A DNA stretch of 64,000 nt from Actinomycetes bacterium (GCA_036003705.1 DASYSE010000126.1:1746-65745), one strand, 5' to 3'. Counted from the first letter of the stretch, positions 1 through 64,000 are shown. The notes: a model not told the origin generated them from the letters alone. Made by a program: numbers and translations.

Positions 1-355
1 ACTCGATCCCGTCGGTGACGAAGGTGAACGTCGTGCCACCGCTCATGGGCAGCATCGGGCGCGGATGGTGCGTCAGGACGAAGACCGGCCCGTGGTACGG
101 CGGCTCGTCGCCCCACCAGCCCTTCCACTCCAGGTCCCAGTCGTCGCGACCAGGCCCGAACATGTTGCGGCCCATGATGAAGGCTCCCGCCGCCGTGATG
201 CCCTGGATCTCCGCGGCGTTCGCCTCGGGCTCCTCGAACATCCACCGATGCAGACGGTCCCCGACCCCCTCGCCGAAGGGATTGGCCAGGCTCTGGTTCG
301 GGCCCGCGACGAAACCGTCGACGGACATCGACATATCAGAGGTGACCTTGCTCAT
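1..355 (-). CDS. dihydrofolate reductase family protein (RibD C-terminal domain); C-terminus runs off the window start
   Basis: Own translation of the reverse strand from the ATG at complement 353-355: MSKVTSDMSMSVDGFVAGPNQSL...GPVFVLTHHPRP..., which resembles RibD_C/YwjB-like proteins. Not in the ORF track because it is truncated. Confidence 0.55.
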   Translation of the reverse strand, partial: MSKVTSDMSMSVDGFVAGPNQSLANPFGEGVGDRLHRWMFEEPEANAAEIQGITAAGAFIMGRNMFGPGRDDWDLEWKGWWGDEPPYHGPVFVLTHHPRPMLPMSGGTTFTFVTDGIE

Positions 356-678
356 CTCGCTGTCTCCTCCCGCTTGAACGGGTCGGTGCTCTCGGCGCTC
401 GATCAGCACCGCTCACGAACCGGACTCACTACTACAGGGTCCTGGGTGTCAGCTTGGCGAGTCACGAGACTGACAGGCCGTCATCAGGGTCAGGTACGAA
501 GGGCGACAATGAACGAGGGCGACCTGGAGCGGAAGTCTATCTGTGGCGGCCCGGGCTGATCAGGCGGCATCCTCCTTCCGGCGACCTGCGGTTCCTCCGA
601 ACCGTCGGCAACCGGTGGTGACCGCTGCTGCCCGTGCTCGACCGTTGCGGCACGGATCCAGCGTGGACCGAGCGCCGG

Positions 679-1110
679 TCAGGACCGCGCGATGCCGTGC
701 GCCTGCTGGATCGTCCGCAGCTGGGCCGCATCGGCGTTCGCGGCCAGCGCCGCCGACAGCTCCGCGAAGTACTCGTCCAGCCCGCCCGGCGTCACGATCA
801 GCAGCGCCGTCGCCGGACCACCCACGGACCGGAACACGTGCGGCAGGTTGCGCGGCAGGAACACAAACGACCCGGGCCCGGCCCGGAACCGGTCCTCGCC
901 GCACTCCACGTCCAGGGTCCCCGTGAGGACGTAGAGGCTCTCGTCCTCGCGGCTGTGGGTGTGCCTGGGCGGCCCACCGTCGATGGTGGACTCGATCACG
1001 GTGAGGCTGCCGCCGGTCGACCGGCCGGACGCCTTCACGTCGGGTCCCCGGCCGGGCACGCCCTCACCTGGTCCGACGACGTATCCACGGGTGACGGGCT
1101 GGTTGGACAC
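679..1110 (-). CDS. cupin domain protein
   Basis: Track ORF 679..1194; the translation has a cupin-like core (HTHSREDESLYVLTGTL...GSFVFLPRNLPHVF). Start placed at the in-frame GTG at 1110, preceded by GGGAGG. Confidence 0.6.
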   Translation of the reverse strand: MSNQPVTRGYVVGPGEGVPGRGPDVKASGRSTGGSLTVIESTIDGGPPRHTHSREDESLYVLTGTLDVECGEDRFRAGPGSFVFLPRNLPHVFRSVGGPATALLIVTPGGLDEYFAELSAALAANADAAQLRTIQQAHGIARS

Positions 1111-1937
1111 AGCGGCCTCCCTGGAGCAGTTCCGACGCCTGAGCGCAAGGTACATCGCCTCGCCATGCCGGCGCGCTCGCCTACCTGAGCCCAAGCTGGT
1201 TGCGCAGCCTCAGCCTGCCTACAGAACAGCGTGACCGCCGCTCTGGTAGGACGCCCTCCCGCCACCCTGTCCTCGATCCGCGCACCTCAGGGTGGCTTTC
1301 GCTGTGCAGGGCGGTCCACAGTAGTCGCCTGAAGTCGTCACGGTGGCGGTCAACTTGGCCGTTCAGGCACCTCCGCTCCCGTATGCCCGCAGCAGCAGTG
1401 GAATCAGACTCACAGATGCCCGAAGGGCCTCCCGATGTTCGGCTGCAAGGCTCGTGTGGGTCGGTGCGTTGCAGAGCTGGCAGGCGCCCCGCAGGGCGCG
1501 CAACGGGCGTCTGTAGCACCGGTTGCGCGTTGCGCTTGGTTCGGCTGCACACGCCGCGGCCCCGAGTGTCCACCCGGGGCCGCGCGGAGCGGCATCGCTC
1601 GGGGCCTGTCCCCAGCAAGCCCGTCATCCCCGGCCTCGCCCACCCCCAAGTTGGGAGGGCCGGTCCATGGCTCGTGCCCTGGACCTGGAGCGGGCAAAAC
1701 GCCGCGCCGGACAAGTACGTAGAAGTAACCGCCCTTTCATTCATGAAGCGTGGAACGGGTCACCGTGACGGCGTTGTCCGTCGTCGATCGTCGACCTCGG
1801 ATCGCCTCGTGACGGCCTGACCCACGTGTGCGACCTTGAGGCATGCGCCTGCTCGCAGTGACCGGGCTGGCTCCCTGCTCGCCCGCGCCGTAGCGTGCCG
1901 GAATTCACGAAACGCCAACGAGACGGGGACGCGGCGC

Positions 1938-2525
1938 ATGGACTTCCAGCAGGTGGTGCAGAAGCGACGGATGGTCCGGGCGTTTCGGGAGGAGCCGCTG
2001 GCCCGCGAGGTGGTCGAGCGCATCCTGGCCAACGGCAACCGGGCACCCTCGGCCGGCTTTACCCAGGGCTATGGGTTCCTGGTTCTGGAGGAAGCTGTCG
2101 ACCGGGCCCGTTTCTGGGAGACGGTCACCACTGCCGACCACCAGCCGGCGGTCGAGGAGGTGGCCGCTCCGCTGCTCGTGATCCCGCTGGCCTGCAAGAT
2201 TGCTTACTTGGACCGCTATGCCGAGCCGGACAAGGGTTGGACCGATCGAGACGAGGCCTACTGGCCAATTCCCTACTGGTACATCGACACCGCCTTTGCT
2301 GCCCTGCTGATGCTGTTGACTGCGGTCGATGAGGGTTTGGGAGGGCTGTTTTTCGGCCTTCCGCCGGAGGCGACTCCCGTCCTTCGGACGGTCTTCGGCG
2401 TTCCCGATGACCATGAGCCGATCGGCGTGATCGCCATCGGCCAGCCGGCGCCGGGCGGGTCGACCGGGTCGGCCTGGCGGGGACGGCGACCGCTGGATCA
2501 GGTGGTCCACCGGGGTCACTGGTGA
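1938..2525 (+). CDS. nitroreductase family protein
   Basis: MDFQQVVQKRRMVRAFREEPL...ANGNRAPSAG...GGLFFG is typical of the nitroreductase fold. Start at M35 of ORF 1836..2525. Confidence 0.75.
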   Translation: MDFQQVVQKRRMVRAFREEPLAREVVERILANGNRAPSAGFTQGYGFLVLEEAVDRARFWETVTTADHQPAVEEVAAPLLVIPLACKIAYLDRYAEPDKGWTDRDEAYWPIPYWYIDTAFAALLMLLTAVDEGLGGLFFGLPPEATPVLRTVFGVPDDHEPIGVIAIGQPAPGGSTGSAWRGRRPLDQVVHRGHW

Positions 2526-2896
2526 GCCACGAAGCGACCCAAGCATGACCTCCATCGGGCCGCCGAGCAGGTCCGTGATCGAGTCGCAGGCATAGCCGCC
2601 GTCGGCTCCTCCAGGTTCTCGAGGGCGGCCGTGGCGGCGGCGTGGGCCTGGTCGGCGGCGCCGGTGGCCTCCTTGGCGACCGCACGCCGCTCGGTCGCGG
2701 CGGTCGCGGCCGGATCCCTTCCAGCGCCCGCGCCGCCGCCTGCCGGGCCCGGTCCCGCTCATCAGCCGCCCGGCCGAACCCGGCCCCAGCCGGGAGCGGT
2801 CCCCTCCATCCTTGCTCGGTACGACGTCGCGCTCGAGGTCGAACGCTATCGTCTATTCGGGCGGAGGTGTCGATCTCGTCGGTTCCCGTTTGTCTC

Positions 2897-3025
2897 ATGG
2901 GTGACCATCCCGAGGAGGAGGGAGCGACGAAGTACATGCTGCTGATCCATCAAGGCGACACGCCGACGCCGCGGTCGCCGAAGGCGGGGGCGAAGCTCTC
3001 CGAGGCCGAACAGAAGGCGCGCTAA
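2897..3025 (+). pseudogene. YciI-like (DGPF domain) gene remnant, 5' fragment only
   Basis: ...KYMLLIHQGDTPTPRSPKAGAKLSEAEQKAR then a stop. This matches the N-terminus of YciI-like proteins (MKYMLLIY...ALSEEE...), but only about 40 codons remain. Confidence 0.3.
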
Positions 3026-3110
3026 AAGGGGGCCCCCAGGTCCACCTTGCCGTTTCGTTTCGTCATCGAGGTTGAGGTGTTCAACGCAACGTCCAAGAAG
3101 GGAGACAACC

Positions 3111-3500
3111 ATGCCTCTGGAAGTGACCGCGATCATGATCGGTGTGGAGGACCTGGCCCGCTCGAAGCAGTTCTATGGGGAAGGCTTGGGCTGCACGATC
3201 GACAAGGACTATCGCAACTTCGTGTCGTTCGACCTGGGTGAGGGATCGTCGTCGCTGGCCCTCTACGAGTGGGAGGCAGCGGCCCAAGACGCCGGCGTCT
3301 CCTCTGAGGGTTCCGGCTTCCGGGGCGTGTCGTTCCATTTCATCGTCCCGTCGAGCGAGGCTGTGGACGAGGTCATGGGCAACGCCGTGGCTGCCGGTGG
3401 CGGCGTCGTGAAGGAAGCGGCGGCCTCCCAGTGGGGCGGGTACTTCGGGTACTTCAGCGACCCGGACGGCTACCTCTGGAAGGTCGCATCCCCCTCCTAA
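3111..3500 (+). CDS. VOC family protein (glyoxalase/bleomycin-resistance fold)
   Basis: MPLEVTAIMIGVEDLARSKQFYGEGLGC...DPDGYLWKV. Start at M14 of ORF 3072..3500. Confidence 0.7.
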   Translation: MPLEVTAIMIGVEDLARSKQFYGEGLGCTIDKDYRNFVSFDLGEGSSSLALYEWEAAAQDAGVSSEGSGFRGVSFHFIVPSSEAVDEVMGNAVAAGGGVVKEAAASQWGGYFGYFSDPDGYLWKVASPS

Positions 3501-3820
3501 CGCCAGGCCGCCGAGCAGCTGGTTCATGGGCGCAACGCCGGGCACGCTCCAGCTCCCTGACATCGACTTGGCAGCGTGCCGGCAACGCGCTGGATCCAGG
3601 TGGGCGGCCGCCCGGGCAGGCATCGCCACGGCAGCCGGCCCGCTGCTGGCGTCGAGTGACGGGCGGCTCAGGCGGCGGGCGGAAGCGAAGGCGGGCCCGA
3701 TCGTCAGGTGGATGCTGCTGGGCAGGTCCGGGCCATCACGTCCGGTGGTTGATCGCACGGATCACCATCGCGGCATGCCCGACCACCGTTGAGGTCATGC
3801 AGCTACGCTCCATGGCGCCA

Positions 3821-4516
3821 TCAGCGGCGCAGTATCACCCATAGGTGCCGATGCCCACGCGGTCGTAGCTCGACGCGGATCCCCGGTCTGGACGCGGCCT
3901 GGAGTAGCCGGTGCCTCGGGACACGGGTGCCGCGCCAGGCAGCCGACCACACCCGGCGACCCTGGGCGGCGTGAACAAGGTGACCGGCGAGGTCGACCGC
4001 CCACGGCAGCGGACCCGGATGGCGCACCTGCAGCGCACCAAGCCCACCTGGTCTCAGCACGCGGCCGGCCTCGTCTAAGTAGCCAAGGACCGCCGCACCA
4101 GTTGGGACGTGCTGCAGGGTGATGTAGGAGAAGACGTCGTCGACTGAACGGTCGGGAATCCCGGCAAGGTCGGCACCGGAGCCGAGCGCCCACTCCACGT
4201 TGCCGACGCCGGCCAGGTTGCCGCGGCCGAGCGTTAGCATCTCGTCAGACACGTCGAGGGCGATCACCCGTCCGTACAACTCGGCGAAGCGGTGAGTCAT
4301 GCGACCGGCCCCGGCGCCGATCTCCAGCAAGGTCTTGTCCTTGGACGGCTGGAGTCCGCAGAAGGCGATGAGCTCGTCGGTGTCCCGGCGGCCGCGCTCG
4401 AAGAAGGGGTCGGAGGCCGTGGCGATGTACCAGCTGGCGTCTTCATGTGCGGCGCGGTTCCACCAGACTCTGGAGTCGGCCACCGGATCCCTCACGCCAT
4501 TCTCGACGAGCGTCAT
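3821..4516 (-). CDS. class I SAM-dependent methyltransferase
   Basis: LEIGAGAGRMTHRFAELYGRVIALDVSDEML is a motif I GxGxG-type SAM-binding site. Confidence 0.75.
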   Translation of the reverse strand: MTLVENGVRDPVADSRVWWNRAAHEDASWYIATASDPFFERGRRDTDELIAFCGLQPSKDKTLLEIGAGAGRMTHRFAELYGRVIALDVSDEMLTLGRGNLAGVGNVEWALGSGADLAGIPDRSVDDVFSYITLQHVPTGAAVLGYLDEAGRVLRPGGLGALQVRHPGPLPWAVDLAGHLVHAAQGRRVWSAAWRGTRVPRHRLLQAASRPGIRVELRPRGHRHLWVILRR

Positions 4517-4624
4517 TTGCGCGCGGACTCTACGAGAGTCCGCCTAAGGGGACAAGCTGGCGAACCCAGGGGGTGCGCGGAGGTCCGGTTCCGTACTGCG
4601 TTATCCCGTTGACCTGGGCCGATG

Positions 4625-4700
4625 TGGTGGGCAGGGACGGGATCGAACCGCCGACCTTGCGGTTTTCAGCCGCACGCTCTACCGACTGAGCTACCTGCCC
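4625..4700 (-). tRNA. tRNA-Phe (GAA)
   Basis: The reverse complement folds as a tRNA: GGGCAGGTAGCTCAGTCGGTAGAGC...CTGAAAA...GGTTCGATCCCGTCCCTGCCCACCA, anticodon GAA, CCA encoded. Confidence 0.9.
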
Positions 4701-4735
4701 GGGGGAGCCGGGGGCGGGTTGCCTCCGGTCCGGAG

Positions 4736-4811
4736 CGGTCCCGACGGGATTTGAACCCGCGACCTCCGCCTTGACAGGGCGGCGAGCACAGCCAAGCTGC
4801 TCCACGGGACC
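4736..4811 (-). tRNA. tRNA-Asp (GTC)
   Basis: Reverse complement GGTCCCGTGGAGCAGC...CCTGTCAAGG...GGTTCAAATCCCGTCGGGACCG, anticodon GTC; acceptor stem pairs. Confidence 0.88.
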
Positions 4812-4830
4812 ACGCATGGTGGCCATCCTG

Positions 4831-4903
4831 TGCCCCCAGCGGAGTTCGAATCCGCGTCGCCACCTTGAAAGGGTGGTGTCCTAGGCCACTAGACGATGGG
4901 GGC
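4831..4903 (-). tRNA. tRNA-Glu (TTC)
   Basis: Reverse complement GCCCCCATCGTCTAGTGGCCTAGGACACCACCCTTTCAAGGTGG...TTCGAACTCCGCTGGGGGCA, anticodon TTC. Confidence 0.88.
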
Positions 4904-4920
4904 CCGGCTCGGTTGCGGGG

Positions 4921-4993
4921 TGGGCCGCGTCGGCCTCGAACCGACGACACCCCGGTTAAAAGCCGGGTGCTCTACCAACTGAGCTAGCGGCCC
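4921..4993 (-). tRNA. tRNA-Lys (TTT)
   Basis: Reverse complement GGGCCGCTAGCTCAGTTGGTAGAGCACCCGGCTTTTAACCGG...GGTTCGAGGCCGACGCGGCCCA, anticodon TTT. Confidence 0.88.
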
Positions 4994-5054
4994 ACGACAG
5001 AGCGCGCCGATGGTGCCATCGTCGTCGGCGCCCTGTCAAAGGATACCTAGTCGG

Positions 5055-5555
5055 CTAGCCCCAGCCGGGAGTGGTCTGCTCGAAGTTCACCGTCACCCAG
5101 ATGGTCCGTCCGCTGATCCAGGTTCCGACCCCGAACAGGTTGGCCCGGCGGTAGAGGATGTTGGCCCGGTGCTGCGGGGAGTCCATGAACGCGTCCTGGA
5201 GCCGGCGCACCGACGGCCCGATGCCGTCGGACCCCATGGTGCCGCAGCCGACGTTCTGGCCGAGCCAGACCCAGTGGTCGCTGGCACTGGAGATGTCGTT
5301 GTGCCAGAGCGCTCGGCTGTCGCAGCGGCCGCCGTAGCGCTGAGCGGCCTTGCGGGCCATCGCCACCGAGTGCGACCGGGACAGCTTGGCCAGGGTGGCC
5401 GAGGTGGTCAGCGAGCGCAGGCCGTTGGCGCGCCGATCGGCGTTGGTGACGCGGACGAACTCGGCGTCGGTGCGGGGTCCCGCGCCGGCCGGGACCGGCA
5501 GCGCGAGCATGCCTACGACCAACAGCAGCAACGTGAGCAGGCGGCGGACCGACAT
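5055..5555 (-). CDS. CAP (SCP/PR1-like) domain secreted protein
   Basis: N-terminal signal peptide (LLTLLLLVVGMLALPVPAGAG) followed by CAP-like HSVAMARK...HRANIL...FGVG. Confidence 0.65.
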   Translation of the reverse strand: MSVRRLLTLLLLVVGMLALPVPAGAGPRTDAEFVRVTNADRRANGLRSLTTSATLAKLSRSHSVAMARKAAQRYGGRCDSRALWHNDISSASDHWVWLGQNVGCGTMGSDGIGPSVRRLQDAFMDSPQHRANILYRRANLFGVGTWISGRTIWVTVNFEQTTPGWG

Positions 5556-5633
5556 GGGCGCCCTCCTGGGGAGCGGACCTGGGACCGGATGTACGGGTCT
5601 TCGGCCGCTCCGGGGGGGGCCTTGAGCAATTGG

Positions 5634-6374
5634 CTAGGGCCCGGCTTCGCGCTCCGCCCTGGCCTGGTCCGCCGGCAGCAGCTTGTAGCCGACGCCACGG
5701 ACGGTGGCGATCATCGACTCGTGCTCGGGGCCGAGCTTGGCCCGCAGGCGGCGGACGTGCACGTCCACGGTGCGGGTGCCGCCGAAGAAGTCGTAGCCCC
5801 AGACCTCCTGGAGCAGCTGGGCCCGGGTCGACACCCGACCCGGTCTGGCGGCGAGAAACCGCAGCAGCTCGAACTCCTTGTAGGTGAGGTCGAGCGGCCG
5901 GCTCCTGAGCCGGACCTGGTAGGAGACGGGGTCCACGACCAGGTCGCCAACCCGGATGGCGGCGTCGGGGTCGGCGACCTCCGGGCGCTGGACCAGCAGC
6001 CGGAGCCGGGCCTCGACCTCGCCCGGCCCGGCGCCGGGGAGCACGAAGTCGGAGGCGCCCCAGTCGCGCTGCAGCCCGGCCAGGCCGGCCTCCGGCATCA
6101 CCACCAGGATGGCCAGGTGCTCGGAGCCGCCCCGCAGGGTCCGGCAGAGCGCCTGGGCGCGGGACAGGTCGCGGGTGGCGTCGATCACCACCAGCTCCTT
6201 GGCCGCGGCAGCCAGCAGGCTGGCTGCGTCGAGGGGCATCGTGGCAACCGGATGGGCCAGGTACTCCAGGGCGGGCAGGACCTCTTTCGCCCCCCCGGCC
6301 CGACCTGTCAGGCAGGCGAGCTCGGCCACCCGATCTCCTCCGTGGAATTGCCGCCGCGGCGAACAGCCGCGCAA
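5634..6374 (-). CDS. OmpR/PhoB-type winged-helix regulator with a degenerate (pseudo-)receiver domain
   Basis: C-terminus RAQLLQEVWGYDFFGGTRTVDVHVRRLRAKLG...RGVGYKL is a canonical OmpR wHTH. The N-terminal REC-like region lacks the acidic pair and the conserved KP. The start is uncertain; an alternative M would give 5634..6239. Confidence 0.65.
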   Translation of the reverse strand: MRGCSPRRQFHGGDRVAELACLTGRAGGAKEVLPALEYLAHPVATMPLDAASLLAAAAKELVVIDATRDLSRAQALCRTLRGGSEHLAILVVMPEAGLAGLQRDWGASDFVLPGAGPGEVEARLRLLVQRPEVADPDAAIRVGDLVVDPVSYQVRLRSRPLDLTYKEFELLRFLAARPGRVSTRAQLLQEVWGYDFFGGTRTVDVHVRRLRAKLGPEHESMIATVRGVGYKLLPADQARAEREAGP

Positions 6375-6388
6375 CCTACCATAGCGGT

Positions 6389-6628
6389 ATGGTCAGGATC
6401 CGACTGTTCGCCGCCCTGCGCGAGGCGGCCGGCGTGCCGGAGGCGGAGGCCCAGCCGGGCCCCCTCCAGGCGATCCTCGACGAGCTCGGCGAGCGCTTCG
6501 GCCACCGCTTCGTCGCCGTCCTCGGCTACTCGAGCGTGCTGGTGGACGGCGAGCGCTGGCGCGACCCGGCCGCCCCGGTCCCCGACGGCGCCGAGCTGGC
6601 CCTGCTGCCGCCGTTCTCCGGGGGTTGA
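6389..6628 (+). CDS. MoaD/ThiS family sulfur-carrier protein (ends in GG)
   Basis: 79 aa, MVRIRLFAALREAAG...ALLPPFSGG. Ubiquitin-like size with a C-terminal Gly-Gly. Confidence 0.7.
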   Translation: MVRIRLFAALREAAGVPEAEAQPGPLQAILDELGERFGHRFVAVLGYSSVLVDGERWRDPAAPVPDGAELALLPPFSGG

Positions 6629-6680
6629 CCGCGCCTCCGATGGATCGATGCGGCTGGCTCGTGACAATCTAGGCGGTGCC

Positions 6681-7373
6681 ATGCGCAAGCTGCTGATCGC
6701 CGCCGTCGTCCTGCTGATCCTTGGCGCCGCCGCCGACTTCGCCGCCGCCCGCGTCTTCGAGGACCGGGTCACCGACGTGCTGCAGCGCGAGTACGAGCTC
6801 GGCCGGCGGCCGGTGGTGCAGGTCCGCGACTTCCCGTTCCTGCCCCACCTGGCCACCGGGCGGTTCTCGACCATCGACGTCGCCGCCACCGACGCGAAGA
6901 CCGAAGGGATCAACGCCGCCAGGGTCCAGCTCCACCTCCGCGGCGTCCGGGTGCCGCGGGACGTCCTGTTCGGCGAGCCGGGCCGGATCACCGTCGACCG
7001 GGCGGACGGCCAGGTCGAGCTGACCGAGGCCGAGGTCAACCGGCTGCTGGCCGACCGCCTGCAGGGCGGGGCGCTGGCCATCGGTGAGGACGGGGTGCGG
7101 GTGCGCGTCCAGGTCGAGTTGCTCGGCCGGTCGCTGGACGCGGTGGTCACCGGCAAGCTGGGGGCCCGTGACGGCGCGGTCACGTTCACGCCCAACGACG
7201 TGCGCCTTGGCGGGGGCATCGACCCGGCCCTCGGGCCCCAGATTGCCTCGCGGTTCACCTTCGAGGTGCCGTTGCCGGAGCTGCCGGCCGGCCTGCAACT
7301 GGAGCGGGTCGACACCCGGCCGGGGACCGTGGTGCTCAGCGGCCGGGCGGCGGCCGTGGGCGTATCCGCCTGA
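6681..7373 (+). CDS. DUF2993 (LmeA-like) membrane-anchored protein
   Basis: MRKLLIAAVVLLILGAAADFAAARVFE...; N-terminal TM helix. Start at ATG 6681, computed by amino-acid index within the artefactual ORF 5010..7373. Confidence 0.6.
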   Translation: MRKLLIAAVVLLILGAAADFAAARVFEDRVTDVLQREYELGRRPVVQVRDFPFLPHLATGRFSTIDVAATDAKTEGINAARVQLHLRGVRVPRDVLFGEPGRITVDRADGQVELTEAEVNRLLADRLQGGALAIGEDGVRVRVQVELLGRSLDAVVTGKLGARDGAVTFTPNDVRLGGGIDPALGPQIASRFTFEVPLPELPAGLQLERVDTRPGTVVLSGRAAAVGVSA

Positions 7374-7385
7374 TACGCTGCACCC

Positions 7386-7484
7386 ATGACCCTGGAGTTC
7401 TGGTACACGGCCTTGCTGGTCGCCATGCTGGGCGCCGCGGGCGTGTTCGCCATCTACGTCGTCTACCGCCTGCTCAAGGACTGA
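7386..7484 (+). CDS. candidate small membrane peptide (32 aa)
   Basis: MTLEFWYTALLVAMLGAAGVFAIYVVYRLLKD: a single hydrophobic helix plus a basic tail, directly downstream of the DUF2993 gene. Below the ORF-track size cut-off. Confidence 0.3.
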   Translation: MTLEFWYTALLVAMLGAAGVFAIYVVYRLLKD

Positions 7485-7771
7485 CGGCGGGCCCTGGCTG
7501 GATCCGGGCAAGAAAAGGCCCAGGGGGTTGTGCTCTCCGCTCTTGCAAGCGGCGCCATCTCGGTCGGACCAGGCCGAGGCCCCCTGGGTTCGGTGATCTG
7601 TTTGGATTCCGGGGGTGATCCACTCCCCGCGATCGAGGTCTGATCGCCCTACCGGGCAGTCACCTCACGGGTCCGTACCGGTTCTGACAGCTGGACCACC
7701 TCCCTTCTCGCGTGATTCCAGTTAGCCACACCGCCGTCCGGACCGCAAACATGTTTGGCTACCATGGGGCC

Positions 7772-8755
7772 ATGCACGCATTGACCAGCCCACTCGACGC
7801 GCTCGCGGCGGCAAGGGAGCGCGTGGTCGCGGTCGACCGGCCCGACCTGGCGACGGTCGCCTTGACCGGAGCCGACGTGCTCCGCTACCTGCACGCCGTC
7901 TGCACCCAGCACACCGCCGACCTGCGTCCCGGCGACGCCGCCCAGGCGCTGCTGCTGTCGCCCAAGGGCAGGATCGAGCTCGCCTTCCGGCTGGCCGTGC
8001 TCGATGGCGGCGTGCTGCTGGACGCCGATGCCGAGACCGCCCAGGCGCTGGCCGCGCGGCTGGCCCGCTTCGTGTTCCGCTACGACGTGGCGGTCGCCCA
8101 GCCGGTCGCGGGAGCGGCGACCCTGCTCGGCCCGGCCGCCGACGCCGCCCTGACGGCCGCCGGGCTCCCGGCCCCGGCGGCGGGCCGGGTGGCGATCGTC
8201 GGGCCGGAGCTGGTGGTCCACCGCACGCCGGTCGGGGTCGACCTGGTCGGCCCGGGCGCCACCGCGGCGGCCGCGCGCCTGGAGCGGGCCGGGGTCGGGC
8301 GTGCCACGGCCGGGCTGTGGGAGCTGGTCAGGGTCGAGCACGGTCTGCCGCGGGCCGGCCGCGAGCTGACCGACGACGTGCTGGCCGAGGAGGCAGGGCT
8401 GCTGGGCTCCCACGTCCACCTGGACAAGGGCTGCTACCCGGGCCAGGAGACGGTGGCCAGGGTGCACAACCTCGGGCAGGTCCAGCGCCGCCTGGCCGGC
8501 CTCCGCTTCAAGCCGGCCGGCGGCCGGGACCCCGATGACCTGCCGGTTGGCGTCCAGGGTGGGGACGACCTGCCAGCCCCCCGGACCGACCTGGTCACCG
8601 ACGACGGCCGCCGCGCCGGCCAGCTCCGCAGCGTCGTCCGCCATCCCGAGCTCGGCCCGATCGGCCTGGCCTACGTCCGCCGGGTGGTCGAGCCGGGGCG
8701 CCTGGTGATCGCCGATGGCCGGCTCGCGACGGTCGTCGAGTTGCCGTTCGGCTGA
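7772..8755 (+). CDS. ygfZ: YgfZ/GcvT-family folate-binding protein
   Basis: ...KGCYPGQETVARVHNLG is a hallmark of the YgfZ/GcvT C-terminal barrel. Start at M21 of ORF 7712. Confidence 0.7.
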   Translation: MHALTSPLDALAAARERVVAVDRPDLATVALTGADVLRYLHAVCTQHTADLRPGDAAQALLLSPKGRIELAFRLAVLDGGVLLDADAETAQALAARLARFVFRYDVAVAQPVAGAATLLGPAADAALTAAGLPAPAAGRVAIVGPELVVHRTPVGVDLVGPGATAAAARLERAGVGRATAGLWELVRVEHGLPRAGRELTDDVLAEEAGLLGSHVHLDKGCYPGQETVARVHNLGQVQRRLAGLRFKPAGGRDPDDLPVGVQGGDDLPAPRTDLVTDDGRRAGQLRSVVRHPELGPIGLAYVRRVVEPGRLVIADGRLATVVELPFG

Positions 8756-8807
8756 ATGGCCTACAATCTGTCCCGCTCCGTGGGCCGGTGGCGATCAGGG
8801 GGGATGG

Positions 8808-9350
8808 ATGAGCGTGGAGGTAGTTCCCGGCGGCCAGCGCCGCATCGACCGGGTCCTCGACCCGCGCTTCACCGATGGCGTCGACCAGCTCGGCCTGCCA
8901 GAGCTGCGCGCCCGCCGCGAGGAGGCCGAGGCCGAGGAGGCCGACGTCTCCTACCTGCGGCGGCTGCTCCAGGGCCGGCTGGACATCCTCAGGGCCGAGC
9001 TGGTCCGTCGTTCGACCGGCGGCGACGTCGGCGGCCTGCTGGCCGGCCTGCCCGCCATCCTGACCGACGACGCGCCGGGCACCTTCAGCGCCGTCCCGCG
9101 CGTCCAGGTGCCCTCCCGGGCCGGCGAGCACCGGCGCCGGGTCGAGCGGCTGGTCTCGGACGAGACCATCGCCCGCCTGCCCGAGCTGGACGTCGAGGAG
9201 CTGACCAGGGCGGTCGAGGTGCTGGCGCGCGAGGAGGAACACGTCTCCGGCCACCGGCGGACGGTCCAGCGGGTGGTCGACCTGCTTCGTGGCGAGCTGG
9301 CCCGGCGCTACCGGGACGGCACCGCGCAAGTGTCGCAACTCCTCGAGTGA
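8808..9350 (+). CDS. RsiG-like c-di-GMP-binding anti-sigma factor homolog
   Basis: 180 aa, helical. Two exact E-x3-S-x2-R-x3-Q-x3-D motifs: E44ADVS48YLR51RLLQ55GRLD59 and E143EHVS147GHR150RTVQ154RVVD158. This is the c-di-GMP binding signature of Streptomyces RsiG. Confidence 0.65.
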   Translation: MSVEVVPGGQRRIDRVLDPRFTDGVDQLGLPELRARREEAEAEEADVSYLRRLLQGRLDILRAELVRRSTGGDVGGLLAGLPAILTDDAPGTFSAVPRVQVPSRAGEHRRRVERLVSDETIARLPELDVEELTRAVEVLAREEEHVSGHRRTVQRVVDLLRGELARRYRDGTAQVSQLLE

Positions 9351-9460
9351 TCTCCTCGATCCCCTCGAAGGACTCAAGTCTTGCCGGCTCCGGTCCGATG
9401 GGTACAGAACCGGTCCGACTGCGCCTCCCTGCCCAGCGTGGGCGACGGAAGGTGGCCCCG

Positions 9461-9832
9461 ATGGAGCTGAACCGCGTGCTGGTGGTCGACGACGACCCAG
9501 CCATCAGGCGGGTGGTCTGCGCCCTGCTCGACCTTGACGAGTATGGCCTGCTCGAGGCGGCCGACGGCCAGGCCGCCCTGGAGGTGGTCAGGGTCGAACG
9601 GCCGGATCTGGTGATCCTCGACCTCACCATGCCGAGGCTGGACGGGCTTCGCGCCTGCCAGGCGCTGCGCTCCGACCCGGAGCTGTCCGGGACCCGGGTG
9701 CTGGTGCTGACCGGCCGCGACCAGCCGGACGACCGGGCGGCCGCCCGCGACGCCGGGGCCGACGCCTACCTGGTCAAGCCGTTCTCCTCCCTGGCCCTGC
9801 TGGACGCCGTCAAACAGCTGATGGACGGCTGA
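9461..9832 (+). CDS. response regulator, stand-alone receiver (CheY-like)
   Basis: MELNRVLVVDDDPAIRR...LVILDLTMPRLDG...LVLTGR...AYLVKPF contains every conserved REC residue. Confidence 0.85.
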   Translation: MELNRVLVVDDDPAIRRVVCALLDLDEYGLLEAADGQAALEVVRVERPDLVILDLTMPRLDGLRACQALRSDPELSGTRVLVLTGRDQPDDRAAARDAGADAYLVKPFSSLALLDAVKQLMDG

Positions 9833-9835
9833 GCC

Positions 9836-10651
9836 GTGGACCCGGGCAGCAGCCATCTGCAGCAGCTGGAGGCCGCCGAGCGGCAGCTGCTGGTGTTCGC
9901 GCACGAGATCAACCACCTCTACCAGGCCGAGCGGGCGCGGGCGCTCGAGCTGGAGCGGGCGCTGGGCCGCCTGCGCGAGTCCTACCTCGACATGATCAAG
10001 ACCCTCGCATTCGTGGTCGAGGCCAAGGACCCGAGCACCAGGGCCCACCTCCAGCGGACCCACGACTACGCGGTCGCCCTGGCCGAGGCCGTCGACCCCG
10101 AGCTGGCCGCCGACGAGCAGCTGCGCTACGGGTTCCTGCTCCACGACGTGGGCAAGGTCGGCATCCCCGAGGCGGTGCTCAACAAGCCGGGCCCGCTGGA
10201 CGACGGCGAGTGGGAGGTCATGCGCGCCCACCCGATGCTCGGAGTCCAGATGGTTGCCGGCATCAAGTCGCTCGGCAGCGCCGTCGAGGTGATCCGCTGC
10301 CACCACGAGCGCTGGGACGGCAAGGGCTACCCTGCCGGGCTGGCCGGCGAGGCGATCCCGGCGGGGGCACGGGTGTTCGCCGTCGCCGACGCCTTCGACG
10401 CGATGACCTCCGACCGCCCCTACCGCCAGGCCATGCCCTTCGACCGGGCCTGCCAGGAGATCGCCGAGGGGGCCGGCTCCCAGTTCGACCCATCCGTGGT
10501 CGACGCCTTCACCGCCATCGTCCCGGGCCTCCCCGACCTGCACGCGTCCCTGCACGAGGCGGGGGCCAGGGAGGGCAGGCCCAGCCTGCCGGCGGAGCGC
10601 GCTCCGGGGCTCTCGGTGGTGCCGGCACGGGTCCCGGCCGAGCGGTCCTGA
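9836..10651 (+). CDS. HD-GYP domain c-di-GMP phosphodiesterase
   Basis: HDVGKVGIP...HHERWDGKGYP are the HD and GYP motifs. GTG start 4 nt after the receiver gene stop. Confidence 0.85.
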   Translation: MDPGSSHLQQLEAAERQLLVFAHEINHLYQAERARALELERALGRLRESYLDMIKTLAFVVEAKDPSTRAHLQRTHDYAVALAEAVDPELAADEQLRYGFLLHDVGKVGIPEAVLNKPGPLDDGEWEVMRAHPMLGVQMVAGIKSLGSAVEVIRCHHERWDGKGYPAGLAGEAIPAGARVFAVADAFDAMTSDRPYRQAMPFDRACQEIAEGAGSQFDPSVVDAFTAIVPGLPDLHASLHEAGAREGRPSLPAERAPGLSVVPARVPAERS

Positions 10652-10692
10652 TAGCCTCGGGGGCTCCATCCTCGAGCCCAGGGAGGCGGCCG

Positions 10693-11685
10693 ATGGAGGT
10701 CAGGGCCGAGATCCTCGCCGAGGTCGAGCGGTCCGGGTTCGTCGAGAGCCGGCACCTGGGCGTGGTCGCGGTCGCCGACGCCGACGGCGAGCTGCTGGCC
10801 TCCGCCGGCGACCCGGACCTGGTCATCTACGCTCGTTCCTGCTCCAAGCCCTTCCAGGCGATGGCCGTGCGCGACCTCGGGGTCGAGGCCGAGCTGGGCC
10901 TCGGCCAGCTCGCCCTTGCCGGTGCCTGCGGCTCCCACAACGGCGAGCCCGACCACGTGGCCTCGGTCCGCAAGGTGCTGGAGGCGGCCGGCCTCGACGA
11001 GACGGCGCTGCGCTGCCCGCCGGCGATGCCCACCGACCGCAAGGCCCGCTCGTTGGCCGACGGCCCGGCCGCGGTGTACCACAACTGCTCCGGCAAGCAC
11101 GCCTACATGCTCGCCGGCTCGGTGGTCAGGGACTGGGCCCCCGAGCGCTACACCGAGCCCGACCACCCGCTGCAGGCGGTGGTGACCGACACCCTCAGCG
11201 AGTTCGTCGGGATCCCGGTCGAGCACGTCGGCGTCGACGGCTGCGGGGTCCCCGTCCACGCCGTCCCCCTCCGCGGCCTGGCCACCGCCTACGCCCGCCT
11301 CGGCACGCGCGCCGCCGCGGGCGAGGAGCGACCCGCGGCGGTGGTCGAGGCGGCCCGCCGCCACCCGTTCATGCTCGCCGGCACCGGCCAGCTCGACACC
11401 CTCCTGCTGGAGGCGACCGGCGGCCGGGTGCTCGCCAAGGTCGGCGCCGAGGCCGCCTACGCCGCGGTCGACCTGTCCACCGGCACCGGCCTCGCCCTCA
11501 AGGTCCTCGACGGCGCTCCGCGGGCGAGAGCGGCGGCGCTGCTGGCCGCCCTGCGCGCCCTCGGCTGGCTCGACGGCCAGCAATGGGAGGCCCTGCTCCC
11601 GGCGGCGACGGTCGAGATCCACGGCGGCGGCCAGACGGTCGGCAAGGTCCGCCCGGCCAAGCTCGACCTCCCGGCGCCGGACTGA
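10693..11685 (+). CDS. asparaginase (asparaginase_2/AnsA-like family)
   Basis: RSCSKPFQAMAV...YHNCSGKHAYML. Confidence 0.75.
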   Translation: MEVRAEILAEVERSGFVESRHLGVVAVADADGELLASAGDPDLVIYARSCSKPFQAMAVRDLGVEAELGLGQLALAGACGSHNGEPDHVASVRKVLEAAGLDETALRCPPAMPTDRKARSLADGPAAVYHNCSGKHAYMLAGSVVRDWAPERYTEPDHPLQAVVTDTLSEFVGIPVEHVGVDGCGVPVHAVPLRGLATAYARLGTRAAAGEERPAAVVEAARRHPFMLAGTGQLDTLLLEATGGRVLAKVGAEAAYAAVDLSTGTGLALKVLDGAPRARAAALLAALRALGWLDGQQWEALLPAATVEIHGGGQTVGKVRPAKLDLPAPD

Positions 11686-11788
11686 CCCGCCGACGGTCGC
11701 GCTGCCGCCGGCCAGACGGTCGTGGGCGGCGTTGCTTGCAAAAGTTAATCGTCCGGACTACTCTAGATAGCGTCAGGAGGAGGAAGCG

Positions 11789-12181
11789 GTGCCAGCGGGG
11801 ATTGACCAGCTTGGCGACGTCGGTCGCTACATCCGCGAGCAGCGGCGCCAGGCCGAGCTGTCGCTGCGCAAGCTGGCCAGTCAGGCCGGGGTGTCGAACC
11901 CCTACCTGTCGCAGATCGAGCGGGGGCTGCGCCAGCCGTCGGCAAGGATCCTCAAGGACATCGCCAAGGCCCTGCGGATCAGCGCCGAGACGCTGTACCT
12001 GCGGGCCGGGATCCTCGACGACGACGCCGAGGCCGCCGACTTGGAGGTCGCCATCCTCCGGGATCCCCACCTGACCGAGCGGCGCAAGCAGGTCCTGATC
12101 GACGTCTACCGCTCGTTCCGGGCCGAGGCCGCGGCGCAACCCCGGGCCGAGGAAGCAACCACGAGGAAGGAGCAACCCTAG
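11789..12181 (+). CDS. XRE-family helix-turn-helix transcriptional regulator
   Basis: LSLRKLASQAGVSNPYLSQIERGLRQPS. GTG start with AGGAGG about 9 nt upstream. Confidence 0.8.
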   Translation: MPAGIDQLGDVGRYIREQRRQAELSLRKLASQAGVSNPYLSQIERGLRQPSARILKDIAKALRISAETLYLRAGILDDDAEAADLEVAILRDPHLTERRKQVLIDVYRSFRAEAAAQPRAEEATTRKEQP

Positions 12182-12571
12182 ATGCCAACGCCCAGCACCA
12201 AGGACGCCAAGCAGGCGCTGTACGCCGTCGCCGGCGTCGCGGATCTGGCCGTCTCGACCATCCGGCACCTGCCGCGGGAGGCGGGCCGGATCCGGGCCCG
12301 CATTCCCGGCGAGGCCGCCAGGACCTACGAGCAGCTGGTCCGCCGGGGCGAGACCCTGGTCACCGGCGTCCGCCGGTCGCCGACCACCCGTCAGGCCACC
12401 GAGGCCACCCGCGACGCCGTCTCCCGGACCAAGGCGGCCAACACCCGGGTCCGCCGCAGCACCAAGACCACCCGTTCGTCGGTGAAGTCGGCCGGCACCA
12501 CCGCACGCCGCGCCGCCGCGTCCGACACCAAGGCAGTCAAGGCGGCGGCCGCCAAGGTCGGCGAGAAGTAA
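12182..12571 (+). CDS. Ala/Lys/Arg-rich HbhA-like (heparin-binding hemagglutinin-like) protein
   Basis: ALYAVAGVADLAVSTIRHL resembles the HbhA N-terminus, followed by a basic tail. ATG overlaps the XRE stop (TAGATG). Confidence 0.45.
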   Translation: MPTPSTKDAKQALYAVAGVADLAVSTIRHLPREAGRIRARIPGEAARTYEQLVRRGETLVTGVRRSPTTRQATEATRDAVSRTKAANTRVRRSTKTTRSSVKSAGTTARRAAASDTKAVKAAAAKVGEK

Positions 12572-12618
12572 CCGGCAAACGTCGGTAGCATGGAAGCACC
12601 CGCGGGGTTTTCCCGCGG

Positions 12619-13935
12619 GTGCTTCGCGTCTCACGGTGGCGGAGCGGGAGCGGCCCAGGGAGCCCCCGGTTGGAGACCTTCGAGCGGCCGGTTCGCCGGG
12701 TCGCGGTCCTTTCGGTGCACTCGTCGCCGCTCGCCCCTCCAGGGGTCGGGGACTCCGGGGGCATGAACGTCACCGTCCGCGCCCTTGCCGGTGAGCTGGC
12801 CAAGGTCGGGATCGAGTCCGACCTGTACACCAGGGCCACCTCCCCCGATGACCCGCCGGTGGTCGCGGTCGGGCCGGGTGTCAGGGTGCTGCACCTGCCC
12901 GCGGGGCCGCTGGAGCCGATCCCCAAGCAGCACCTTCCCCGCTACCTGTGCGCGTTCCTGTGCTCGCTGCTGCGGGCCGGTCAGCGGTACGGCCCCTACG
13001 ACATCCTGCACAGCCACTACTGGGTGTCGGGCTGGGTGGCCAGGCTGGTCCGGGAGCGCTGGGACATCCCGGTGGCGCACTCGTTCCACACCCTCGGCCG
13101 GGTCAAGAACCTCAGCCTGGCCGACGGCGACGAGCCCGAGCCGCCGACCCGGCTGGCCGGCGAGGAGCGGGTGGTGGCCGCCGCCGACTGCCTGCTCGCC
13201 CCGTCCCCGGCCGAGGCCCGGCAGCTGGTCGAGCTGTACGGCGCCTCCCCGGCCAAGGTCCGCATCGTCCCCCACGGCGTCGACCAGACCCGCTTCCACC
13301 AGGGCGACCGTGAGGCGGCCCGGGCCGCCCTCGGGATCGCCCGCCGCCACGTGCTCGCCTTCGTCGGGCGGCTGCAGCCGCTCAAGGCGCCGGACGTCGC
13401 CGTCCTCACCCTTGCCGCCCTGCGCGCGCAGCGGCCCGACCTCGACGTCGAGCTGCTGGTCGTCGGGGGGGCCTCCGGCAACGGCGACGGCGAACCGGCC
13501 CGGCTGGTCCGGCTGGCCGCCGAGGCCGGGGTCGCCGACCGGATCCGCTTCCTCGCCCCGCGGCCCCACGACCGCCTCGCCACCATCGACCGGGCGGCCG
13601 ACCTGGTGCTGATGCCATCCTGGTCGGAGTCGTTCGGGCTGGTCGCCCTCGAGGCCCAGGCCTGCGGGACCCCGGTGGTGGCGGCCGGGGTCGGGGGCCT
13701 GCTGCACGCGGTCGGCGACGGCACCACCGGGATCCTGCTGGCCAACCACCAGCCGGCGGCATGGGCCGATTCGGTCGCCCGGCTGCTGTCCAGCCCCCGC
13801 CGCCTGGCCGCCATGAGCACCGCCGCCGCCCGCTTCGCCGGCGCCCACGGCTGGGACCAGAGCGCCGCCCGTCTTCTCGAGATCTACGGGGACCTGGTTC
13901 GGGTCCGCGAGGTTGTTCTGGAGCAGACCAGCTAA
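12619..13935 (+). CDS. mshA: GT4 glycosyltransferase, D-inositol-3-phosphate glycosyltransferase MshA-like
   Basis: VAVLSVHSSPLAPPGVGDSGGMNV...HSHYWVSGWV...ESFGLVALEAQACGTPVVA are MshA hallmark blocks. The exact start is uncertain; an in-frame GTG about 50 nt downstream is possible. Confidence 0.8.
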   Translation: MLRVSRWRSGSGPGSPRLETFERPVRRVAVLSVHSSPLAPPGVGDSGGMNVTVRALAGELAKVGIESDLYTRATSPDDPPVVAVGPGVRVLHLPAGPLEPIPKQHLPRYLCAFLCSLLRAGQRYGPYDILHSHYWVSGWVARLVRERWDIPVAHSFHTLGRVKNLSLADGDEPEPPTRLAGEERVVAAADCLLAPSPAEARQLVELYGASPAKVRIVPHGVDQTRFHQGDREAARAALGIARRHVLAFVGRLQPLKAPDVAVLTLAALRAQRPDLDVELLVVGGASGNGDGEPARLVRLAAEAGVADRIRFLAPRPHDRLATIDRAADLVLMPSWSESFGLVALEAQACGTPVVAAGVGGLLHAVGDGTTGILLANHQPAAWADSVARLLSSPRRLAAMSTAAARFAGAHGWDQSAARLLEIYGDLVRVREVVLEQTS

Positions 13936-13971
13936 GACGCGGCCGCAGCTTGACCTCCCGTGGTCCCCGAA

Positions 13972-14030
13972 CCATGTGGGGAAGCTCCGGCTCCACCCCA
14001 CCGCCACGCTGGCGCGCCGGTGCCACGGCC
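13972..14030. repeat. copy A of a ~58-bp imperfect direct repeat (partner at 16006..16063)
   Basis: ccatgtggggaagctccggctccaccccaccgccacgctggcgcgccggtgccacggcc versus ccaggtgggaagctccggctccccgcaaccgccacgcaagcgcgcctgtgccttggtcc, same orientation, about 80-85% identity. Confidence 0.55.
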
Positions 14031-14199
14031 AGGGTGATCGCCTTCCACACCCTGGACACGCGCGGTCGCTGAGGCCGGCGACCGCTGGTCGTTCCGAGCC
14101 GCGGAACGCGATGCGATGAACGCTTCGATCCCGTCGAGGACCCGCGGCAGCCCGAAGGTGCCCGGCCTGCGCCGTCACCGCGCTCTGGGCCGCGCCCAC

Positions 14200-15036
14200 C
14201 TAGCCCGGGCGGGTGCGGCGGTTGCGACGGCGCGACTCCGGGGTGCGGGGTTCCCAGCGGAACTTGCGGACGGCGACCAGGAGGCCGGCGGCGCCCCAGA
14301 GGGCGACGACGGCGAGATGGCCCCAGCGGAACCCGGCGCCGGAGACGAAGGGGTTGAAGGTCGCCTCCAAGGCGAGGGCGAAATGTTTCACGGGGAACAC
14401 GGAGCCGATCACCCGGAGCCAGGTGGGTGCGTTGTCGAGGGGGAAGAACAGGTCGGAGACGAAGGCAACGGGCAGCACGGTGAAGTTGGCGACCGCCGGG
14501 GCGGCCTCGCCGTTGGGGATCAGGGCGGCAACGGCCATGCCGAGGGCGCAGAAGCAGCCCGCGCCCAGCAGCAGGGTCACGACCGCCGCCGGCAGCATCC
14601 GCCAGATGAGCTCGACGTCGAACAGGACGACCCCGACCCCGACCATGATCACGGCGCTGACCACCGAGAACCAGACCGAGGACAGGATCCGGGCGGCCAC
14701 GTACACCGACGCCGGCAATGGCGTGCCCCTGACCCGCTTGAGGATGCCCATGTCGCGATTCATCGCCACCCCGGTGGCCAGGCCGGTGTAGCAGGTGGAG
14801 ACGACCGCGAACGCCAGCAGCCCCGGGGTGAGGAACTGGGCGTAGGGGATGCCGCCCCGCCCGGCGAGGCGCTGACCGGAGTTCAGCGAGCCGAGCAGGA
14901 GCAGGAACATGACCGGGAAGGCGAGCGAGAAGAAGGCCGAGAACGGGTTGCGCAGGAACAGCTTGTTCTGATGGCGAATCTGTCGCAGGAGCAGCGACCC
15001 GGTCGCCGGGCGGCCGGTGCGCGCCTGCACGCTCAC
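14200..15036 (-). CDS. ABC-2 type transporter permease
   Basis: Six predicted TM helices with an ABC-2 signature; overlaps the upstream ATPase gene by 4 nt. Confidence 0.8.
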   Translation of the reverse strand: MSVQARTGRPATGSLLLRQIRHQNKLFLRNPFSAFFSLAFPVMFLLLLGSLNSGQRLAGRGGIPYAQFLTPGLLAFAVVSTCYTGLATGVAMNRDMGILKRVRGTPLPASVYVAARILSSVWFSVVSAVIMVGVGVVLFDVELIWRMLPAAVVTLLLGAGCFCALGMAVAALIPNGEAAPAVANFTVLPVAFVSDLFFPLDNAPTWLRVIGSVFPVKHFALALEATFNPFVSGAGFRWGHLAVVALWGAAGLLVAVRKFRWEPRTPESRRRNRRTRPG

Positions 15037-15938
15037 CGGTCGCCGCCGGTCAGGCGCAGGTAGACGTCCTCCAGGGACGGGCGGGTGACGGCCAGGGCCT
15101 CCAGCTCGTCGCCCCTGGAGAGAGCCCAGCCGGTCAGGGCGTGGAGGGCGCCGGTCGGGGACCCGGTGCGCAGGACCACCCGGCCATCCTCGAGCCGCGG
15201 CCTGGCCGGCCCGAGCGCCGGCAGGTCGTCGAGGCCGGCGCCGTCAGGGAGCCGGAAGCTGATCTCGGCCTCGGCGACGTCGCGGCCGCCCAGCGAGGCC
15301 GGGCTGCCCTCGGCCACGATCCGCCCGGCGGCCATGATGGCGACCCGGTCGGCCAGGTTCTGGGCCTCGTCCATGTAGTGGGTGGTGAGCAGGATGGTCT
15401 TGCCCAGCGCACGCAGGCTGTCGACCAGCTCCCAGGCGTGCCGCCTGGCCGACGGGTCGAAGCCGGTGGTGGGCTCGTCGAGGAAGATCAGGTCGGGGTC
15501 GCCGACGATGCCGAGGGCGAGGTCGAGCCGGCGCTGCTGGCCACCGGAGAGGGTCCGGGAGCGGGCGTCGCGCTTGGAGGCCAGCCCGACCAGATCGATC
15601 ACCTCGGCCGGGCTCCGGGGATGCGGGTAGTAGCTGCCGAACAGGCCGACCAGCTCGGCGACGGTCAGCTCGCGGTCGATGCCGGCCGACTGCAGCACGA
15701 TGCCGATGCGCTCCCGGAGGTCGCGCCCGCCCTGCTCCGGGTCGAAGCCGAGCACCTCGACCGAGCCGCCGGAGCGACTGCGGTAGCCCTCGAGGACCTC
15801 CAGCGTGGTCGTCTTGCCGGCACCGTTCGGTCCCAGCAGGGCGAAGCACTCGCCCTCGGCCACCTCGAAGCTGACGCCGGCCACCGCCTCGACCGCCCCG
15901 TACGCCTTGCGAAGGTCCTTGACCTGGATCGCCGCCAC
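15033..15938 (-). CDS. ABC transporter ATP-binding protein
   Basis: GPNGAGKTT (Walker A), LSGGQQRRLDLA (signature), LIFLDEPTTGFD (Walker B). GTG start at 15938 with AAGGGAGG upstream. Confidence 0.85.
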   Translation of the reverse strand: MAAIQVKDLRKAYGAVEAVAGVSFEVAEGECFALLGPNGAGKTTTLEVLEGYRSRSGGSVEVLGFDPEQGGRDLRERIGIVLQSAGIDRELTVAELVGLFGSYYPHPRSPAEVIDLVGLASKRDARSRTLSGGQQRRLDLALGIVGDPDLIFLDEPTTGFDPSARRHAWELVDSLRALGKTILLTTHYMDEAQNLADRVAIMAAGRIVAEGSPASLGGRDVAEAEISFRLPDGAGLDDLPALGPARPRLEDGRVVLRTGSPTGALHALTGWALSRGDELEALAVTRPSLEDVYLRLTGGDR

Positions 15939-16005
15939 GAGCCTCCCTTGGTCAATGCAAGAACCCCACTCCCCCCAAAACGGGCTCCCAAGGCCAGCCT
16001 CGATC

Positions 16006-16063
16006 CAGGTGGGAAGCTCCGGCTCCCCGCAACCGCCACGCAAGCGCGCCTGTGCCTTGGTCC
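16006..16063. repeat. copy B of the ~58-bp direct repeat flanking the ABC-2 operon
   Basis: See copy A. Lies in the divergent promoter region between the ABC ATPase start (15938) and the YbjN-like gene (16087). Confidence 0.55.
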
Positions 16064-16086
16064 GTCTCAACTGTAGTCTCGGGGGT

Positions 16087-16590
16087 GTGAACAGACGACC
16101 CGAGCCGGAAGAGTCGCGGGCGGCCGCGGTGGCGGCGGTGGAAGCGTTCGTCGCCGATGCCGGCGTGGCCGCCGAGGAGCTGGGCGACGGGCGCTGGTTC
16201 CTGCGCCTGGCCGGCGAGCGCAAGCTCGGGATCGGCGTCCACCTGGCCATCGGCGACCGTACCCTGCGGGTGGAGTCGTTCTTCATGCGAGCCCCCGAGG
16301 AACAGCAGGAGCGGCTCTACCGGGACCTGCTGCTGCGCCAGGCGACCAGCTACGTGCTCCGGTTCACCCTCGACGAGGCCGGCGACCTGTTCCTGGTCGG
16401 CCAGGTCCCGCTGCGGGCGGTCACCCCGGAGGAGGTCGATCGGGTGGTCGGCTCGGTCCTCGATCTCGCCGATGCCGCCTATTTGCCCGCGGTGGAGATT
16501 GGGTTCGCATCGAGCATTGCAGCCGAAAAAGCGTGGCGGGCGCGCCTGGCCGAGGGTTCGGCGCGTTCACCAGAAATTCCATCGAAGTAA
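16087..16590 (+). CDS. YbjN domain protein (putative bacterial sensory transduction regulator fold)
   Basis: WFLRLAGERKLGIGVHLAIGDRTLRVESFFM...LRFTLDEAGDLFLVGQVP is the YbjN-like pattern. GTG start at 16087 by amino-acid index. Confidence 0.55.
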   Translation: MNRRPEPEESRAAAVAAVEAFVADAGVAAEELGDGRWFLRLAGERKLGIGVHLAIGDRTLRVESFFMRAPEEQQERLYRDLLLRQATSYVLRFTLDEAGDLFLVGQVPLRAVTPEEVDRVVGSVLDLADAAYLPAVEIGFASSIAAEKAWRARLAEGSARSPEIPSK

Positions 16591-16641
16591 TTTTACCCGT
16601 CTCTACCTGGACATACGCGTCTGACCAGGGGAAACGCCCCC

Positions 16642-16670
16642 TTGACGGGCCTGGTGCCGCCTTCTAGATT
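16642..16670 (+). promoter_or_regulatory. sigma70-like promoter candidate (TTGACG-17-TAGATT) giving a ~350-nt leader before apgM
   Basis: cTTGACGggcctggtgccgccttcTAGATTg read directly from the sequence. Confidence 0.3.
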
Positions 16671-17031
16671 GCGCTTCGCCCCGAGGGGCCGACGCGGTTG
16701 GACTGGGAAATCCGGATAGGAGTTCCTGCTAGAAGGGCTGACGGGCCCGGACGGCGCGTCGCGGACGGCGGGTACGCGCATCCTGCTGCATCGCGGCGAG
16801 GTCCAAGCGGCCTCAGGGTCGTAGGACGGGACTCTCTCGAGTCGTGCTCGGGAAGGCCACGGGAGTTCCTCGGGGCGCCGATGACCCCCAGGGGCCCAAT
16901 CGGCCGGGAGCAGGCGGGCTTGCCCGCCGGTCAACCGGACGGGGTTCCTGGGGGTCGTCACTCTTTTCGCCCCAGCCGCCTGCGGCCCGTAGACTCGCAC
17001 CAAGTGTCCGCTGCAGCCCACGGAGGCGCCC

Positions 17032-18243
17032 ATGTCGCTCACCACCGATTCCGTTGTGACCGAGATGGCCAGGCCGGAGGGCAAGAAGGCGCTCCTGTTG
17101 GTGATGGACGGTCTCGGCGGCTACCGGACCGCCGAGCGGGGCTCGGAGCTGACCGAGGCCGCCACCCCCAACCTCGACCGGCTGGCCGGCGAGGGTTCCC
17201 TCGGCCTGCATGACCCGGTCACCCGGGGCATCACCCCCGGGTCCGGCGCCGGCCACCTGGGCCTGTTCGGCTACGACCCGCTGGCCTACGAGATCGGCCG
17301 GGGCGCCCTCTCGGCGGCCGGCATCGGCTTCGAGCTCCAGCCCGGCGACGTGGCCGCCCGGATCAACTTCTGCACCCTCGCCCCAGACGGGAACGTCGCC
17401 GACCGCCGGGCCGGACGGCTCCCCACCGAGGAGGCGGCCGGCATCTGCGCGCTGCTGATGCGCGAGGTCCGCCTGGAAGGGGTCGAGTTCTTCCTCCAGC
17501 CCGAGCGGGAGCACCGCGGCCTGCTGGTGCTGCGCGGGCAGGGCCTGGACCGGGACCTGACCGACACCGACCCGCAGCGCGAGGGCGTGCCGCCGCTGGA
17601 ACCGCAGGCCCGCTCGCCCGAGGCCACCCGGACCGCCGAGCTGGTCAAGCGCCTGCTCGACCAGGCCCGCTCCCTGCTCGCCGACCGCGAGCGCGGCAAC
17701 TTCCTGCTCCTGCGCGGCTTCGACAGCGTCAAGGAGCTGCCGAGCTTCCCGGACCGCTACCAGGTCAGGGCGCTGGCCATCGCCGCCTACCCGATGTACG
17801 TCGGCATCTCGCGGCTGCTCGGCTTCCAGACCCACCAGGTCGACGGGGCCGCCCCCGAGGAGGTCGACGCCCTGGCCGAGCTGCTGCCAGCCCACGATTT
17901 CGTGTTCATGCACATCAAGAAGACCGACTCGGCCGGTGAGGACGGCGACTTCGAGCGCAAGGTCGCCGCCATCGAGGAGGTCGACTCGCTCGTCCCGCGG
18001 ATGCTGGACGCCGGGGTCGACGTCCTGGCCGTCACCGGCGACCACTCCACCCCGGCCCAGATGGCCGCCCACTCCTGGCACCCGGTCCCTGTGCTGCTGT
18101 GGGGCGGCACCGCCGCCGCCGACGGCCTGCCCGGCTTCGACGAGGTCAACTGCCGCCAGGGGTCGCTCGGCCGCTTCGAGGCCAAGCATCTCCTGCCCCA
18201 GCTGCTCGCCGCCGCCGGACGCCTGGCCAAGTACGGCGCCTGA
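17032..18243 (+). CDS. apgM: cofactor-independent phosphoglycerate mutase, archaeal-type (ApgM family)
   Basis: LLLVMDGLGG...TPNLD...VAVTGDHSTP matches the metalloenzyme/ApgM family. Confidence 0.8.
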   Translation: MSLTTDSVVTEMARPEGKKALLLVMDGLGGYRTAERGSELTEAATPNLDRLAGEGSLGLHDPVTRGITPGSGAGHLGLFGYDPLAYEIGRGALSAAGIGFELQPGDVAARINFCTLAPDGNVADRRAGRLPTEEAAGICALLMREVRLEGVEFFLQPEREHRGLLVLRGQGLDRDLTDTDPQREGVPPLEPQARSPEATRTAELVKRLLDQARSLLADRERGNFLLLRGFDSVKELPSFPDRYQVRALAIAAYPMYVGISRLLGFQTHQVDGAAPEEVDALAELLPAHDFVFMHIKKTDSAGEDGDFERKVAAIEEVDSLVPRMLDAGVDVLAVTGDHSTPAQMAAHSWHPVPVLLWGGTAAADGLPGFDEVNCRQGSLGRFEAKHLLPQLLAAAGRLAKYGA

Positions 18244-18354
18244 CCTCATCGGCTCAAGAGGGTGAGACCAGTGGCGGGCCGCGCAGTTGGGGGGGTTCGG
18301 GGGGGAGGACTCCCCCCCCGAATGAACCGGGCCGGCGGGTGATGCAGCCGGGCC

Positions 18355-19125
18355 ATGAAGCGAGAGAGAGGACCTCAACCGGTGAAGGGCGTCATCCTTG
18401 CAGGGGGCACAGGATCTCGGCTGCATCCGCTGACCCGCATCACCAACAAGCACCTGCTGCCGATCTACGACCGGCCGATGGTCACCTATGCCATCGAGAC
18501 GCTGGTCTCGGCCGGCATCACCGAGCTCATGCTGGTCACCGGCGGCACCCACGCCGGCGAGTTCCTGCGCCTGCTCGGCAACGGCCACGAATACGGCATC
18601 GACCGGCTGCTCTACGCCTACCAGGAACGGCCGGGCGGCATCGCCGAGGCCCTCGGACTGACCGAGCGCTTCGTCGACGGCGACAGGGTCGTGGTGATGC
18701 TGGCCGACAACGTGGTCGAGCGCAGCCTGCGGCCGGCCGTGGCCAACTTCCTGGCCCAGGAGTCGGGCGCCCGCATCGTCCTGGCCCGCATCGACGACCC
18801 GGCCCACCTGCGCCACCTGGGCGTGCCGGAGCTGGACACCGACGGCCGGGTCGTCCGCATCCACGAGAAGCCCGACGACCCACCGAGCAGCTACGTGGTC
18901 ACCGGCATCTACTTCTACGACGAGCACGTCTTCGACGTGATCCCGACCCTGCAACCGTCGGGCCGGGGCGAGCTCGAGATCACCGACGTGAACAACTCGT
19001 ACGTCGAGCGCCGGTCGATGCAGTACGACGTCCTCGACGGCTTCTGGGGCGACGCCGGCGAGTCGATCGACGCCTACTACGAGGTCAACGACTTCGTCCG
19101 CGTCCACGGCGCCAACAAGGGCTGA
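18355..19125 (+). CDS. sugar-phosphate nucleotidyltransferase (glucose-1-phosphate thymidylyl/uridylyltransferase-like)
   Basis: KGVILAGGTGSRLHPLTRITNKHLLPIYDRPM is a canonical RmlA-type N-terminus. The start may instead be the GTG at 18382. Confidence 0.8.
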   Translation: MKRERGPQPVKGVILAGGTGSRLHPLTRITNKHLLPIYDRPMVTYAIETLVSAGITELMLVTGGTHAGEFLRLLGNGHEYGIDRLLYAYQERPGGIAEALGLTERFVDGDRVVVMLADNVVERSLRPAVANFLAQESGARIVLARIDDPAHLRHLGVPELDTDGRVVRIHEKPDDPPSSYVVTGIYFYDEHVFDVIPTLQPSGRGELEITDVNNSYVERRSMQYDVLDGFWGDAGESIDAYYEVNDFVRVHGANKG

Positions 19126-19176
19126 AACGTCTGTATTGTGCGTCACCGGGTCCTGGTGCGGTAGAACCTTGCGCCG

Positions 19177-20217
19177 ATGCTTCCGCACCCGAGGAGTGTG
19201 CCGCTCGTGGCAGTCGCCGGACCAACCCTGATCTCCGGGATCGTCGCCAACGACAAATGGTTGACACGGTTCCGGATGATCCTGGTCGCCATGCTCGGCG
19301 GGGCCGTCCTCGGCATCGCCTGCCTGGCCTTCTACACCAGCTTCGAGGCGATCCGCAGCTACGCGGTCCGCTCCCAGGGCATCGCCCCCGAGCACGGCTG
19401 GGCCGTGCCCCTGCTGGTCGACTCCTTCATCGTGGTCGCCACCGGCGCCGACCTGTGGTTCACCACCACCAAGCAGCGCCGTGCCTGGTGGGAGGCGTGG
19501 TGGCCGAAGCTGCTGCTGGCCGGCGCCGCCGGGGTCAGCTTCGTGCTCAACGTCGCCCATGCCGAGCCGTCCTGGGCCGCCCGCGGGGTCGCCGCCATCC
19601 CGCCGGCCGCCCTCGTGCTCGGGGTCGAGCTGCTGATGATGGTGCTGCGGCGGGCCACCACCATCCGCGCCGCGCGCCTCCAGGCCGAGGCCGAGGCGGC
19701 GCAGGAGGCGGCCATGTCGGCTCCCCTGGCCAGGATCCAGATCGAGGCCATGCGCCGGCCCCGCCGCCCAGACACCACGCTGACCGCCGGCCCCGCCGCC
19801 CCGACCGCGAGGCCCGCGGGGACCGAGGCACGGGCCGGAGCGCTGCCCCGGCCGATGGTGCAACGACCGGCGGTGGCCCCCGAACGGGAGCAGGGGCGGC
19901 TGCCGGCGGACACCTTCAAGCAGGCGGTCGCGGCGGCAAAGGGCGACGAGGGACGGCCGCGACGCCGGCAGGCCCCCTACATGGTCGCCGCCGCCATCCT
20001 GGACGAGCAGGCCGACGCCGACTCGCTGGGCCCCGCCGAGCTGGTGGAGGCGATGGCCGCCCGCGGCGTCAACGTCGGCCTGTCCACCGCCCAGGCGCTC
20101 CTGCGCGAGCTGCGGCCACCCCTCTCGCCCCGGCTGTCCACCCGACGGCCCAGCCGCGAGCCACGCTCGACCCGCGTCGACAACGGCGGCGGCCGCCCAG
20201 CCCCCCGCCCCCGCTAG
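19177..20217 (+). CDS. DUF2637 domain membrane protein
   Basis: N-terminal multi-TM region (MILVAMLGGAVLGIACLAFYTSFEAI...WAVPLLVDSFIVV...), an Ala/Glu-rich linker, and an Arg/Pro-rich tail. Confidence 0.55.
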   Translation: MLPHPRSVPLVAVAGPTLISGIVANDKWLTRFRMILVAMLGGAVLGIACLAFYTSFEAIRSYAVRSQGIAPEHGWAVPLLVDSFIVVATGADLWFTTTKQRRAWWEAWWPKLLLAGAAGVSFVLNVAHAEPSWAARGVAAIPPAALVLGVELLMMVLRRATTIRAARLQAEAEAAQEAAMSAPLARIQIEAMRRPRRPDTTLTAGPAAPTARPAGTEARAGALPRPMVQRPAVAPEREQGRLPADTFKQAVAAAKGDEGRPRRRQAPYMVAAAILDEQADADSLGPAELVEAMAARGVNVGLSTAQALLRELRPPLSPRLSTRRPSREPRSTRVDNGGGRPAPRPR

Positions 20218-20354
20218 GCCCGGCCGGCCCGGCGGTTCAGCCGGGACGGAGAACCTCGAGACCGATCAGGGCAAGCTTGGATTGCCGAGACCGGTCGCTA
20301 TCGGTCAAGCTGGGCAGGACGTTGGCGGGGGAGGGTCATGGGGAGGCTGTGCCC

Positions 20355-20873
20355 GTGGTCTATCTCGTGCGTCACGCCCACGCCGGCAGGAAATCGGAGT
20401 GGCAGGGCCCAGACCGGGCCAGGCCGCTGTCGGCGGAAGGACGCATGCAGGCCCTCGGGCTGATCGACCGGCTACGCGACCACCGGGTGCGCCGCGTGCT
20501 CTCCAGCCCGGCCGAGCGCTGCCTGCAGACGGTCGAGCCGCTGGCCGGCCGGCTCGGACTGGCGGTGGAGCCGAGCGACGCCCTCGGGGTCGACGGGTCG
20601 GCGGCCGGCGTGCTGGAGCTGCTGGCCAGCCCGGGCCTGCACCAGACGGTACTGTGCACCCATGGCGAGATCATCGGCGAGGTGTTCGACCGGCTACGGG
20701 ACGTCGGTATCGAGCTGTCGGACCAGCCCCGGTGGCCCAAGGGCTCGATCTGGGTCATCGGCCACGACGGCGGCCAGGCCTGGAAGGGCAGCTACCTGAG
20801 GCCGCTGTCGGTGCCGGCCGCCGGGTCCCCGTGGGCCACGGTGACGCCGGGGAGCAAGGAGGACGCGGGATGA
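20355..20873 (+). CDS. histidine phosphatase family protein (SixA-like phosphohistidine phosphatase)
   Basis: VVYLVRHAHAG...GPDRARPLSAEGRMQA...VLCTHGEII has the RHG motif. GTG start with GGGAGG 9 nt upstream. Confidence 0.75.
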   Translation: MVYLVRHAHAGRKSEWQGPDRARPLSAEGRMQALGLIDRLRDHRVRRVLSSPAERCLQTVEPLAGRLGLAVEPSDALGVDGSAAGVLELLASPGLHQTVLCTHGEIIGEVFDRLRDVGIELSDQPRWPKGSIWVIGHDGGQAWKGSYLRPLSVPAAGSPWATVTPGSKEDAG

Positions 20874-22357
20874 AGGAGCGAGAGGCGAAGCTGGCCGTGC
20901 CGGTCGCCTTCGACCTGCCAGAGCTTGGCGGCCCCGACGACGACTTCCTGGCCGAACCTCAGGCACCGAGGCGGCTGCGGACCACCTACTACGACACCCC
21001 CGATCTCCGGCTGGCCCGCTGGGGTGTCAGCCTGCGACACCGGCCAGGCGAGGGCTGGACGGTGAAGCTGCCCGAGGGCCAGGACGGGGTCCTGCTCGTC
21101 CGCGGTGAGCACGTCTTCCAGGGCGACGCCCGCAAGCCGCCGGCCGAGGCCGTGGCGCTGGTGCGGGCGTTCGTGCGCACCGCCCAGCTGTCGCCGGCGG
21201 TGCGCATGCGCACCCTGCGCCACCCCGTCGAGTTGCGCGACCCCGCCGGCGGACGGCTGGCCGAGCTGGTCGACGACCAGGTGCAGGTGCTGGACGGCCG
21301 CCGGATCGTTGGCCGTTTCCGCGAGATCGAGGTCGAGCTGGCCGAGGAGGCCGACCCCGGCGTGCTCGACCAGGTGCTGGACCGGCTGTTCCAGGCCGGA
21401 GCCCAGGCGGCCGAGCCGACCCCCAAGTACCTGCGCGCGCTCGGCGGCCGCGAGCGCGCGCTCGGCCCCGAGGTCGTCGAGCTGGAGGTGGACGCCGAGG
21501 CCACCGTGGAGGCACTGCTCCGCCACGACCTCGCCGCCAGCACCCTGCGGCTGTTCCGGCACGAGGCCGGGGTCCGGATCGGCGAGGACCCGGAGGCGGT
21601 GCATCAGGCCAGGGTGGCCACCCGCCGGGTGCGGTCCACCCTGCGGACCTTCTCGAGCCTGCTCGAACCGGAGTGGACCGACCCGCTCCGCGACGAGCTC
21701 AAGTGGCTGGCCGACCTGCTCGGCGCCGTCAGGGACGCAGACGTGCTGCTGGCCCGGTTCCAGCAGCACCTGGCGGCCCTGCCGGCCGCCGACGCCAAGG
21801 CCGGTTCCCGGCTGCTGGCCGGCCTGGTCGAGCAGCGCGAGACCGCCCGCCGGCGGCTGCTGCCCGGCATGGCCGAGCCCCGCTACGCCGCCCTGCTCGA
21901 CGGCCTGGTCGCGGCCGCGGCCGCGCCGGTGCTGCTGCCAGGGACCGACCGTCCGGCCGCCGAGGTGATGCCGGCGCTGGTCGCCAAGCCGTGGAAGAGG
22001 CTGCGCAAGGCGGTGAAGCAGGCCGGCGGCGACCCGCCCGACGACCAGCTCCACCAGATCCGCATCCGGGCCAAGCGCGCCCGCTACGCCGCCGAGGCGG
22101 TCGAGCCGGTGATCGGCAACCCGGCCGAGCGGTTCGCCGACGCCGCCGCCGACCTCCAGGGTGTGCTCGGCGACCACCACGACGCGGTCGTCGGCGAGCA
22201 GTGGCTGCGACAGGCCGCCGCCTCGGCCAGGCGCGACGCCGCGCTTCTGGCCGGGCTGCTGATCGCCGCCGAGCGGGCCAGTGCCGCCGCCTCCCGCGAC
22301 GCCTGGCGGTCGGTCTGGAACGCGCTCGACCGCAAGAAGCTGCGTGCATGGCTGTGA
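20870..22357 (+). CDS. CYTH and CHAD domain-containing protein
   Basis: N-terminal EAKL...YYDTPDLRLAR...FREIEVEL is a CYTH triphosphate-tunnel signature. The C-terminal Arg/His-rich helices match CHAD. ATGA overlap with the phosphatase gene. Confidence 0.8.
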   Translation: MKEREAKLAVPVAFDLPELGGPDDDFLAEPQAPRRLRTTYYDTPDLRLARWGVSLRHRPGEGWTVKLPEGQDGVLLVRGEHVFQGDARKPPAEAVALVRAFVRTAQLSPAVRMRTLRHPVELRDPAGGRLAELVDDQVQVLDGRRIVGRFREIEVELAEEADPGVLDQVLDRLFQAGAQAAEPTPKYLRALGGRERALGPEVVELEVDAEATVEALLRHDLAASTLRLFRHEAGVRIGEDPEAVHQARVATRRVRSTLRTFSSLLEPEWTDPLRDELKWLADLLGAVRDADVLLARFQQHLAALPAADAKAGSRLLAGLVEQRETARRRLLPGMAEPRYAALLDGLVAAAAAPVLLPGTDRPAAEVMPALVAKPWKRLRKAVKQAGGDPPDDQLHQIRIRAKRARYAAEAVEPVIGNPAERFADAAADLQGVLGDHHDAVVGEQWLRQAAASARRDAALLAGLLIAAERASAAASRDAWRSVWNALDRKKLRAWL

Positions 22358-22405
22358 GCCGACCGCCCCGGACCAGCCGTCCAGCGTCCGCGGCATGCTG
22401 AAGCG

Positions 22406-22753
22406 GTGGACGGCGACCGGCGCGAGCCCGACTACCGCTTCTCCCTGGCCAACGAGCGGACCCTGCTGGCCTGGGTGCGGACCGCCCTCGCCCTGGACGC
22501 GGCCGGTCTCGGGGTGATCCGGTTCGCGCCGACGCTGGGTGGCCCTGGCGGCCGCGAGGCGGTCGGCGCCATCCTGATCCTGCTCGGCGCCATCACCGCC
22601 TGGAGCGGTTACCAGCGGTTCCTCTCCGCCGACCGGGCCATCCGCGCCGGCACCCCCCTGTCGGCCCACGCCGCCCCCCGGATCCTCGCCGCCGCCATGG
22701 CCGTGCTGTCGCTGGGCATCCTCGCGATGCTGCTGGTCGACCGGCTCGACTGA
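22406..22753 (+). CDS. DUF202 (YidH) family membrane protein
   Basis: PDYRFSLANERTLLAWVRTALAL plus two TM helices. Confidence 0.65.
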   Translation: MDGDRREPDYRFSLANERTLLAWVRTALALDAAGLGVIRFAPTLGGPGGREAVGAILILLGAITAWSGYQRFLSADRAIRAGTPLSAHAAPRILAAAMAVLSLGILAMLLVDRLD

Positions 22754-22756
22754 CGG

Positions 22757-24034
22757 TCAGGCCACCGGCCCCGGGGGGCCCGCGACCGGCAGGGTGACCG
22801 TGAAGGTGCTGCCGCGGCTGAGCTCGCTGTCGACCCGGACCGTGCCGCCGTGGGCCTCGGCGACGTGGCGGACGATGGCGAGGCCGAGGCCGGTCCCTCC
22901 GGTCTGGCGGGCCCTTGCCTTGTCGACCCGGTAGAAGCGCTCGAAGATGCGTGGCAGCTCGGCGGCCGGGATGCCCTCGCCGGTGTCGGCCACCTGGAGC
23001 GCGGCCCGGCTCTCGGTGGCGTCCAGGCGGACGCAGACGGTCCCCTTGGCGGGGGTGTAGCGCAGCGCGTTGTCGATCAGGTTGGACAGCAGCAGCCCGA
23101 GCTGGGCCCGGTCGCCACGCACGGCGACGCTGGGCCGCAGCTCGGTGCTGAGCCTGACGCGCCGCTCCTCGGCCCGGTCGGCGTAGCCGCCGACCACCTC
23201 CTTGACCAGCCCGACCAGGTCGACCGGCTCGACGTCGAGGGTTCCCCGCTCGACCCGCGAGAGGTCGAGCAGGTCCCTGGCCAGGACGTCGAGGCGCTCG
23301 GCCTCCCAGCCGATCCGGACCGCGAAGCGGCGGCCGGCCTCCGGGTCCTCGGGCAGGGCGGTCAGCAGGGTCTCGGCAAGGGCCCGCACGGCCGCCACCG
23401 GCGTCTTCAGCTCGTGGGAGGCGTTGGCCACGAAGTCGCGGCGCAGCACCTCGAGCCGGCGGCGCTGGGTGATGTCGGCCATGGTGACCACGATCCGCCC
23501 GGTCGGGCCCCGGTCGGCCAAGGGGAAGGCGCGAAGGGCCAGGGTGCGGGGCTCCGGGAACACCATGGTCAGGTTGCCGACCACCGGTGCCCCCGCCTCG
23601 GCCGCTCTCTCGGCCAGCTCGCTGACCTGGGGGACGCCGAGCACCCGCTGGACCGGCAGCCCCGGACGCAGGTCGTCGGGAAGCCCGAACCAGGACCGGG
23701 CGGCCGGGTTGGCGACCAGCAGCCGGCCGGCGCCGTCCAGCAGCAGCACGCCGTCGTCGAGGGCATCGAGGATCTGACCGGCCCGATCGCGTTCCTCGGT
23801 CAGCCCGTCGAGCCGCTCGCGCAGGCGGGTGGTGATGGCGCTCAGCTCGTTGGTCAGCCCCTGCACGTCGTCCGGCTCGGTCCAGCGCCAGCTGGGAAGG
23901 GTGCTGTCGGCCAGGCGGTGGACGGTCCGGCGCAGGGCGGCGACCGGCCGTCCCACCGCTCTGGCGGTGAGGAAGGCCAGCACCGCCGCCGCCACCAGAC
24001 CGACCCCGATCGCGATCAGGGTGGGCGTTGGCAC
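22757..24034 (-). CDS. sensor histidine kinase (PhoR/SenX3-like)
   Basis: HELKTPVAAV (H-box), DNALRYT (N-box), DTGEGIP, GGTGLGLAIV (G-boxes). Lies immediately downstream of phoU. Confidence 0.85.
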   Translation of the reverse strand: MPTPTLIAIGVGLVAAAVLAFLTARAVGRPVAALRRTVHRLADSTLPSWRWTEPDDVQGLTNELSAITTRLRERLDGLTEERDRAGQILDALDDGVLLLDGAGRLLVANPAARSWFGLPDDLRPGLPVQRVLGVPQVSELAERAAEAGAPVVGNLTMVFPEPRTLALRAFPLADRGPTGRIVVTMADITQRRRLEVLRRDFVANASHELKTPVAAVRALAETLLTALPEDPEAGRRFAVRIGWEAERLDVLARDLLDLSRVERGTLDVEPVDLVGLVKEVVGGYADRAEERRVRLSTELRPSVAVRGDRAQLGLLLSNLIDNALRYTPAKGTVCVRLDATESRAALQVADTGEGIPAAELPRIFERFYRVDKARARQTGGTGLGLAIVRHVAEAHGGTVRVDSELSRGSTFTVTLPVAGPPGPVA

Positions 24035-24049
24035 GGTCGTCGATCGCTC

Positions 24050-24733
24050 CTAGACGTCCTCGACGCCGGCCCGGATCGCCTTGGAGGGCACGAGCTCCTT
24101 GACCTCGCCGGTGACGATGAACACCACCTGCTCGCCGATGTCCACCGAGTGGTCGCCGAGCCGTTCGAGGTAGCGGGCGACCAGGATCATGCGGCTGGCC
24201 CACTCCAGCGCCCGGTCGTCGGTGGCCCGGTCGATCTGCCGGAAGATCTCGCTGTTCAGGCGGTCCAGCGGCTGGTCGAGGATGGGCAGGCGCTCGGCCA
24301 GCTCCAGGTCGCGCCTGGCGAAGCAGGTCATGGCCGCGGCCACCATCCGCTGGGCGTGGGAGCCCATCTCGGTCAGGGTGGACTGGATCTCGGGGACCGG
24401 CGGGTAGTCCTTGGTGATGCGGACGAACTTGGCCATGTTCACGCACAGGTCGCCCATCCGCTCGATGTGCGAGTTGATGTGGAGCACGCCGGCCACCAGC
24501 CGGAGGTCCTTGGCCACCGGGGCCTGCAGGGCCAGGGTCCGCAGGATCTCCTGCTCGACCTCGACGTAGACTCGGTCGATCTGGTCGTCGCGCACGATGA
24601 CCTCGTCGGCCAGGGTGGTGTCGAACGAGGCCAGCGCCTCGAGGGTCCGCTCGAGCTGGCTCTGGACCAGCTGGCCCATCTGCAGCAGCTTCGCCTCGAG
24701 TCCCTCGAGGCGTTGTTCGAACGTGGTGCGCAC
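24050..24733 (-). CDS. phoU: phosphate signalling complex protein PhoU
   Basis: Two PhoU repeats (...DDQIDRVYVEVEQEILRTLALQAPVAKDLR... / ...LDRLNSEIFRQ...). GTG start at 24733, verified on the sequence. Confidence 0.9.
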   Translation of the reverse strand: MRTTFEQRLEGLEAKLLQMGQLVQSQLERTLEALASFDTTLADEVIVRDDQIDRVYVEVEQEILRTLALQAPVAKDLRLVAGVLHINSHIERMGDLCVNMAKFVRITKDYPPVPEIQSTLTEMGSHAQRMVAAAMTCFARRDLELAERLPILDQPLDRLNSEIFRQIDRATDDRALEWASRMILVARYLERLGDHSVDIGEQVVFIVTGEVKELVPSKAIRAGVEDV

Positions 24734-24896
24734 TCGGAACCCCCCTGGGCACCGTGCCGGGCTCGGGTTATTCGTCAGGTCATCGTACGCGCAGGTCGAA
24801 CACCGCGAGGTCCGGCAGGTGGCCGGAAGGGAAACGGACGGTGAAGGTTTCCCATCGCTCGTTGCCCGGACGCGCTGTGCGTGGAATTTTGGTGCC

Positions 24897-25586
24897 ATGC
24901 CGAAGGTGATGGTCGTCGACGACGAGGAGTCGCTGCTCGAGGCGATCCGCTACGCGCTGTCGCGCGAGGGCATCGAGGTGGTGACCGCGCGGGACGGCGG
25001 CGACGCCATCCGCGACTTCGAGGCCGAGCGGCCCGACCTGGTGGTGCTCGACCTGATGCTCCCGACCCTCAACGGCTGGGACGTGTGCCGCCGCATCCGC
25101 GCCAGCAGCCAGGTGCCGATCCTGATGCTCACCGCCCGCGACGCCGAGGTCGACCGGGTGGTCGGGCTGGAGATGGGGGCCGACGACTACGTCACCAAGC
25201 CGTTCTCCCTGCGTGAGCTGGTGGCCAGGGTCCGCGCCCTGCTCCGGCGGGCCGGCACCGCCCAGGGCGGGCTGCGCCCGGAGGCGCCGGTGCTGGAGGC
25301 GGCCGGCATCCGCCTGGACCAGGAGCGGCACGAGGTCAGCGTCCGCGGGACGCAGGTGAGCCTGCCCCTGAAGGAGTTCGAGCTGCTCGAGATCCTGATG
25401 GAGAACCGCAACCGGGTCCTGACCCGCCAGACGCTGATCGACCGGGTCTGGGGCTACGACTACGTCGGCGACACCAAGACCCTCGACGTGCACGTGAAGC
25501 GGTTGCGGGCCCGGGTCGAGCAGGACCGCCACGAGCCCAAGCTGATCGTGACCGTCCGCGGCGTGGGCTACCGGTTCGACGGCTAG
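24897..25586 (+). CDS. OmpR-family response regulator (PhoP/RegX3-like)
   Basis: MVVDDEESL...LVVLDLMLP...ADDYVTKPF plus a wHTH output domain. Divergent from phoU. Confidence 0.85.
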   Translation: MPKVMVVDDEESLLEAIRYALSREGIEVVTARDGGDAIRDFEAERPDLVVLDLMLPTLNGWDVCRRIRASSQVPILMLTARDAEVDRVVGLEMGADDYVTKPFSLRELVARVRALLRRAGTAQGGLRPEAPVLEAAGIRLDQERHEVSVRGTQVSLPLKEFELLEILMENRNRVLTRQTLIDRVWGYDYVGDTKTLDVHVKRLRARVEQDRHEPKLIVTVRGVGYRFDG

Positions 25587-25721
25587 CGCTGGTTGTTCAC
25601 TTTCGGCTGCATGCAAGCTTCCCATCCCGTTCATCTTCCGTTCATGTTCCGTCGCCTGCTGCGTCAGCGACCGCCCGTACCGTCGCCCCGGATCGACACG
25701 TTCTCTAGGAGGCATGCAGGT

Positions 25722-26687
25722 ATGACGCGACGGATGCGACGCTGCGGTGGGCTGCTCGGCCTGACCCTGGCGCTCGCCCTGGTCGCCGCCGCATGCGGCG
25801 GCGACGACGACAGTGGGACCACCGGCGGCGGTGGGACCCAGCTCTCGGGCACGATCAACATCGACGGCTCGAGCACGGTCGCGCCGCTGAGCGAGGCCGC
25901 TGCCGAGCTGTTCCAGGAGCAGAACTCGGGCGTCAGGGTGACGGTGGGCACCTCCGGTACGGGCGGTGGCTTCGAGAAGTTCTGCGCCGGCGAAACCGAC
26001 ATCTCCGATGCGTCCCGCGCGATCGAGGACGACGAGAAGCAGGCCTGCCAGAGCAAGGGGATCAAGTACGAGGAGGTCCAGGTCGCCAACGACGGGCTCT
26101 CGGTGGTGGTGAACCCACAGAACAACTGGGCCAAGTGCCTGACCGTGGCGCAGCTCAAGAAGATCTGGGACAAGGGCAGCAAGGTCAACAACTGGAACCA
26201 GGTCGACCCGAGCTTCCCCAACGAGCCGCTGAAGCTGTTCGGTGCCGGCACCGACTCGGGGACCTTCGACTACTTCACCAAGGCGATCAACGGTGAGGAG
26301 GGCCGCAGCCGGTCCGACTATTCGGCGACCGAGGACGACAACGTCACCGTGACCGGTGTCAGCGGCACCAAGGGCGGCCTTGGCTACTTCGGCCTGTCCT
26401 ACCTGCAGGAGAACGAGGGCAAGATCCAGGGCGTCCAGGTCGACGGCGGCGGCGGCTGTGTCGCCCCGACGGTCGACACGGTCCAGGATGGCAGCTACAC
26501 GCCGCTGTCGCGGCCGCTGTTCATCTACCCCAGCGACAAGGCGTTGGAGCGCCCCGAGGTCAAGGCCTTCCTCGAGTACTACGTGAACAACTACCAGAAG
26601 ATCGCCGAGGATGCCCTGTTCGTCCCCCTGACCGATGAGCAGGCGGTCGAGGCCAAGGGGAAGATCGCCCAGCTCGCAGCCAGCTAG
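25722..26687 (+). CDS. pstS: phosphate ABC transporter substrate-binding lipoprotein PstS
   Basis: Lipobox LVAAACGG followed by GSSTVAPL...TGGGF..., the PstS fold. AGGAGG upstream of ATG 25722. Confidence 0.9.
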   Translation: MTRRMRRCGGLLGLTLALALVAAACGGDDDSGTTGGGGTQLSGTINIDGSSTVAPLSEAAAELFQEQNSGVRVTVGTSGTGGGFEKFCAGETDISDASRAIEDDEKQACQSKGIKYEEVQVANDGLSVVVNPQNNWAKCLTVAQLKKIWDKGSKVNNWNQVDPSFPNEPLKLFGAGTDSGTFDYFTKAINGEEGRSRSDYSATEDDNVTVTGVSGTKGGLGYFGLSYLQENEGKIQGVQVDGGGGCVAPTVDTVQDGSYTPLSRPLFIYPSDKALERPEVKAFLEYYVNNYQKIAEDALFVPLTDEQAVEAKGKIAQLAAS

Positions 26688-26714
26688 GTCGACCCGGGCG
26701 AAGAGGACTCGACG

Positions 26715-27665
26715 TTGCAAGCCGCACCGTCCCGCGCGATCCCCAGGGAGCCGGTCCCGCCCCTGGGGGTCGCTCGCCCGCGCTGGGGCGAGCGGGTGAT
26801 CGTCGGCTTGCTGTTCCTGTGCGGGCTGCTGTCGGTCGCGACGACGCTGGCGATCGTTCTGTCGTTGCTCCAGCCGGTGCTCGACTTCTTTTCCGAGGTC
26901 AGCCTCGGTGAGTTCTTCGGTGGGCGGGACTGGGCGCCGCTGTTCAACCCGCCGTCGTTTGGGGTGCAGCCGCTGCTGCTGGCCACCTTCACCACGACGA
27001 TCTGGGCGCTGCTGATCTGCATCCCGTTCGGGCTGGGGTCGGCCATCTACCTCAGCGAGTACGCCAGCCCCCGGGTGCGCAAGGTGCTGAAACCGATCCT
27101 CGAGATCCTGGCCGGCATCCCAACCGTCGTCTATGGCTTCTTTGCCTTGACGTTGGTGTCGCCGCTGTTGCAGGACGTCTGGTTCTTCAGCGACAAGAAA
27201 CCCGACCTGTTCAACGCCCTGGGTCCCGGCCTGGTCATGGGGATCATGATCCTGCCGACGGTGGCGTCGCTGTCGGAGGATGCGATGTCGGCGGTCCCCC
27301 AGGGGCTGCGCGCCGGCGCCTACGCCCTTGGCAGCACCAAGCTGCAGGTGAGCACGCGGGTGGTCGTTCCCGCGGCGATCTCGGGCATCGTCGCCTCGTT
27401 CGTGCTGGCCATCTCCCGGGCCGTGGGCGAGACGATGATCATGCTGATTGCGGCCGGCAACAACCCCAACTTCACCCTGGACCCCAGAGAGGGCGTCCAG
27501 ACCATGACCGCCTTCATCGGCGCGACCGGCATCGGTGACGTGCCCCAGGGGACGACCGGCTACCTGACCATCTTCGCGGTCGGGGCCACCCTGTTCGTGA
27601 TCACGCTGGTGATCAATCTGATCGCGATCCGCCTGGTGCGCCGGTTCCGGGAGGTGTACGAGTGA
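26715..27665 (+). CDS. pstC: phosphate ABC transporter permease PstC
   Basis: Six TM helices with the EAA-type loop of PstC. TTG start per the ORF track. Confidence 0.85.
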
Positions 27666-28567
27666 GCAGCGCCTCGTCGCGCTACGCCATCACCAAGGAG
27701 CACCGCGGAGCGGAGCGGGCCGGCGACCGCCGCAAGGCTCGAGTGTTCCAGGGGCTGATGTTGTTCAGCCTGGCGGTCGGCATCGTCACCTTGGTGGTGC
27801 TGCTCATCCAGGTGGTCGTGGAGGGCTGGCCGCGGCTGAACATGGATCTGCTCACCAATTTCCCGTCGCGGCGGCCGGCGAGATCCGGCGCCCAGTCGGC
27901 CATCTTCGGAACCATCTGGCTCATGGGGATCGTGATGGCGACCGCCGTCCCCCTCGGCTTTGGCGCCGCCATCTACCTGGAGGAGTACGCCGATCCCAAA
28001 CGCTGGTACAACCGCCTGATCGAGCTGAACATCCAGAACCTGGCCGCGGTCCCATCGATCGTCTACGGCATCCTCGGCCTGGCCTTCCTGGCCCGCGGGC
28101 CCTTTGGGCTTGGCCGGACGCTGCTGGCGGGCGGGTTGACCCTTACCCTGCTGGTGCTGCCCATCGTCATCATCTCCGGCCGCGAAGCCATCCGCGCGGT
28201 GCCCAACTCCATCCGCCAGGCATCGCTGGCGTTGGGCGCGACCAGGTGGCAGACCGTCCGCCGCCAGGTCCTCCCGGCCGCCATCCCGGGGATGGCCACC
28301 GGCACGATCCTTGGGCTTTCCCGCGCCATCGGGGAGACCGCCCCGCTGATCCTCCTCGGCGCGCTGACCTTCGTCACCTTCAACCCCGACGGGCTGACCA
28401 GCCAGTTCACCGCCCTCCCAGTCCAGATCTTCAACTGGATCTCGCGGCCTCAAGAGGAGTTCAAGGTGCTGGCCGCGGCGGCGATCGTGGTCCTGCTGGT
28501 GGTCCTGCTGGCCATGAACGCGACCGCGATCTGGCTACGCAACCGGTTCTACCAGCGCCGATGGTGA
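27662..28567 (+). CDS. pstA: phosphate ABC transporter permease PstA
   Basis: Overlaps pstC by 4 nt; PstA-like TM topology. Confidence 0.85.
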
Positions 28568-28637
28568 CCGCTGGTGGCCAGCGCCCGCTCGGCGCGCGCA
28601 ATGTTGGCACACGACGACAGATCTGGGCGATGACCGG

Positions 28638-29534
28638 ATGGCGCAAGGACGGACCGAAATGACCCAGGAAGACCGAGAGGATCCATCGGCCACCACCGAC
28701 GGCCCACGCATCGGGACCGAGGTCAAGCCGCGCGAGCGGACGGATACACCCACCGAGACGGTGTTCCGGCTCGACGACGTCCACGTCTACTACGGCGGCT
28801 TCCTGGCCCTGCGCGGGGTGAACCTGGATATCAACGAGAAGGAGATCACGGCGTTCATCGGCCCGTCCGGGTGCGGCAAGAGCACGCTCATCCGCTGCCT
28901 GAACCGCATGAACGACCTGATCCCCGAGGCCAGGGTCGAGGGCAAGATCGAGTACCACGACCAGGATCTGTACGGCGACGAGGTCGACCCGGTCGAGGTA
29001 CGCCGGCGCATCGGCATGGTGTTCCAGAAGCCCAACCCGTTCCCCAAGTCGATCTACGAGAACATCGCCTTCGGGCCCAAGGTCATCGGCATGAAGCCGG
29101 CCAGCATGGATCAGCTGGTGGAGGAATCCTTGCGTAGAGCGGCCCTGTGGGACGAGGTCAAGGACAAGCTCAAGCAGAACGCGCTCTCCCTGTCGGGCGG
29201 CCAGCAGCAGCGGCTCTGCATCGCCAGGGCGATTGCCGTCTCGCCCGACGTGATCCTGATGGACGAGCCGGCCTCGGCCCTCGACCCGGTCTCCACCGGG
29301 CGGATCGAGGACCTGATGGAGCAGCTCAAGCAGGACTACACGATCGTGATCGTCACCCACAACATGCAGCAGGCGGCCCGCATCTCCGACCGCACGGCGT
29401 TCTTCAACGCCGAGCCGGCCGAGGGAACCGGGGACCGCACCGGCGTGCTGGTCGAGTACGACCGCACCGACGCGATCTTCACCCACCCGGCCGACAAGCG
29501 CACCGAGGACTACATCACCGGCCGCTTCGGGTAG
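28638..29534 (+). CDS. pstB: phosphate import ATP-binding protein PstB
   Basis: [29 protein letters not shown]. An alternative start at M8 would be 28659. Confidence 0.9.
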
Positions 29535-29601
29535 GTCGGCTGGCTCTCGGCCCTGCCGCGCTGGTACGGTTCGCGTGCTTCCCACGTCGACGGGAGGACG
29601 C

Positions 29602-30231
29602 TTGAAGCTGCGGATCTTTCCTCGCGAGGAGTCCTATTTCGACCTGTTCGACGAGGTCGCGGCCAACCTCGCCGAGGCGGCCAGGAACCTGCTGGACTTG
29701 GTCGAGGATTTCGTCGACCCGGAGATGAAGGCCAAGCGCCTGGTCGAGGCCGAGCACGAGGGCGACCGGCTCACCCACGCCATCTACTCCCGGCTCAACT
29801 CGACCTTCATCACCCCCTTCGACCGCGAGGACATCCACTCCCTCGCCGGGCACCTGGACGACGTGCTCGACTCCATCGAGGCGGCGGCCGACATGCTGGT
29901 GCTCCACAAGGTGACCGAGCCGCTGGACGCGGTGGTCGAGCAGGCCCGGCTGATCGACCGGGCGGCCAGGGCGACCGCCGACGGCCTGCGCAGCCTGCGC
30001 GGGCTCAAGCAGGAGCCGCTGCGGTCCTACCTGATCAACATCAACGAGCTGGAGAACGACGGCGACCGGCTGTACCGCCGGGCAAGGGCCGACCTCTACA
30101 ACTTCAACGCCGAGCACCCGGCCCGCTACGTGCTCATCTGGAAGGACATCGTCGAGCAGCTCGAGGAGGCGCTCGACGGCTTCGAGCACGTCGCCAACAC
30201 CGTGGAGACCGTCATCATCAAGCATGCCTGA
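29602..30231 (+). CDS. DUF47 PhoU-like phosphate transport regulator (Pit accessory protein)
   Basis: LKLRIFPREESYFDLFDE is a typical DUF47 N-terminus. TTG start with GGGAGGA upstream. Confidence 0.8.
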   Translation: MKLRIFPREESYFDLFDEVAANLAEAARNLLDLVEDFVDPEMKAKRLVEAEHEGDRLTHAIYSRLNSTFITPFDREDIHSLAGHLDDVLDSIEAAADMLVLHKVTEPLDAVVEQARLIDRAARATADGLRSLRGLKQEPLRSYLININELENDGDRLYRRARADLYNFNAEHPARYVLIWKDIVEQLEEALDGFEHVANTVETVIIKHA

Positions 30232-31351
30232 CCTGGCCCTCGTCGCGGTCGTCGCCATCGTCCTCCTGGCCCTGGTGTTCGACTTCACCAACGGCTTCCA
30301 CGACGCCGCCAACTCGATCGCCACCGTGGTCTCGACCCGGGTGCTGACCCCGCGGATCGCGGTCGTCTGGGCGGCGCTGTTCAACTTCGTCGCCTTCCTC
30401 GTCTTCCAGACCCACGTGGCCAACACCGTCGGCAAGACCGTCGACCCGTCGGTGGTCAGCGAGGCGGTGATCTTCGCCGGGCTGGCCGGGGCCATCGCCT
30501 GGAACCTCCTCACCTGGTGGCTGGGCCTGCCGACCTCCTCGTCGCACGCGCTGATCGGCGGCTTCGCCGGGGCCGGGGTCGCCAAGGCCGGCTTCGGCGC
30601 GCTGGACGCCAGCAGCCTGCAGAAGATCATCCTGTTCATCCCGCTGTCGCCGCTGTTCGGGCTGGCCCTCGGCTTCCTGCTGATGCTGGCCAGCCTCTGG
30701 ATCTTCCGGCGGTCCAGCCCGGCCAGGGTCGACGGGCTGTTCCGCCGCCTCCAGCTGCTCTCGGCGGCGGCGTTCAGCCTCGGCCACGGCGGCAACGACG
30801 CCCAGAAGACCATGGGCATCATCGCCGCGCTGCTGGTCGGCTCCGGCTACCTCAAGCTCGAGGACAACGGCGACCTCCCGGTGCCCCTTTGGGTGGTGCT
30901 GGCCGCCCATGCGGCCATCGCGCTCGGCACCCTGACCGGCGGCTGGCGGATCGTGAGGACCCTCGGCCAGCGGATCACCGCGCTCAAGCCGGTCGGCGGC
31001 TTCTCGGCCGAGACCGCCGCCGCCTGCTCGCTGTACCTGGCCACCGCCCTGGGCATCCCCGTGTCCACCACCCACACCATCACCGGGGCGGTCGTCGGCG
31101 TCGGGGCGACCCGGCGGCTGTCGGCGGTCCGCTGGGGGGTTGCCGGGCGGATCGTCTGGGCCTGGGTCCTGACCATCCCGACCGCCGGGGCGGTGGCGGC
31201 GGTCATCTACGCGATCACCGTCTCCCCGTTCGCGCTGGCCGCGCTCGTCCTGGCCGGCGCGGCGGTGGTGGCCGCGATGATGGCCCGCGGACGCCGGGCA
31301 GCCAGCCGGACGGCCGAGCCGGCAGAGCCGGTCGAGGCCGTGGAGCGCTGA
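30224..31351 (+). CDS. pitA: inorganic phosphate transporter (PiT family, PitA)
   Basis: FDFTNGFHDAANSIATVVSTR and a repeated GHGGNDAQKTMGII signature. 8-nt overlap with the DUF47 gene. Confidence 0.9.
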   Translation: MPDLALVAVVAIVLLALVFDFTNGFHDAANSIATVVSTRVLTPRIAVVWAALFNFVAFLVFQTHVANTVGKTVDPSVVSEAVIFAGLAGAIAWNLLTWWLGLPTSSSHALIGGFAGAGVAKAGFGALDASSLQKIILFIPLSPLFGLALGFLLMLASLWIFRRSSPARVDGLFRRLQLLSAAAFSLGHGGNDAQKTMGIIAALLVGSGYLKLEDNGDLPVPLWVVLAAHAAIALGTLTGGWRIVRTLGQRITALKPVGGFSAETAAACSLYLATALGIPVSTTHTITGAVVGVGATRRLSAVRWGVAGRIVWAWVLTIPTAGAVAAVIYAITVSPFALAALVLAGAAVVAAMMARGRRAASRTAEPAEPVEAVER

Positions 31352-31437
31352 GAAGGGTCCGCTCGGGTCCGCTCGCCGTCCTCGACGTCGGCTCGAACAC
31401 CATCCCCCCAGGCTCCGCACGAGGTATCTTCTTGTGC

Positions 31438-32349
31438 ATGCTGAAGGCAACGTTGCTGAAGGCGGCGGGTTCGGCGTTCCTGCAGCGTCAGGTGACCGCC
31501 AACCCGATCGCCCGCCGGGTCGCCGACCGGTTCATCGCCGGCCACACCCTCGACGAGGCCGAGCATGCGATCCGCCGGCTGAACGCCCGCGGGGTGTCGG
31601 TCGCGCTCGACCACCTGGGCGAGAACACCGAGTCCGAGACCCAGGCCCGCGACTCGACCGGCGCCTACCTGGCCGCCCTCGACCGCATCCAGGAGCGCGG
31701 CATGGACGCCAACACCTCGGTCAAGCTGACCGCGATGGGCCTCGACATCCGGCCGGAGCTGGCATTGGAGGAGGCCTCCAAGGTGGCCGCGAGGGCCAAG
31801 GAGGTCGGCGTCATGGTCGGCGTCGACATGGAGGCCGGGGCCTACGTCGGGCGGACCCTCGACATCGTCGAGGCGCTGAAGCGCGACTACGACAACGTCG
31901 GCGTCTGCATCCAGTCCTACCTGTACCGCAGCCGCGACGACCTCGACCACCTGAACCAGCTCGGCGTCCCGGTCCGTCTGGTCAAGGGGGCCTACCAGGA
32001 GCCGCCCGAGGTCGCCTACCCGCAGAAGGCCAGCGTCGACCACGCCTACGCCCGCATGCTCGACTCGCTGATCGACCTCAACCCCTACCCGATGGTGGCC
32101 ACCCACGACCCGGCCATGGTCCGTCTCACCAAGGCCCTGGTCGCCAGGTACGGCCGCGACCGCGACACCTTCGAGTTCCAGATGCTCTACGGCGTCCGCC
32201 GCGATCTCCAGGAACAGGTCGTCGCCGAGGGCTACCGGCTCCGCGTCTACCTCCCCTACGGCACCCAGTGGTACCCCTACTTCATGCGCCGCCTCGCCGA
32301 ACGACCCGCCAACCTCTACTTCTTCCTCTCCAACCTGGTGAAGCGCTGA
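31438..32349 (+). CDS. proline dehydrogenase
   Basis: ...VKLTAMG...VRLVKGAY...YLPYGTQWYPYFMRRLAERPANLYFF matches monofunctional PRODH. Confidence 0.8.
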   Translation: MLKATLLKAAGSAFLQRQVTANPIARRVADRFIAGHTLDEAEHAIRRLNARGVSVALDHLGENTESETQARDSTGAYLAALDRIQERGMDANTSVKLTAMGLDIRPELALEEASKVAARAKEVGVMVGVDMEAGAYVGRTLDIVEALKRDYDNVGVCIQSYLYRSRDDLDHLNQLGVPVRLVKGAYQEPPEVAYPQKASVDHAYARMLDSLIDLNPYPMVATHDPAMVRLTKALVARYGRDRDTFEFQMLYGVRRDLQEQVVAEGYRLRVYLPYGTQWYPYFMRRLAERPANLYFFLSNLVKR

Positions 32350-32385
32350 GCCGCGAGCATCCCCCTCGCCGCCTCGGCGGCGGGG

Positions 32386-32411
32386 TCCGAGGCTCGCTGG
32401 AGCGAGCCTCG
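32386..32411 (+). terminator. stem-loop terminator candidate after the proline dehydrogenase gene
   Basis: ccgaggctcgc-tgga-gcgagcctcgg: 11-bp perfect stem followed by a weak T tract (agcctttcc). Confidence 0.3.
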
Positions 32412-32511
32412 GAGCCTTTCCAGCCGCAGTCCCGACCGCTCACCAGCCGGGCGGCTTCCTGATCGTTCCCGGTCGTGGAGGCTGTGGACGCAGAACCACC
32501 CGCTGGCATCT

Positions 32512-33933
32512 ATGCTGGCCTGGGTGGTCGTCGGCGAGGAAGGGTGGCGGATGCGGCACGGGTCGTCCGGGGCTGCCGCCGCCCTCGGGCTGGTTGCCGT
32601 GCTCGTCCTCGGGGCGTGCGACTCGGGAGACGGCGGGCGCTATGCGGCCGAGGTCGTGCGGCCGGCCGAGGTGGTCGAGCGGGTCAGCGCACCCGGGGCG
32701 GTGCAGCCGGCGGGGCAGGCCGACCTGAAGGCGCCGGCCGCGGCCAGGGTCGAGCGGCTGGTCGTCAAGGACGGGCAGAAGGTGCGGAGCGGGCAGCTGG
32801 TGGCGGAGCTGTCCTCCGAACAGGTCGACGATCAGGTCCGGCAGGCGCAGGCGGCCGTCGACGCCGCGTCCGCGCTCGGCGGGGTGGCGCCGACGCTGCC
32901 CACCGGGTCAGCCCTCTCCGCCTTCCAGCAGGTCCAGTCGCAGGTCACCGCGACCAGCGCCGCCGTCATCGCCGCCCTGCGCTCGGCGCTGCCGTTGCTG
33001 CCGCGAGCCCAGCGGGCCCGGCTCCAGGCCAGGATCGACCGGGCGCAGGTCCGGGTGGCCGAGCTGGAGCGGCAGGCCGACCGGGCGGCCGAGGACGCGT
33101 CGGCCGCGGCCGACGCCCAGGCCGACTCCCTGCGGCGCTCGATCCAGGCGGCCACCGCCGCCCAGCGCGGCCAGGCGGAGCTGGCCCTCGAGCTGGCCAG
33201 CGACCAGCAGGAGCGCCTGACCCTGCGGGCGCCGCTGGCCGGCACCGTCCAGCTGGGCCGCTCGGGCGGTGGCGGCGGCACGGCCCTTCCCGACCTGCAG
33301 GGCCTGCCTCAGGGAGCCGAGCAGGCTCTCCAGGGGCTCGGCGGTGGGACCCAGCCCGCCCAGACCGGCCCGCCGCTGCGGGTCGGCGCCGAGGTCGCCG
33401 CCGGGCAGACCGTGGCCACCGTGTTCGACGTCAGCGACCTGCTGGTGGCCGCCGAGGTCGACGAGACCGACATCGCGCTGGTCCGGCCGGGGCAGGCGGC
33501 CCAGGTCGAGCTGGACGCCTTCCCGCAGGCCACCTTCGCGGCCACCGTGCGCCGGGTCGCGGTCGCCCCGACGGCCGGCCAGTCGGCCGCCGGCGGGGTC
33601 ACCTACCAGGTCGACCTGGCCCTTGGGGACGCCGAGTCGGCCGCCGCCGGCGCGGTCCGGCCGGTGCCGCGGGTCGGGATGACCGCCACCGCGGCCATCG
33701 AGGTCCGCAGGGCCGCCGGCAAGCTCTCGGTGCCCGGCTCGGCCCTGGTCGGCCGGTCCGGCGGTCAGGCCGTGTTCGTGGTGGAGAACGGCAAGGTCCG
33801 TCTGCGGCCGGTCCAGGTCGCCGCCGACGGCGAGGACCGGGTGGCGCTCGCCTCGGGTCTGCGCGAGGGCGAGCGGGTGGTGTCCCGCGGGGCCGAGCGC
33901 CTGCGCGACGGCCAGGACTGGCCGGGCGACTGA
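32512..33933 (+). CDS. efflux periplasmic adaptor (HlyD/MacA-like membrane fusion protein)
   Basis: N-terminal signal/anchor, long coiled-coil segments (QAQAAVDAA...RIDRAQVRVAELERQ), and a C-terminal beta-domain. Confidence 0.7.
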   Translation: MLAWVVVGEEGWRMRHGSSGAAAALGLVAVLVLGACDSGDGGRYAAEVVRPAEVVERVSAPGAVQPAGQADLKAPAAARVERLVVKDGQKVRSGQLVAELSSEQVDDQVRQAQAAVDAASALGGVAPTLPTGSALSAFQQVQSQVTATSAAVIAALRSALPLLPRAQRARLQARIDRAQVRVAELERQADRAAEDASAAADAQADSLRRSIQAATAAQRGQAELALELASDQQERLTLRAPLAGTVQLGRSGGGGGTALPDLQGLPQGAEQALQGLGGGTQPAQTGPPLRVGAEVAAGQTVATVFDVSDLLVAAEVDETDIALVRPGQAAQVELDAFPQATFAATVRRVAVAPTAGQSAAGGVTYQVDLALGDAESAAAGAVRPVPRVGMTATAAIEVRRAAGKLSVPGSALVGRSGGQAVFVVENGKVRLRPVQVAADGEDRVALASGLREGERVVSRGAERLRDGQDWPGD

Positions 33934-34010
33934 CGGTGGCCCAGCCGGGAGGTGGCGCCGGGAGCCCGCGGGTTGGCGGGGGGCCCGGGCGTCTCGAGCC
34001 CGGGCGACCG

Positions 34011-34694
34011 GTGGTGGAGGCCCTTGGGGTCAGCAAGGTGTACCGGCTGGATGGGGTCGAGGTGCGGGCGCTCGACGGGGTGGAGATGGTGGTGGAGCGG
34101 GGGGACTCGGTGGCGATCATGGGGCCGAGCGGGTCCGGCAAGTCGACCCTGCTCGGCCTGCTCGGCGGCCTGGACCGGCCGACCGGAGGGACGCTCCGGT
34201 TCGACGGCCGGGACGTCACCGGCCTGTCCGAGGACGAGCTGGCCGCGGTGCGCAACCGGGTCGTCGGCTTCGTCTTCCAGAGCTTCCAGCTGCTGGCGCG
34301 CACCCCCGCCGTGGCCAACGTCGGCCTGCCGCTGGTCTACCGCGGGCTCGGCCGGGGCGAACGCCGCCGGCTGGCGGTCGATGCGCTGCGGTCGGTCGGG
34401 CTGGCACACCGGCTGCAGCACCGGCCGTCGCAGCTCTCCGGCGGGGAGCAGCAGCGGGTGGCCATCGCCCGCGCTCTGGTCACCGAGCCGGCCATGCTGC
34501 TGGCCGACGAGCCCACCGGGAACCTCGACACCCGTTCCGGCGAGGAGGTGCTCGACCTGCTCGGCCGCCTCCACGACGAGCGCGGGGTGGCGGTGGTGGT
34601 GGTCACCCACGACCCAGGGGTGGCGGCCCGCCTCCGGCGCCGCGTCACCCTGCGCGACGGCCGCATGGTGTCGGAGCGGGAGCTGACGCGTTGA
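34011..34694 (+). CDS. MacB-like ABC transporter ATP-binding protein
   Basis: GPSGSGKSTLL, LSGGEQQRVAIARAL, LLADEPTGNLD. GTG start by amino-acid index. Confidence 0.85.
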   Translation: MVEALGVSKVYRLDGVEVRALDGVEMVVERGDSVAIMGPSGSGKSTLLGLLGGLDRPTGGTLRFDGRDVTGLSEDELAAVRNRVVGFVFQSFQLLARTPAVANVGLPLVYRGLGRGERRRLAVDALRSVGLAHRLQHRPSQLSGGEQQRVAIARALVTEPAMLLADEPTGNLDTRSGEEVLDLLGRLHDERGVAVVVVTHDPGVAARLRRRVTLRDGRMVSERELTR

Positions 34695-34715
34695 ACCGGA
34701 CGGGCCTGACCCTTG

Positions 34716-34930
34716 GGGTCCGGCCGGACGGGTCGTACCCCCGGGGTCCGGCCAGAGGGGCCCGGCCGGACGGGTCGTACCCCCGGGGTCCGGCCGGAGG
34801 GGTCCGGGGAACCCCGAAGGGGTGCCCCGGTGGATCGGGGAGCTCTTCCGAAGGGGTGCCCCGGTGGATCGGGAAGCGCTTCCGCACGGGTGCACCGGTG
34901 AATCGGGCGGCGCTTCCGAGGGGGCGCCCC
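34716..34930. repeat. tandem repeat array between the macB-like ATPase and permease genes
   Basis: A ~39-bp unit ccggacgggtcgtacccccggggtccggcc(a/g)gagggg occurs twice. A ~34-bp unit cttccgaaggggtgccccggtggatcggg occurs twice, with two further degenerate copies. Each unit holds a GGGG-n-CCCC mini-hairpin. Confidence 0.6.
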
Positions 34931-34931
34931 G

Positions 34932-36116
34932 GTGAGAGCCTCGGAGGCGGTCCGGGTCGCCTGGGAGGCGCTGCGGGCCAACAAGCTCCGCTCGGGGCTG
35001 ACCATGCTCGGGGTGGTCATCGGTGTGGCCAGCGTCGTCCTGCTGGTGGCGATCGGCAGCGGCGCCCGTGACGAGGTCACCTCAGGGGTCGAGTCGCTCG
35101 GCTCCAACATCCTGTTCGTGGCCCCCGGCAACCTCTCGTTCGGCTCGGCCCCGAGCGTCTCCCGGCTGGGGCTGGAGGACGTCCGCCGCATCGGCGACGC
35201 CATCGGCGACCCGCGCCGGGTCGCGGCCACCGTCGCCTCGGGGGAGATCGCCAGGGTCGGCATCCGGCGGGCAAGCGTCAACGTCAACGGCACCAACGAG
35301 ACCATCCCGCTGGTGTTCGACCGGACCCTGTCCCGAGGCGCCTTCTTCAGCGCCGCCGACGTGGAGACCCGCCGGAGGGTGGCGGTGCTCGGCGCCGACC
35401 CGGCCGACAGCCTGTTCCCCGACCGCGACCCGGTCGGCAAGTCGATCACCGTCGGCGGGGTGCGCTTCCGGGTCATCGGCGTGATGAGCCGGGTCGGCAC
35501 AGCTTTCGGGGTGGCCCGCGACGCCGAGCTGTTCGTGCCCGTCACCGCCGCCCAGCGCCTGTTCGGGATCACCCGGGTCGACGGGATCGCGGTGAAGGCG
35601 CCGAGCACCGGGGAGATCGACCAGGAGCAGGCGATCATCCGCGAGGTGGTCGCCCGGGCCCATCCCGACCAGGAGTACCAGGTCCTCACCCAGGAGGACA
35701 TCCTCGGCGTGGTCGGTCGCATCCTCGGCATCCTGACCCTGGTGCTGGCCTCGATCGCCGGCATCTCGCTGGTCGTGGGCGGGGTCGGGGTGATGAACAT
35801 CATGCTGGTCAGCGTGTCGGAGCGGACCCGGGAGATCGGGCTGCGCAAGGCGGTCGGAGCCCGCACCCGCGACGTGCTCCGCCAGTTCCTGCTCGAGGCG
35901 GTCGCCCTGTCCATGAGCGGCGGGGTCGTCGGGATCCTGGTCGGGATCGGCGGGGCCCTGGTGGTTGGTCGCTTCTCGCCGGTGCCGGCGGCCATCACCG
36001 GCTGGTCGGTGGCCCTGGCCTTCGGGGTGAGCGTCGCCGTCGGCGTGTTCTTCGGAGTCTGGCCGGCCCGCAAGGCAGCCCGCATGCAGCCGATCGTGGC
36101 GTTGCGCTACGAGTAG
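34932..36116 (+). CDS. ABC transporter permease (MacB/FtsX-like)
   Basis: MacB_PCD-like periplasmic domain plus FtsX TM helices. Confidence 0.85.
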   Translation: MRASEAVRVAWEALRANKLRSGLTMLGVVIGVASVVLLVAIGSGARDEVTSGVESLGSNILFVAPGNLSFGSAPSVSRLGLEDVRRIGDAIGDPRRVAATVASGEIARVGIRRASVNVNGTNETIPLVFDRTLSRGAFFSAADVETRRRVAVLGADPADSLFPDRDPVGKSITVGGVRFRVIGVMSRVGTAFGVARDAELFVPVTAAQRLFGITRVDGIAVKAPSTGEIDQEQAIIREVVARAHPDQEYQVLTQEDILGVVGRILGILTLVLASIAGISLVVGGVGVMNIMLVSVSERTREIGLRKAVGARTRDVLRQFLLEAVALSMSGGVVGILVGIGGALVVGRFSPVPAAITGWSVALAFGVSVAVGVFFGVWPARKAARMQPIVALRYE

Positions 36117-36222
36117 CCGGATCGGGACCAGCCCATCCACGATCGCCGAGGTCGGCGACCGCTTCGAGGGCGACCTGCTCGGCGACGACCCCCGAGGGTT
36201 GACGACCCCGGGGGCGGAGGGT

Positions 36223-36798
36223 TCAGCCGGTGTTGCGCAGGGCGTCCAGGATGTGGCCGCGGATCGCCTGGGGGCCGGCCCCGAGCCGGACGAGGATCAG
36301 CATGGCCAGGCCCTCGCCCTCACGGACCAGGCCGAGCAGGAGGTGCTCGGTGCCGATGTGGCGGTGCTTGAGGGCCAGCGCCTCGCGCAGGCTCAGCTCC
36401 AACACCTTCTTGGCCCTCGGCGAGAACGGGATGTGCCCGCCGACGGGGAACGGGTTCCTGGCGCGGCGGCAGCGTGGGTCGGGATTCCAGTACAGGGCGC
36501 CAGGACCGAACGACGCCTCGACCCGGCGACGCACCTCGTCAAGGTCGATGCCGATCGCGCCCAGCGCCGCGGCGTCCCCAGGGCCCAGCGGGCCACGTCC
36601 GACCTCGGCGAGCATCTCGCGCTCCACCGCGGCCGGCGTGATCCCGAGGCCGGCCAGCACCTGGGCGGCGATGCCGTCGCCCTGCAGCAGCCCGAGCAGG
36701 AGGTGCTCGGTGCCGGTGGAGCCGTGCCCGAGCCGGCGGGCCGACGCCTGGGCGTCGACGGTCACCTTCCTGGCCCGGTCGGTGAAGCGCTCGAACAT
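36223..36798 (-). CDS. Clp amino-terminal (Clp R) domain protein
   Basis: Two ClpN repeats: MFERFTDRARKVTVDAQ...GTEHLLLGLLQ / ...AKKVLELSLREALAL...GTEHLLLGLVRE. Confidence 0.75.
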   Translation of the reverse strand: MFERFTDRARKVTVDAQASARRLGHGSTGTEHLLLGLLQGDGIAAQVLAGLGITPAAVEREMLAEVGRGPLGPGDAAALGAIGIDLDEVRRRVEASFGPGALYWNPDPRCRRARNPFPVGGHIPFSPRAKKVLELSLREALALKHRHIGTEHLLLGLVREGEGLAMLILVRLGAGPQAIRGHILDALRNTG

Positions 36799-37038
36799 TC
36801 AGTCCCTCCGCAGAAGGCCCCGGCGGGCCGCATGCTTCTTGTGGACCGCCTGCCGGCTCACCCCGAGCTCGGAGGCGATCTCCTGCCATGACCAGCCGGC
36901 GGCGCGGGCGCTGGCCACCTGCAGGGTCTCCAGCTGCTCCAGCAGCCGACGCAGGGCGGCCACCGCCCGCAGCCCGACCCGCGGGTCCTTGCTGTCCACC
37001 GCGTTCGCCAGCTCGGTTGCCTCATCCATGGCTGTCAT
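36799..37038 (-). CDS. small helix-turn-helix DNA-binding protein (sigma-70 region-4-like HTH)
   Basis: SWQEIASELGVSRQAVHKKHA; likely co-transcribed with the ClpN-domain gene. Confidence 0.7.
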   Translation of the reverse strand: MTAMDEATELANAVDSKDPRVGLRAVAALRRLLEQLETLQVASARAAGWSWQEIASELGVSRQAVHKKHAARRGLLRRD

Positions 37039-37080
37039 CCTAGGTTGACAGCCATGGGGTTGTCAACCCCTGTTGACAGC
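37027..37080 (-). promoter_or_regulatory. nested palindromic operator overlapping a TTGACA-17-TAGGAT promoter and the HTH start codon
   Basis: Minus strand: gcTGTCAACAggggTTGACAaccCCATGGCTGTCAacctaggaTGACAGCCATGGatgag. There is a 12-bp perfect inverted repeat CCATGGCTGTCA/TGACAGCCATGG, and TGTCAAC/GTTGACA half-sites occur three times. Confidence 0.5.
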
Positions 37081-37096
37081 GGCGAGCCCCGGCCGG

Positions 37097-37966
37097 CTAG
37101 CGGGTCTCGTCCGGGTCCGGCGGGGTCTGGCCGAGGAACTTCTCCAGCTCGGCGGCGATCTCGTCGCCCGAGGGGATGCGCTCGTCGGCGCCCTCCTCGA
37201 CGAGGCTCCGGATCTGCTCGACGAACTCAGCGATCTGCGGCCGCTCGCGGATCGCCTGCTCGACCTGCTCCAGGTGGTCCTTGGTGGCCGCCTCCAGCTC
37301 GGTGGCCTCGATCGCGAGCCCGGTCAGCCGGGCAAGCGTCCGCACCAGGGCGAGCGCAGCCGGCGGATGGGTGCCGCCGGCCAGGTAGGGTGGCACCCGG
37401 GCCCACAGCCCAGTGGCCGGGATGCCGGCCCGGTGGAGCCGTTCCTCGAGCACGGTCTGGATCCCGGCCGACAGCTCCACGATCGCCGGCACCGTCTCCA
37501 GCCTTGCCGCCAGGTCGGAGTCGGCCGAGGTCCCGACGACCGCCACCGGGTCGGTGTGCAGCGCCGGCGCCGGGAAGGCGCCGAGGCCGAACACCTCGAC
37601 GACGGCCAGCTCCCGGCACGCCTCGACCACCTCGTCGCAGAACGCCTTCCAGCGGAAGTCGGGCTCCGGCCCGGTCAGCAGCAGCGCGTCCCGCTCGCCG
37701 CCGGTCGCGGCCAGCGACAGCTCGGTCGGCGACCAGGTCACCTCTTCGATGGTGCCGCCGGCCAGGCGCACGATCGGTCGCCTGGCCCGGAAGTCGATCA
37801 GCTCGTCGGCGTCGAACTCGGCCAGCGGGGTCGCGTTCCAGCGCGCGCGCAGGAACACCGCCGCGGTCTGGCCGGCCAGCCCGGCGTCGGTCCAACCGTG
37901 CAGGTGGATGACCAGGAACGGGTCCCGGAGCGCCGGGCCGTCTGGGAGGTCGAGCAGCTTGCCCAT
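37097..37966 (-). CDS. PAC2 (proteasome assembly chaperone 2-like) family protein
   Basis: LVIHLHGWTDAGLAG...LLLTGPEPDFRWK is typical of bacterial PAC2 proteins. Confidence 0.75.
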   Translation of the reverse strand: MGKLLDLPDGPALRDPFLVIHLHGWTDAGLAGQTAAVFLRARWNATPLAEFDADELIDFRARRPIVRLAGGTIEEVTWSPTELSLAATGGERDALLLTGPEPDFRWKAFCDEVVEACRELAVVEVFGLGAFPAPALHTDPVAVVGTSADSDLAARLETVPAIVELSAGIQTVLEERLHRAGIPATGLWARVPPYLAGGTHPPAALALVRTLARLTGLAIEATELEAATKDHLEQVEQAIRERPQIAEFVEQIRSLVEEGADERIPSGDEIAAELEKFLGQTPPDPDETR

Positions 37967-38088
37967 GGCAGGCAGGGTAGCCGGTTCCGGCCCGGTACGG
38001 GGGATCGTACGAGGCGTTCGACTTCTTCGGGCTCGCGCTGGAGTGAGCCCGCGGGCGGGCGGGGCCCGGGTCCCGGTAGCCTTGCTGG

Positions 38089-39570
38089 GTGACCAGCCCC
38101 ACCCGCCCGTCGCCGGGATCGCCGTTCCGCCCGTTCCGGCACCGCGCGTTCGCCACCGTGTGGGCGGGGAGCTTCGTCTCCAACATCGGCACCTGGATGG
38201 AGACGGTGGCCATCGGGGTCTACGTCACCCAGGCCACCGGCCAGGCGGCCTGGACGGGCACGGTGGCCGCCCTCACCTATGTGCCGACGGTGCTCCTCGG
38301 GCCCTTCGGCGGCGCGCTCGCCGACCGCTTCGACCGCCGGCGGTTCCTGGTCGCCGTGACCCTGTTCCAGACGCTGCTGGCGGCCACCCTCACCCTGCTG
38401 GCGGCGACCGATCGGCTGTCGGTGGCCGCCGTGGCCGCCATCGTGCTGCTGGCCGGCTGCGCGTTCGCCGTGGCCATGCCGGCCGTCCAGGCCATGACCC
38501 CCGACCTGGTCGGCGCCGACGACCTGCTCGGAGCCATGAGCCTGGGAGCGGCCCAGTTCAACCTGGGGCGGGTGGCCGGGCCGGCCCTTGCCGGGCTGGT
38601 CATCACCGCCGGGGGGCTGGCCTGGGCGTTCGGGTTGAACGCTGTCAGCTTCGGCGCGGTCCTGCTCGCCCTCGCCCTGGTCCGCATCCCGCCGCTGGCC
38701 AGGAGCGACGGGCAGCGGCCCAGGGTGCTGCGGACCATCGCCGAGGGAGTGTCCGCGGCCCGCCGTGACCCTGGCATCCGCACCGCCCTGCTGCTCCTGC
38801 TGGCCACCACCTTCCTGGTGTCGCCGTTCATCGGGCTGGTGCCGGCCGTTGCCATCAAGGTGTTCGGGCGGGGCGCCACCGGCACCTCGGCGCTGGTCAC
38901 CGCCCAGGGCGTCGGGGCGGTCTGCTCGGCCCTGGCCGCCGGGCCCTTGGCCGGCCTGCTGGGCCGGCGCCGCTTGCTGGTCTCGGCGCTGCTGCTTGTC
39001 GGCCCGGCGGCGGTCCTGTACGGGCTGGCCCCGACGTTTCCCCTCGCCGTGGTCGCGATCGCCGTGCTCGGCTTCGTATACCTGGCCGTGCTGTCGGGCA
39101 CCAGCACCGTCTGCCAGCTTCGGGCCCCGCGCGAGCTGCGCGCCCGCATCGCCAGCCTGTTCATGCTCGGGGTCGGCGGCGGGCACGCGCTCGGGCTGGT
39201 CATCCAGGGGTGGCTGGGGGACCGGGTCGGGCTGCCGGTCGTGACCATGGCCACCGGGCTGCTGCTGCTCGGGATCGTGGTCGCGATGCGCCTGCTCCGT
39301 CCCGGGCTGCTGGAGGCGATGGAACCTTCAGGGGATGTCCATGCCCTCCAGGCGGCGGACGGACAGCACCAGGGCGGCCAGGGTGACGACGGCGGCGAGC
39401 ACGGTCGCGCTGACCGGCCCCAGCCGGGTGGTGAGATCGAGCCCTCCGCCGCGCAGGACGGCCGCCAGCACGCCCTCGGTGTAGCCGCGGATGGACAGCG
39501 ACGACGCCGAAGGCGCGACCGAGACGACCGCACCCTCCCAGAGCAGGGCATAGGCCAGGCCGACCAGTAG
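38089..39570 (+). CDS. MFS transporter (EntS/enterobactin-exporter-like)
   Basis: 12 TM helices, FRHRAFATVWAGSFVSNIGTWM. The last ~80 codons overlap the convergent ABC-2 permease gene, and the true C-terminus may be earlier. Confidence 0.7.
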   Translation: MTSPTRPSPGSPFRPFRHRAFATVWAGSFVSNIGTWMETVAIGVYVTQATGQAAWTGTVAALTYVPTVLLGPFGGALADRFDRRRFLVAVTLFQTLLAATLTLLAATDRLSVAAVAAIVLLAGCAFAVAMPAVQAMTPDLVGADDLLGAMSLGAAQFNLGRVAGPALAGLVITAGGLAWAFGLNAVSFGAVLLALALVRIPPLARSDGQRPRVLRTIAEGVSAARRDPGIRTALLLLLATTFLVSPFIGLVPAVAIKVFGRGATGTSALVTAQGVGAVCSALAAGPLAGLLGRRRLLVSALLLVGPAAVLYGLAPTFPLAVVAIAVLGFVYLAVLSGTSTVCQLRAPRELRARIASLFMLGVGGGHALGLVIQGWLGDRVGLPVVTMATGLLLLGIVVAMRLLRPGLLEAMEPSGDVHALQAADGQHQGGQGDDGGEHGRADRPQPGGEIEPSAAQDGRQHALGVAADGQRRRRRRDRDDRTLPEQGIGQADQ

Positions 39571-40056
39571 CGCCCTGGCCATCAGCAGCGACAGCAGCAC
39601 CCCGAGGGCGCAGTAGGCGAGCGTGCCGACCACCACGGCCAGCAGCATGCCGGCGAGCAGGTCGGTCGAGCCGAGCCCGCCGGCGGCGACCAGATGCCCG
39701 ATCGCCTGGGCGGGCAGCAGCACCAGCAGCGTTGCCAGCACGGCGGCCAGGTACTTGGCCCCGAGCACGGCCGGGCGGGGAATCGGCTTGAGCAGGAGAT
39801 TGGTGATCGTGCCGTCGCGCAGCTCCGCCCCGAGGCTGGAGGTCGCGAAGGTGAGGCCGACCACCGGGAGCAGCACCGGCAGGACGAGCTGGCGGAACAG
39901 CTCGAGGGTGAAGGTGGCCGGGTCGACGTCGGCCCCTGCCGCGACCACGGCCGGCAGGACCAGCGCCAGCGCCACCAGCGGCAGGATGACCAGCAGCCGC
40001 CGCCCGGCCAGCAGCTGCCCGAGACTGAACCGCAGCAACCTCAGCGTCTTGCTCAT
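39328..40056 (-). CDS. ABC-2 family transporter permease
   Basis: Six TM helices; downstream of its ATPase. Confidence 0.7.
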   Translation of the reverse strand: MSKTLRLLRFSLGQLLAGRRLLVILPLVALALVLPAVVAAGADVDPATFTLELFRQLVLPVLLPVVGLTFATSSLGAELRDGTITNLLLKPIPRPAVLGAKYLAAVLATLLVLLPAQAIGHLVAAGGLGSTDLLAGMLLAVVVGTLAYCALGVLLSLLMARALLVGLAYALLWEGAVVSVAPSASSLSIRGYTEGVLAAVLRGGGLDLTTRLGPVSATVLAAVVTLAALVLSVRRLEGMDIP

Positions 40057-40093
40057 CGGGGCACCCCCCTGGGGTTCCCCGAACCCCTCCGGT

Positions 40094-41053
40094 TCATCGC
40101 CGCCCCACCAGGTAGCGGAAGACCTGCTCGAGCGACTCGTCGGTGGTGCGGACCTCGCGGAGCGTCGCTCCCTGGTCGCGGGCCAACCTGGGCAGGGCGG
40201 TGGCGAAGCTGTCGACCGAGCGGGTGCGGGCGCGCAGCCCCTCGCCGTCGACCTCGACGGCGACCGTGGTCGGCAGGGCGATCAGCCCGGCCGCCAGCCG
40301 GCGGGCGTGGTCGGCCTTGACCATCACCGTGCGCGGCTGGTCGGCCATGAGGTCGCGGATGGCGCGGTAGTCCCCGGAGGCGGCCAGCCGTCCCGAGACC
40401 ATGACCAGGATCTGGGAGGCGAGCCGCTCCACCTCGGCCAGGATGTGGCTGGAGACCAGGATGGTGACCCCGGCCGAGGCGATCATCCCGACCAGCTCGA
40501 TGAAGCGGGCCCGCTGCCCCGGGTCCATGCCGGTCATCGGCTCGTCCAGGACGAGCAGGGCCGGCTGGTGGACGATCGCCCCCGCCACCTTGGTCCGCTG
40601 GCGCTCGCCCTTGGAGAGCCCCTTGAGGCGCCGCTCGGCCAGCGGCGCCATGTCGACCTCGGCGATGGCCCGCTCGGCGGCCGCGCCCGCGTCGGCCAGC
40701 CCCTGCAGCTCGGCGTGGAGCCGGACGTAGGAGCGGACGGTCAGCCTCGGGTACAGGCGGTCGCCGTCGGGGACGACGCCGATCGCCCGGTACAGCATCG
40801 GGTCGCGCCGGATCGGCCGCCCGAACAGCAGCACCTCGCCCTGCGACGGATGGAGCAGGCCGCAGATCGCCTTCAGGGTGGTCGTCTTGCCGGCCCCGTT
40901 GGGCCCGAGCAACCCGGTCACCCCCGGCCGCAGCTCGAAGGACAGGTCGGCCACCGCGACCACGTCCCCGTACCACTTGGAGAACCGGCGCAGCTCGACC
41001 ACCGGGGCCGGGGCCGGGGTCGAGGCCGCTGTCGGGGCCAGGTGCCCGGTCAT
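40094..41053 (-). CDS. ABC transporter ATP-binding protein
   Basis: GPNGAGKTTTL, LSKGERQRTKVAGA, LVLDEPMTGMD. ATG 41053 verified on the sequence; the long ORF 40094..42271 is an artefact upstream of it. Confidence 0.85.
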   Translation of the reverse strand: MTGHLAPTAASTPAPAPVVELRRFSKWYGDVVAVADLSFELRPGVTGLLGPNGAGKTTTLKAICGLLHPSQGEVLLFGRPIRRDPMLYRAIGVVPDGDRLYPRLTVRSYVRLHAELQGLADAGAAAERAIAEVDMAPLAERRLKGLSKGERQRTKVAGAIVHQPALLVLDEPMTGMDPGQRARFIELVGMIASAGVTILVSSHILAEVERLASQILVMVSGRLAASGDYRAIRDLMADQPRTVMVKADHARRLAAGLIALPTTVAVEVDGEGLRARTRSVDSFATALPRLARDQGATLREVRTTDESLEQVFRYLVGRR

Positions 41054-41940
41054 GGGCGCAGGCGCAGGACGCGCCAGGTGAGGATCGCGCCGGCGACCAC
41101 GGTCACCACCGCCATCGCGACCAGGTAGCCGGGGCCGGTGAAGCCGGCCTGGTCGGCCAGGGTGCCCGGGTCGAAGCCGTCTCCGAACAGCCAGTCGACG
41201 AACCGCCCGGGCAGGCCCCCGAGGGAGACGAAGGTGAGCCAGCGCCGGCCCTCGAAGCGGGCGGTGAAGAACAGGATGTTGGCCAGCGCCGAGGTGCCGA
41301 GGAACACCCCGAGCAGCCCGGCCGTGGCCACCGCCCGCCGATCGGTCAGGCTGGCCGCGGCCAGGGCGATGACCGAGTAGAAGACGGTCAGCACCGACCC
41401 GGCGAACAGGATGCGGCCCAGGTCGTCGACGTTGTCGTGCAGGTAGGTGGCGGCGCTGTCGGAGGTCAGGGTGTTGCCGAGGAAGAGCACCACCAGGGGG
41501 ACGACCGCGATCAGCCCGACCACCGCCAGCAGCGCGGCCAGCTTGGCCAGCAGGTAGTCGGACCGGGTCACCGGCCGGGTGAAGATCAGGGCGAGGACGT
41601 TCTGCCGGCGGTCGGGGCAGAGCAGCTCCGGGCCGGCGGTGGCCGCGAACAGCAGCAGCAGGCCGGCGACGATGCGCAGGTAGCGGCCGTAGCCGAGGAA
41701 GTCCCCGACCGCCTCGCCGATCAGCACGCGGGCGCCGATGAAGGCGAACACCGGGCCGAAGGCCAGCACCAGCAGCCCGAACGGCACCACCTTGGTCTTC
41801 CAGTTGCGCTTGAGCCCGAGCACGCGGCGCACGCCGGCGACCGCGATCGCCCGGACCCGCCGTCCTCGCCCCTCCCTCGGCCCCTCGTAATGCCGGTAGC
41901 CGCGGTCGTAGATGGTCCCAGCCGGGCTGTTGACGGTCAC
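41050..41940 (-). CDS. ABC-2 family transporter permease
   Basis: Multi-TM protein; 4-nt overlaps with both neighbouring ATPase genes. Confidence 0.7.
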   Translation of the reverse strand: MTVNSPAGTIYDRGYRHYEGPREGRGRRVRAIAVAGVRRVLGLKRNWKTKVVPFGLLVLAFGPVFAFIGARVLIGEAVGDFLGYGRYLRIVAGLLLLFAATAGPELLCPDRRQNVLALIFTRPVTRSDYLLAKLAALLAVVGLIAVVPLVVLFLGNTLTSDSAATYLHDNVDDLGRILFAGSVLTVFYSVIALAAASLTDRRAVATAGLLGVFLGTSALANILFFTARFEGRRWLTFVSLGGLPGRFVDWLFGDGFDPGTLADQAGFTGPGYLVAMAVVTVVAGAILTWRVLRLRP

Positions 41941-42950
41941 CGTCGCACCCCCCAGGCAGCCTCCGGGGTGGGCGGTGGCTGGACCGCCCGGACCGGCGGG
42001 CCGCCCTGGGCCGCCTGCAGCCGGAGGAACGTCTCCTCCAGGCTGGGCGCCCTTGGGACCAGCCGCCGCAGCGCCCAGCCTCGCTGGGCGGCCACGTCGC
42101 GGACCAGGTCGGAGGATCCCTGAACGAGCAGCTCGTCACCCGCCGGCCGGACCTCCAGCCCGGCCAGCTGCAGGGAGGCCAGCACCTCGGGGCCGTTGTC
42201 GCCCAGACGGATGCCGAAGCCCGGCTCGGTGGTGCCGGCGACCTCGGCGATCGGGCCCTGGGCGAGGACATGGCCGCCGTGGACCATCACCACCCGGTCG
42301 CAGACCCGCTCGACGTCGCCGAGCAGGTGGGTGGAGACCAGCACGTCGATCCCCAGCTCGCCGCGGACACGGGCGATGAGGTCGAGCATGTCCTCGCGGC
42401 CCTGCGGGTCCATGCCGTCGGTCGGTTCGTCCAGCAGCAGCAGGCTGGGGTCGTGGACCAGCGCGACCGCCAGCTTGACCCGCTGCTGCATGCCGGTGGA
42501 GAACCCGCCGACGGCCCGGTAGCGCTCCTCCTCCAGGCCGACCTGGTAGCAGACCTCGGCCGCCCGTTCACGGGCCGGGCGCGGGGGCAGGCCGCCGAGC
42601 TGGGCCATGAAGGCGACGAAGTCGGCGGCGGTCACGTCCCCTGGCAGGCAGGCGCCCTCGGGCAGGTAGCCGACCCGGGCCCGGACGGCGAGCGGGTCGG
42701 CGGCGACGTCGTGGCCGAGCACGCTGGCCCGGCCCTGATCTGGCGTGAGCAGCCCGAGCAGCAGCTTGATCAGCGTCGACTTGCCCGCCCCGTTGGATCC
42801 GACCAGCCCGGTGCAGCCGGGCTCGACCACCACGTCGACCCGGTCGAGGGCCTGGACGGTCCCGTACCGCTTGCTCAGGCCTTCGACCTGCGCGACCAAC
42901 ACGAGCGCGAGGACCTCCACTGGGGTCGGACGGCACGACCCGGCCACCAT
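41937..42950 (-). CDS. ABC transporter ATP-binding protein
   Basis: GSNGAGKSTL, FSTGMQQRVKLAVAL, LLLDEPTDGMD. The start may be an internal GTG. Confidence 0.85.
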   Translation of the reverse strand: MVAGSCRPTPVEVLALVLVAQVEGLSKRYGTVQALDRVDVVVEPGCTGLVGSNGAGKSTLIKLLLGLLTPDQGRASVLGHDVAADPLAVRARVGYLPEGACLPGDVTAADFVAFMAQLGGLPPRPARERAAEVCYQVGLEEERYRAVGGFSTGMQQRVKLAVALVHDPSLLLLDEPTDGMDPQGREDMLDLIARVRGELGIDVLVSTHLLGDVERVCDRVVMVHGGHVLAQGPIAEVAGTTEPGFGIRLGDNGPEVLASLQLAGLEVRPAGDELLVQGSSDLVRDVAAQRGWALRRLVPRAPSLEETFLRLQAAQGGPPVRAVQPPPTPEAAWGVRR

Positions 42951-43006
42951 CTCATACCCGCAGCCACCGTGCTCGGGGTCGGCTGGCGTATGCCATCATT
43001 GTGCTC

Positions 43007-43672
43007 ATGGTCAAGCCCATCGCCGTCTACCTCGAGCTGGGTACCAAGAAGGTGTTCGCCTGCTCGATCGACTTCCCGGGCTGGTGTCGTTCCGGCAAGT
43101 CCGATGAGCTGGCGCTGGAGACGCTGGCCGGCTACGCAACCCGGTACGCCGAGGTCGCCAGGAAGGCCAAGGTCGCCTTCCCGGCCAGGGCGGGCGCGGA
43201 GGACCTGGAGGTCGTCGAGCGGGTCAAGGGGTCGGGGGCGACCGACTTCGGGGTACCCCACGAGCTCGCCAAGGCCGACGCCGAGCCCCTCACCGCCCGC
43301 CAGGCGGCCCGCCAGGTCGAGCTGGTCCGGGCGGCGTGGGCGGTCCTTGACCGGGTCGCCAAGAGCTCGCCGGCCGAGCTTCGCAAGGGCCCACGCGGTG
43401 GCGGCCGCGACCGGGACAAGATGCTCGGCCACGTCCTCGGTGCCGAGGCCGCCTATGCCCGCATGCTCGGCGTCAAGCACCCCCAACCGGAGCTCGGCGA
43501 CACCAGGGCCATCAACGCCCTGCGCGACGACATCGTCAAGACCCTCCGCGGCTCGTCCGACGGCTCGCCGCTCGCCCCCAAGGGCTGGCCGCCCCGGTAC
43601 GCCGCCCGCCGCATCGCCTGGCACGTCCTGGACCATGCCTGGGAGATGCAGGACCGCGGCCGGCCCGGCTGA
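43007..43672 (+). CDS. hypothetical protein with an N-terminal HicB-like domain and a C-terminal DinB_2-like helical bundle
   Basis: KPIAVYLELGTKKVFACSIDFPGWCRSG...ALETLAGYA resembles the HicB/UPF0150 fold. The C-terminus LGHVLGAEAAYARML...WHVLDHAWEM resembles the DinB/YfiT His-motifs. Confidence 0.45.
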   Translation: MVKPIAVYLELGTKKVFACSIDFPGWCRSGKSDELALETLAGYATRYAEVARKAKVAFPARAGAEDLEVVERVKGSGATDFGVPHELAKADAEPLTARQAARQVELVRAAWAVLDRVAKSSPAELRKGPRGGGRDRDKMLGHVLGAEAAYARMLGVKHPQPELGDTRAINALRDDIVKTLRGSSDGSPLAPKGWPPRYAARRIAWHVLDHAWEMQDRGRPG

Positions 43673-43680
43673 CGGAACGG

Positions 43681-46506
43681 TCAGGGCGCCCGCAGGGTGT
43701 GCCCGCCGATCACGCCCCCGCCGGCGTCCACCAGCAGCAGCGCGCCGCCACCGGTGGGCGGCGGTTGGCGCAGCAGCAGCACCAGCGGCTCGGCCTGGTC
43801 GGGCGGCAGCTCGATCCCCTGGAGCCACGGCTGCACGTCGGCGTCCCGGCGGCCGCCCGGGAGCGGGAAGGCGGCCGCCAGGTCGAGCCGTTCGGCGAGG
43901 CTGAGGTCCTCCTGGACGAGCGCCACCAGCTCCGGCCGCCAGGGCTCGGCCACCCGCCCCGGCACCAGCCCCGCCGCCAGGGCCAGTCCGGCCAGCCGCC
44001 TCCCCAGCACCAGCCCGGCGGTCAGCTGGTGGACCCACCTCTCGGCGGCCAGTGCCAGCGGCCCTCCGCCAGCCGCCGCCCACAGCTCGAGACGGACCAC
44101 CCGGGGTGCTCCCGTGGGGGTTCGGGCTGGCGCGGCCGCCCCCCTCCCCGGCGGGCCACCCTCCGGGCCCGGGCCGAGCACGGTCAGGTTCTTGAGCCCC
44201 CAGCGCCCGTCGGCCACCAGCCCGGCCGGGTCGCCCGCCGGCACCGTCGCGGCCCCGTCGGCGGCGGCGACGGCCAGCAGGCAGACGCCCCGGGTCATGT
44301 CGGGGGGCACCTCCCAGTCGAAGCTGGCCACGCCGGACCGGCCCGGCTCCAGGTCGCCGACCAGGCCTGGAGGTCCGACCGGCCGCCAGGGCGACCCCGG
44401 GGGCGGGTCACCGCCCATCACCCACGCGCCGCCGGGGAGGTCGGGCGGCCGCAGGCAGGCCGGGACGGCCAGGACCCGGGCCCGGACGCCCCGCAGCGGC
44501 AGCCCGCCCCGCTGGTGGACCTGCACGTGCACCCGGGCCGGCTGACCGGGCCGGACCCGACCGCCCAGCTCGAGCAGGCCGGCCGCCCCCGGCCCGCGAT
44601 CGTCCTCGAACTCCACCGGCTCCACCGGCCCGGCCGCCGGCGCCGGCGAGGCCTCCACCTTGATGTCCGGGCACTCCCACCACCAGCCTCCGGGCCCATC
44701 CTCGGGACGGGGGCGGCTGGCGCGGAGGACGGGGGCGGCCGCCGCCGGGCCGGGGGCGTCGTCGAGGGCGACCTCCCAGACGCCGCGGCCGAGCAGGCCG
44801 ACCCGCAGCAGGCGTCCGGGCCGGTGCAGCGCGAGGGCGAGGGCCGGGGCGTTGGGCAGCCCGTTCCCGAACGGGTGCCAGCCGGCCCCGTCGTCGACGC
44901 GACGCCACACGCCGGCGTCGGTGGCCGCGAACACCGTGCCTGGCCGGTCCGGGTCGAGGGCGAGCGCGCTCACCGGGACCGCGGGCAGCTCACCGCTGCG
45001 GTCCTCCCAGCTCACCCCGCCGTCGCCCGACCGCCACACCCGCCAACCCCGCGGGCCCGACCAGGCCGCCCACACGATCTCCGGGTGCTCGGGGTCGGCG
45101 GCGACCGCGGTGACGTTCTCCCGCGCCCGCGGCGGGGCGGTCTCCGTCCCGACCTGCGGCGGCTGGTCGGCGGTGGCGGCCTGGGACCAGACCTCGGTGC
45201 CCTCGTAGCTGAGGGTGCCGAGCGCGCCGGCTCCGGCGAGCAGCCAGCGGTGGTCGTCGGGGTGGTCGGCCAGCCGGTCGACCTCGGCGACGGCCAGGCC
45301 GGTGCTCAGGGACCGCCAGGAGCGCCCGCCGTCGGGCGAGCGGAACAGGCCGCCCTCATTGGCCACATAGAGCGTCCCGGGGTCGCCGGGGGCGAACACC
45401 ACGGCGTGCTGGCCCGGCGGGAGGCTGTCGCCGGCCGGCCGCGCCGCCAGGTCGACCCACGACCAGCGGCCGCCCGCCCCGCGGGCCCCCCGGTGCAGGC
45501 CGAACGCGCCCAGCCAGACCACCTCGGGATCGGCCGGGTCGGCCGCGCAGGCCCAGTGGTGCCAGGCCTGCTGGCTCTGGAGGTCGGCCGGCGGCTTGAC
45601 CGGGTCGAACGGGCCGTTGGCGTGGTCGCGCCGCCACAGGTGCCCGACGCCGTCGCCGGCGGCGAACACGTAGGCCACCTGGCCGCCGGCCGCGTGCGCG
45701 ACCGCCACCCGGTCGAAGCCGACGGGTGCCGACGCCAGGACCAGCGGCCGCCAGGTCGCCCCGCCGTCCTCCGACCGGTGCACCCCGTGCTCCCCACCGG
45801 CCAGCAGCTCGCCGCCGGCTCCCGCGGAGACCGCCCATGCCCGGCCGGCCAGCCGCCGCTCCCAGCCGGTGCCGCCGTCGCGTGACGCCCACAGCCCGGC
45901 GGTGGTGGCGGCGAGCAGCCGGCCGGCGTCACCCGGGTCGACCAGCAGGTCGTGGAAGCCGGCGCCGAGCAGCTCGGCTGCGACCAGCGGCCGCCAGGTG
46001 GCCCCGCCGTCGTCCGAGCGCAGCAGCCCGACCCCGAGCGCGGCCAGCGCCTCACCCTGACCGGTGCCGGCATAGGCCACCGCCGGGTTCCCCGGGGCGA
46101 ACGCGACGGCGCCGATGGCCAGCGACGGCAGGTCGTCGGCGCGCGGCCGCCAGCGCCGACCGCCGTCGCGGCTCTCCCAGATCCCGCCGGCGCCGGCGCC
46201 CGCCAGCAGGTGCCCGGGATCATCCGGGTCGATCGCCACCGCCGCCACCCGCCCGGCAACCCTGGGGCGGCTGCCCGGCCCGGACCCGGCCGTGCGGCCG
46301 TGCGGGATCGCGAACGGGCCGAGCGGCCGCCACCCCGGCCCGGGCGGCGCCGCCGCCAGCGCGCCCGCGAGCTCGTCGAGGGCGGCCAGGCGGGCGGCGG
46401 CGTAGGCCGCCCGGTCCTCGTCCTCGAGGGATCGTCGCAGGCGGAAATGGTCGAGGCGGGCACGGTCTGGCGCCCCGGCTCGCCTGGGGCCAACCGGCAG
46501 GTACAT
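43681..46506 (-). CDS. large BNR/Asp-box repeat protein (sialidase/Ycf48-like beta-propeller), no signal peptide
   Basis: At least seven S-x-D-G-G-x-(T/S)-W motifs (SRDGGRRW, SDDGGATW, SRDGGTGW, SEDGGATW, SPDGGRSW, SGDGGVSW, VDDGAGW). The ~300-aa C-terminal region has no recognisable motif. Confidence 0.65.
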   Translation of the reverse strand: MYLPVGPRRAGAPDRARLDHFRLRRSLEDEDRAAYAAARLAALDELAGALAAAPPGPGWRPLGPFAIPHGRTAGSGPGSRPRVAGRVAAVAIDPDDPGHLLAGAGAGGIWESRDGGRRWRPRADDLPSLAIGAVAFAPGNPAVAYAGTGQGEALAALGVGLLRSDDGGATWRPLVAAELLGAGFHDLLVDPGDAGRLLAATTAGLWASRDGGTGWERRLAGRAWAVSAGAGGELLAGGEHGVHRSEDGGATWRPLVLASAPVGFDRVAVAHAAGGQVAYVFAAGDGVGHLWRRDHANGPFDPVKPPADLQSQQAWHHWACAADPADPEVVWLGAFGLHRGARGAGGRWSWVDLAARPAGDSLPPGQHAVVFAPGDPGTLYVANEGGLFRSPDGGRSWRSLSTGLAVAEVDRLADHPDDHRWLLAGAGALGTLSYEGTEVWSQAATADQPPQVGTETAPPRARENVTAVAADPEHPEIVWAAWSGPRGWRVWRSGDGGVSWEDRSGELPAVPVSALALDPDRPGTVFAATDAGVWRRVDDGAGWHPFGNGLPNAPALALALHRPGRLLRVGLLGRGVWEVALDDAPGPAAAAPVLRASRPRPEDGPGGWWWECPDIKVEASPAPAAGPVEPVEFEDDRGPGAAGLLELGGRVRPGQPARVHVQVHQRGGLPLRGVRARVLAVPACLRPPDLPGGAWVMGGDPPPGSPWRPVGPPGLVGDLEPGRSGVASFDWEVPPDMTRGVCLLAVAAADGAATVPAGDPAGLVADGRWGLKNLTVLGPGPEGGPPGRGAAAPARTPTGAPRVVRLELWAAAGGGPLALAAERWVHQLTAGLVLGRRLAGLALAAGLVPGRVAEPWRPELVALVQEDLSLAERLDLAAAFPLPGGRRDADVQPWLQGIELPPDQAEPLVLLLRQPPPTGGGALLLVDAGGGVIGGHTLRAP

Positions 46507-46617
46507 GAGGCCACCTCCGGATCCAGGAGTCTATGGAGCCGCTGATCCGGCTGTCCAGCGATCGCCAGGCGCCTCTATCCTGGCCGGGTCAGCAAGGGAT
46601 GCGGAAAGGTCGACTGG

Positions 46618-47769
46618 ATGGCGGGACCGGTGGCGGTCGTCTGGGACGAGCAGCTGGCCGCGTACGACTTCGGGCCCGAGCATCCGCTGCGGCCGGCGAG
46701 GGTGCAGCTGACCGTGGCCCTGGCCGGCGCCTGCGGGCTGCTGGAGCAGGCACGGCTGGTCGAGCCGGCGGCCATCTCAGGGACCGACCTGGCCCGGGTC
46801 CACGAGCTCGACTACCTGGCGGCGGTCAAGGCGGCGGAGGGGGGAGCTCCGGCGCCAAGCTATGGCTTCGGGCCCGGCGACAACCCGCCGTTCGCCGGCA
46901 TGCACGAGGCGGCCAAGCGGGTCTGCGGGGCGACCGTGGCGGCCGCCGAGGCGATCCGCTCCGGGCAGGCCCTGCACGCCTTCTCGCCCGCCGGCGGGCT
47001 CCACCACGCCATGCCGAGCCGGGCCAGCGGCTTCTGCGTCTACAACGACCCGGCGGTGGGGATCGCCTGGCTGCTCGACCAGGGGGTCGAGCGGATCGCC
47101 TACCTGGACGTCGACGTCCACCACGGCGACGGGGTCGAGGCGGTGTTCGCGGACGAGCCGAGGGTGCTGACCGTGTCGCTGCACGAGTCCGGGCGGTACC
47201 TGTTCCCCGGCACCGGCTTCGCCCACGAGGTCGGGGTGGGCCCGGCCCGCGGCACCGTGGCCAACCTGCCGCTGCCGCCCTCGACCACCGACGACCTGTA
47301 CCTGGCCGCCTTCGACGCGGTGGTGCCGGCTCTGGTCAGGGCCTTCCAGCCCGAGCTGCTGGTCACCCAGCTCGGCTGCGACACCCACTACACCGACCCG
47401 CTGGCCCACCTGGGACTGACCGTGAACGCCTACCGGCAGCTCGCCGGAAGGCTCCACGATCTCGCCCATACGGTGGCCGGTGGTCGCTGGCTGGCCACCG
47501 GCGGTGGTGGCTACCAGTGGGCGGCGGTGGTGCCGCGGGCGTGGTGCACCTACCTTGCCGAGATGGTCGGGTCCGAGCTGCCGGAGCGGCTCCCCAAGCC
47601 CTACCTGGACGAGGTGACCGAGCGGTTCGGCGTCCTGCTGGACCCGGAGATGGCCGACGAGGTGGTCGCGCTGCGCAGCGAGCACCGGTCCCGGGTCGAG
47701 GCCGAGCTCGGCCGCACCATCGAGGTGGCCAGGACCAACCTGTTCCCCCTCCATGGCCTGACCGTCTGA
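46618..47769 (+). CDS. acetoin utilisation AcuC / histone-deacetylase-family protein
   Basis: GFCVYND...YLDVDVHHGDG...SLHESGRYLFPGTG is the arginase/deacetylase metal site. Confidence 0.85.
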   Translation: MAGPVAVVWDEQLAAYDFGPEHPLRPARVQLTVALAGACGLLEQARLVEPAAISGTDLARVHELDYLAAVKAAEGGAPAPSYGFGPGDNPPFAGMHEAAKRVCGATVAAAEAIRSGQALHAFSPAGGLHHAMPSRASGFCVYNDPAVGIAWLLDQGVERIAYLDVDVHHGDGVEAVFADEPRVLTVSLHESGRYLFPGTGFAHEVGVGPARGTVANLPLPPSTTDDLYLAAFDAVVPALVRAFQPELLVTQLGCDTHYTDPLAHLGLTVNAYRQLAGRLHDLAHTVAGGRWLATGGGGYQWAAVVPRAWCTYLAEMVGSELPERLPKPYLDEVTERFGVLLDPEMADEVVALRSEHRSRVEAELGRTIEVARTNLFPLHGLTV

Positions 47770-47830
47770 GTCCGGCCAGGCTCGCGTTCGCTACCATAAG
47801 AGGCCGACCCACGACGACCGGAGCGCGAGC

Positions 47831-48607
47831 ATGCCCGACCTTCTCTCCCGCGACGAGCTCGGCCGTCACCTGGTCACGGCCCGGATCGCCGGGCCGGTGC
47901 GGACGCCCGTCTGGGACGTGCTCCGCAAGGCCGGGCTGGTCGCCGCCGGCGACCCGGACCACTGCTTCGGCCTGTCGGGCATGCGCCGGTACACCCAGGA
48001 CCAGGTGCTGGCCGAGGTCGCGCGCCAGTTCGGCTGGGCCCACACGCCCGGCGAGCCCGGCGACGGTCCCACCTGGATCGAGCCGGGACCGCTGCTGGAC
48101 GAGCTCGACCGGGCGGCCGAGCGCCTGGCCGGGGCGGCCGCGGCCGGCGAGCACGTGCTGTTCGCCACCGGCCACCCGACCGGCCTGCTCGGGCTCTACC
48201 AGCAGCTCGCCGCGGCCATGCGCCACTCCGGGGCCAAGCTGTCGCGGCCCGGCGACGGCCTCGCCTTCCGCTTCCACGAGCACCGGCGCCGCATCATCTA
48301 CGTCGGCTGGGTGGCGGTGCTGGCGTCGGGCGCCAACCTGTACCACACACATGACGCCCACCCGATGGAGCTGGTGCTGGAGCAGGCCACCAAGGTCGAC
48401 CTGGTGGTCGGCGACCACGGCTGGGCGGGGGTGGCCGCCGAGCGCGGCATCGAGGTGGTCGCGGTGGCCGACATCAACGACCCCGCCCTGCCGATGGCCA
48501 AGGCCGAGGGACGGGCCGGGGTGGTCATCGGCATGGACGACAACGTGCGCCCGACCCCGGCGGTCTACGACCCGCTCGGCGACTACCTCGTCGCCAGGTT
48601 GCCGTGA
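47831..48607 (+). CDS. conserved hypothetical protein
   Basis: 258-aa ORF with coding-like composition and no motif I can assign. Lies between the acuC-like and Clp1-like genes. Confidence 0.45.
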   Translation: MPDLLSRDELGRHLVTARIAGPVRTPVWDVLRKAGLVAAGDPDHCFGLSGMRRYTQDQVLAEVARQFGWAHTPGEPGDGPTWIEPGPLLDELDRAAERLAGAAAAGEHVLFATGHPTGLLGLYQQLAAAMRHSGAKLSRPGDGLAFRFHEHRRRIIYVGWVAVLASGANLYHTHDAHPMELVLEQATKVDLVVGDHGWAGVAAERGIEVVAVADINDPALPMAKAEGRAGVVIGMDDNVRPTPAVYDPLGDYLVARLP

Positions 48608-48653
48608 CCACGGCGGACGCACACCAGGCCGGGCTTGGTCGGAGGGAGCGCCG

Positions 48654-49547
48654 GTGACGGACCGTTACGACCGCCTGATCGAGCAGGTGCTCGACGACCC
48701 CGGCACGGTCCTGCTGCTCGGGTCGATGGACTCCGGCAAGACCACCTTCGCCAGAGCCCTGCTGGCCGGCGCCGTCGACCGCGGGATCCCGGCCGCCTAC
48801 CTGGACACCGACCTCGGCCGGACGACGGTGGGGCCGCCGACCACCATCGGCCTCAAGCACGTGCTCAAGGCCAAGCATCTCGAGGACGACGAGCTCGCCC
48901 TGGCGGACGGGCTCTATTTCGTCGGCTGGGTCACTGCCCAGTTCCACCTGCTCCCCCTGGTCGCCGGGACGGCCAAGCTGATGGACGTCGTCCGCCGGGC
49001 CGGGGCCGAGCTGGTGGTCGTCGACACCTCGAGCCTGATCAGCGGCGTCTACGGCCAGATCCTCAAGTACCACAAGATGGAGGTCACCCGCCCCGAGTAC
49101 GTCATCGGCTTCGAGCGCGGCGAGGAGCTGGAGCCGCTGCTCGGCATCGCCCGCCGCTTCACCCCGGCCCGCGTCGAGGCCTACCCCGTCCACCCGGACG
49201 CGCGCCCGACCACCGCCGACGAGCGCTCCGAGACCCGCCGAGCCCGGTTCGCCGCCTACTTCTCCGGCAACCTGCACCGCTGGCGGGTCAAGCCGACGGT
49301 GTTCCTGCCCTCCCTGCCCCCCGACGCCGACCTGGCCGGCCTGGCCGGCCTGCTGGTCGGCATGGAGGACGGCAAGGGCTCCTGCGTCGGCATCGGCTAC
49401 CTCGAGCTGGCCGAGGACGGCGGTCTGCGCATGATCTCCGCCGTCTCCGAAGGGGCCAGGGCCCTCCGCCTCGGCTCCACCCGCATCACCCCCGACTGGA
49501 CCTCCACCACCCGGGTCGACCTGCGCCACCTGTTCGGCACCGAATAG
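48654..49547 (+). CDS. Clp1/Grc3-like P-loop polynucleotide 5'-hydroxyl kinase family protein
   Basis: LLLGSMDSGKTT (Walker A) ... VVVDTSSLI. GTG start with GGAGGGA upstream; the 1004-aa track ORF 46533..49547 is an artefact upstream of it. Confidence 0.65.
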   Translation: MTDRYDRLIEQVLDDPGTVLLLGSMDSGKTTFARALLAGAVDRGIPAAYLDTDLGRTTVGPPTTIGLKHVLKAKHLEDDELALADGLYFVGWVTAQFHLLPLVAGTAKLMDVVRRAGAELVVVDTSSLISGVYGQILKYHKMEVTRPEYVIGFERGEELEPLLGIARRFTPARVEAYPVHPDARPTTADERSETRRARFAAYFSGNLHRWRVKPTVFLPSLPPDADLAGLAGLLVGMEDGKGSCVGIGYLELAEDGGLRMISAVSEGARALRLGSTRITPDWTSTTRVDLRHLFGTE

Positions 49548-49728
49548 CCGGACGGGTCGCCCCTGCGGCCGGGGGCGAGCCGGTCTGGCGGCGGCCGGGC
49601 GCTCGGGCGACCATGGCGCGCAGCCGGGCGCAACCTTCGGGGTCGGCCCTCAGCGGCCCCGCCTTCGCCGTCCTTGGCCACCTCCCGGCAACCGCCACGG
49701 GCGTGGCACCGCAGGGGGTCGTGCCACA

Positions 49729-50562
49729 ATGCCTGCCATGGCTGGGTACGACTGGATCACCTTCACCTCGGATTACGGGTTGGACGACCATTTCGTGGGG
49801 GTGTGCCACGGGGTGATGGCCAGGGTCGCCCCGCGGGTCCGGGTGATCGATGTGAGCCATGCGGTGCGGGCGCAGGACGTGCGGCACGGGGCGGTGCTGC
49901 TGGCCCAGGCCGTGCCGTTTCTCCCGGTGGCGGTGCATCTGGCCGTCGTCGACCCGGAGGTCGGGACCGGGCGGGGGATGGTGGCGATCGAGGCCGGCGG
50001 GCAGGTGCTGGTCGGGCCCGACAACGGGCTGCTGATCTGGGCGGCCGAGGCGCTCGGCGGGGCCGGCCGGACGCATGCGCTCCAGAACCCGCGCTACCGG
50101 CTGGGCCCGGTGTCGAGGACCTTCCACGGGCGCGACGTGTTCGCGCCGGCGGCGGCCCATCTCGCCACCGGGGTCGACCCGGCCGAGCTGGGGCCGGAGG
50201 TCGACCCGGACCGGCTGGTCCGGCTGGAGCGGGCGGCATCTCGGGTCGACGGCGACCAGGTCCACGGCAGCGTCGTGCTGGTCGACCACTTCGGCAACCT
50301 GGCGCTCGACCTGCGCCGGGCGGACCTGGAGCGGGTCGGGGTGGCGACCGGCGACCCGGTGGACCTCCACCTCGGCGGCCAGACCCACCGGCTGCGGTTC
50401 GCGGACACGTTCGGGTCGGTGCCGACCGACAGCCTGGTCCTGCACGAGGACTCCTTCGGTTCGCTGGCCGTGGCCGTCAACCGCGGCCGGGCCGCCGAGC
50501 GACTCGATGCCCGCTCCGGCGACCCGGTGGTGGTCGCCCGCGTCGCGCCGGGCCGGGACTGA
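49729..50562 (+). CDS. SAM hydroxide adenosyltransferase (SAM hydrolase / DUF62 fluorinase-like family)
   Basis: ITFTSDYGLDDHFVGVCHGVM...VDHFGNL matches the N- and C-domain motifs of the family. Confidence 0.8.
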   Translation: MPAMAGYDWITFTSDYGLDDHFVGVCHGVMARVAPRVRVIDVSHAVRAQDVRHGAVLLAQAVPFLPVAVHLAVVDPEVGTGRGMVAIEAGGQVLVGPDNGLLIWAAEALGGAGRTHALQNPRYRLGPVSRTFHGRDVFAPAAAHLATGVDPAELGPEVDPDRLVRLERAASRVDGDQVHGSVVLVDHFGNLALDLRRADLERVGVATGDPVDLHLGGQTHRLRFADTFGSVPTDSLVLHEDSFGSLAVAVNRGRAAERLDARSGDPVVVARVAPGRD

Positions 50563-51626
50563 TGGGCCGTCGCATCCTGGTGACCGGGGCGGCCCGCTCG
50601 ACCGGGCGCCGGCTGGTCGCCGCGCTGGCCACCGACCCCGAGGTGGATGCGGTGGTGGCGGTCGACGACCTCGGGCCGGACCAGCCGTTCCCGCCCGGGG
50701 TCGAGCAGCTCCGGGTCGACCTGCGCAGCCCGGCGCTGGTCAGGACCGTCCAGTCGACCGGGATCGACACCTGCGTGCACCTCGGGGTGACCGCCGAGCC
50801 GAGGGCCGCCGGGGGCCGGGCGACCATGAAGGAGCGCAACGTGCTCGGCACCATGCAACTCCTCGCCGCCGCCTACCATGCTCCCGACCTTCGCCGCCTC
50901 GTGCTCAAGTCGACCACGGCGGTGTACGGGGCCGCGGCCGGCGACCCGGCCGTGTGGACCGAGGCGATGGGCCACGAGACGCCCCGCCACGGCTTCGGCA
51001 AGGACGCCATCGAGGTCGAGGACTACGTCCGCTCCTTCGACCGGCGCCGGCCCGACGTCGCCGTCACCGTCCTGCGGCTCGCCAACCAGGTCGGGCCGAC
51101 CGTCGACAACCCCTTGACCCGCTACTTCGAGCTCCCCGTCTGCCCGACGGTGTTCGGCTTCGATCCCCGGCTGCAGTTCCTGCACGAGGACGACACGGCC
51201 GAGGTCCTGCTCCAGGCCACCCTCGGCCCGGCCGCCCGCGGCACCTTCAACGTCGCCGGGGACGGGGTGGTCCTGCTCAGCCAGGCCATCCGGATCGCCG
51301 GCAAGCCGCCCCTGCCCATTCCCGAGCCGCTGGTCAACCGTGTTGCCGAGCTGGTCGGGCGGACCGTCGACTTCTCCCCGGAGCAGGTCCGCTTCCTCCA
51401 GTACGGGCGGGTGGCCGACACCACGGCAGCCCGCAAGCAGCTCGGCTTCTCCCCGGAATGGACCTCGTTGCACGCCTTCGAGGACTTCGCCGCCACCAGG
51501 CTGCGCAGGCTGGTCACCGAGGAGCGGGTGGCGAGGCTCGAGCAGGAGGTGCTGGCCGGCCTGCGCCGTGCCGCCGGCTGGCTGTTCCGAGGGGATGCCA
51601 CGGTGCGAGGTGAGGGTTCCCGGTGA
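50562..51626 (+). CDS. NAD-dependent epimerase/dehydratase family protein
   Basis: ILVTGAARSTGRRL is a Rossmann GxxGxxG motif. ATGA overlap with the upstream gene. Confidence 0.8.
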   Translation: MGRRILVTGAARSTGRRLVAALATDPEVDAVVAVDDLGPDQPFPPGVEQLRVDLRSPALVRTVQSTGIDTCVHLGVTAEPRAAGGRATMKERNVLGTMQLLAAAYHAPDLRRLVLKSTTAVYGAAAGDPAVWTEAMGHETPRHGFGKDAIEVEDYVRSFDRRRPDVAVTVLRLANQVGPTVDNPLTRYFELPVCPTVFGFDPRLQFLHEDDTAEVLLQATLGPAARGTFNVAGDGVVLLSQAIRIAGKPPLPIPEPLVNRVAELVGRTVDFSPEQVRFLQYGRVADTTAARKQLGFSPEWTSLHAFEDFAATRLRRLVTEERVARLEQEVLAGLRRAAGWLFRGDATVRGEGSR

Positions 51627-52618
51627 GCCGGGCGGGGGAGCGTTGCCAGGCGCTCACCAAGAAGGGCGAGCGCTGCCGCAACCCGGCCGGGCCGGGCGGC
51701 CGCTGCGCCCGCCACCGCCAGCCCGGGACCACCCGGGGAGCCGGGCCCGACCCCGGCGCCGAGGGTGATCTGGGGGCGGCGGCGCTGCTCCGCTGGGCCG
51801 AGGAGGCGCTGGAGTTCCTCGGTCGCCGGCTGCTTGGCGACTACGAGGTCGACGAGTTCGGCCACGACCCCGACCTGGTCCAGCACGTGCTGGCCCCGCT
51901 GCTGCGCCCCCTGTACCGGCACTGGTGGCGGGTGGAGACCCGCGGCCTCGAGCACGTCCCGGCCAAGGGCCCTGCCCTGGTGGTGGGCAACCACGCCGGC
52001 ACCTTGCCGTTCGACGCCCTGATGGTCGCCCTCGCCCTGCTCGACCACCACCCGGCCCACCGGTCGCTGCGCATGCTCGCCGCCGACCTCGCCTTCGACC
52101 TCCCGGTGGTCGCCCCCCTTGCCCGCAAGTCGGGCAACACCCTGGCCTGCGCCGAGGACGCCAGGCGGCTGCTGGAGGCCGGCGAGCTGGTCGGGGTCTG
52201 GCCGGAGGGCTACAAGGGCCTCGGCAAGCCGTACCGCGAGCGCTACCGGCTCCAGCGCTTCGGCCGCGGCGGCTTCGTGGAGATCGCGCTGCGCACCGGG
52301 GCACCGATCGTGCCGGTGGCGGTGCTGGGCAGCGAGGAGATCTACCCGATGGTGGCCAACCTGCGTCGGCTGGCCCGCCTGCTCGGCCTCCCCTACTTCC
52401 CGGTGACGCCCACCTTCCCGCTGCTCGGCCCGCTGGGGGCGATCCCCCTGCCATCGAAATGGCTGATCGAGTTCTGCCCCCGGATCGAGACGGCCCATCT
52501 CGGGCCGGAGGCGGTCCTGGATCCCATGGTGCTGTTCGACCTGACCGACCAGGTCCGCGACACCATCCAGCAGACGGTCCACGCGAACCTGGTCGCCCGC
52601 CGCGGCGTCTTCAGCTGA
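51623..52618 (+). CDS. lysophospholipid acyltransferase (1-acyl-sn-glycerol-3-phosphate acyltransferase family)
   Basis: VVGNHAGTLPFD (HxxxxD-like block) and VWPEGYKG; N-terminal Arg/Cys-rich extension. Confidence 0.75.
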   Translation: MSRAGERCQALTKKGERCRNPAGPGGRCARHRQPGTTRGAGPDPGAEGDLGAAALLRWAEEALEFLGRRLLGDYEVDEFGHDPDLVQHVLAPLLRPLYRHWWRVETRGLEHVPAKGPALVVGNHAGTLPFDALMVALALLDHHPAHRSLRMLAADLAFDLPVVAPLARKSGNTLACAEDARRLLEAGELVGVWPEGYKGLGKPYRERYRLQRFGRGGFVEIALRTGAPIVPVAVLGSEEIYPMVANLRRLARLLGLPYFPVTPTFPLLGPLGAIPLPSKWLIEFCPRIETAHLGPEAVLDPMVLFDLTDQVRDTIQQTVHANLVARRGVFS

Positions 52619-52785
52619 AGGCCGCCGCCCCGTCGAGCCACGCGAACGCCTCGCGGTCACCGGCCGCGGCCCGTTCGAGCGGCGGCAGCCGGCCCGCGGT
52701 CTCGGCGGGCGGGTCGCCGTGCCGGCAGGGGCAGGCGACCAAGTGGGCGTCCCGGAGGACGGTCGAGTCTGGTCGTCACGGGGAG

Positions 52786-52872
52786 TCAGCGGCTGAGCAG
52801 GAGCTGCAGCGCGGCCGCGAGCACGATCATCACGAGCAGGGCGCCCACGACGATGGCGGTCCCGGTTCGCAT
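52786..52872 (-). CDS. candidate small membrane peptide (28 aa)
   Basis: MRTGTAIVVGALLVMIVLAAALQLLLSR starts 13 nt after the stop of the isomerase gene on the same strand. Own translation; below the track size cut-off. Confidence 0.3.
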   Translation of the reverse strand: MRTGTAIVVGALLVMIVLAAALQLLLSR

Positions 52873-52884
52873 CGGCGGCGGCTT

Positions 52885-53808
52885 CTACCCGTTTCGCAGG
52901 GCCGCGCGTGAACGCGCCCGTTGTGCGCCCCTGGCCAGATGGCCCCTGGCGATCTCGAGGTTCTCCCGGAGCACGTCGAGCAGGGCCGGGCGGTCGTCGG
53001 CCCAGGTGCGCACGTCGAGCTCGAGGGTGACGGCGCCGCCGAAGCCGGCGCTCCCGACCGTCTGGAGGAACTCGGGGATGGGCAGGACGCCCCGGTCCAG
53101 CAGCCCGTGGGTGTCGCGCCCGCGCCCGTCGTTGTTGGAGACGTGCAGGTGCACCACCCGGTCGGCCAGCTCCTCCCAGGCGGCCATCAGGTCGCCGCCG
53201 GCAACGGCCAGATGGCTGGTGTCCAGGACCAGAGACGGCCAGCGACCCAGTTCGGACGGGGCGGTGCCGCTGAAGAAGCGGAGGCTGCGACCGTTCACGT
53301 TGATCGGGAACATGTTCTCGACCGCGATCGTCACCCCGGTCTCCTCGCGGATGCGGGGGATGGCCTCGTCCAGCCAGTCGGCGTACACGGTCTGCCAGCG
53401 GTACGGCGGGTGGATCACGACGGTCGAGACCTTGGCCGTCTCGGCGAAGCGCACGCAGCGCTCGAGCTTGCCCTTGGGGTCGGTCCCGAACACCAGCCAG
53501 GTGGCGACGAGGAACGGCCCGTGCACGGCCGGCACGGGCACGCCGTAGCGGGCGGCCAGCGCCCCCAGCCGGTGCGGGTCCTGGCTCACCTTGTCCTGCA
53601 TGATCATCAGCTCGGCACCGTCGAAGCCGGTCTCGGCGATCAGCTCGAAGGTCTCCTCGAGCGAGAACATGAAGAACGGCCCGGTGGCGACGAGAACCGG
53701 AGGCACCGAGGGCACCGGCACCGAGGGCACCGGAGGAAGCTTGGACAAGATCGCTCCTCGTGAACGACAAGCCGGGCGTACCGCTGAGCGCGCGGCGGAT
53801 GCTACCAA
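52885..53808 (-). CDS. sugar phosphate isomerase/epimerase (xylose-isomerase-like TIM barrel)
   Basis: ELIAETGFDGAELMI...VVIHPP...IAVENM...DTSHL. The start is uncertain; a 15-bp tandem repeat (caccgagggcaccgg x2, encoding PSVPVPSVP) lies in the putative N-terminus or 5' region. Confidence 0.7.
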   Translation of the reverse strand: MVASAARSAVRPACRSRGAILSKLPPVPSVPVPSVPPVLVATGPFFMFSLEETFELIAETGFDGAELMIMQDKVSQDPHRLGALAARYGVPVPAVHGPFLVATWLVFGTDPKGKLERCVRFAETAKVSTVVIHPPYRWQTVYADWLDEAIPRIREETGVTIAVENMFPINVNGRSLRFFSGTAPSELGRWPSLVLDTSHLAVAGGDLMAAWEELADRVVHLHVSNNDGRGRDTHGLLDRGVLPIPEFLQTVGSAGFGGAVTLELDVRTWADDRPALLDVLRENLEIARGHLARGAQRARSRAALRNG

Positions 53809-53851
53809 GCTACAAGAAGTGCAGTTGTCCGGGCTGGACTAGACTGCGGGC

Positions 53852-54541
53852 ATGCACTGGCTGCTCCCCGCCGTCGCCGCGGTCGCCTCGGCCGCGTTCG
53901 CGGTGGCGGTGCTGCGCCAGTACGCCGCCCGGCGCCGACCGCACCAACTCGCCTGGGGCCTTGCCCTGACCATGTTCGCGGTCGCCTCGCTGGCCCTGCT
54001 GGCCGGGGTGACGGTTGGCTGGACGCCGCTCTCGTTCAAGGTCTACTACCTGTTCGGGGCGGTCCTGAACGTGCCCTGGCTGGCGCTGGGCACCGTCGAG
54101 CTGCTCGCCGGTCGGGCCACCGGCCGTGCCTACGCCGCCAGCCTGGCCGTGTTCACGGTGCTCAGCCTGGTCCTGGTCGTGCTGGCCAGGGTCGACCATG
54201 GCGACCTGGCCGGCCGGCTGCTGCCCGAGGGCAAGCAGTTCCTGCCGGCGGCCGTCCGGGTCCTCGCCGTGCTCGGCAATACCGTCGGCACCCTGATCGT
54301 GGTCGTCGGCGCGGTGTCCAGCGGCCTCGCCATGCGCTCCCGGCGGGACCAGCGACCCCGGTTCGAAGGAAATCTCCTCATCGCGCTCGGGGTGCTGCTC
54401 GCGGCCGGCGGCGGGGTGTTCGCCTTCCTGGCCTCCAGCGACCAGCTGGCCCTCGGCCTGGCCCTGGGGGCGAGCGTGATGTACCTGGGCTTCAGGCGTG
54501 CCTCGGCACCGGCACGGCCGCCGGTGCCCACCGGCCCATGA
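53852..54541 (+). CDS. hypothetical integral membrane protein
   Basis: Six or seven hydrophobic helices; 4-nt overlap with the downstream glutaredoxin-like gene. Confidence 0.5.
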   Translation: MHWLLPAVAAVASAAFAVAVLRQYAARRRPHQLAWGLALTMFAVASLALLAGVTVGWTPLSFKVYYLFGAVLNVPWLALGTVELLAGRATGRAYAASLAVFTVLSLVLVVLARVDHGDLAGRLLPEGKQFLPAAVRVLAVLGNTVGTLIVVVGAVSSGLAMRSRRDQRPRFEGNLLIALGVLLAAGGGVFAFLASSDQLALGLALGASVMYLGFRRASAPARPPVPTGP

Positions 54542-54786
54542 TCCGGGTCACGCTCTACACCAGGGTCGGCTGCCACCTGTGCGAGGAGGCCGAGCGGGTC
54601 CTCCAGGAGGAGCGGGCGACCACGCCGTTCCACCTCGACCTGGTGGACATCGACCGCGACCCGGCGCTGGCCCGACGCTACGGGGTGCGGGTTCCGGTGG
54701 TGGCGGTGGACGGCGTGGAGCTGTCCGAGTACGAGGTCCCCGTTGACCTGCTGCGGGCGCGGTTGGGCAGGGTTGGCGCCGATTGA
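54538..54786 (+). CDS. glutaredoxin-family protein (CxxC, DUF836-like)
   Basis: VTLYTRVGCHLCEEAERVL. Confidence 0.75.
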   Translation: MIRVTLYTRVGCHLCEEAERVLQEERATTPFHLDLVDIDRDPALARRYGVRVPVVAVDGVELSEYEVPVDLLRARLGRVGAD

Positions 54787-54843
54787 GAACACGATCACGT
54801 GAGCCTAGACTCGAAGTGAACCAGTGGACGGGGGTGGGAGTCC

Positions 54844-55545
54844 GTGCGAGACCGTATTCCGGAGGCAACCATCGCCCGCCTGCCCGTGTACCTCCGCTGC
54901 CTGGTCGACATGTCGGAGCGCGGCACCCATCGCGTCTCCTCCGACCAGCTGGCCGATGCGGCGGGGGTGAACTCGGCCAAGGTCCGCAAGGACCTCTCCT
55001 ACCTCGGCTCCTACGGCACCAGGGGCGTCGGCTACGACGTCGAGTACCTGATCTACCAGGTCCGCCGCGAGCTCGGCCTGGAGCAGGCCTGGGCGGTGGC
55101 GATCATCGGGGTCGGCAACCTCGGCCACGCCCTCGCCAACTACCGGGGCTTCGGCGAGCGCGGCTTCCGTATCGCCGCCCTGCTGGACGCCGACACCGGC
55201 AAGGTCGGCGAGGAGCTGGGCGAGCTGACCATCGACCACATCGACGAGCTGGACCGCGTGGTCAAGGAAGAGCAGGTCGCGATCGGCATCATCGCTACCC
55301 CGGCCGGGGCGGCGCAGGAGGTCTGCGACCGGCTGGTCGCCGCCGGCGTCACCTCGATCCTGAACTTCGCTCCCGCCCACCTCCAGGTGCCGGCCGGGGT
55401 CTCGCTCCGCAAGGTCGACCTCTCCACCGAGCTGCAGATCCTCTCCTTCCATGAGCAGCGCCGGACCGCCGTCGACCTGGTCCGCCGGGTCGCGGCCAGG
55501 AACCGGGGCGTTGACGCCGGTCCTGGGCCAGAGGCCCGGGACTGA
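54844..55545 (+). CDS. rex: redox-sensing transcriptional repressor Rex
   Basis: IPEATIARLPVYLRCL...SSDQLA...VAIIGVGNLGHALANY (Rossmann). Confidence 0.9.
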   Translation: MRDRIPEATIARLPVYLRCLVDMSERGTHRVSSDQLADAAGVNSAKVRKDLSYLGSYGTRGVGYDVEYLIYQVRRELGLEQAWAVAIIGVGNLGHALANYRGFGERGFRIAALLDADTGKVGEELGELTIDHIDELDRVVKEEQVAIGIIATPAGAAQEVCDRLVAAGVTSILNFAPAHLQVPAGVSLRKVDLSTELQILSFHEQRRTAVDLVRRVAARNRGVDAGPGPEARD

Positions 55546-55551
55546 GCGGCC

Positions 55552-56841
55552 GTGCCGGTCTTCGTCGTCGGGGCCAACTTCCGCAGCGCCCCGCTGGAGC
55601 TGCTGGAGCGGCTCGCCGTCGACCGCGAGCAACGCCCCAAGGTGCTGGCCGGCCTGCTCGACCAGGAGCACGTCCACGAGGCGGTCGTCGTCTCCACCTG
55701 CAACCGGGTCGAGGTCTACACCGCCATCAGCCGCTTCCACGGCGCCGCCGGCGACGTCAGGCGATTCCTGGCCGACCTCAACGGCCTGCAGCTCGGGGAG
55801 TTCGCCCACCAGCTGTACGACTACTACGAGGAGCGGGCCGTCCGGCACCTGTTCGCGGTGGCCGCCGGGATCGACTCGATGGTGGTGGGCGAGGAGCAGA
55901 TCCTCGGCCAGGTCCGGGAGGCGTTCCAGGCCGCCCAGGGTGAACGGTCGGTCGGGCCGGTACTGTCGGCCCTGTTCATCCGGGCCGTCAAGGTCGGCCG
56001 GCGGGTCAGGAGCGAGACCGGCATCGGCGCCGGGCGTGCCTCCACCGTCACGGTCGGGCTGCGCGTGGCCGACGAGCAGCTCGGTGGCCTGGCCGGGCGC
56101 CGGGCGCTGCTGATCGGGGCCGGCAGCCTGACCCGCCTGGCCGGCCGGAGCCTGCGCGAGGCCGGAGCCGGCGAGCTGGTGGTGGCCAACCGGACGCCGG
56201 CCACGGGCGCCGCCCTCGCCCGCGAGCTCGGCGGCCGTGCCGTGGCCCTGGAGCGCGTCTCCGATGAGCTGGCCGCCGCTGACCTGGCCATCGCGGCCAC
56301 CGCCGGGTCCACCCCGACCGTCACCACGGCAACCGTGTCCGCCGCCATGGCCCGCCGTGCCGCCGACGGCCCGCTGGTCCTGCTCGACCTGGGGGTGCCT
56401 CGCGACGTGGAGCCTGAGGTCCGGGAGCGGCCCGGGGTCGTCCTGGCCGACCTGGACGCGCTGCGGGCGGTGCTGGAGACCGACGAGGGCCCGCGGCGCG
56501 AGGTCGAGCGAGTCCGCGCCCTGATCGCCGAGGAGGCGGACTCGTTCATGGGCGGCCGGCGCGAGGCCAGGCTGGGCCCGACCATCCGGGCGCTGCGGGC
56601 CAGGGCCGAGCAGGTCCGCCAGCAGGAGCTGGCCAGGGGCGCATCCAGGCTGGCCGGCCTCGACGAGCGCCAGCGGGCCGCGGTCGACGCGGTGACCAGA
56701 GGACTGGTCAACAAGCTGCTGCACGACCCGATGGTCCGCGGCAAGGCCCTGGCCGCCAGGCCCGACGGCGACCTGTACGTCGCCGCCCTGCGCGAGCTCT
56801 ACGGCCTCGACCCCCAGCCGGCCGACGATGACCAGCGGTAG
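55552..56841 (+). CDS. hemA: glutamyl-tRNA reductase
   Basis: VSTCNRVEVY...LIGAGSLTRLAGRSL. Confidence 0.9.
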   Translation: MPVFVVGANFRSAPLELLERLAVDREQRPKVLAGLLDQEHVHEAVVVSTCNRVEVYTAISRFHGAAGDVRRFLADLNGLQLGEFAHQLYDYYEERAVRHLFAVAAGIDSMVVGEEQILGQVREAFQAAQGERSVGPVLSALFIRAVKVGRRVRSETGIGAGRASTVTVGLRVADEQLGGLAGRRALLIGAGSLTRLAGRSLREAGAGELVVANRTPATGAALARELGGRAVALERVSDELAAADLAIAATAGSTPTVTTATVSAAMARRAADGPLVLLDLGVPRDVEPEVRERPGVVLADLDALRAVLETDEGPRREVERVRALIAEEADSFMGGRREARLGPTIRALRARAEQVRQQELARGASRLAGLDERQRAAVDAVTRGLVNKLLHDPMVRGKALAARPDGDLYVAALRELYGLDPQPADDDQR

Positions 56842-57778
56842 CCCCGGCCGGCTGCGGCTGGCCACGCGGGCCAGCGCGCTGGCGCTGGCCCAGAGCCGGC
56901 TGGTCGCCGACGGCCTGCGGGCGGCCTGGCCTGATCTCCGCACCGAGCTGGTCACCGTCGTCACCGAGGGGGACCGGCGCCGCGACCTGCCGGCGGCCGC
57001 CCTTGGCGGCAAGGGCATCTTCACCGCCGCCGTGCAGGATGCGGTGCTGGACGGGCGGGCCGACCTGGCCGTCCACTCGGCCAAGGACCTGCCCGCCGCC
57101 CAGGTCCCCGGCCTGGTGCTGGCCGCCGTGCCCGAGCGCGACGACCCTCGGGACGTGCTGGTCGGCCGGCACCGGCTGGCCGGCCTGGACGACCTGGCGC
57201 CCGGGGCCAGGGTCGGCACGGGCAGCCCACGGCGGGTCGCGCTGCTGAACTGGGCCCGGCCCGACCTCGAGCTGGTCGCCATCCGAGGCAACGTCGACAG
57301 CCGGGTGCGCAGGGTCCATGGCGGCGAGCTGGACGCGGTCGTCCTGGCCGCGGCCGGGCTGCGCCGGCTCGGGCTGGGCCTTGACGCGGCCGTCCCGCTC
57401 GACCCGGAGGTGTTCACGCCAGCCCCCGGCCAGGGCACCCTGGCCGTCGAGGCGCGCGAGGACGACACCGGCGCCCTCGGCATGCTGAGCGCCCTGACCC
57501 ACCGGCCGTCGCGGGTCGCGCTGCGGGCCGAGCGGGCGTTCCTGGAGCGGCTCGGCGGGTCGTGCACGCTGCCCGCCGGCGCGCTGCTGCGCCGGGTCGA
57601 CGACGGCCCGCTGGAGATCCAGGGCTTCCTGTCCGCCCTCGACGGCAAGGGCCTGGTCCGCGAGCGCCTCCGCGGCCCCGCCGGCCAACCCGAGGCCGTC
57701 GGCCGGGCCCTGGCCGACCGCCTGCTCGACGCCTGCGGCCCCGAGGTCCGCTCCCTGGTCGAGGACAGCCGCCGGTGA
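56828..57778 (+). CDS. hemC: hydroxymethylbilane synthase (porphobilinogen deaminase)
   Basis: [15 protein letters not shown]...AVHSAKDLP...LGGSCTLP (cofactor-binding Cys loop). Confidence 0.9.
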
Positions 57779-58554
57779 CCGCACCGGACGGCTCGCTGGC
57801 CGGGTTGACCGTGCTGGTGCCGCGGGCGCGGGACCAGGCGGGCGGGTTCTCGGTGCTGCTGCGGGCCAGGGGGGCCGAGGCGCTGGAGGTGCCGACCATC
57901 GAGATCCGGCAGGTCGCCTCCACCGCCGAGCTCGACCGGGCGGTCGAGGCGCTGGCCGCCGGGCGCTTCGACTGGATCGTGCTGACCAGCGTGAACGGGG
58001 TGGCGGCGATACGGGCCAGGGCCGAGGCGCTGGGGTACGGCCCCGCCGCCCTCGGCCCGGTCGGCGTGGCCGCCGTCGGCCCGGCCACCGAGTCGGCGCT
58101 GCGGGACTGGGGGGTCGCCCCCGACCTCGTCCCCGAGGCCGCCACCACCGCGGCCCTGGGCCAGGCGTTCCCCGACCCCTCCGGCTCCGGGGCGGTCCTG
58201 CTGGCCAGGGCCGACCTGGCCAACCCCGCGCTGGGAGTGATCCTGCGCGACAAGGGCTGGCAGACCTCCGAGGTGGTGGCCTACCACACCGTCCCGGTCG
58301 GGGAGCTCGACCCGGCGGCCCGCCGGCGCCTGGATGGCGGCGAGGTCGACTGGGTGGCGTTCACCGCCTCCTCCACCGTCGAGGGGTTCCTGCGCGGGTA
58401 CGGCGGCCCGCCACCGCCAGGAGTGCGGGTGGCCGCGATCGGCCCGGTGACCGCCGACGCCGCCCGCTCGGCCGGGATGCGGGTGGTGGCCACCGCCGCC
58501 GAGCACACCATCCCCGGCCTGGTCGCCGCCATCGAGCGCGCCGTCGCGAGGTAG
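57775..58554 (+). CDS. hemD: uroporphyrinogen-III synthase (stand-alone HemD, not fused to a cobA methyltransferase)
   Basis: GTG overlapping the hemC stop (GTGA). ~260 aa with the HemD fold pattern ([12 protein letters not shown]...[12 protein letters not shown]...[12 protein letters not shown]). Confidence 0.8.
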
Positions 58555-58592
58555 GGTTGACCCGGCCGAGCAGACGAATCCGAGGAGTCGGT

Positions 58593-59585
58593 ATGCAACC
58601 TGCGCCGTTTCCGGTGAGCCGTTCGCGGCGGCTGCGCCACACCCGGGTGCTGCGAGAACTGGTGCGCGAGACCGAGCTGTCACGCCGCCACCTGGTCGCC
58701 CCGCTGTTCGTCAAGCAAGGCATCGCCGAGCCGGCGCCGATCGCCTCGATGCCCGGCCACGCCCAGCACACCCTCGAGAGCCTTCGCAAGGAGGCGGCCG
58801 AGCTGGCCGGCCTCGGCGTCCCCGCCCTGCTGCTGTTCGGCATCCCGGCCGGCAAGGACGCCGAGGGCTCCCAGGCCTGGGCGCCGGAAGGGATCGTCCA
58901 GCGGGCGCTGCGGGCCCTGGCCGCCGACCTCGGCGACGAGGTCGCCCTGATCGCCGACCTGTGCCTGTGCGAATACACCGACCACGGCCACTGCGGGGTC
59001 ATCGCCGACGCGCCCGGGGGCCAGGTGGTGGCCAACGACCCGACGCTGGAGCGGTACCGGCGGATCGCCGTCGCCCAGGCCGAGGCCGGGGCGTCGATGA
59101 TCGCACCCAGCGGGATGATGGACGGCCAGGTGGCCGCCATCCGGAGCGCCCTGGACGAGGCCGGCTTCGCCGACACGCCGATCCTGGCCTACGCGGCCAA
59201 GTACGCCTCGGGCCTGTACGGCCCGTTCCGGGAGGCTGCCGAGGGCGCACCCCGCTTCGGCGACCGGTCCGGCTACCAGATGGACCCGGCCAACGGTGAC
59301 GAGGCGTTGCGCGAGGTCGCCCTCGACGTCGCCGAGGGTGCCGACCTGGTCATGGTCAAGCCGGCCCTGGCCTACCTGGACGTGCTCTGGCGGGTGAAGC
59401 AGACCTTCGGGCTGCCGACCGCCGCCTACCATGTGTCCGGCGAGTACGCGATGGTCAAGGCGGCCGCCGAGCGCGGCTGGATCGACGGCGAGCGCGTCAT
59501 GCTCGAGGTGCTGACCGGCATCCGGAGGGCCGGAGCCGACCTGGTCGTCACCTATTTCGCCCGCGACGCCGCCCGGCTGCTCTAG
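58593..59585 (+). CDS. hemB: porphobilinogen synthase (delta-aminolevulinic acid dehydratase)
   Basis: RRLR...LVAPLFV...[16 protein letters not shown] (metal-site Cys triad) ... active-site Lys region. Confidence 0.9.
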
Positions 59586-59669
59586 GAAGGTTCCACGTGA
59601 AACCTTGGCGCGTCGGCCCGAAAGGCCGCTTCGAGCAGCAGACCGTCACCAGTCGGGACTAGCCCACCC

Positions 59670-60326
59670 ATGGCCGACCCGTTCGACCTGGTCATCTTCG
59701 ACTGCGACGGCGTGCTGGTCGACAGCGAGCGCATCGCCGTCCGGGTCGAGGCCGAGCTGCTGGCCGAGCTGGGCTGGCCGCTGAGCGAGGCCGAGGTCGT
59801 CGAGCGGTTCATGGGCCGGACCGACGAGTTCATGGACGAGGCGATCGAGGCCCAGCTCGGGGACCGGCTGCCCGCCGACTGGAAGGACCAGTTCCAGCGC
59901 CGCTCCCGGGCGGCCTTCGCCGCCGAGCTCGTCCCGGTCGACGGCATCCTGGAGGCGCTCGACCAGATCACCACGCCGACCTGCGTCGCCTCCGGCGGCA
60001 GCTACGACAAGCTCCGCTTCACCCTGGGGCACACCGGCCTGTACCGGCGGTTCGAGGGCCGGATCTTCAGCGGCAAGGAGGTCGCCAACGGCAAGCCGGC
60101 CCCTGACCTGTACCTCCACGCGGCCGCACGGATGGGGGTCGAGCCGGCGGCCTGCGCGGTGGTCGAGGACAGCCACTACGGTGTCCTGTCGGCCCGGGCT
60201 GCCGGGATGCGCGTCTTCGGCTACGCCGGCGGCCTGACCCCGGCGCACCGCCTGGAAGGCCCGGGGACGGTGGTGTTCGACGACATGCGCGAGCTGCCGC
60301 GCCTGCTGGCGGGCGCGCGCACCTGA
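59670..60326 (+). CDS. HAD-superfamily hydrolase (beta-phosphoglucomutase-like, subfamily IA)
   Basis: [14 protein letters not shown] (motif I DxD) ... KPAPDLY ... VEDSHYG. Confidence 0.8.
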
Positions 60327-60344
60327 GACCGGCCAGACGCCGGC

Positions 60345-60430
60345 GGTCTCAGAACCGGCCGGCGCGGCGCAACCGCCTCGGGCGACCGGTCTCAGAACCG
60401 GCCGGCGCGGCGCAACCGCCTCGGGCGACC
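60345..60430. repeat. perfect 43-bp tandem duplication (2 copies) spanning the stop and last 12 codons of the PLD gene
   Basis: ggtctcagaaccggccggcgcggcgcaaccgcctcgggcgacc x2 (60345-60387 and 60388-60430). Copy 2 encodes ...[10 protein letters not shown] plus the stop; copy 1 is the identical sequence in the 3' UTR. Confidence 0.75.
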
Positions 60431-61996
60431 GTCGGGATCGACCAGCGTCCTGTAGACCGGAGTGGCCCACCAGGCCGCCCAGGGCTGGACCGGGCCCGGG
60501 ACGTGCTCGCGGGCGTGGCCGGGTGGGCGCGGCCCGCGCCGACCGCCTTCGTGCCAGGCGGTCAGGGTGGCGGCCGTCCGCCGCCAGGCGTCGAAGCCGT
60601 CGACCGAATCCAGCAGGTCGCCGTCCTCGCCGGGCCCGCGCCCGAGATGCTCCCGCCACAGGTGCAGGCGCAACCGCCTGGCGAACACCCGGGCGCCGTC
60701 GCCGAGGCCGGCCGGGTCGCGCGGCTCCCGCTCGTCGCTGGTGTCGTCAAGGACGGCCGCCGACAGCTCGGCGTCGTGGGTCCAGGACCGGCGGTTCATG
60801 TTGTCGGAGCCGACGGCCGCCCACACGTCGTCGATCACGCAGACCTTGGCGTGCACGTAGATCGGCGTGCCCTGCTGGTTCTCGAGGTCGTAGACGGCGA
60901 CCCGGTCGCCGCCGGCCGCCTGCAGCAGGTCGAGCGCGGCCTGCTGGCCGATCCGGTTGGGCGGGCCCGTCATGCGCCCGTCCTGGTCGGGATAGCGGGG
61001 GACGACCGCGATCAGCCGCAGCTCGGCCGAGCGGCGCAGCGCGTCGGCCAGGGCCTGGGCGATCTCCTCCGACCACAGATACTGGTCCTCGAGGTAGACG
61101 AACCGGCGGGCCCGCCACAGGGCCTTGAGGTAGGCGCGGGCGATGCTGCGCTCCCCGGCCGGCGCGAACGGCAGCGGCGGCCGCTTGGCCGGGTAGGTGC
61201 GCAGCACCTGGACGGCGTGGGGACCGGCCGGGGCCGGGTCGCGGAGCATGGGCGGCAGCGGGCTTGGATGCCTCGGCTGGCCGACCCGCCTGGTCAGCCG
61301 GGCCCGCCACGGGTTGCGGTGGTCCAGCGGGGTCGGGTCCTCCCACCGCTCCCTGAAGGTGACCGCCAGGTCGCCGACGGCCGGGCCGCGCAGCTCGAGC
61401 TGCACGTCGTGCCATGGGGGGTTGGGGCCGTACCGCTCGTCCATCGGCACCGCCTGCGGGTCGCCCAGGTGGCGCTCGTCGTCCCTGCGCCCGTGGCACA
61501 GGTCGATCCCGCCCATGAAGGCGACGTCCTCGTCCTCCCGGTCGAGGTGGTGGACCAGGATCAGCTTCTGGTGCTGGCTTCCCGGCCCCCTGACCCGTTC
61601 GTCGAGCAGGATCTCGCCGCCCGCCTGGTTGACCACCTCGCCCAGGTGCAGGTTCTGCTCCTCGTTGAAATGGGCGAGATTCGGGTGGGAGCGCCAGAGC
61701 AGGCCCCGCACCTGCACGCCCCGCCTGGCCAGGCCGGCCAGGACGGTCCCGAGCTCGGTGCCCTCACCATCCAGCAGCTCGTCGGTGTCGCCACGCCAGT
61801 CGGTGATGCCGACCAGGTCGCCCCCGCGCAGCGTGCGAAGCGCCGCCAGCAGCCGCGGATAGTAGGTGGCCCCATGGACCAGCGGCTCGACCCGGTTCCC
61901 CTCGGTCCAGGCCCGCCCGTCCCGCCGGCGCCGGTCGATCTCGGTCGCCTTGTTGCCTCGTTCCTGAGCCGTCAGGAACCAGTCCTCGGTCGCCAC
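60392..61996 (-). CDS. phospholipase D family protein (two HKD motifs)
   Basis: HQKLILV...GGIDL and HAKVCVIDD...GSDNMNRRS. Confidence 0.85.
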
Positions 61997-62126
61997 CTCC
62001 GCCTCCCTTCAGGGTCGGCCCTCCGCCGCCATGCAAGAGCACCGGTGCCATGGCCACCCCTGATCCAGTTCCCGTTGGGGAGCGGTCGTAGACTGGGCGC
62101 GCCGCCCCGTCTCCAAGGAGCCTCCC

Positions 62127-63104
62127 GTGCGCCACCGCCGCCTCGGCTCGACCGACCTGGTCGTCAGCGAGCTCGGGTTGGCGGTGTGGCCGCTGGTCGC
62201 CGGGCCGCTGGCGCGGTCCGACGAGCAGGTCGCCGACCTGCTCGGCGCCGCCCTCGACCTCGGGATCGGCTACTTCGCCGCCACCGACGCCGACGACGGG
62301 GGACGGGCCGAACGCCTCCTTGGCGCAGCCGTCCGCGGCCACCGGGACGAGGTCACGGTGGCCACCACCTTCGGCTACGACACCACCCCCAACCCCTGGC
62401 AACCGGCGCCCCAGCCGCCGCGGCACGACTGGTCGACGGCGTTCGCCGGAGCGGCGCTGGACCGCTCACTCGACCGCCTGCGGCTGGAGCCGATCGACCT
62501 GTGGCTGCTCCATCATCCGGGCATGGACGCCGTCGAGTCCGATGCGCTGTTCCACTTCCTCGGCGAGCAGGTGGAGAAGGGCAAGATCCGGCACTATGGG
62601 GTGGCGCTCGGCCCCGGGGTCGGCTGGGGCGACGAGGGCGCGCTGGCGTTGCGGGACCGCCGGGTCGTGGCCGTCGAGACCGTCTACAACGTCGCCGAGC
62701 AGGACCCAGGCCGCGAGCTGGCCGCCCTGGCCACCGAGGTCGGCGCCGGCCTGGTGGTTCGCGATCCGCTGGCCCCGCGGCTGCCGGCCGCGGCCAGGGA
62801 GCGGCTGGAGTTCCTGACCAGGGACCGCGACAAGACCCTCGACCAGGCGCTGCTGCGGTTTGCGCTCGCCGACCCGGCCGCGGCCACGGTCCTGCCGCCG
62901 GTGCCGGACCAGGCGGTCCTGGCGGAGCTGGCCGCCGCCGCCGACCTGCCGCCGCCGACCGCCCAGGACCTGGACCTGATCGCCGAGCTCCACGAGGCAC
63001 GGTTCGGCGTGCCTGCGGGGGGCGGCGGGGCCGCGGCGGATGGCGGTCGTGCCGATCATCGTCATCCCCATCGTCATCCCGACCTTCCTGGAGTGAGCCG
63101 ATGA
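62127..63104 (+). CDS. aldo/keto reductase
   Basis: [14 protein letters not shown]...YFATDAD...DLWLLHHP. The C-terminal HRHPHRHP tail overlaps the hemL start (ATGA). Confidence 0.75.
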
Positions 63105-64000
63105 CCCGAGCCCTGCGGAGCGCGGCGCTGTTCGAGCGGGCGAAGGCCGCGATCCCCGGCGGGGTGAACTCGCCGGTGCGGGCGTTCGGAGCGGTCGGAG
63201 GCACACCCCGGTTCTTCGCCGGCGGCCAGGGGCCTCACCTCTGGGACGTCGACGGCGGCCGCTACGTCGACCTGGTCTGCTCGTGGGGCCCGCTGATCGC
63301 CGGCCACGCCCACCCGAGGGTCGTCGAGGCGGTGCAGGCCGCCACCGCGCGAGGCACCTCCTTCGGCGCTCCCACCGAGGCCGAGGTCGAGCTGGCCGAG
63401 GAGGTGGCCCGGCGCGTGCCGGCCGTCCAGAAGCTCCGTATGGTCAACTCGGGCACAGAGGCCACCATGAGCGCGGTCCGCCTGGCCAGGGCGGCCACCG
63501 GCCGGGCCAAGCTGGTCAAGTTCGCCGGCTGCTACCACGGCCACGCCGACGGTCTGCTGGCCGCGGCCGGCTCCGGCGTCGCCACCCTCGGCCTGCCCGA
63601 CTCGCCGGGCGTCACCGCCGCCCAGACCGCCGACACGATCGTGCTCCCCTACAACGACGAGCAGGCCCTCGCCGACGCCTTCTCCACCGGCGGCGACCAG
63701 ATCGCCGCCGTGATCGTCGAGCCGATCGCCGCCAACATGGGCGTCGTCGCCCCAACCCCAGGCTTCCTGGCCGCGCTGCGGGCCGAGACCCGCCGGGCTC
63801 GGGCACTGCTGATCCTCGACGAGGTGATGACCGGCTTCCGGGTCCACCGCGGCGGCGCCACCGGGCTGTGGTCGCTGGAGCCCGACCTGCTCACCTTCGG
63901 CAAGGTGCTCGGGGGCGGGCTGCCCGCCGCCGCCTACGGGGGCCCGGCGCGCCTGCTCGACCTGGTCGCCCCCGAGGGGCCGGTCTACCAGGCGGGCACG
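63101..64000 (+). CDS. hemL: glutamate-1-semialdehyde 2,1-aminomutase, N-terminal ~300 codons; continues past the window end
   Basis: Own translation [29 protein letters not shown]...[10 protein letters not shown]...DEVMTGFR, a PLP aminotransferase class III pattern. Absent from the ORF track because no stop lies in the window. Confidence 0.9.

Follow-up and report, generated by a model that had tools for sequence, protein, structure and literature searches.

Putative tandem GTCAAC operators overlap the promoter of an actinobacterial HTH and Clp_N gene pair that resembles a split form of mycobacterial ClpC2

The window, that is, the whole 64-kb stretch of actinomycete DNA analyzed, carries on its minus strand a gene for a small helix-turn-helix (HTH) protein followed by a gene for a protein with two Clp_N repeats (Table 1). 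In the window, the Clp_N gene begins directly after the HTH stop codon (TGA) and in the same frame, and its Shine-Dalgarno sequence is embedded in the 3' terminus of the HTH ORF, 5 nt ahead of the Clp_N ATG. The upstream neighbor of the HTH gene is a PAC2-family gene. The 54 bp running into the HTH start codon read GCTGTCAACAGGGGTTGACAACCCCATGGCTGTCAACCTAGGATGACAGCCATGG on the minus strand (37080..37027). The start proposed by the ORF caller, ATG 37038, sits inside the -10 hexamer and was rejected; the start codon was instead assigned to ATG 37029, giving a protein of 76 aa, because the conserved M-x-E-A-T start of the family aligns there.

Table 1. Features of the HTH and Clp_N locus, in window coordinates
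Feature	Position	Strand	Basis or remark
Gene for 191-aa two-repeat Clp_N protein	36223..36798	-	Pfam Clp_N x2, E 9e-28
Shine-Dalgarno GGAGGG for Clp_N gene	36804..36809	-	Read from sequence
Gene for 76-aa HTH protein, putative autorepressor	36799..37029	-	Pfam HTH_23 and Sigma70_r4_2
32-bp span with perfect 12-nt arms CCATGGCTGTCA ... TGACAGCCATGG	37026..37057	-	Arms exact
ATG of HTH gene, predicted transcription start	37027..37029	-	Conserved N-terminus aligns here
Proximal operator, site B: TGTCAAC-CTAG-GATGACA	37033..37050	-	Starts 28 bp after site A
-10 hexamer TAGGAT (TAnnnT type)	37037..37042	-	Promoter scan; 18 nt after -35
-35 hexamer TTGACA	37061..37066	-	Promoter scan; right half of site A
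Distal operator, site A: TGTCAAC-AGGG-GTTGACA	37061..37078	-	Perfect 7+7 inverted repeat

Within the 54 bp, a single 16-bp operator, GTCAAC-N4-RTTGAC, occurs twice in tandem at a distance of 28 bp. At site A, the repeat finder recovered TGTCAAC-N4-GTTGACA as an exact repeat (37061-37078), and its core, GTCAAC-N4-GTTGAC at 37062-37077, is the sole zero-mismatch occurrence of GTCAAC-N4-RTTGAC in the window. The core of site B (37034-37049) departs from this by one mismatch, GATGAC for RTTGAC. When up to one mismatch was allowed, just these two sites were found in 64 kb, against 0.06 expected from shuffles, and the observed count was reached by none of 100 shuffles. Likewise, three of the four exact copies of TGTCAAC in the window fall within the 37027-37080 region. 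The repeat finder also delimited two 23-nt tandem units (37080..37058 and 37052..37030) that are 78% identical, start 28 bp apart, and each form a pseudopalindrome, GCTGTCAAC-N4-RTTGACAGC.

A first-pass annotation of this DNA had described nested palindromes containing three TGTCAAC half-sites and a perfect 12-bp inverted repeat. The sequence it quoted, the 12-nt arms, and the TGTCAAC-N4-GTTGACA element all proved exact, and the repeats lie far beyond chance, but the arrangement is one of two tandem pseudopalindrome copies of ~23 bp with 78% identity rather than of nesting. The three exact TGTCAAC copies are present, although sites A and B together hold four half-sites, the fourth being TGTCATC. 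The 12-nt arms CCATGGCTGTCA and TGACAGCCATGG (37046-37057 and 37026-37037) do match exactly in the window, but their outer parts vary among homologous promoters, and the CCATGG extension that perfects the 12-bp repeat is particular to the window, missing even in its closest relatives (L001-L003). Judged by conservation, only the inner TGTCA/TGACA of the 32-bp span is predicted to be functional. A search of the 64 kb for further operator sites, which might mark a regulon, returned none with up to one mismatch, with either a 4-nt (n4) or a 5-nt (n5) spacer.

A promoter scan of 2.3 kb gave a single match, TTGACA-18-TAGGAT, with 0.0 expected; it shares 10 of 12 hexamer positions with the sigma-70 (HrdB/SigA)-type consensus. 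The -10 hexamer extends from the spacer into the right half of site B, and with the -35 likewise embedded in a palindrome, the earlier claim of a consensus sigma-70-type promoter overlapping the operators was upheld, the -35/-10 spacer measuring 18 nt rather than the 17 nt first given. The A of the start codon (37029) lies 7 nt beyond the -10, and the core of site B ends 4 nt ahead of the ATG. A distance of just 6 to 7 nt between the -10 and the start codon leaves no room for a 5' untranslated region, hence the transcript was called leaderless. The mRNA is probably leaderless, as had been predicted from the window, and the same 6- to 7-nt distance recurs in 78 of 81 promoters.

These 81 promoters comprise that of the window and those of 80 homologous loci. 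In the clustered protein database, 3349 relatives of the HTH protein were found at E values up to 1e-3; among those listed, almost all were 69 to 88 aa long (one was 99 aa) with a common M-x-E-A-T start, and many database homologs were called at 76 aa. A search of cluster representatives with the HTH protein gave 3002 matches, again to small proteins. Scanning one genome per species identified at least 586 genomes with an HTH relative, from which the 80 loci were taken. They include Streptomyces, Actinacidiphila, Embleya, Amycolatopsis, Lentzea, Saccharothrix, Actinosynnema, Actinophytocola, Segeticoccus, and Oryzihumus, as well as one Nitriliruptorales MAG and uncultured organisms closely related to that of the window. 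HTH ORFs were 69 to 83 aa in all 80 loci. Both GTCAAC-N4-RTTGAC operators were found in 78 of the 81 promoters, and in all 78 the start-to-start distance between operators was 27 or 28 bp, the proximal core lay 3 or 4 nt from the ATG or GTG, and the -35 was TTGAC(A/G) at the same position. The -10 of these promoters was TAnRTT, with the first T in 75/78, the A at the second position in 78/78, and the last T in 78/78, and the promoter spacer was 17 to 18 nt. The architecture is thus conserved in approximately 80 genomes.

An alternative is that the palindromes work at the RNA level, forming a hairpin that terminates the PAC2 gene or a 5' structure, and are not DNA operators. In favor of such a role, the segment has a folding energy of -39.8 kcal/mol as RNA (z-score -2.9), and the PAC2 stop codon, on the same strand, is 17 nt upstream of it, but a U-tract is absent, a terminator scan of the segment found nothing, and an Rfam search gave no match. 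In 41 aligned homologous promoters, the GTCAA/TTGAC core of site A was invariant or nearly so and the core GTCA/TGAC pairs did not vary, while the spacers, flanks, and outer CCATGGC arms did, the outer seven pairs of the 12-nt arms being unpaired in about one quarter to nine-tenths of the promoters. Pairs were therefore either sequence-invariant or unpaired, and no covariation above shuffles was detected across the 41 promoters (score 0.096 vs 0.092; 160 of 500 shuffles reach 0.096). An invariant half-site core amid variable flanks and spacers, with no covariation, no terminator-like tail, and no Rfam match, argues for a protein-binding DNA site. Moreover, PAC2 lies upstream solely in L001 and L003 among the homologous loci, which assigns the element to the HTH gene rather than to the preceding gene, and the register to the HTH start codon is kept in loci with unrelated upstream genes. 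A leaderless transcript would also lack the palindromes. We regard an RNA hairpin as barely credible, and the palindromes are treated hereafter as DNA operators.

The operon structure was equally constant. In 77 of 80 loci, the gene immediately downstream of the HTH gene is a Clp_N gene, its product starting MFERFT, and in 59 of 76 the two genes overlap as TGATG or ATGATG, in support of the co-transcription proposed in the first-pass annotation. Readthrough of the TGA as a conserved route to a fusion protein was considered and dismissed, the two genes being in frame in just 5/76 loci. In the cluster-representative search, P0187 looked like a true in-frame HTH-Clp_N fusion; five further long matches (P0232, P0265, P0182, P0167, and P0221) looked like frameshifted or over-extended gene calls and were not accepted as fusions. 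Three loci keep operators without a Clp_N gene: in L023, the HTH gene is followed by a VapBC-like toxin-antitoxin pair and both n4 operators are kept; in L080, the HTH gene stands alone, again with both n4 operators; and in L090, the HTH gene has dual n5 operators and the downstream ORF is not Clp_N. Such loci are few in number, and they could reflect recent loss of the gene.

NCBIfam held no specific model for the HTH protein or for the Clp_N protein. An AlphaFold2 model of the HTH protein (pLDDT 89.8) has four helices, with a short helix and a long helix preceding the HTH at residues 48-73, and Foldseek with this model gave weak, generic HTH matches and nothing specific. The HTH family profile aligned with residues 41-84 of ClpC2 (hhalign 94.6%, E 6.5e-8) and with a profile of eight ClpC2 N-termini from Mycobacterium and Streptomyces (95.6%, E 1.3e-8); the alignment spans the HTH alone (39 columns), leaving the first ~30 residues unaligned. 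Common to the family and ClpC2 are the stretch AR..G.SW..I....GV[ST][RK]QA..K and the recognition-helix motif [ST][RK]QA[VA][HQ]K[KR]. The Mycobacterium tuberculosis (Mtb) ClpC2 query used was 100% identical to PDB 8ada (residues 1-72) and matched 8ad9 over residues 94-252 with one mismatch; with that mismatch corrected, its identity to database protein P0270 is 100%, at 100% coverage.

The closest solved structure to the HTH protein was RelI (9sdc; E 0.001), the Rv2664 product of 85 aa and HTH antitoxin of the RelS-RelI system, which the authors of that work themselves link to the "HTH domain region" of ClpC2 (HHpred 99%; PMC13284704; PDB 9sdc). RelI is of similar size and has the same helix plan, a long helix followed by the HTH. 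Unlike the window protein, its partner is the upstream RNase toxin RelS and not a downstream Clp_N protein, and no GTCAAC operator is reported for relSI. Membership of the window pair in the RelS-RelI toxin-antitoxin family was rejected, the resemblance to RelI being at E 0.001 and the neighbors being PAC2 and Clp_N genes with no RelS (BrnT-like) toxin.

The Clp_N protein aligned with residues 1-74 and 75-142 of ClpC1, with an insertion of ~46 aa between the repeats, and matched structures of the ClpC1 N-terminal domain (NTD; E 1e-39) far better than those of the ClpC2 C-terminal domain (CTD; 1e-13 to 1e-17). The ClpC1 NTD is the receptor for phosphoarginine (pArg), cyclomarin, rufomycin, and ecumicin. 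The window protein starts with the same MFERFTDRAR, retains equivalents of ClpC1 F2, T6, T30/E31, F80, E89, and T105/E106, and keeps both GTEH motifs. Unlike ClpC1, it is without AAA+ modules, being a stand-alone protein of 191 aa with an insertion between its repeats. Among 77 Clp_N proteins of the homologous loci, equivalents of the cyclomarin A (CymA)-contact residues F2, F80, and E89 were present in 71, 67, and 70, respectively; the T30 equivalent is E in 44/77 and the T105 equivalent is D in 32/77. Since the residues of the pArg site are only partly conserved across the family, the ligand may differ between lineages. Another small Clp_N-only protein, mycobacterial ClpC3, is induced by and buffers ClpC1-targeting antibiotics (PMC12678426). 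According to that review, ClpC3 has kept neither the Clp repeat domain nor the pArg receptor (PMC12678426), whereas the window protein preserves both.

Both proteins of the pair are therefore homologous to one half each of ClpC2, whose regulation has been worked out by EMSA, reporter assays, biolayer interferometry (BLI), and in vitro transcription (PMC10030653; PMC13345244). Mycobacterial ClpC2 is a protein of ~250 aa with a C-terminal domain resembling the ClpC1 NTD, and it represses its own promoter through a pseudopalindrome, CGTCAAC-n5-GTTGACG, located 1 to 2 nt ahead of the ORF; a second copy of the operator usually lies upstream, and together the two span the -35 and -10, the transcript is leaderless as inferred from element positions, and cyclomarin A frees ClpC2 from DNA (PMC10030653). 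A 2026 preprint describes cooperative ClpC2 binding to dual operators, release by phosphoarginine and rufomycin, and about 300-fold induction of the M. smegmatis (Msm) protein (PMC13345244). The Mtb probe (AACGTCAACCTACTGTTGACGTC) was published as AACGTCAAC-CTACT-GTTGACGTC-ATG, and the M. smegmatis probe, the reverse complement of a primer, reads CAAC-CTAAC-GTTGACGGC-ATG (PMC10030653). In Streptomyces papers, the name "ClpC2" denotes a full-length AAA+ ATPase, a different protein from mycobacterial ClpC2.

The likeness of the window system to ClpC2 (Rv2667 and its M. smegmatis counterpart) extends to identical GTCAAC/GTTGAC half-sites, two operators 27 to 29 bp apart over the -35 and -10, a start codon 1 to 4 nt past the proximal site with a leaderless arrangement and a TTGACn / TAnnnT promoter, a homologous HTH region, and a Clp_N partner that keeps the CymA-contact residues F2, F80, and E89. 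In contrast, ClpC2 is one polypeptide of 225 to 265 aa and the window system two separate, translationally coupled genes; the VRLDELINAIK helix of ClpC2 is unrelated to the N-terminal MxEATKLA...DPRVGLRAV of the HTH protein; and the window Clp_N protein, with its extra hairpin of ~46 aa, is much nearer to the ClpC1 NTD than to the ClpC2 CTD. The operator spacer also differs, being 5 nt in ClpC2 and 4 nt at both sites of the window.

To place this spacer difference, metagenomes were scanned for GTCAAC-N5-GTTGAC-N3-ATG, giving 120 matches, 23 of which had a ClpC2-like ORF at the ATG. Of these ORFs, 16 were complete and fused (225 to 256 aa), 5 were cut by contig ends, and 2 were small and HTH-only. 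Wherever a fused metagenomic locus had enough upstream sequence, a second operator was present 27 to 29 bp upstream, and it was n5 in 20/20. Fused ClpC2 is also common in Streptomyces, where promoters L202, L203, and L204 were n5/n5 in 3/3, with the ATG 1 to 2 nt past GTTGACA (GTTGTCA in L202). Among split loci, n4 was found at both sites in 78/81 promoters, that of the window included. Fused genes are thus n5/n5 and split genes n4/n4, and the Streptomyces lineage has both. This partition (20/20 and 3/3 fused n5 against split n4) argues for separate cognate repressor-operator pairs.

The same partition bears on whether a regulator encoded elsewhere, such as a fused ClpC2 paralog or a general heat-shock repressor, binds these sites. 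Fused ClpC2 recognizes the same half-site and is common in Streptomyces, but its promoters are n5 at both sites where those of split loci are n4, and neither an n5 operator site nor a ClpC2 gene was found in the 64-kb window. A weak tblastn match of ClpC2 at 49566-49775 (E 0.003), which coincides with no convincing ORF, was disregarded. The heat-shock operators CIRCE and HAIR have the consensus sequences TTAGCACTC-N9-GAGTGCTAA and CTTGAGT-N7-ACTCAAG, respectively, and by direct reading, the window sequence matches neither. We consider binding by an outside regulator very unlikely, and favor control by the operon's own product.

Hence, the 54 bp are likely to be the core promoter and operator of the operon encoding the HTH (76 aa) and Clp_N (191 aa) proteins, under ClpC2-like autorepression. 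The first-pass proposal that the HTH protein autoregulates gains weight from the homology of its HTH to that of ClpC2, a proven autorepressor with like operators (PMC10030653, PMC13345244). HTH dimers most likely bind at the two operators and keep RNA polymerase off the near-consensus, leaderless promoter, which would be shut by its own product. Each HTH monomer would contact one GTCAAC half-site, with half-site centers 10 bp apart.

Which of the two proteins reads the DNA is less clear-cut. Taylor et al. assign the DNA contacts of ClpC2 to its Clp_N-type C-terminal domain (R185/R189), and the R185A/R189A variant binds DNA less well (PMC10030653). By extension, the operators studied here could be read by the Clp_N protein, the small HTH-like protein serving only as a scaffold for dimerization or oligomerization, and R is indeed found at the R185 equivalent in 73 of the 77 split Clp_N proteins. 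The equivalent of R189, however, is G or A in 61/77 and R in just 3 proteins, although the half-site is unchanged. ClpC1 too has R at the R185 position, and according to the legend of a supplementary figure, ClpC1 binds DNA only non-specifically (PMC10030653, Supplementary Fig. 11 legend), and ClpC2 lacking its N-terminal domain binds poorly (PMC10030653). The crystallized N-terminal fragment of ClpC2, 8ada (1-72), stops just before the predicted recognition helix TKQAAQKRF, and the HTH could therefore have been missed. Finally, L023 and L080 (n4) and L090 (n5) keep their operators without a Clp_N gene. We consider it unlikely that Clp_N is the reader. The conservation of the recognition helix in parallel with the half-site, the three loci that retain operators in the absence of Clp_N, and the G or A at the R189 equivalent in most split Clp_N proteins point to the HTH protein as the DNA reader; this evidence is suggestive, not decisive.

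With the HTH protein as the probable reader, the part played by Clp_N can be considered. The HTH protein could be a plain, ligand-independent autorepressor that holds its own level in homeostasis, with Clp_N as unregulated cargo that never contacts the repressor. The two functions do lie on separate polypeptides, and any contact between them is conjectural; moreover, L080 has the HTH gene alone with both operators. Against this, the translationally coupled gene pair is conserved in 77/80 loci, and natural fusions of both domains exist in ClpC2 and P0187, gene fusions being commonly taken as a sign of physical interaction. Dual operators placed over a near-consensus promoter also typify a strongly inducible gene. 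A plain autorepressor with passive cargo is therefore unlikely, and a ligand-responsive pair is preferred.

For such a pair, the ClpC2 precedent suggests the following course. Clp_N would be translated via its own Shine-Dalgarno sequence and coupling to the HTH gene, and its product would be a free-standing version of the ClpC1 domain that receives substrates and antibiotics. By analogy with ClpC2, this product probably associates with the HTH repressor; its binding of phosphoarginine-tagged proteins or of ClpC1-targeting cyclic peptides would release repression, a step proposed purely by analogy, and the decoy would then be made in quantity under proteotoxic or antibiotic stress. A classical adaptor or anti-adaptor role, suggested as a possibility for Clp_N in the first-pass annotation, is on the same analogy less likely than that of a ligand sensor or ClpC1-NTD-like decoy. 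A more specific reading, which we put forward only tentatively as a possibility short of even odds, is that the pair constitutes a natural two-polypeptide ClpC2, in which the HTH protein alone reads GTCAAC and the ClpC1-NTD-like protein senses the ligand in trans.

In a literature search for the split HTH/Clp_N system or its motif, only the ClpC2 papers were found. An autoregulatory operator-promoter of the ClpC2 type is known; its widespread split-gene form with n4 spacers is apparently undescribed. Among tuberculosis drug targets, ClpC1 is a leading one, and ClpC2, an inducible sponge and sensor, blunts ClpC1-directed antibiotics. The split form carries ClpC2-type regulatory logic to Streptomyces and many soil actinomycetes (at least 586 species genomes and 3349 protein clusters), including producers of ClpC1-targeting peptides. 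The strict 1-bp spacer difference between fused and split systems offers a clean case of operator geometry diverging along with repressor architecture, and the natural split, which parts the DNA-binding from the ligand-binding module, opens a direct test of which domain reads DNA and how the signal passes. If the two-polypeptide reading is correct, DNA reading by Mtb ClpC2 would also reside in its overlooked N-terminal HTH and not in the C-terminal domain as published. The 4-nt and 5-nt spacers would insulate two paralogous circuits, both present in Streptomyces, whose signals may differ, and antibiotic-producing actinomycetes would carry a widespread inducible decoy against natural products that target the ClpC1 NTD.

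The HTH stop codon (TGA, 36801-36799) directly abuts the Clp_N start codon (ATG, 36798), and the two genes lie in one frame. Read-through of this single TGA would yield a 268-aa fusion resembling ClpC2, the mycobacterial autorepressor in which the HTH region is joined to a Clp_N-type C-terminal domain. An in-frame junction occurred in only 5 of 76 loci, including the homologous loci L001-L003 and L030, while a TGATG or ATGATG overlap formed the junction in the majority of loci; programmed readthrough is therefore unlikely as a family trait of the pair.

The split Clp_N protein carries an extra helical hairpin with the motif ALxAIGIDLDEVRxRVEExFGPGAL, found family-wide, and it looks duplicated from the hairpin that closes repeat 1. 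Both the ClpC1 N-terminal domain and the ClpC2 C-terminal domain, in contrast, lack this hairpin. In ClpC2 itself, the crystallised N-terminal 'dimerisation domain' (PDB 8ada) stops at residue 72 (…GKSMGV), and the predicted HTH recognition helix TKQAAQKRF of the Mycobacterium tuberculosis protein (P0270, residues 73-84 compared) begins directly past that end. The term 'helix-turn-helix' is absent from both ClpC2 papers, and Taylor et al. placed the DNA contacts of ClpC2 in the C-terminal domain (PMC10030653).

In the distal operator, the final two spacer bases were G in 70/78 and 74/78 loci (…nnGG-GTTGAC; alignment A2, columns 28-29), whereas the proximal spacer was limited instead by the -10 element (…TA). 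The distal GG may extend the -35 contact or belong to an asymmetric operator.

Features in and around the HTH/Clp_N operon, with one metagenomic homolog (window coordinates unless a locus is named)
Feature	Position	Strand	Remark
Efflux-type cluster	32512-36116	plus	flanks operon
Extra helical hairpin of Clp_N protein	36442-36579		~residues 74-119, between the two Clp repeats
HTH-stop/Clp_N-start junction	36796-36801	minus	TGA then ATG, in frame
Distal operator spacer GG	37068-37069		equivalent of alignment A2 columns 28-29
PAC2-family gene (proteasome-assembly-chaperone-like)	37097-37966	minus	E 1e-50
MFS_3 transporter gene	38089-39570	plus	flanks operon
101-aa HTH-superfamily protein	L090:403-708	minus	metagenome contig Ga0190265_10238467

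The PAC2 gene ends 17 nt before the distal operator, which lies downstream on the same strand, and its adjacency to the HTH operon is confined to the closest relatives, L001 and L003. Its position sets a proteasome-related gene beside a Clp-related one. Within the efflux-type cluster, the Pfam search covered the MacB-like permease alone, which matched MacB_PCD and FtsX, and inspection by eye alone suggested ORFs for a HlyD-like adaptor and an ABC ATPase. No operator-like sites were found near this cluster or the MFS_3 gene.

Two Streptomyces genomes without the Clp_N gene have retained the HTH gene together with its two n4 operators (L023:4249-4874; L080:4001-4210). The HTH gene is followed in L023 by a VapB/VapC-like pair, the ORFs of which are antitoxin-like (76 aa) and PIN-like (132 aa), and in L080 by a convergent gene. 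At the metagenomic locus L090, dual n5 GTCAAC operators precede a protein of the same HTH superfamily as that in the window, and the overlapping downstream ORF is not Clp_N, giving only a weak TPR_4 match. The HTH-operator module appears to recur alongside varying partners, RelI and RelS being a parallel case.
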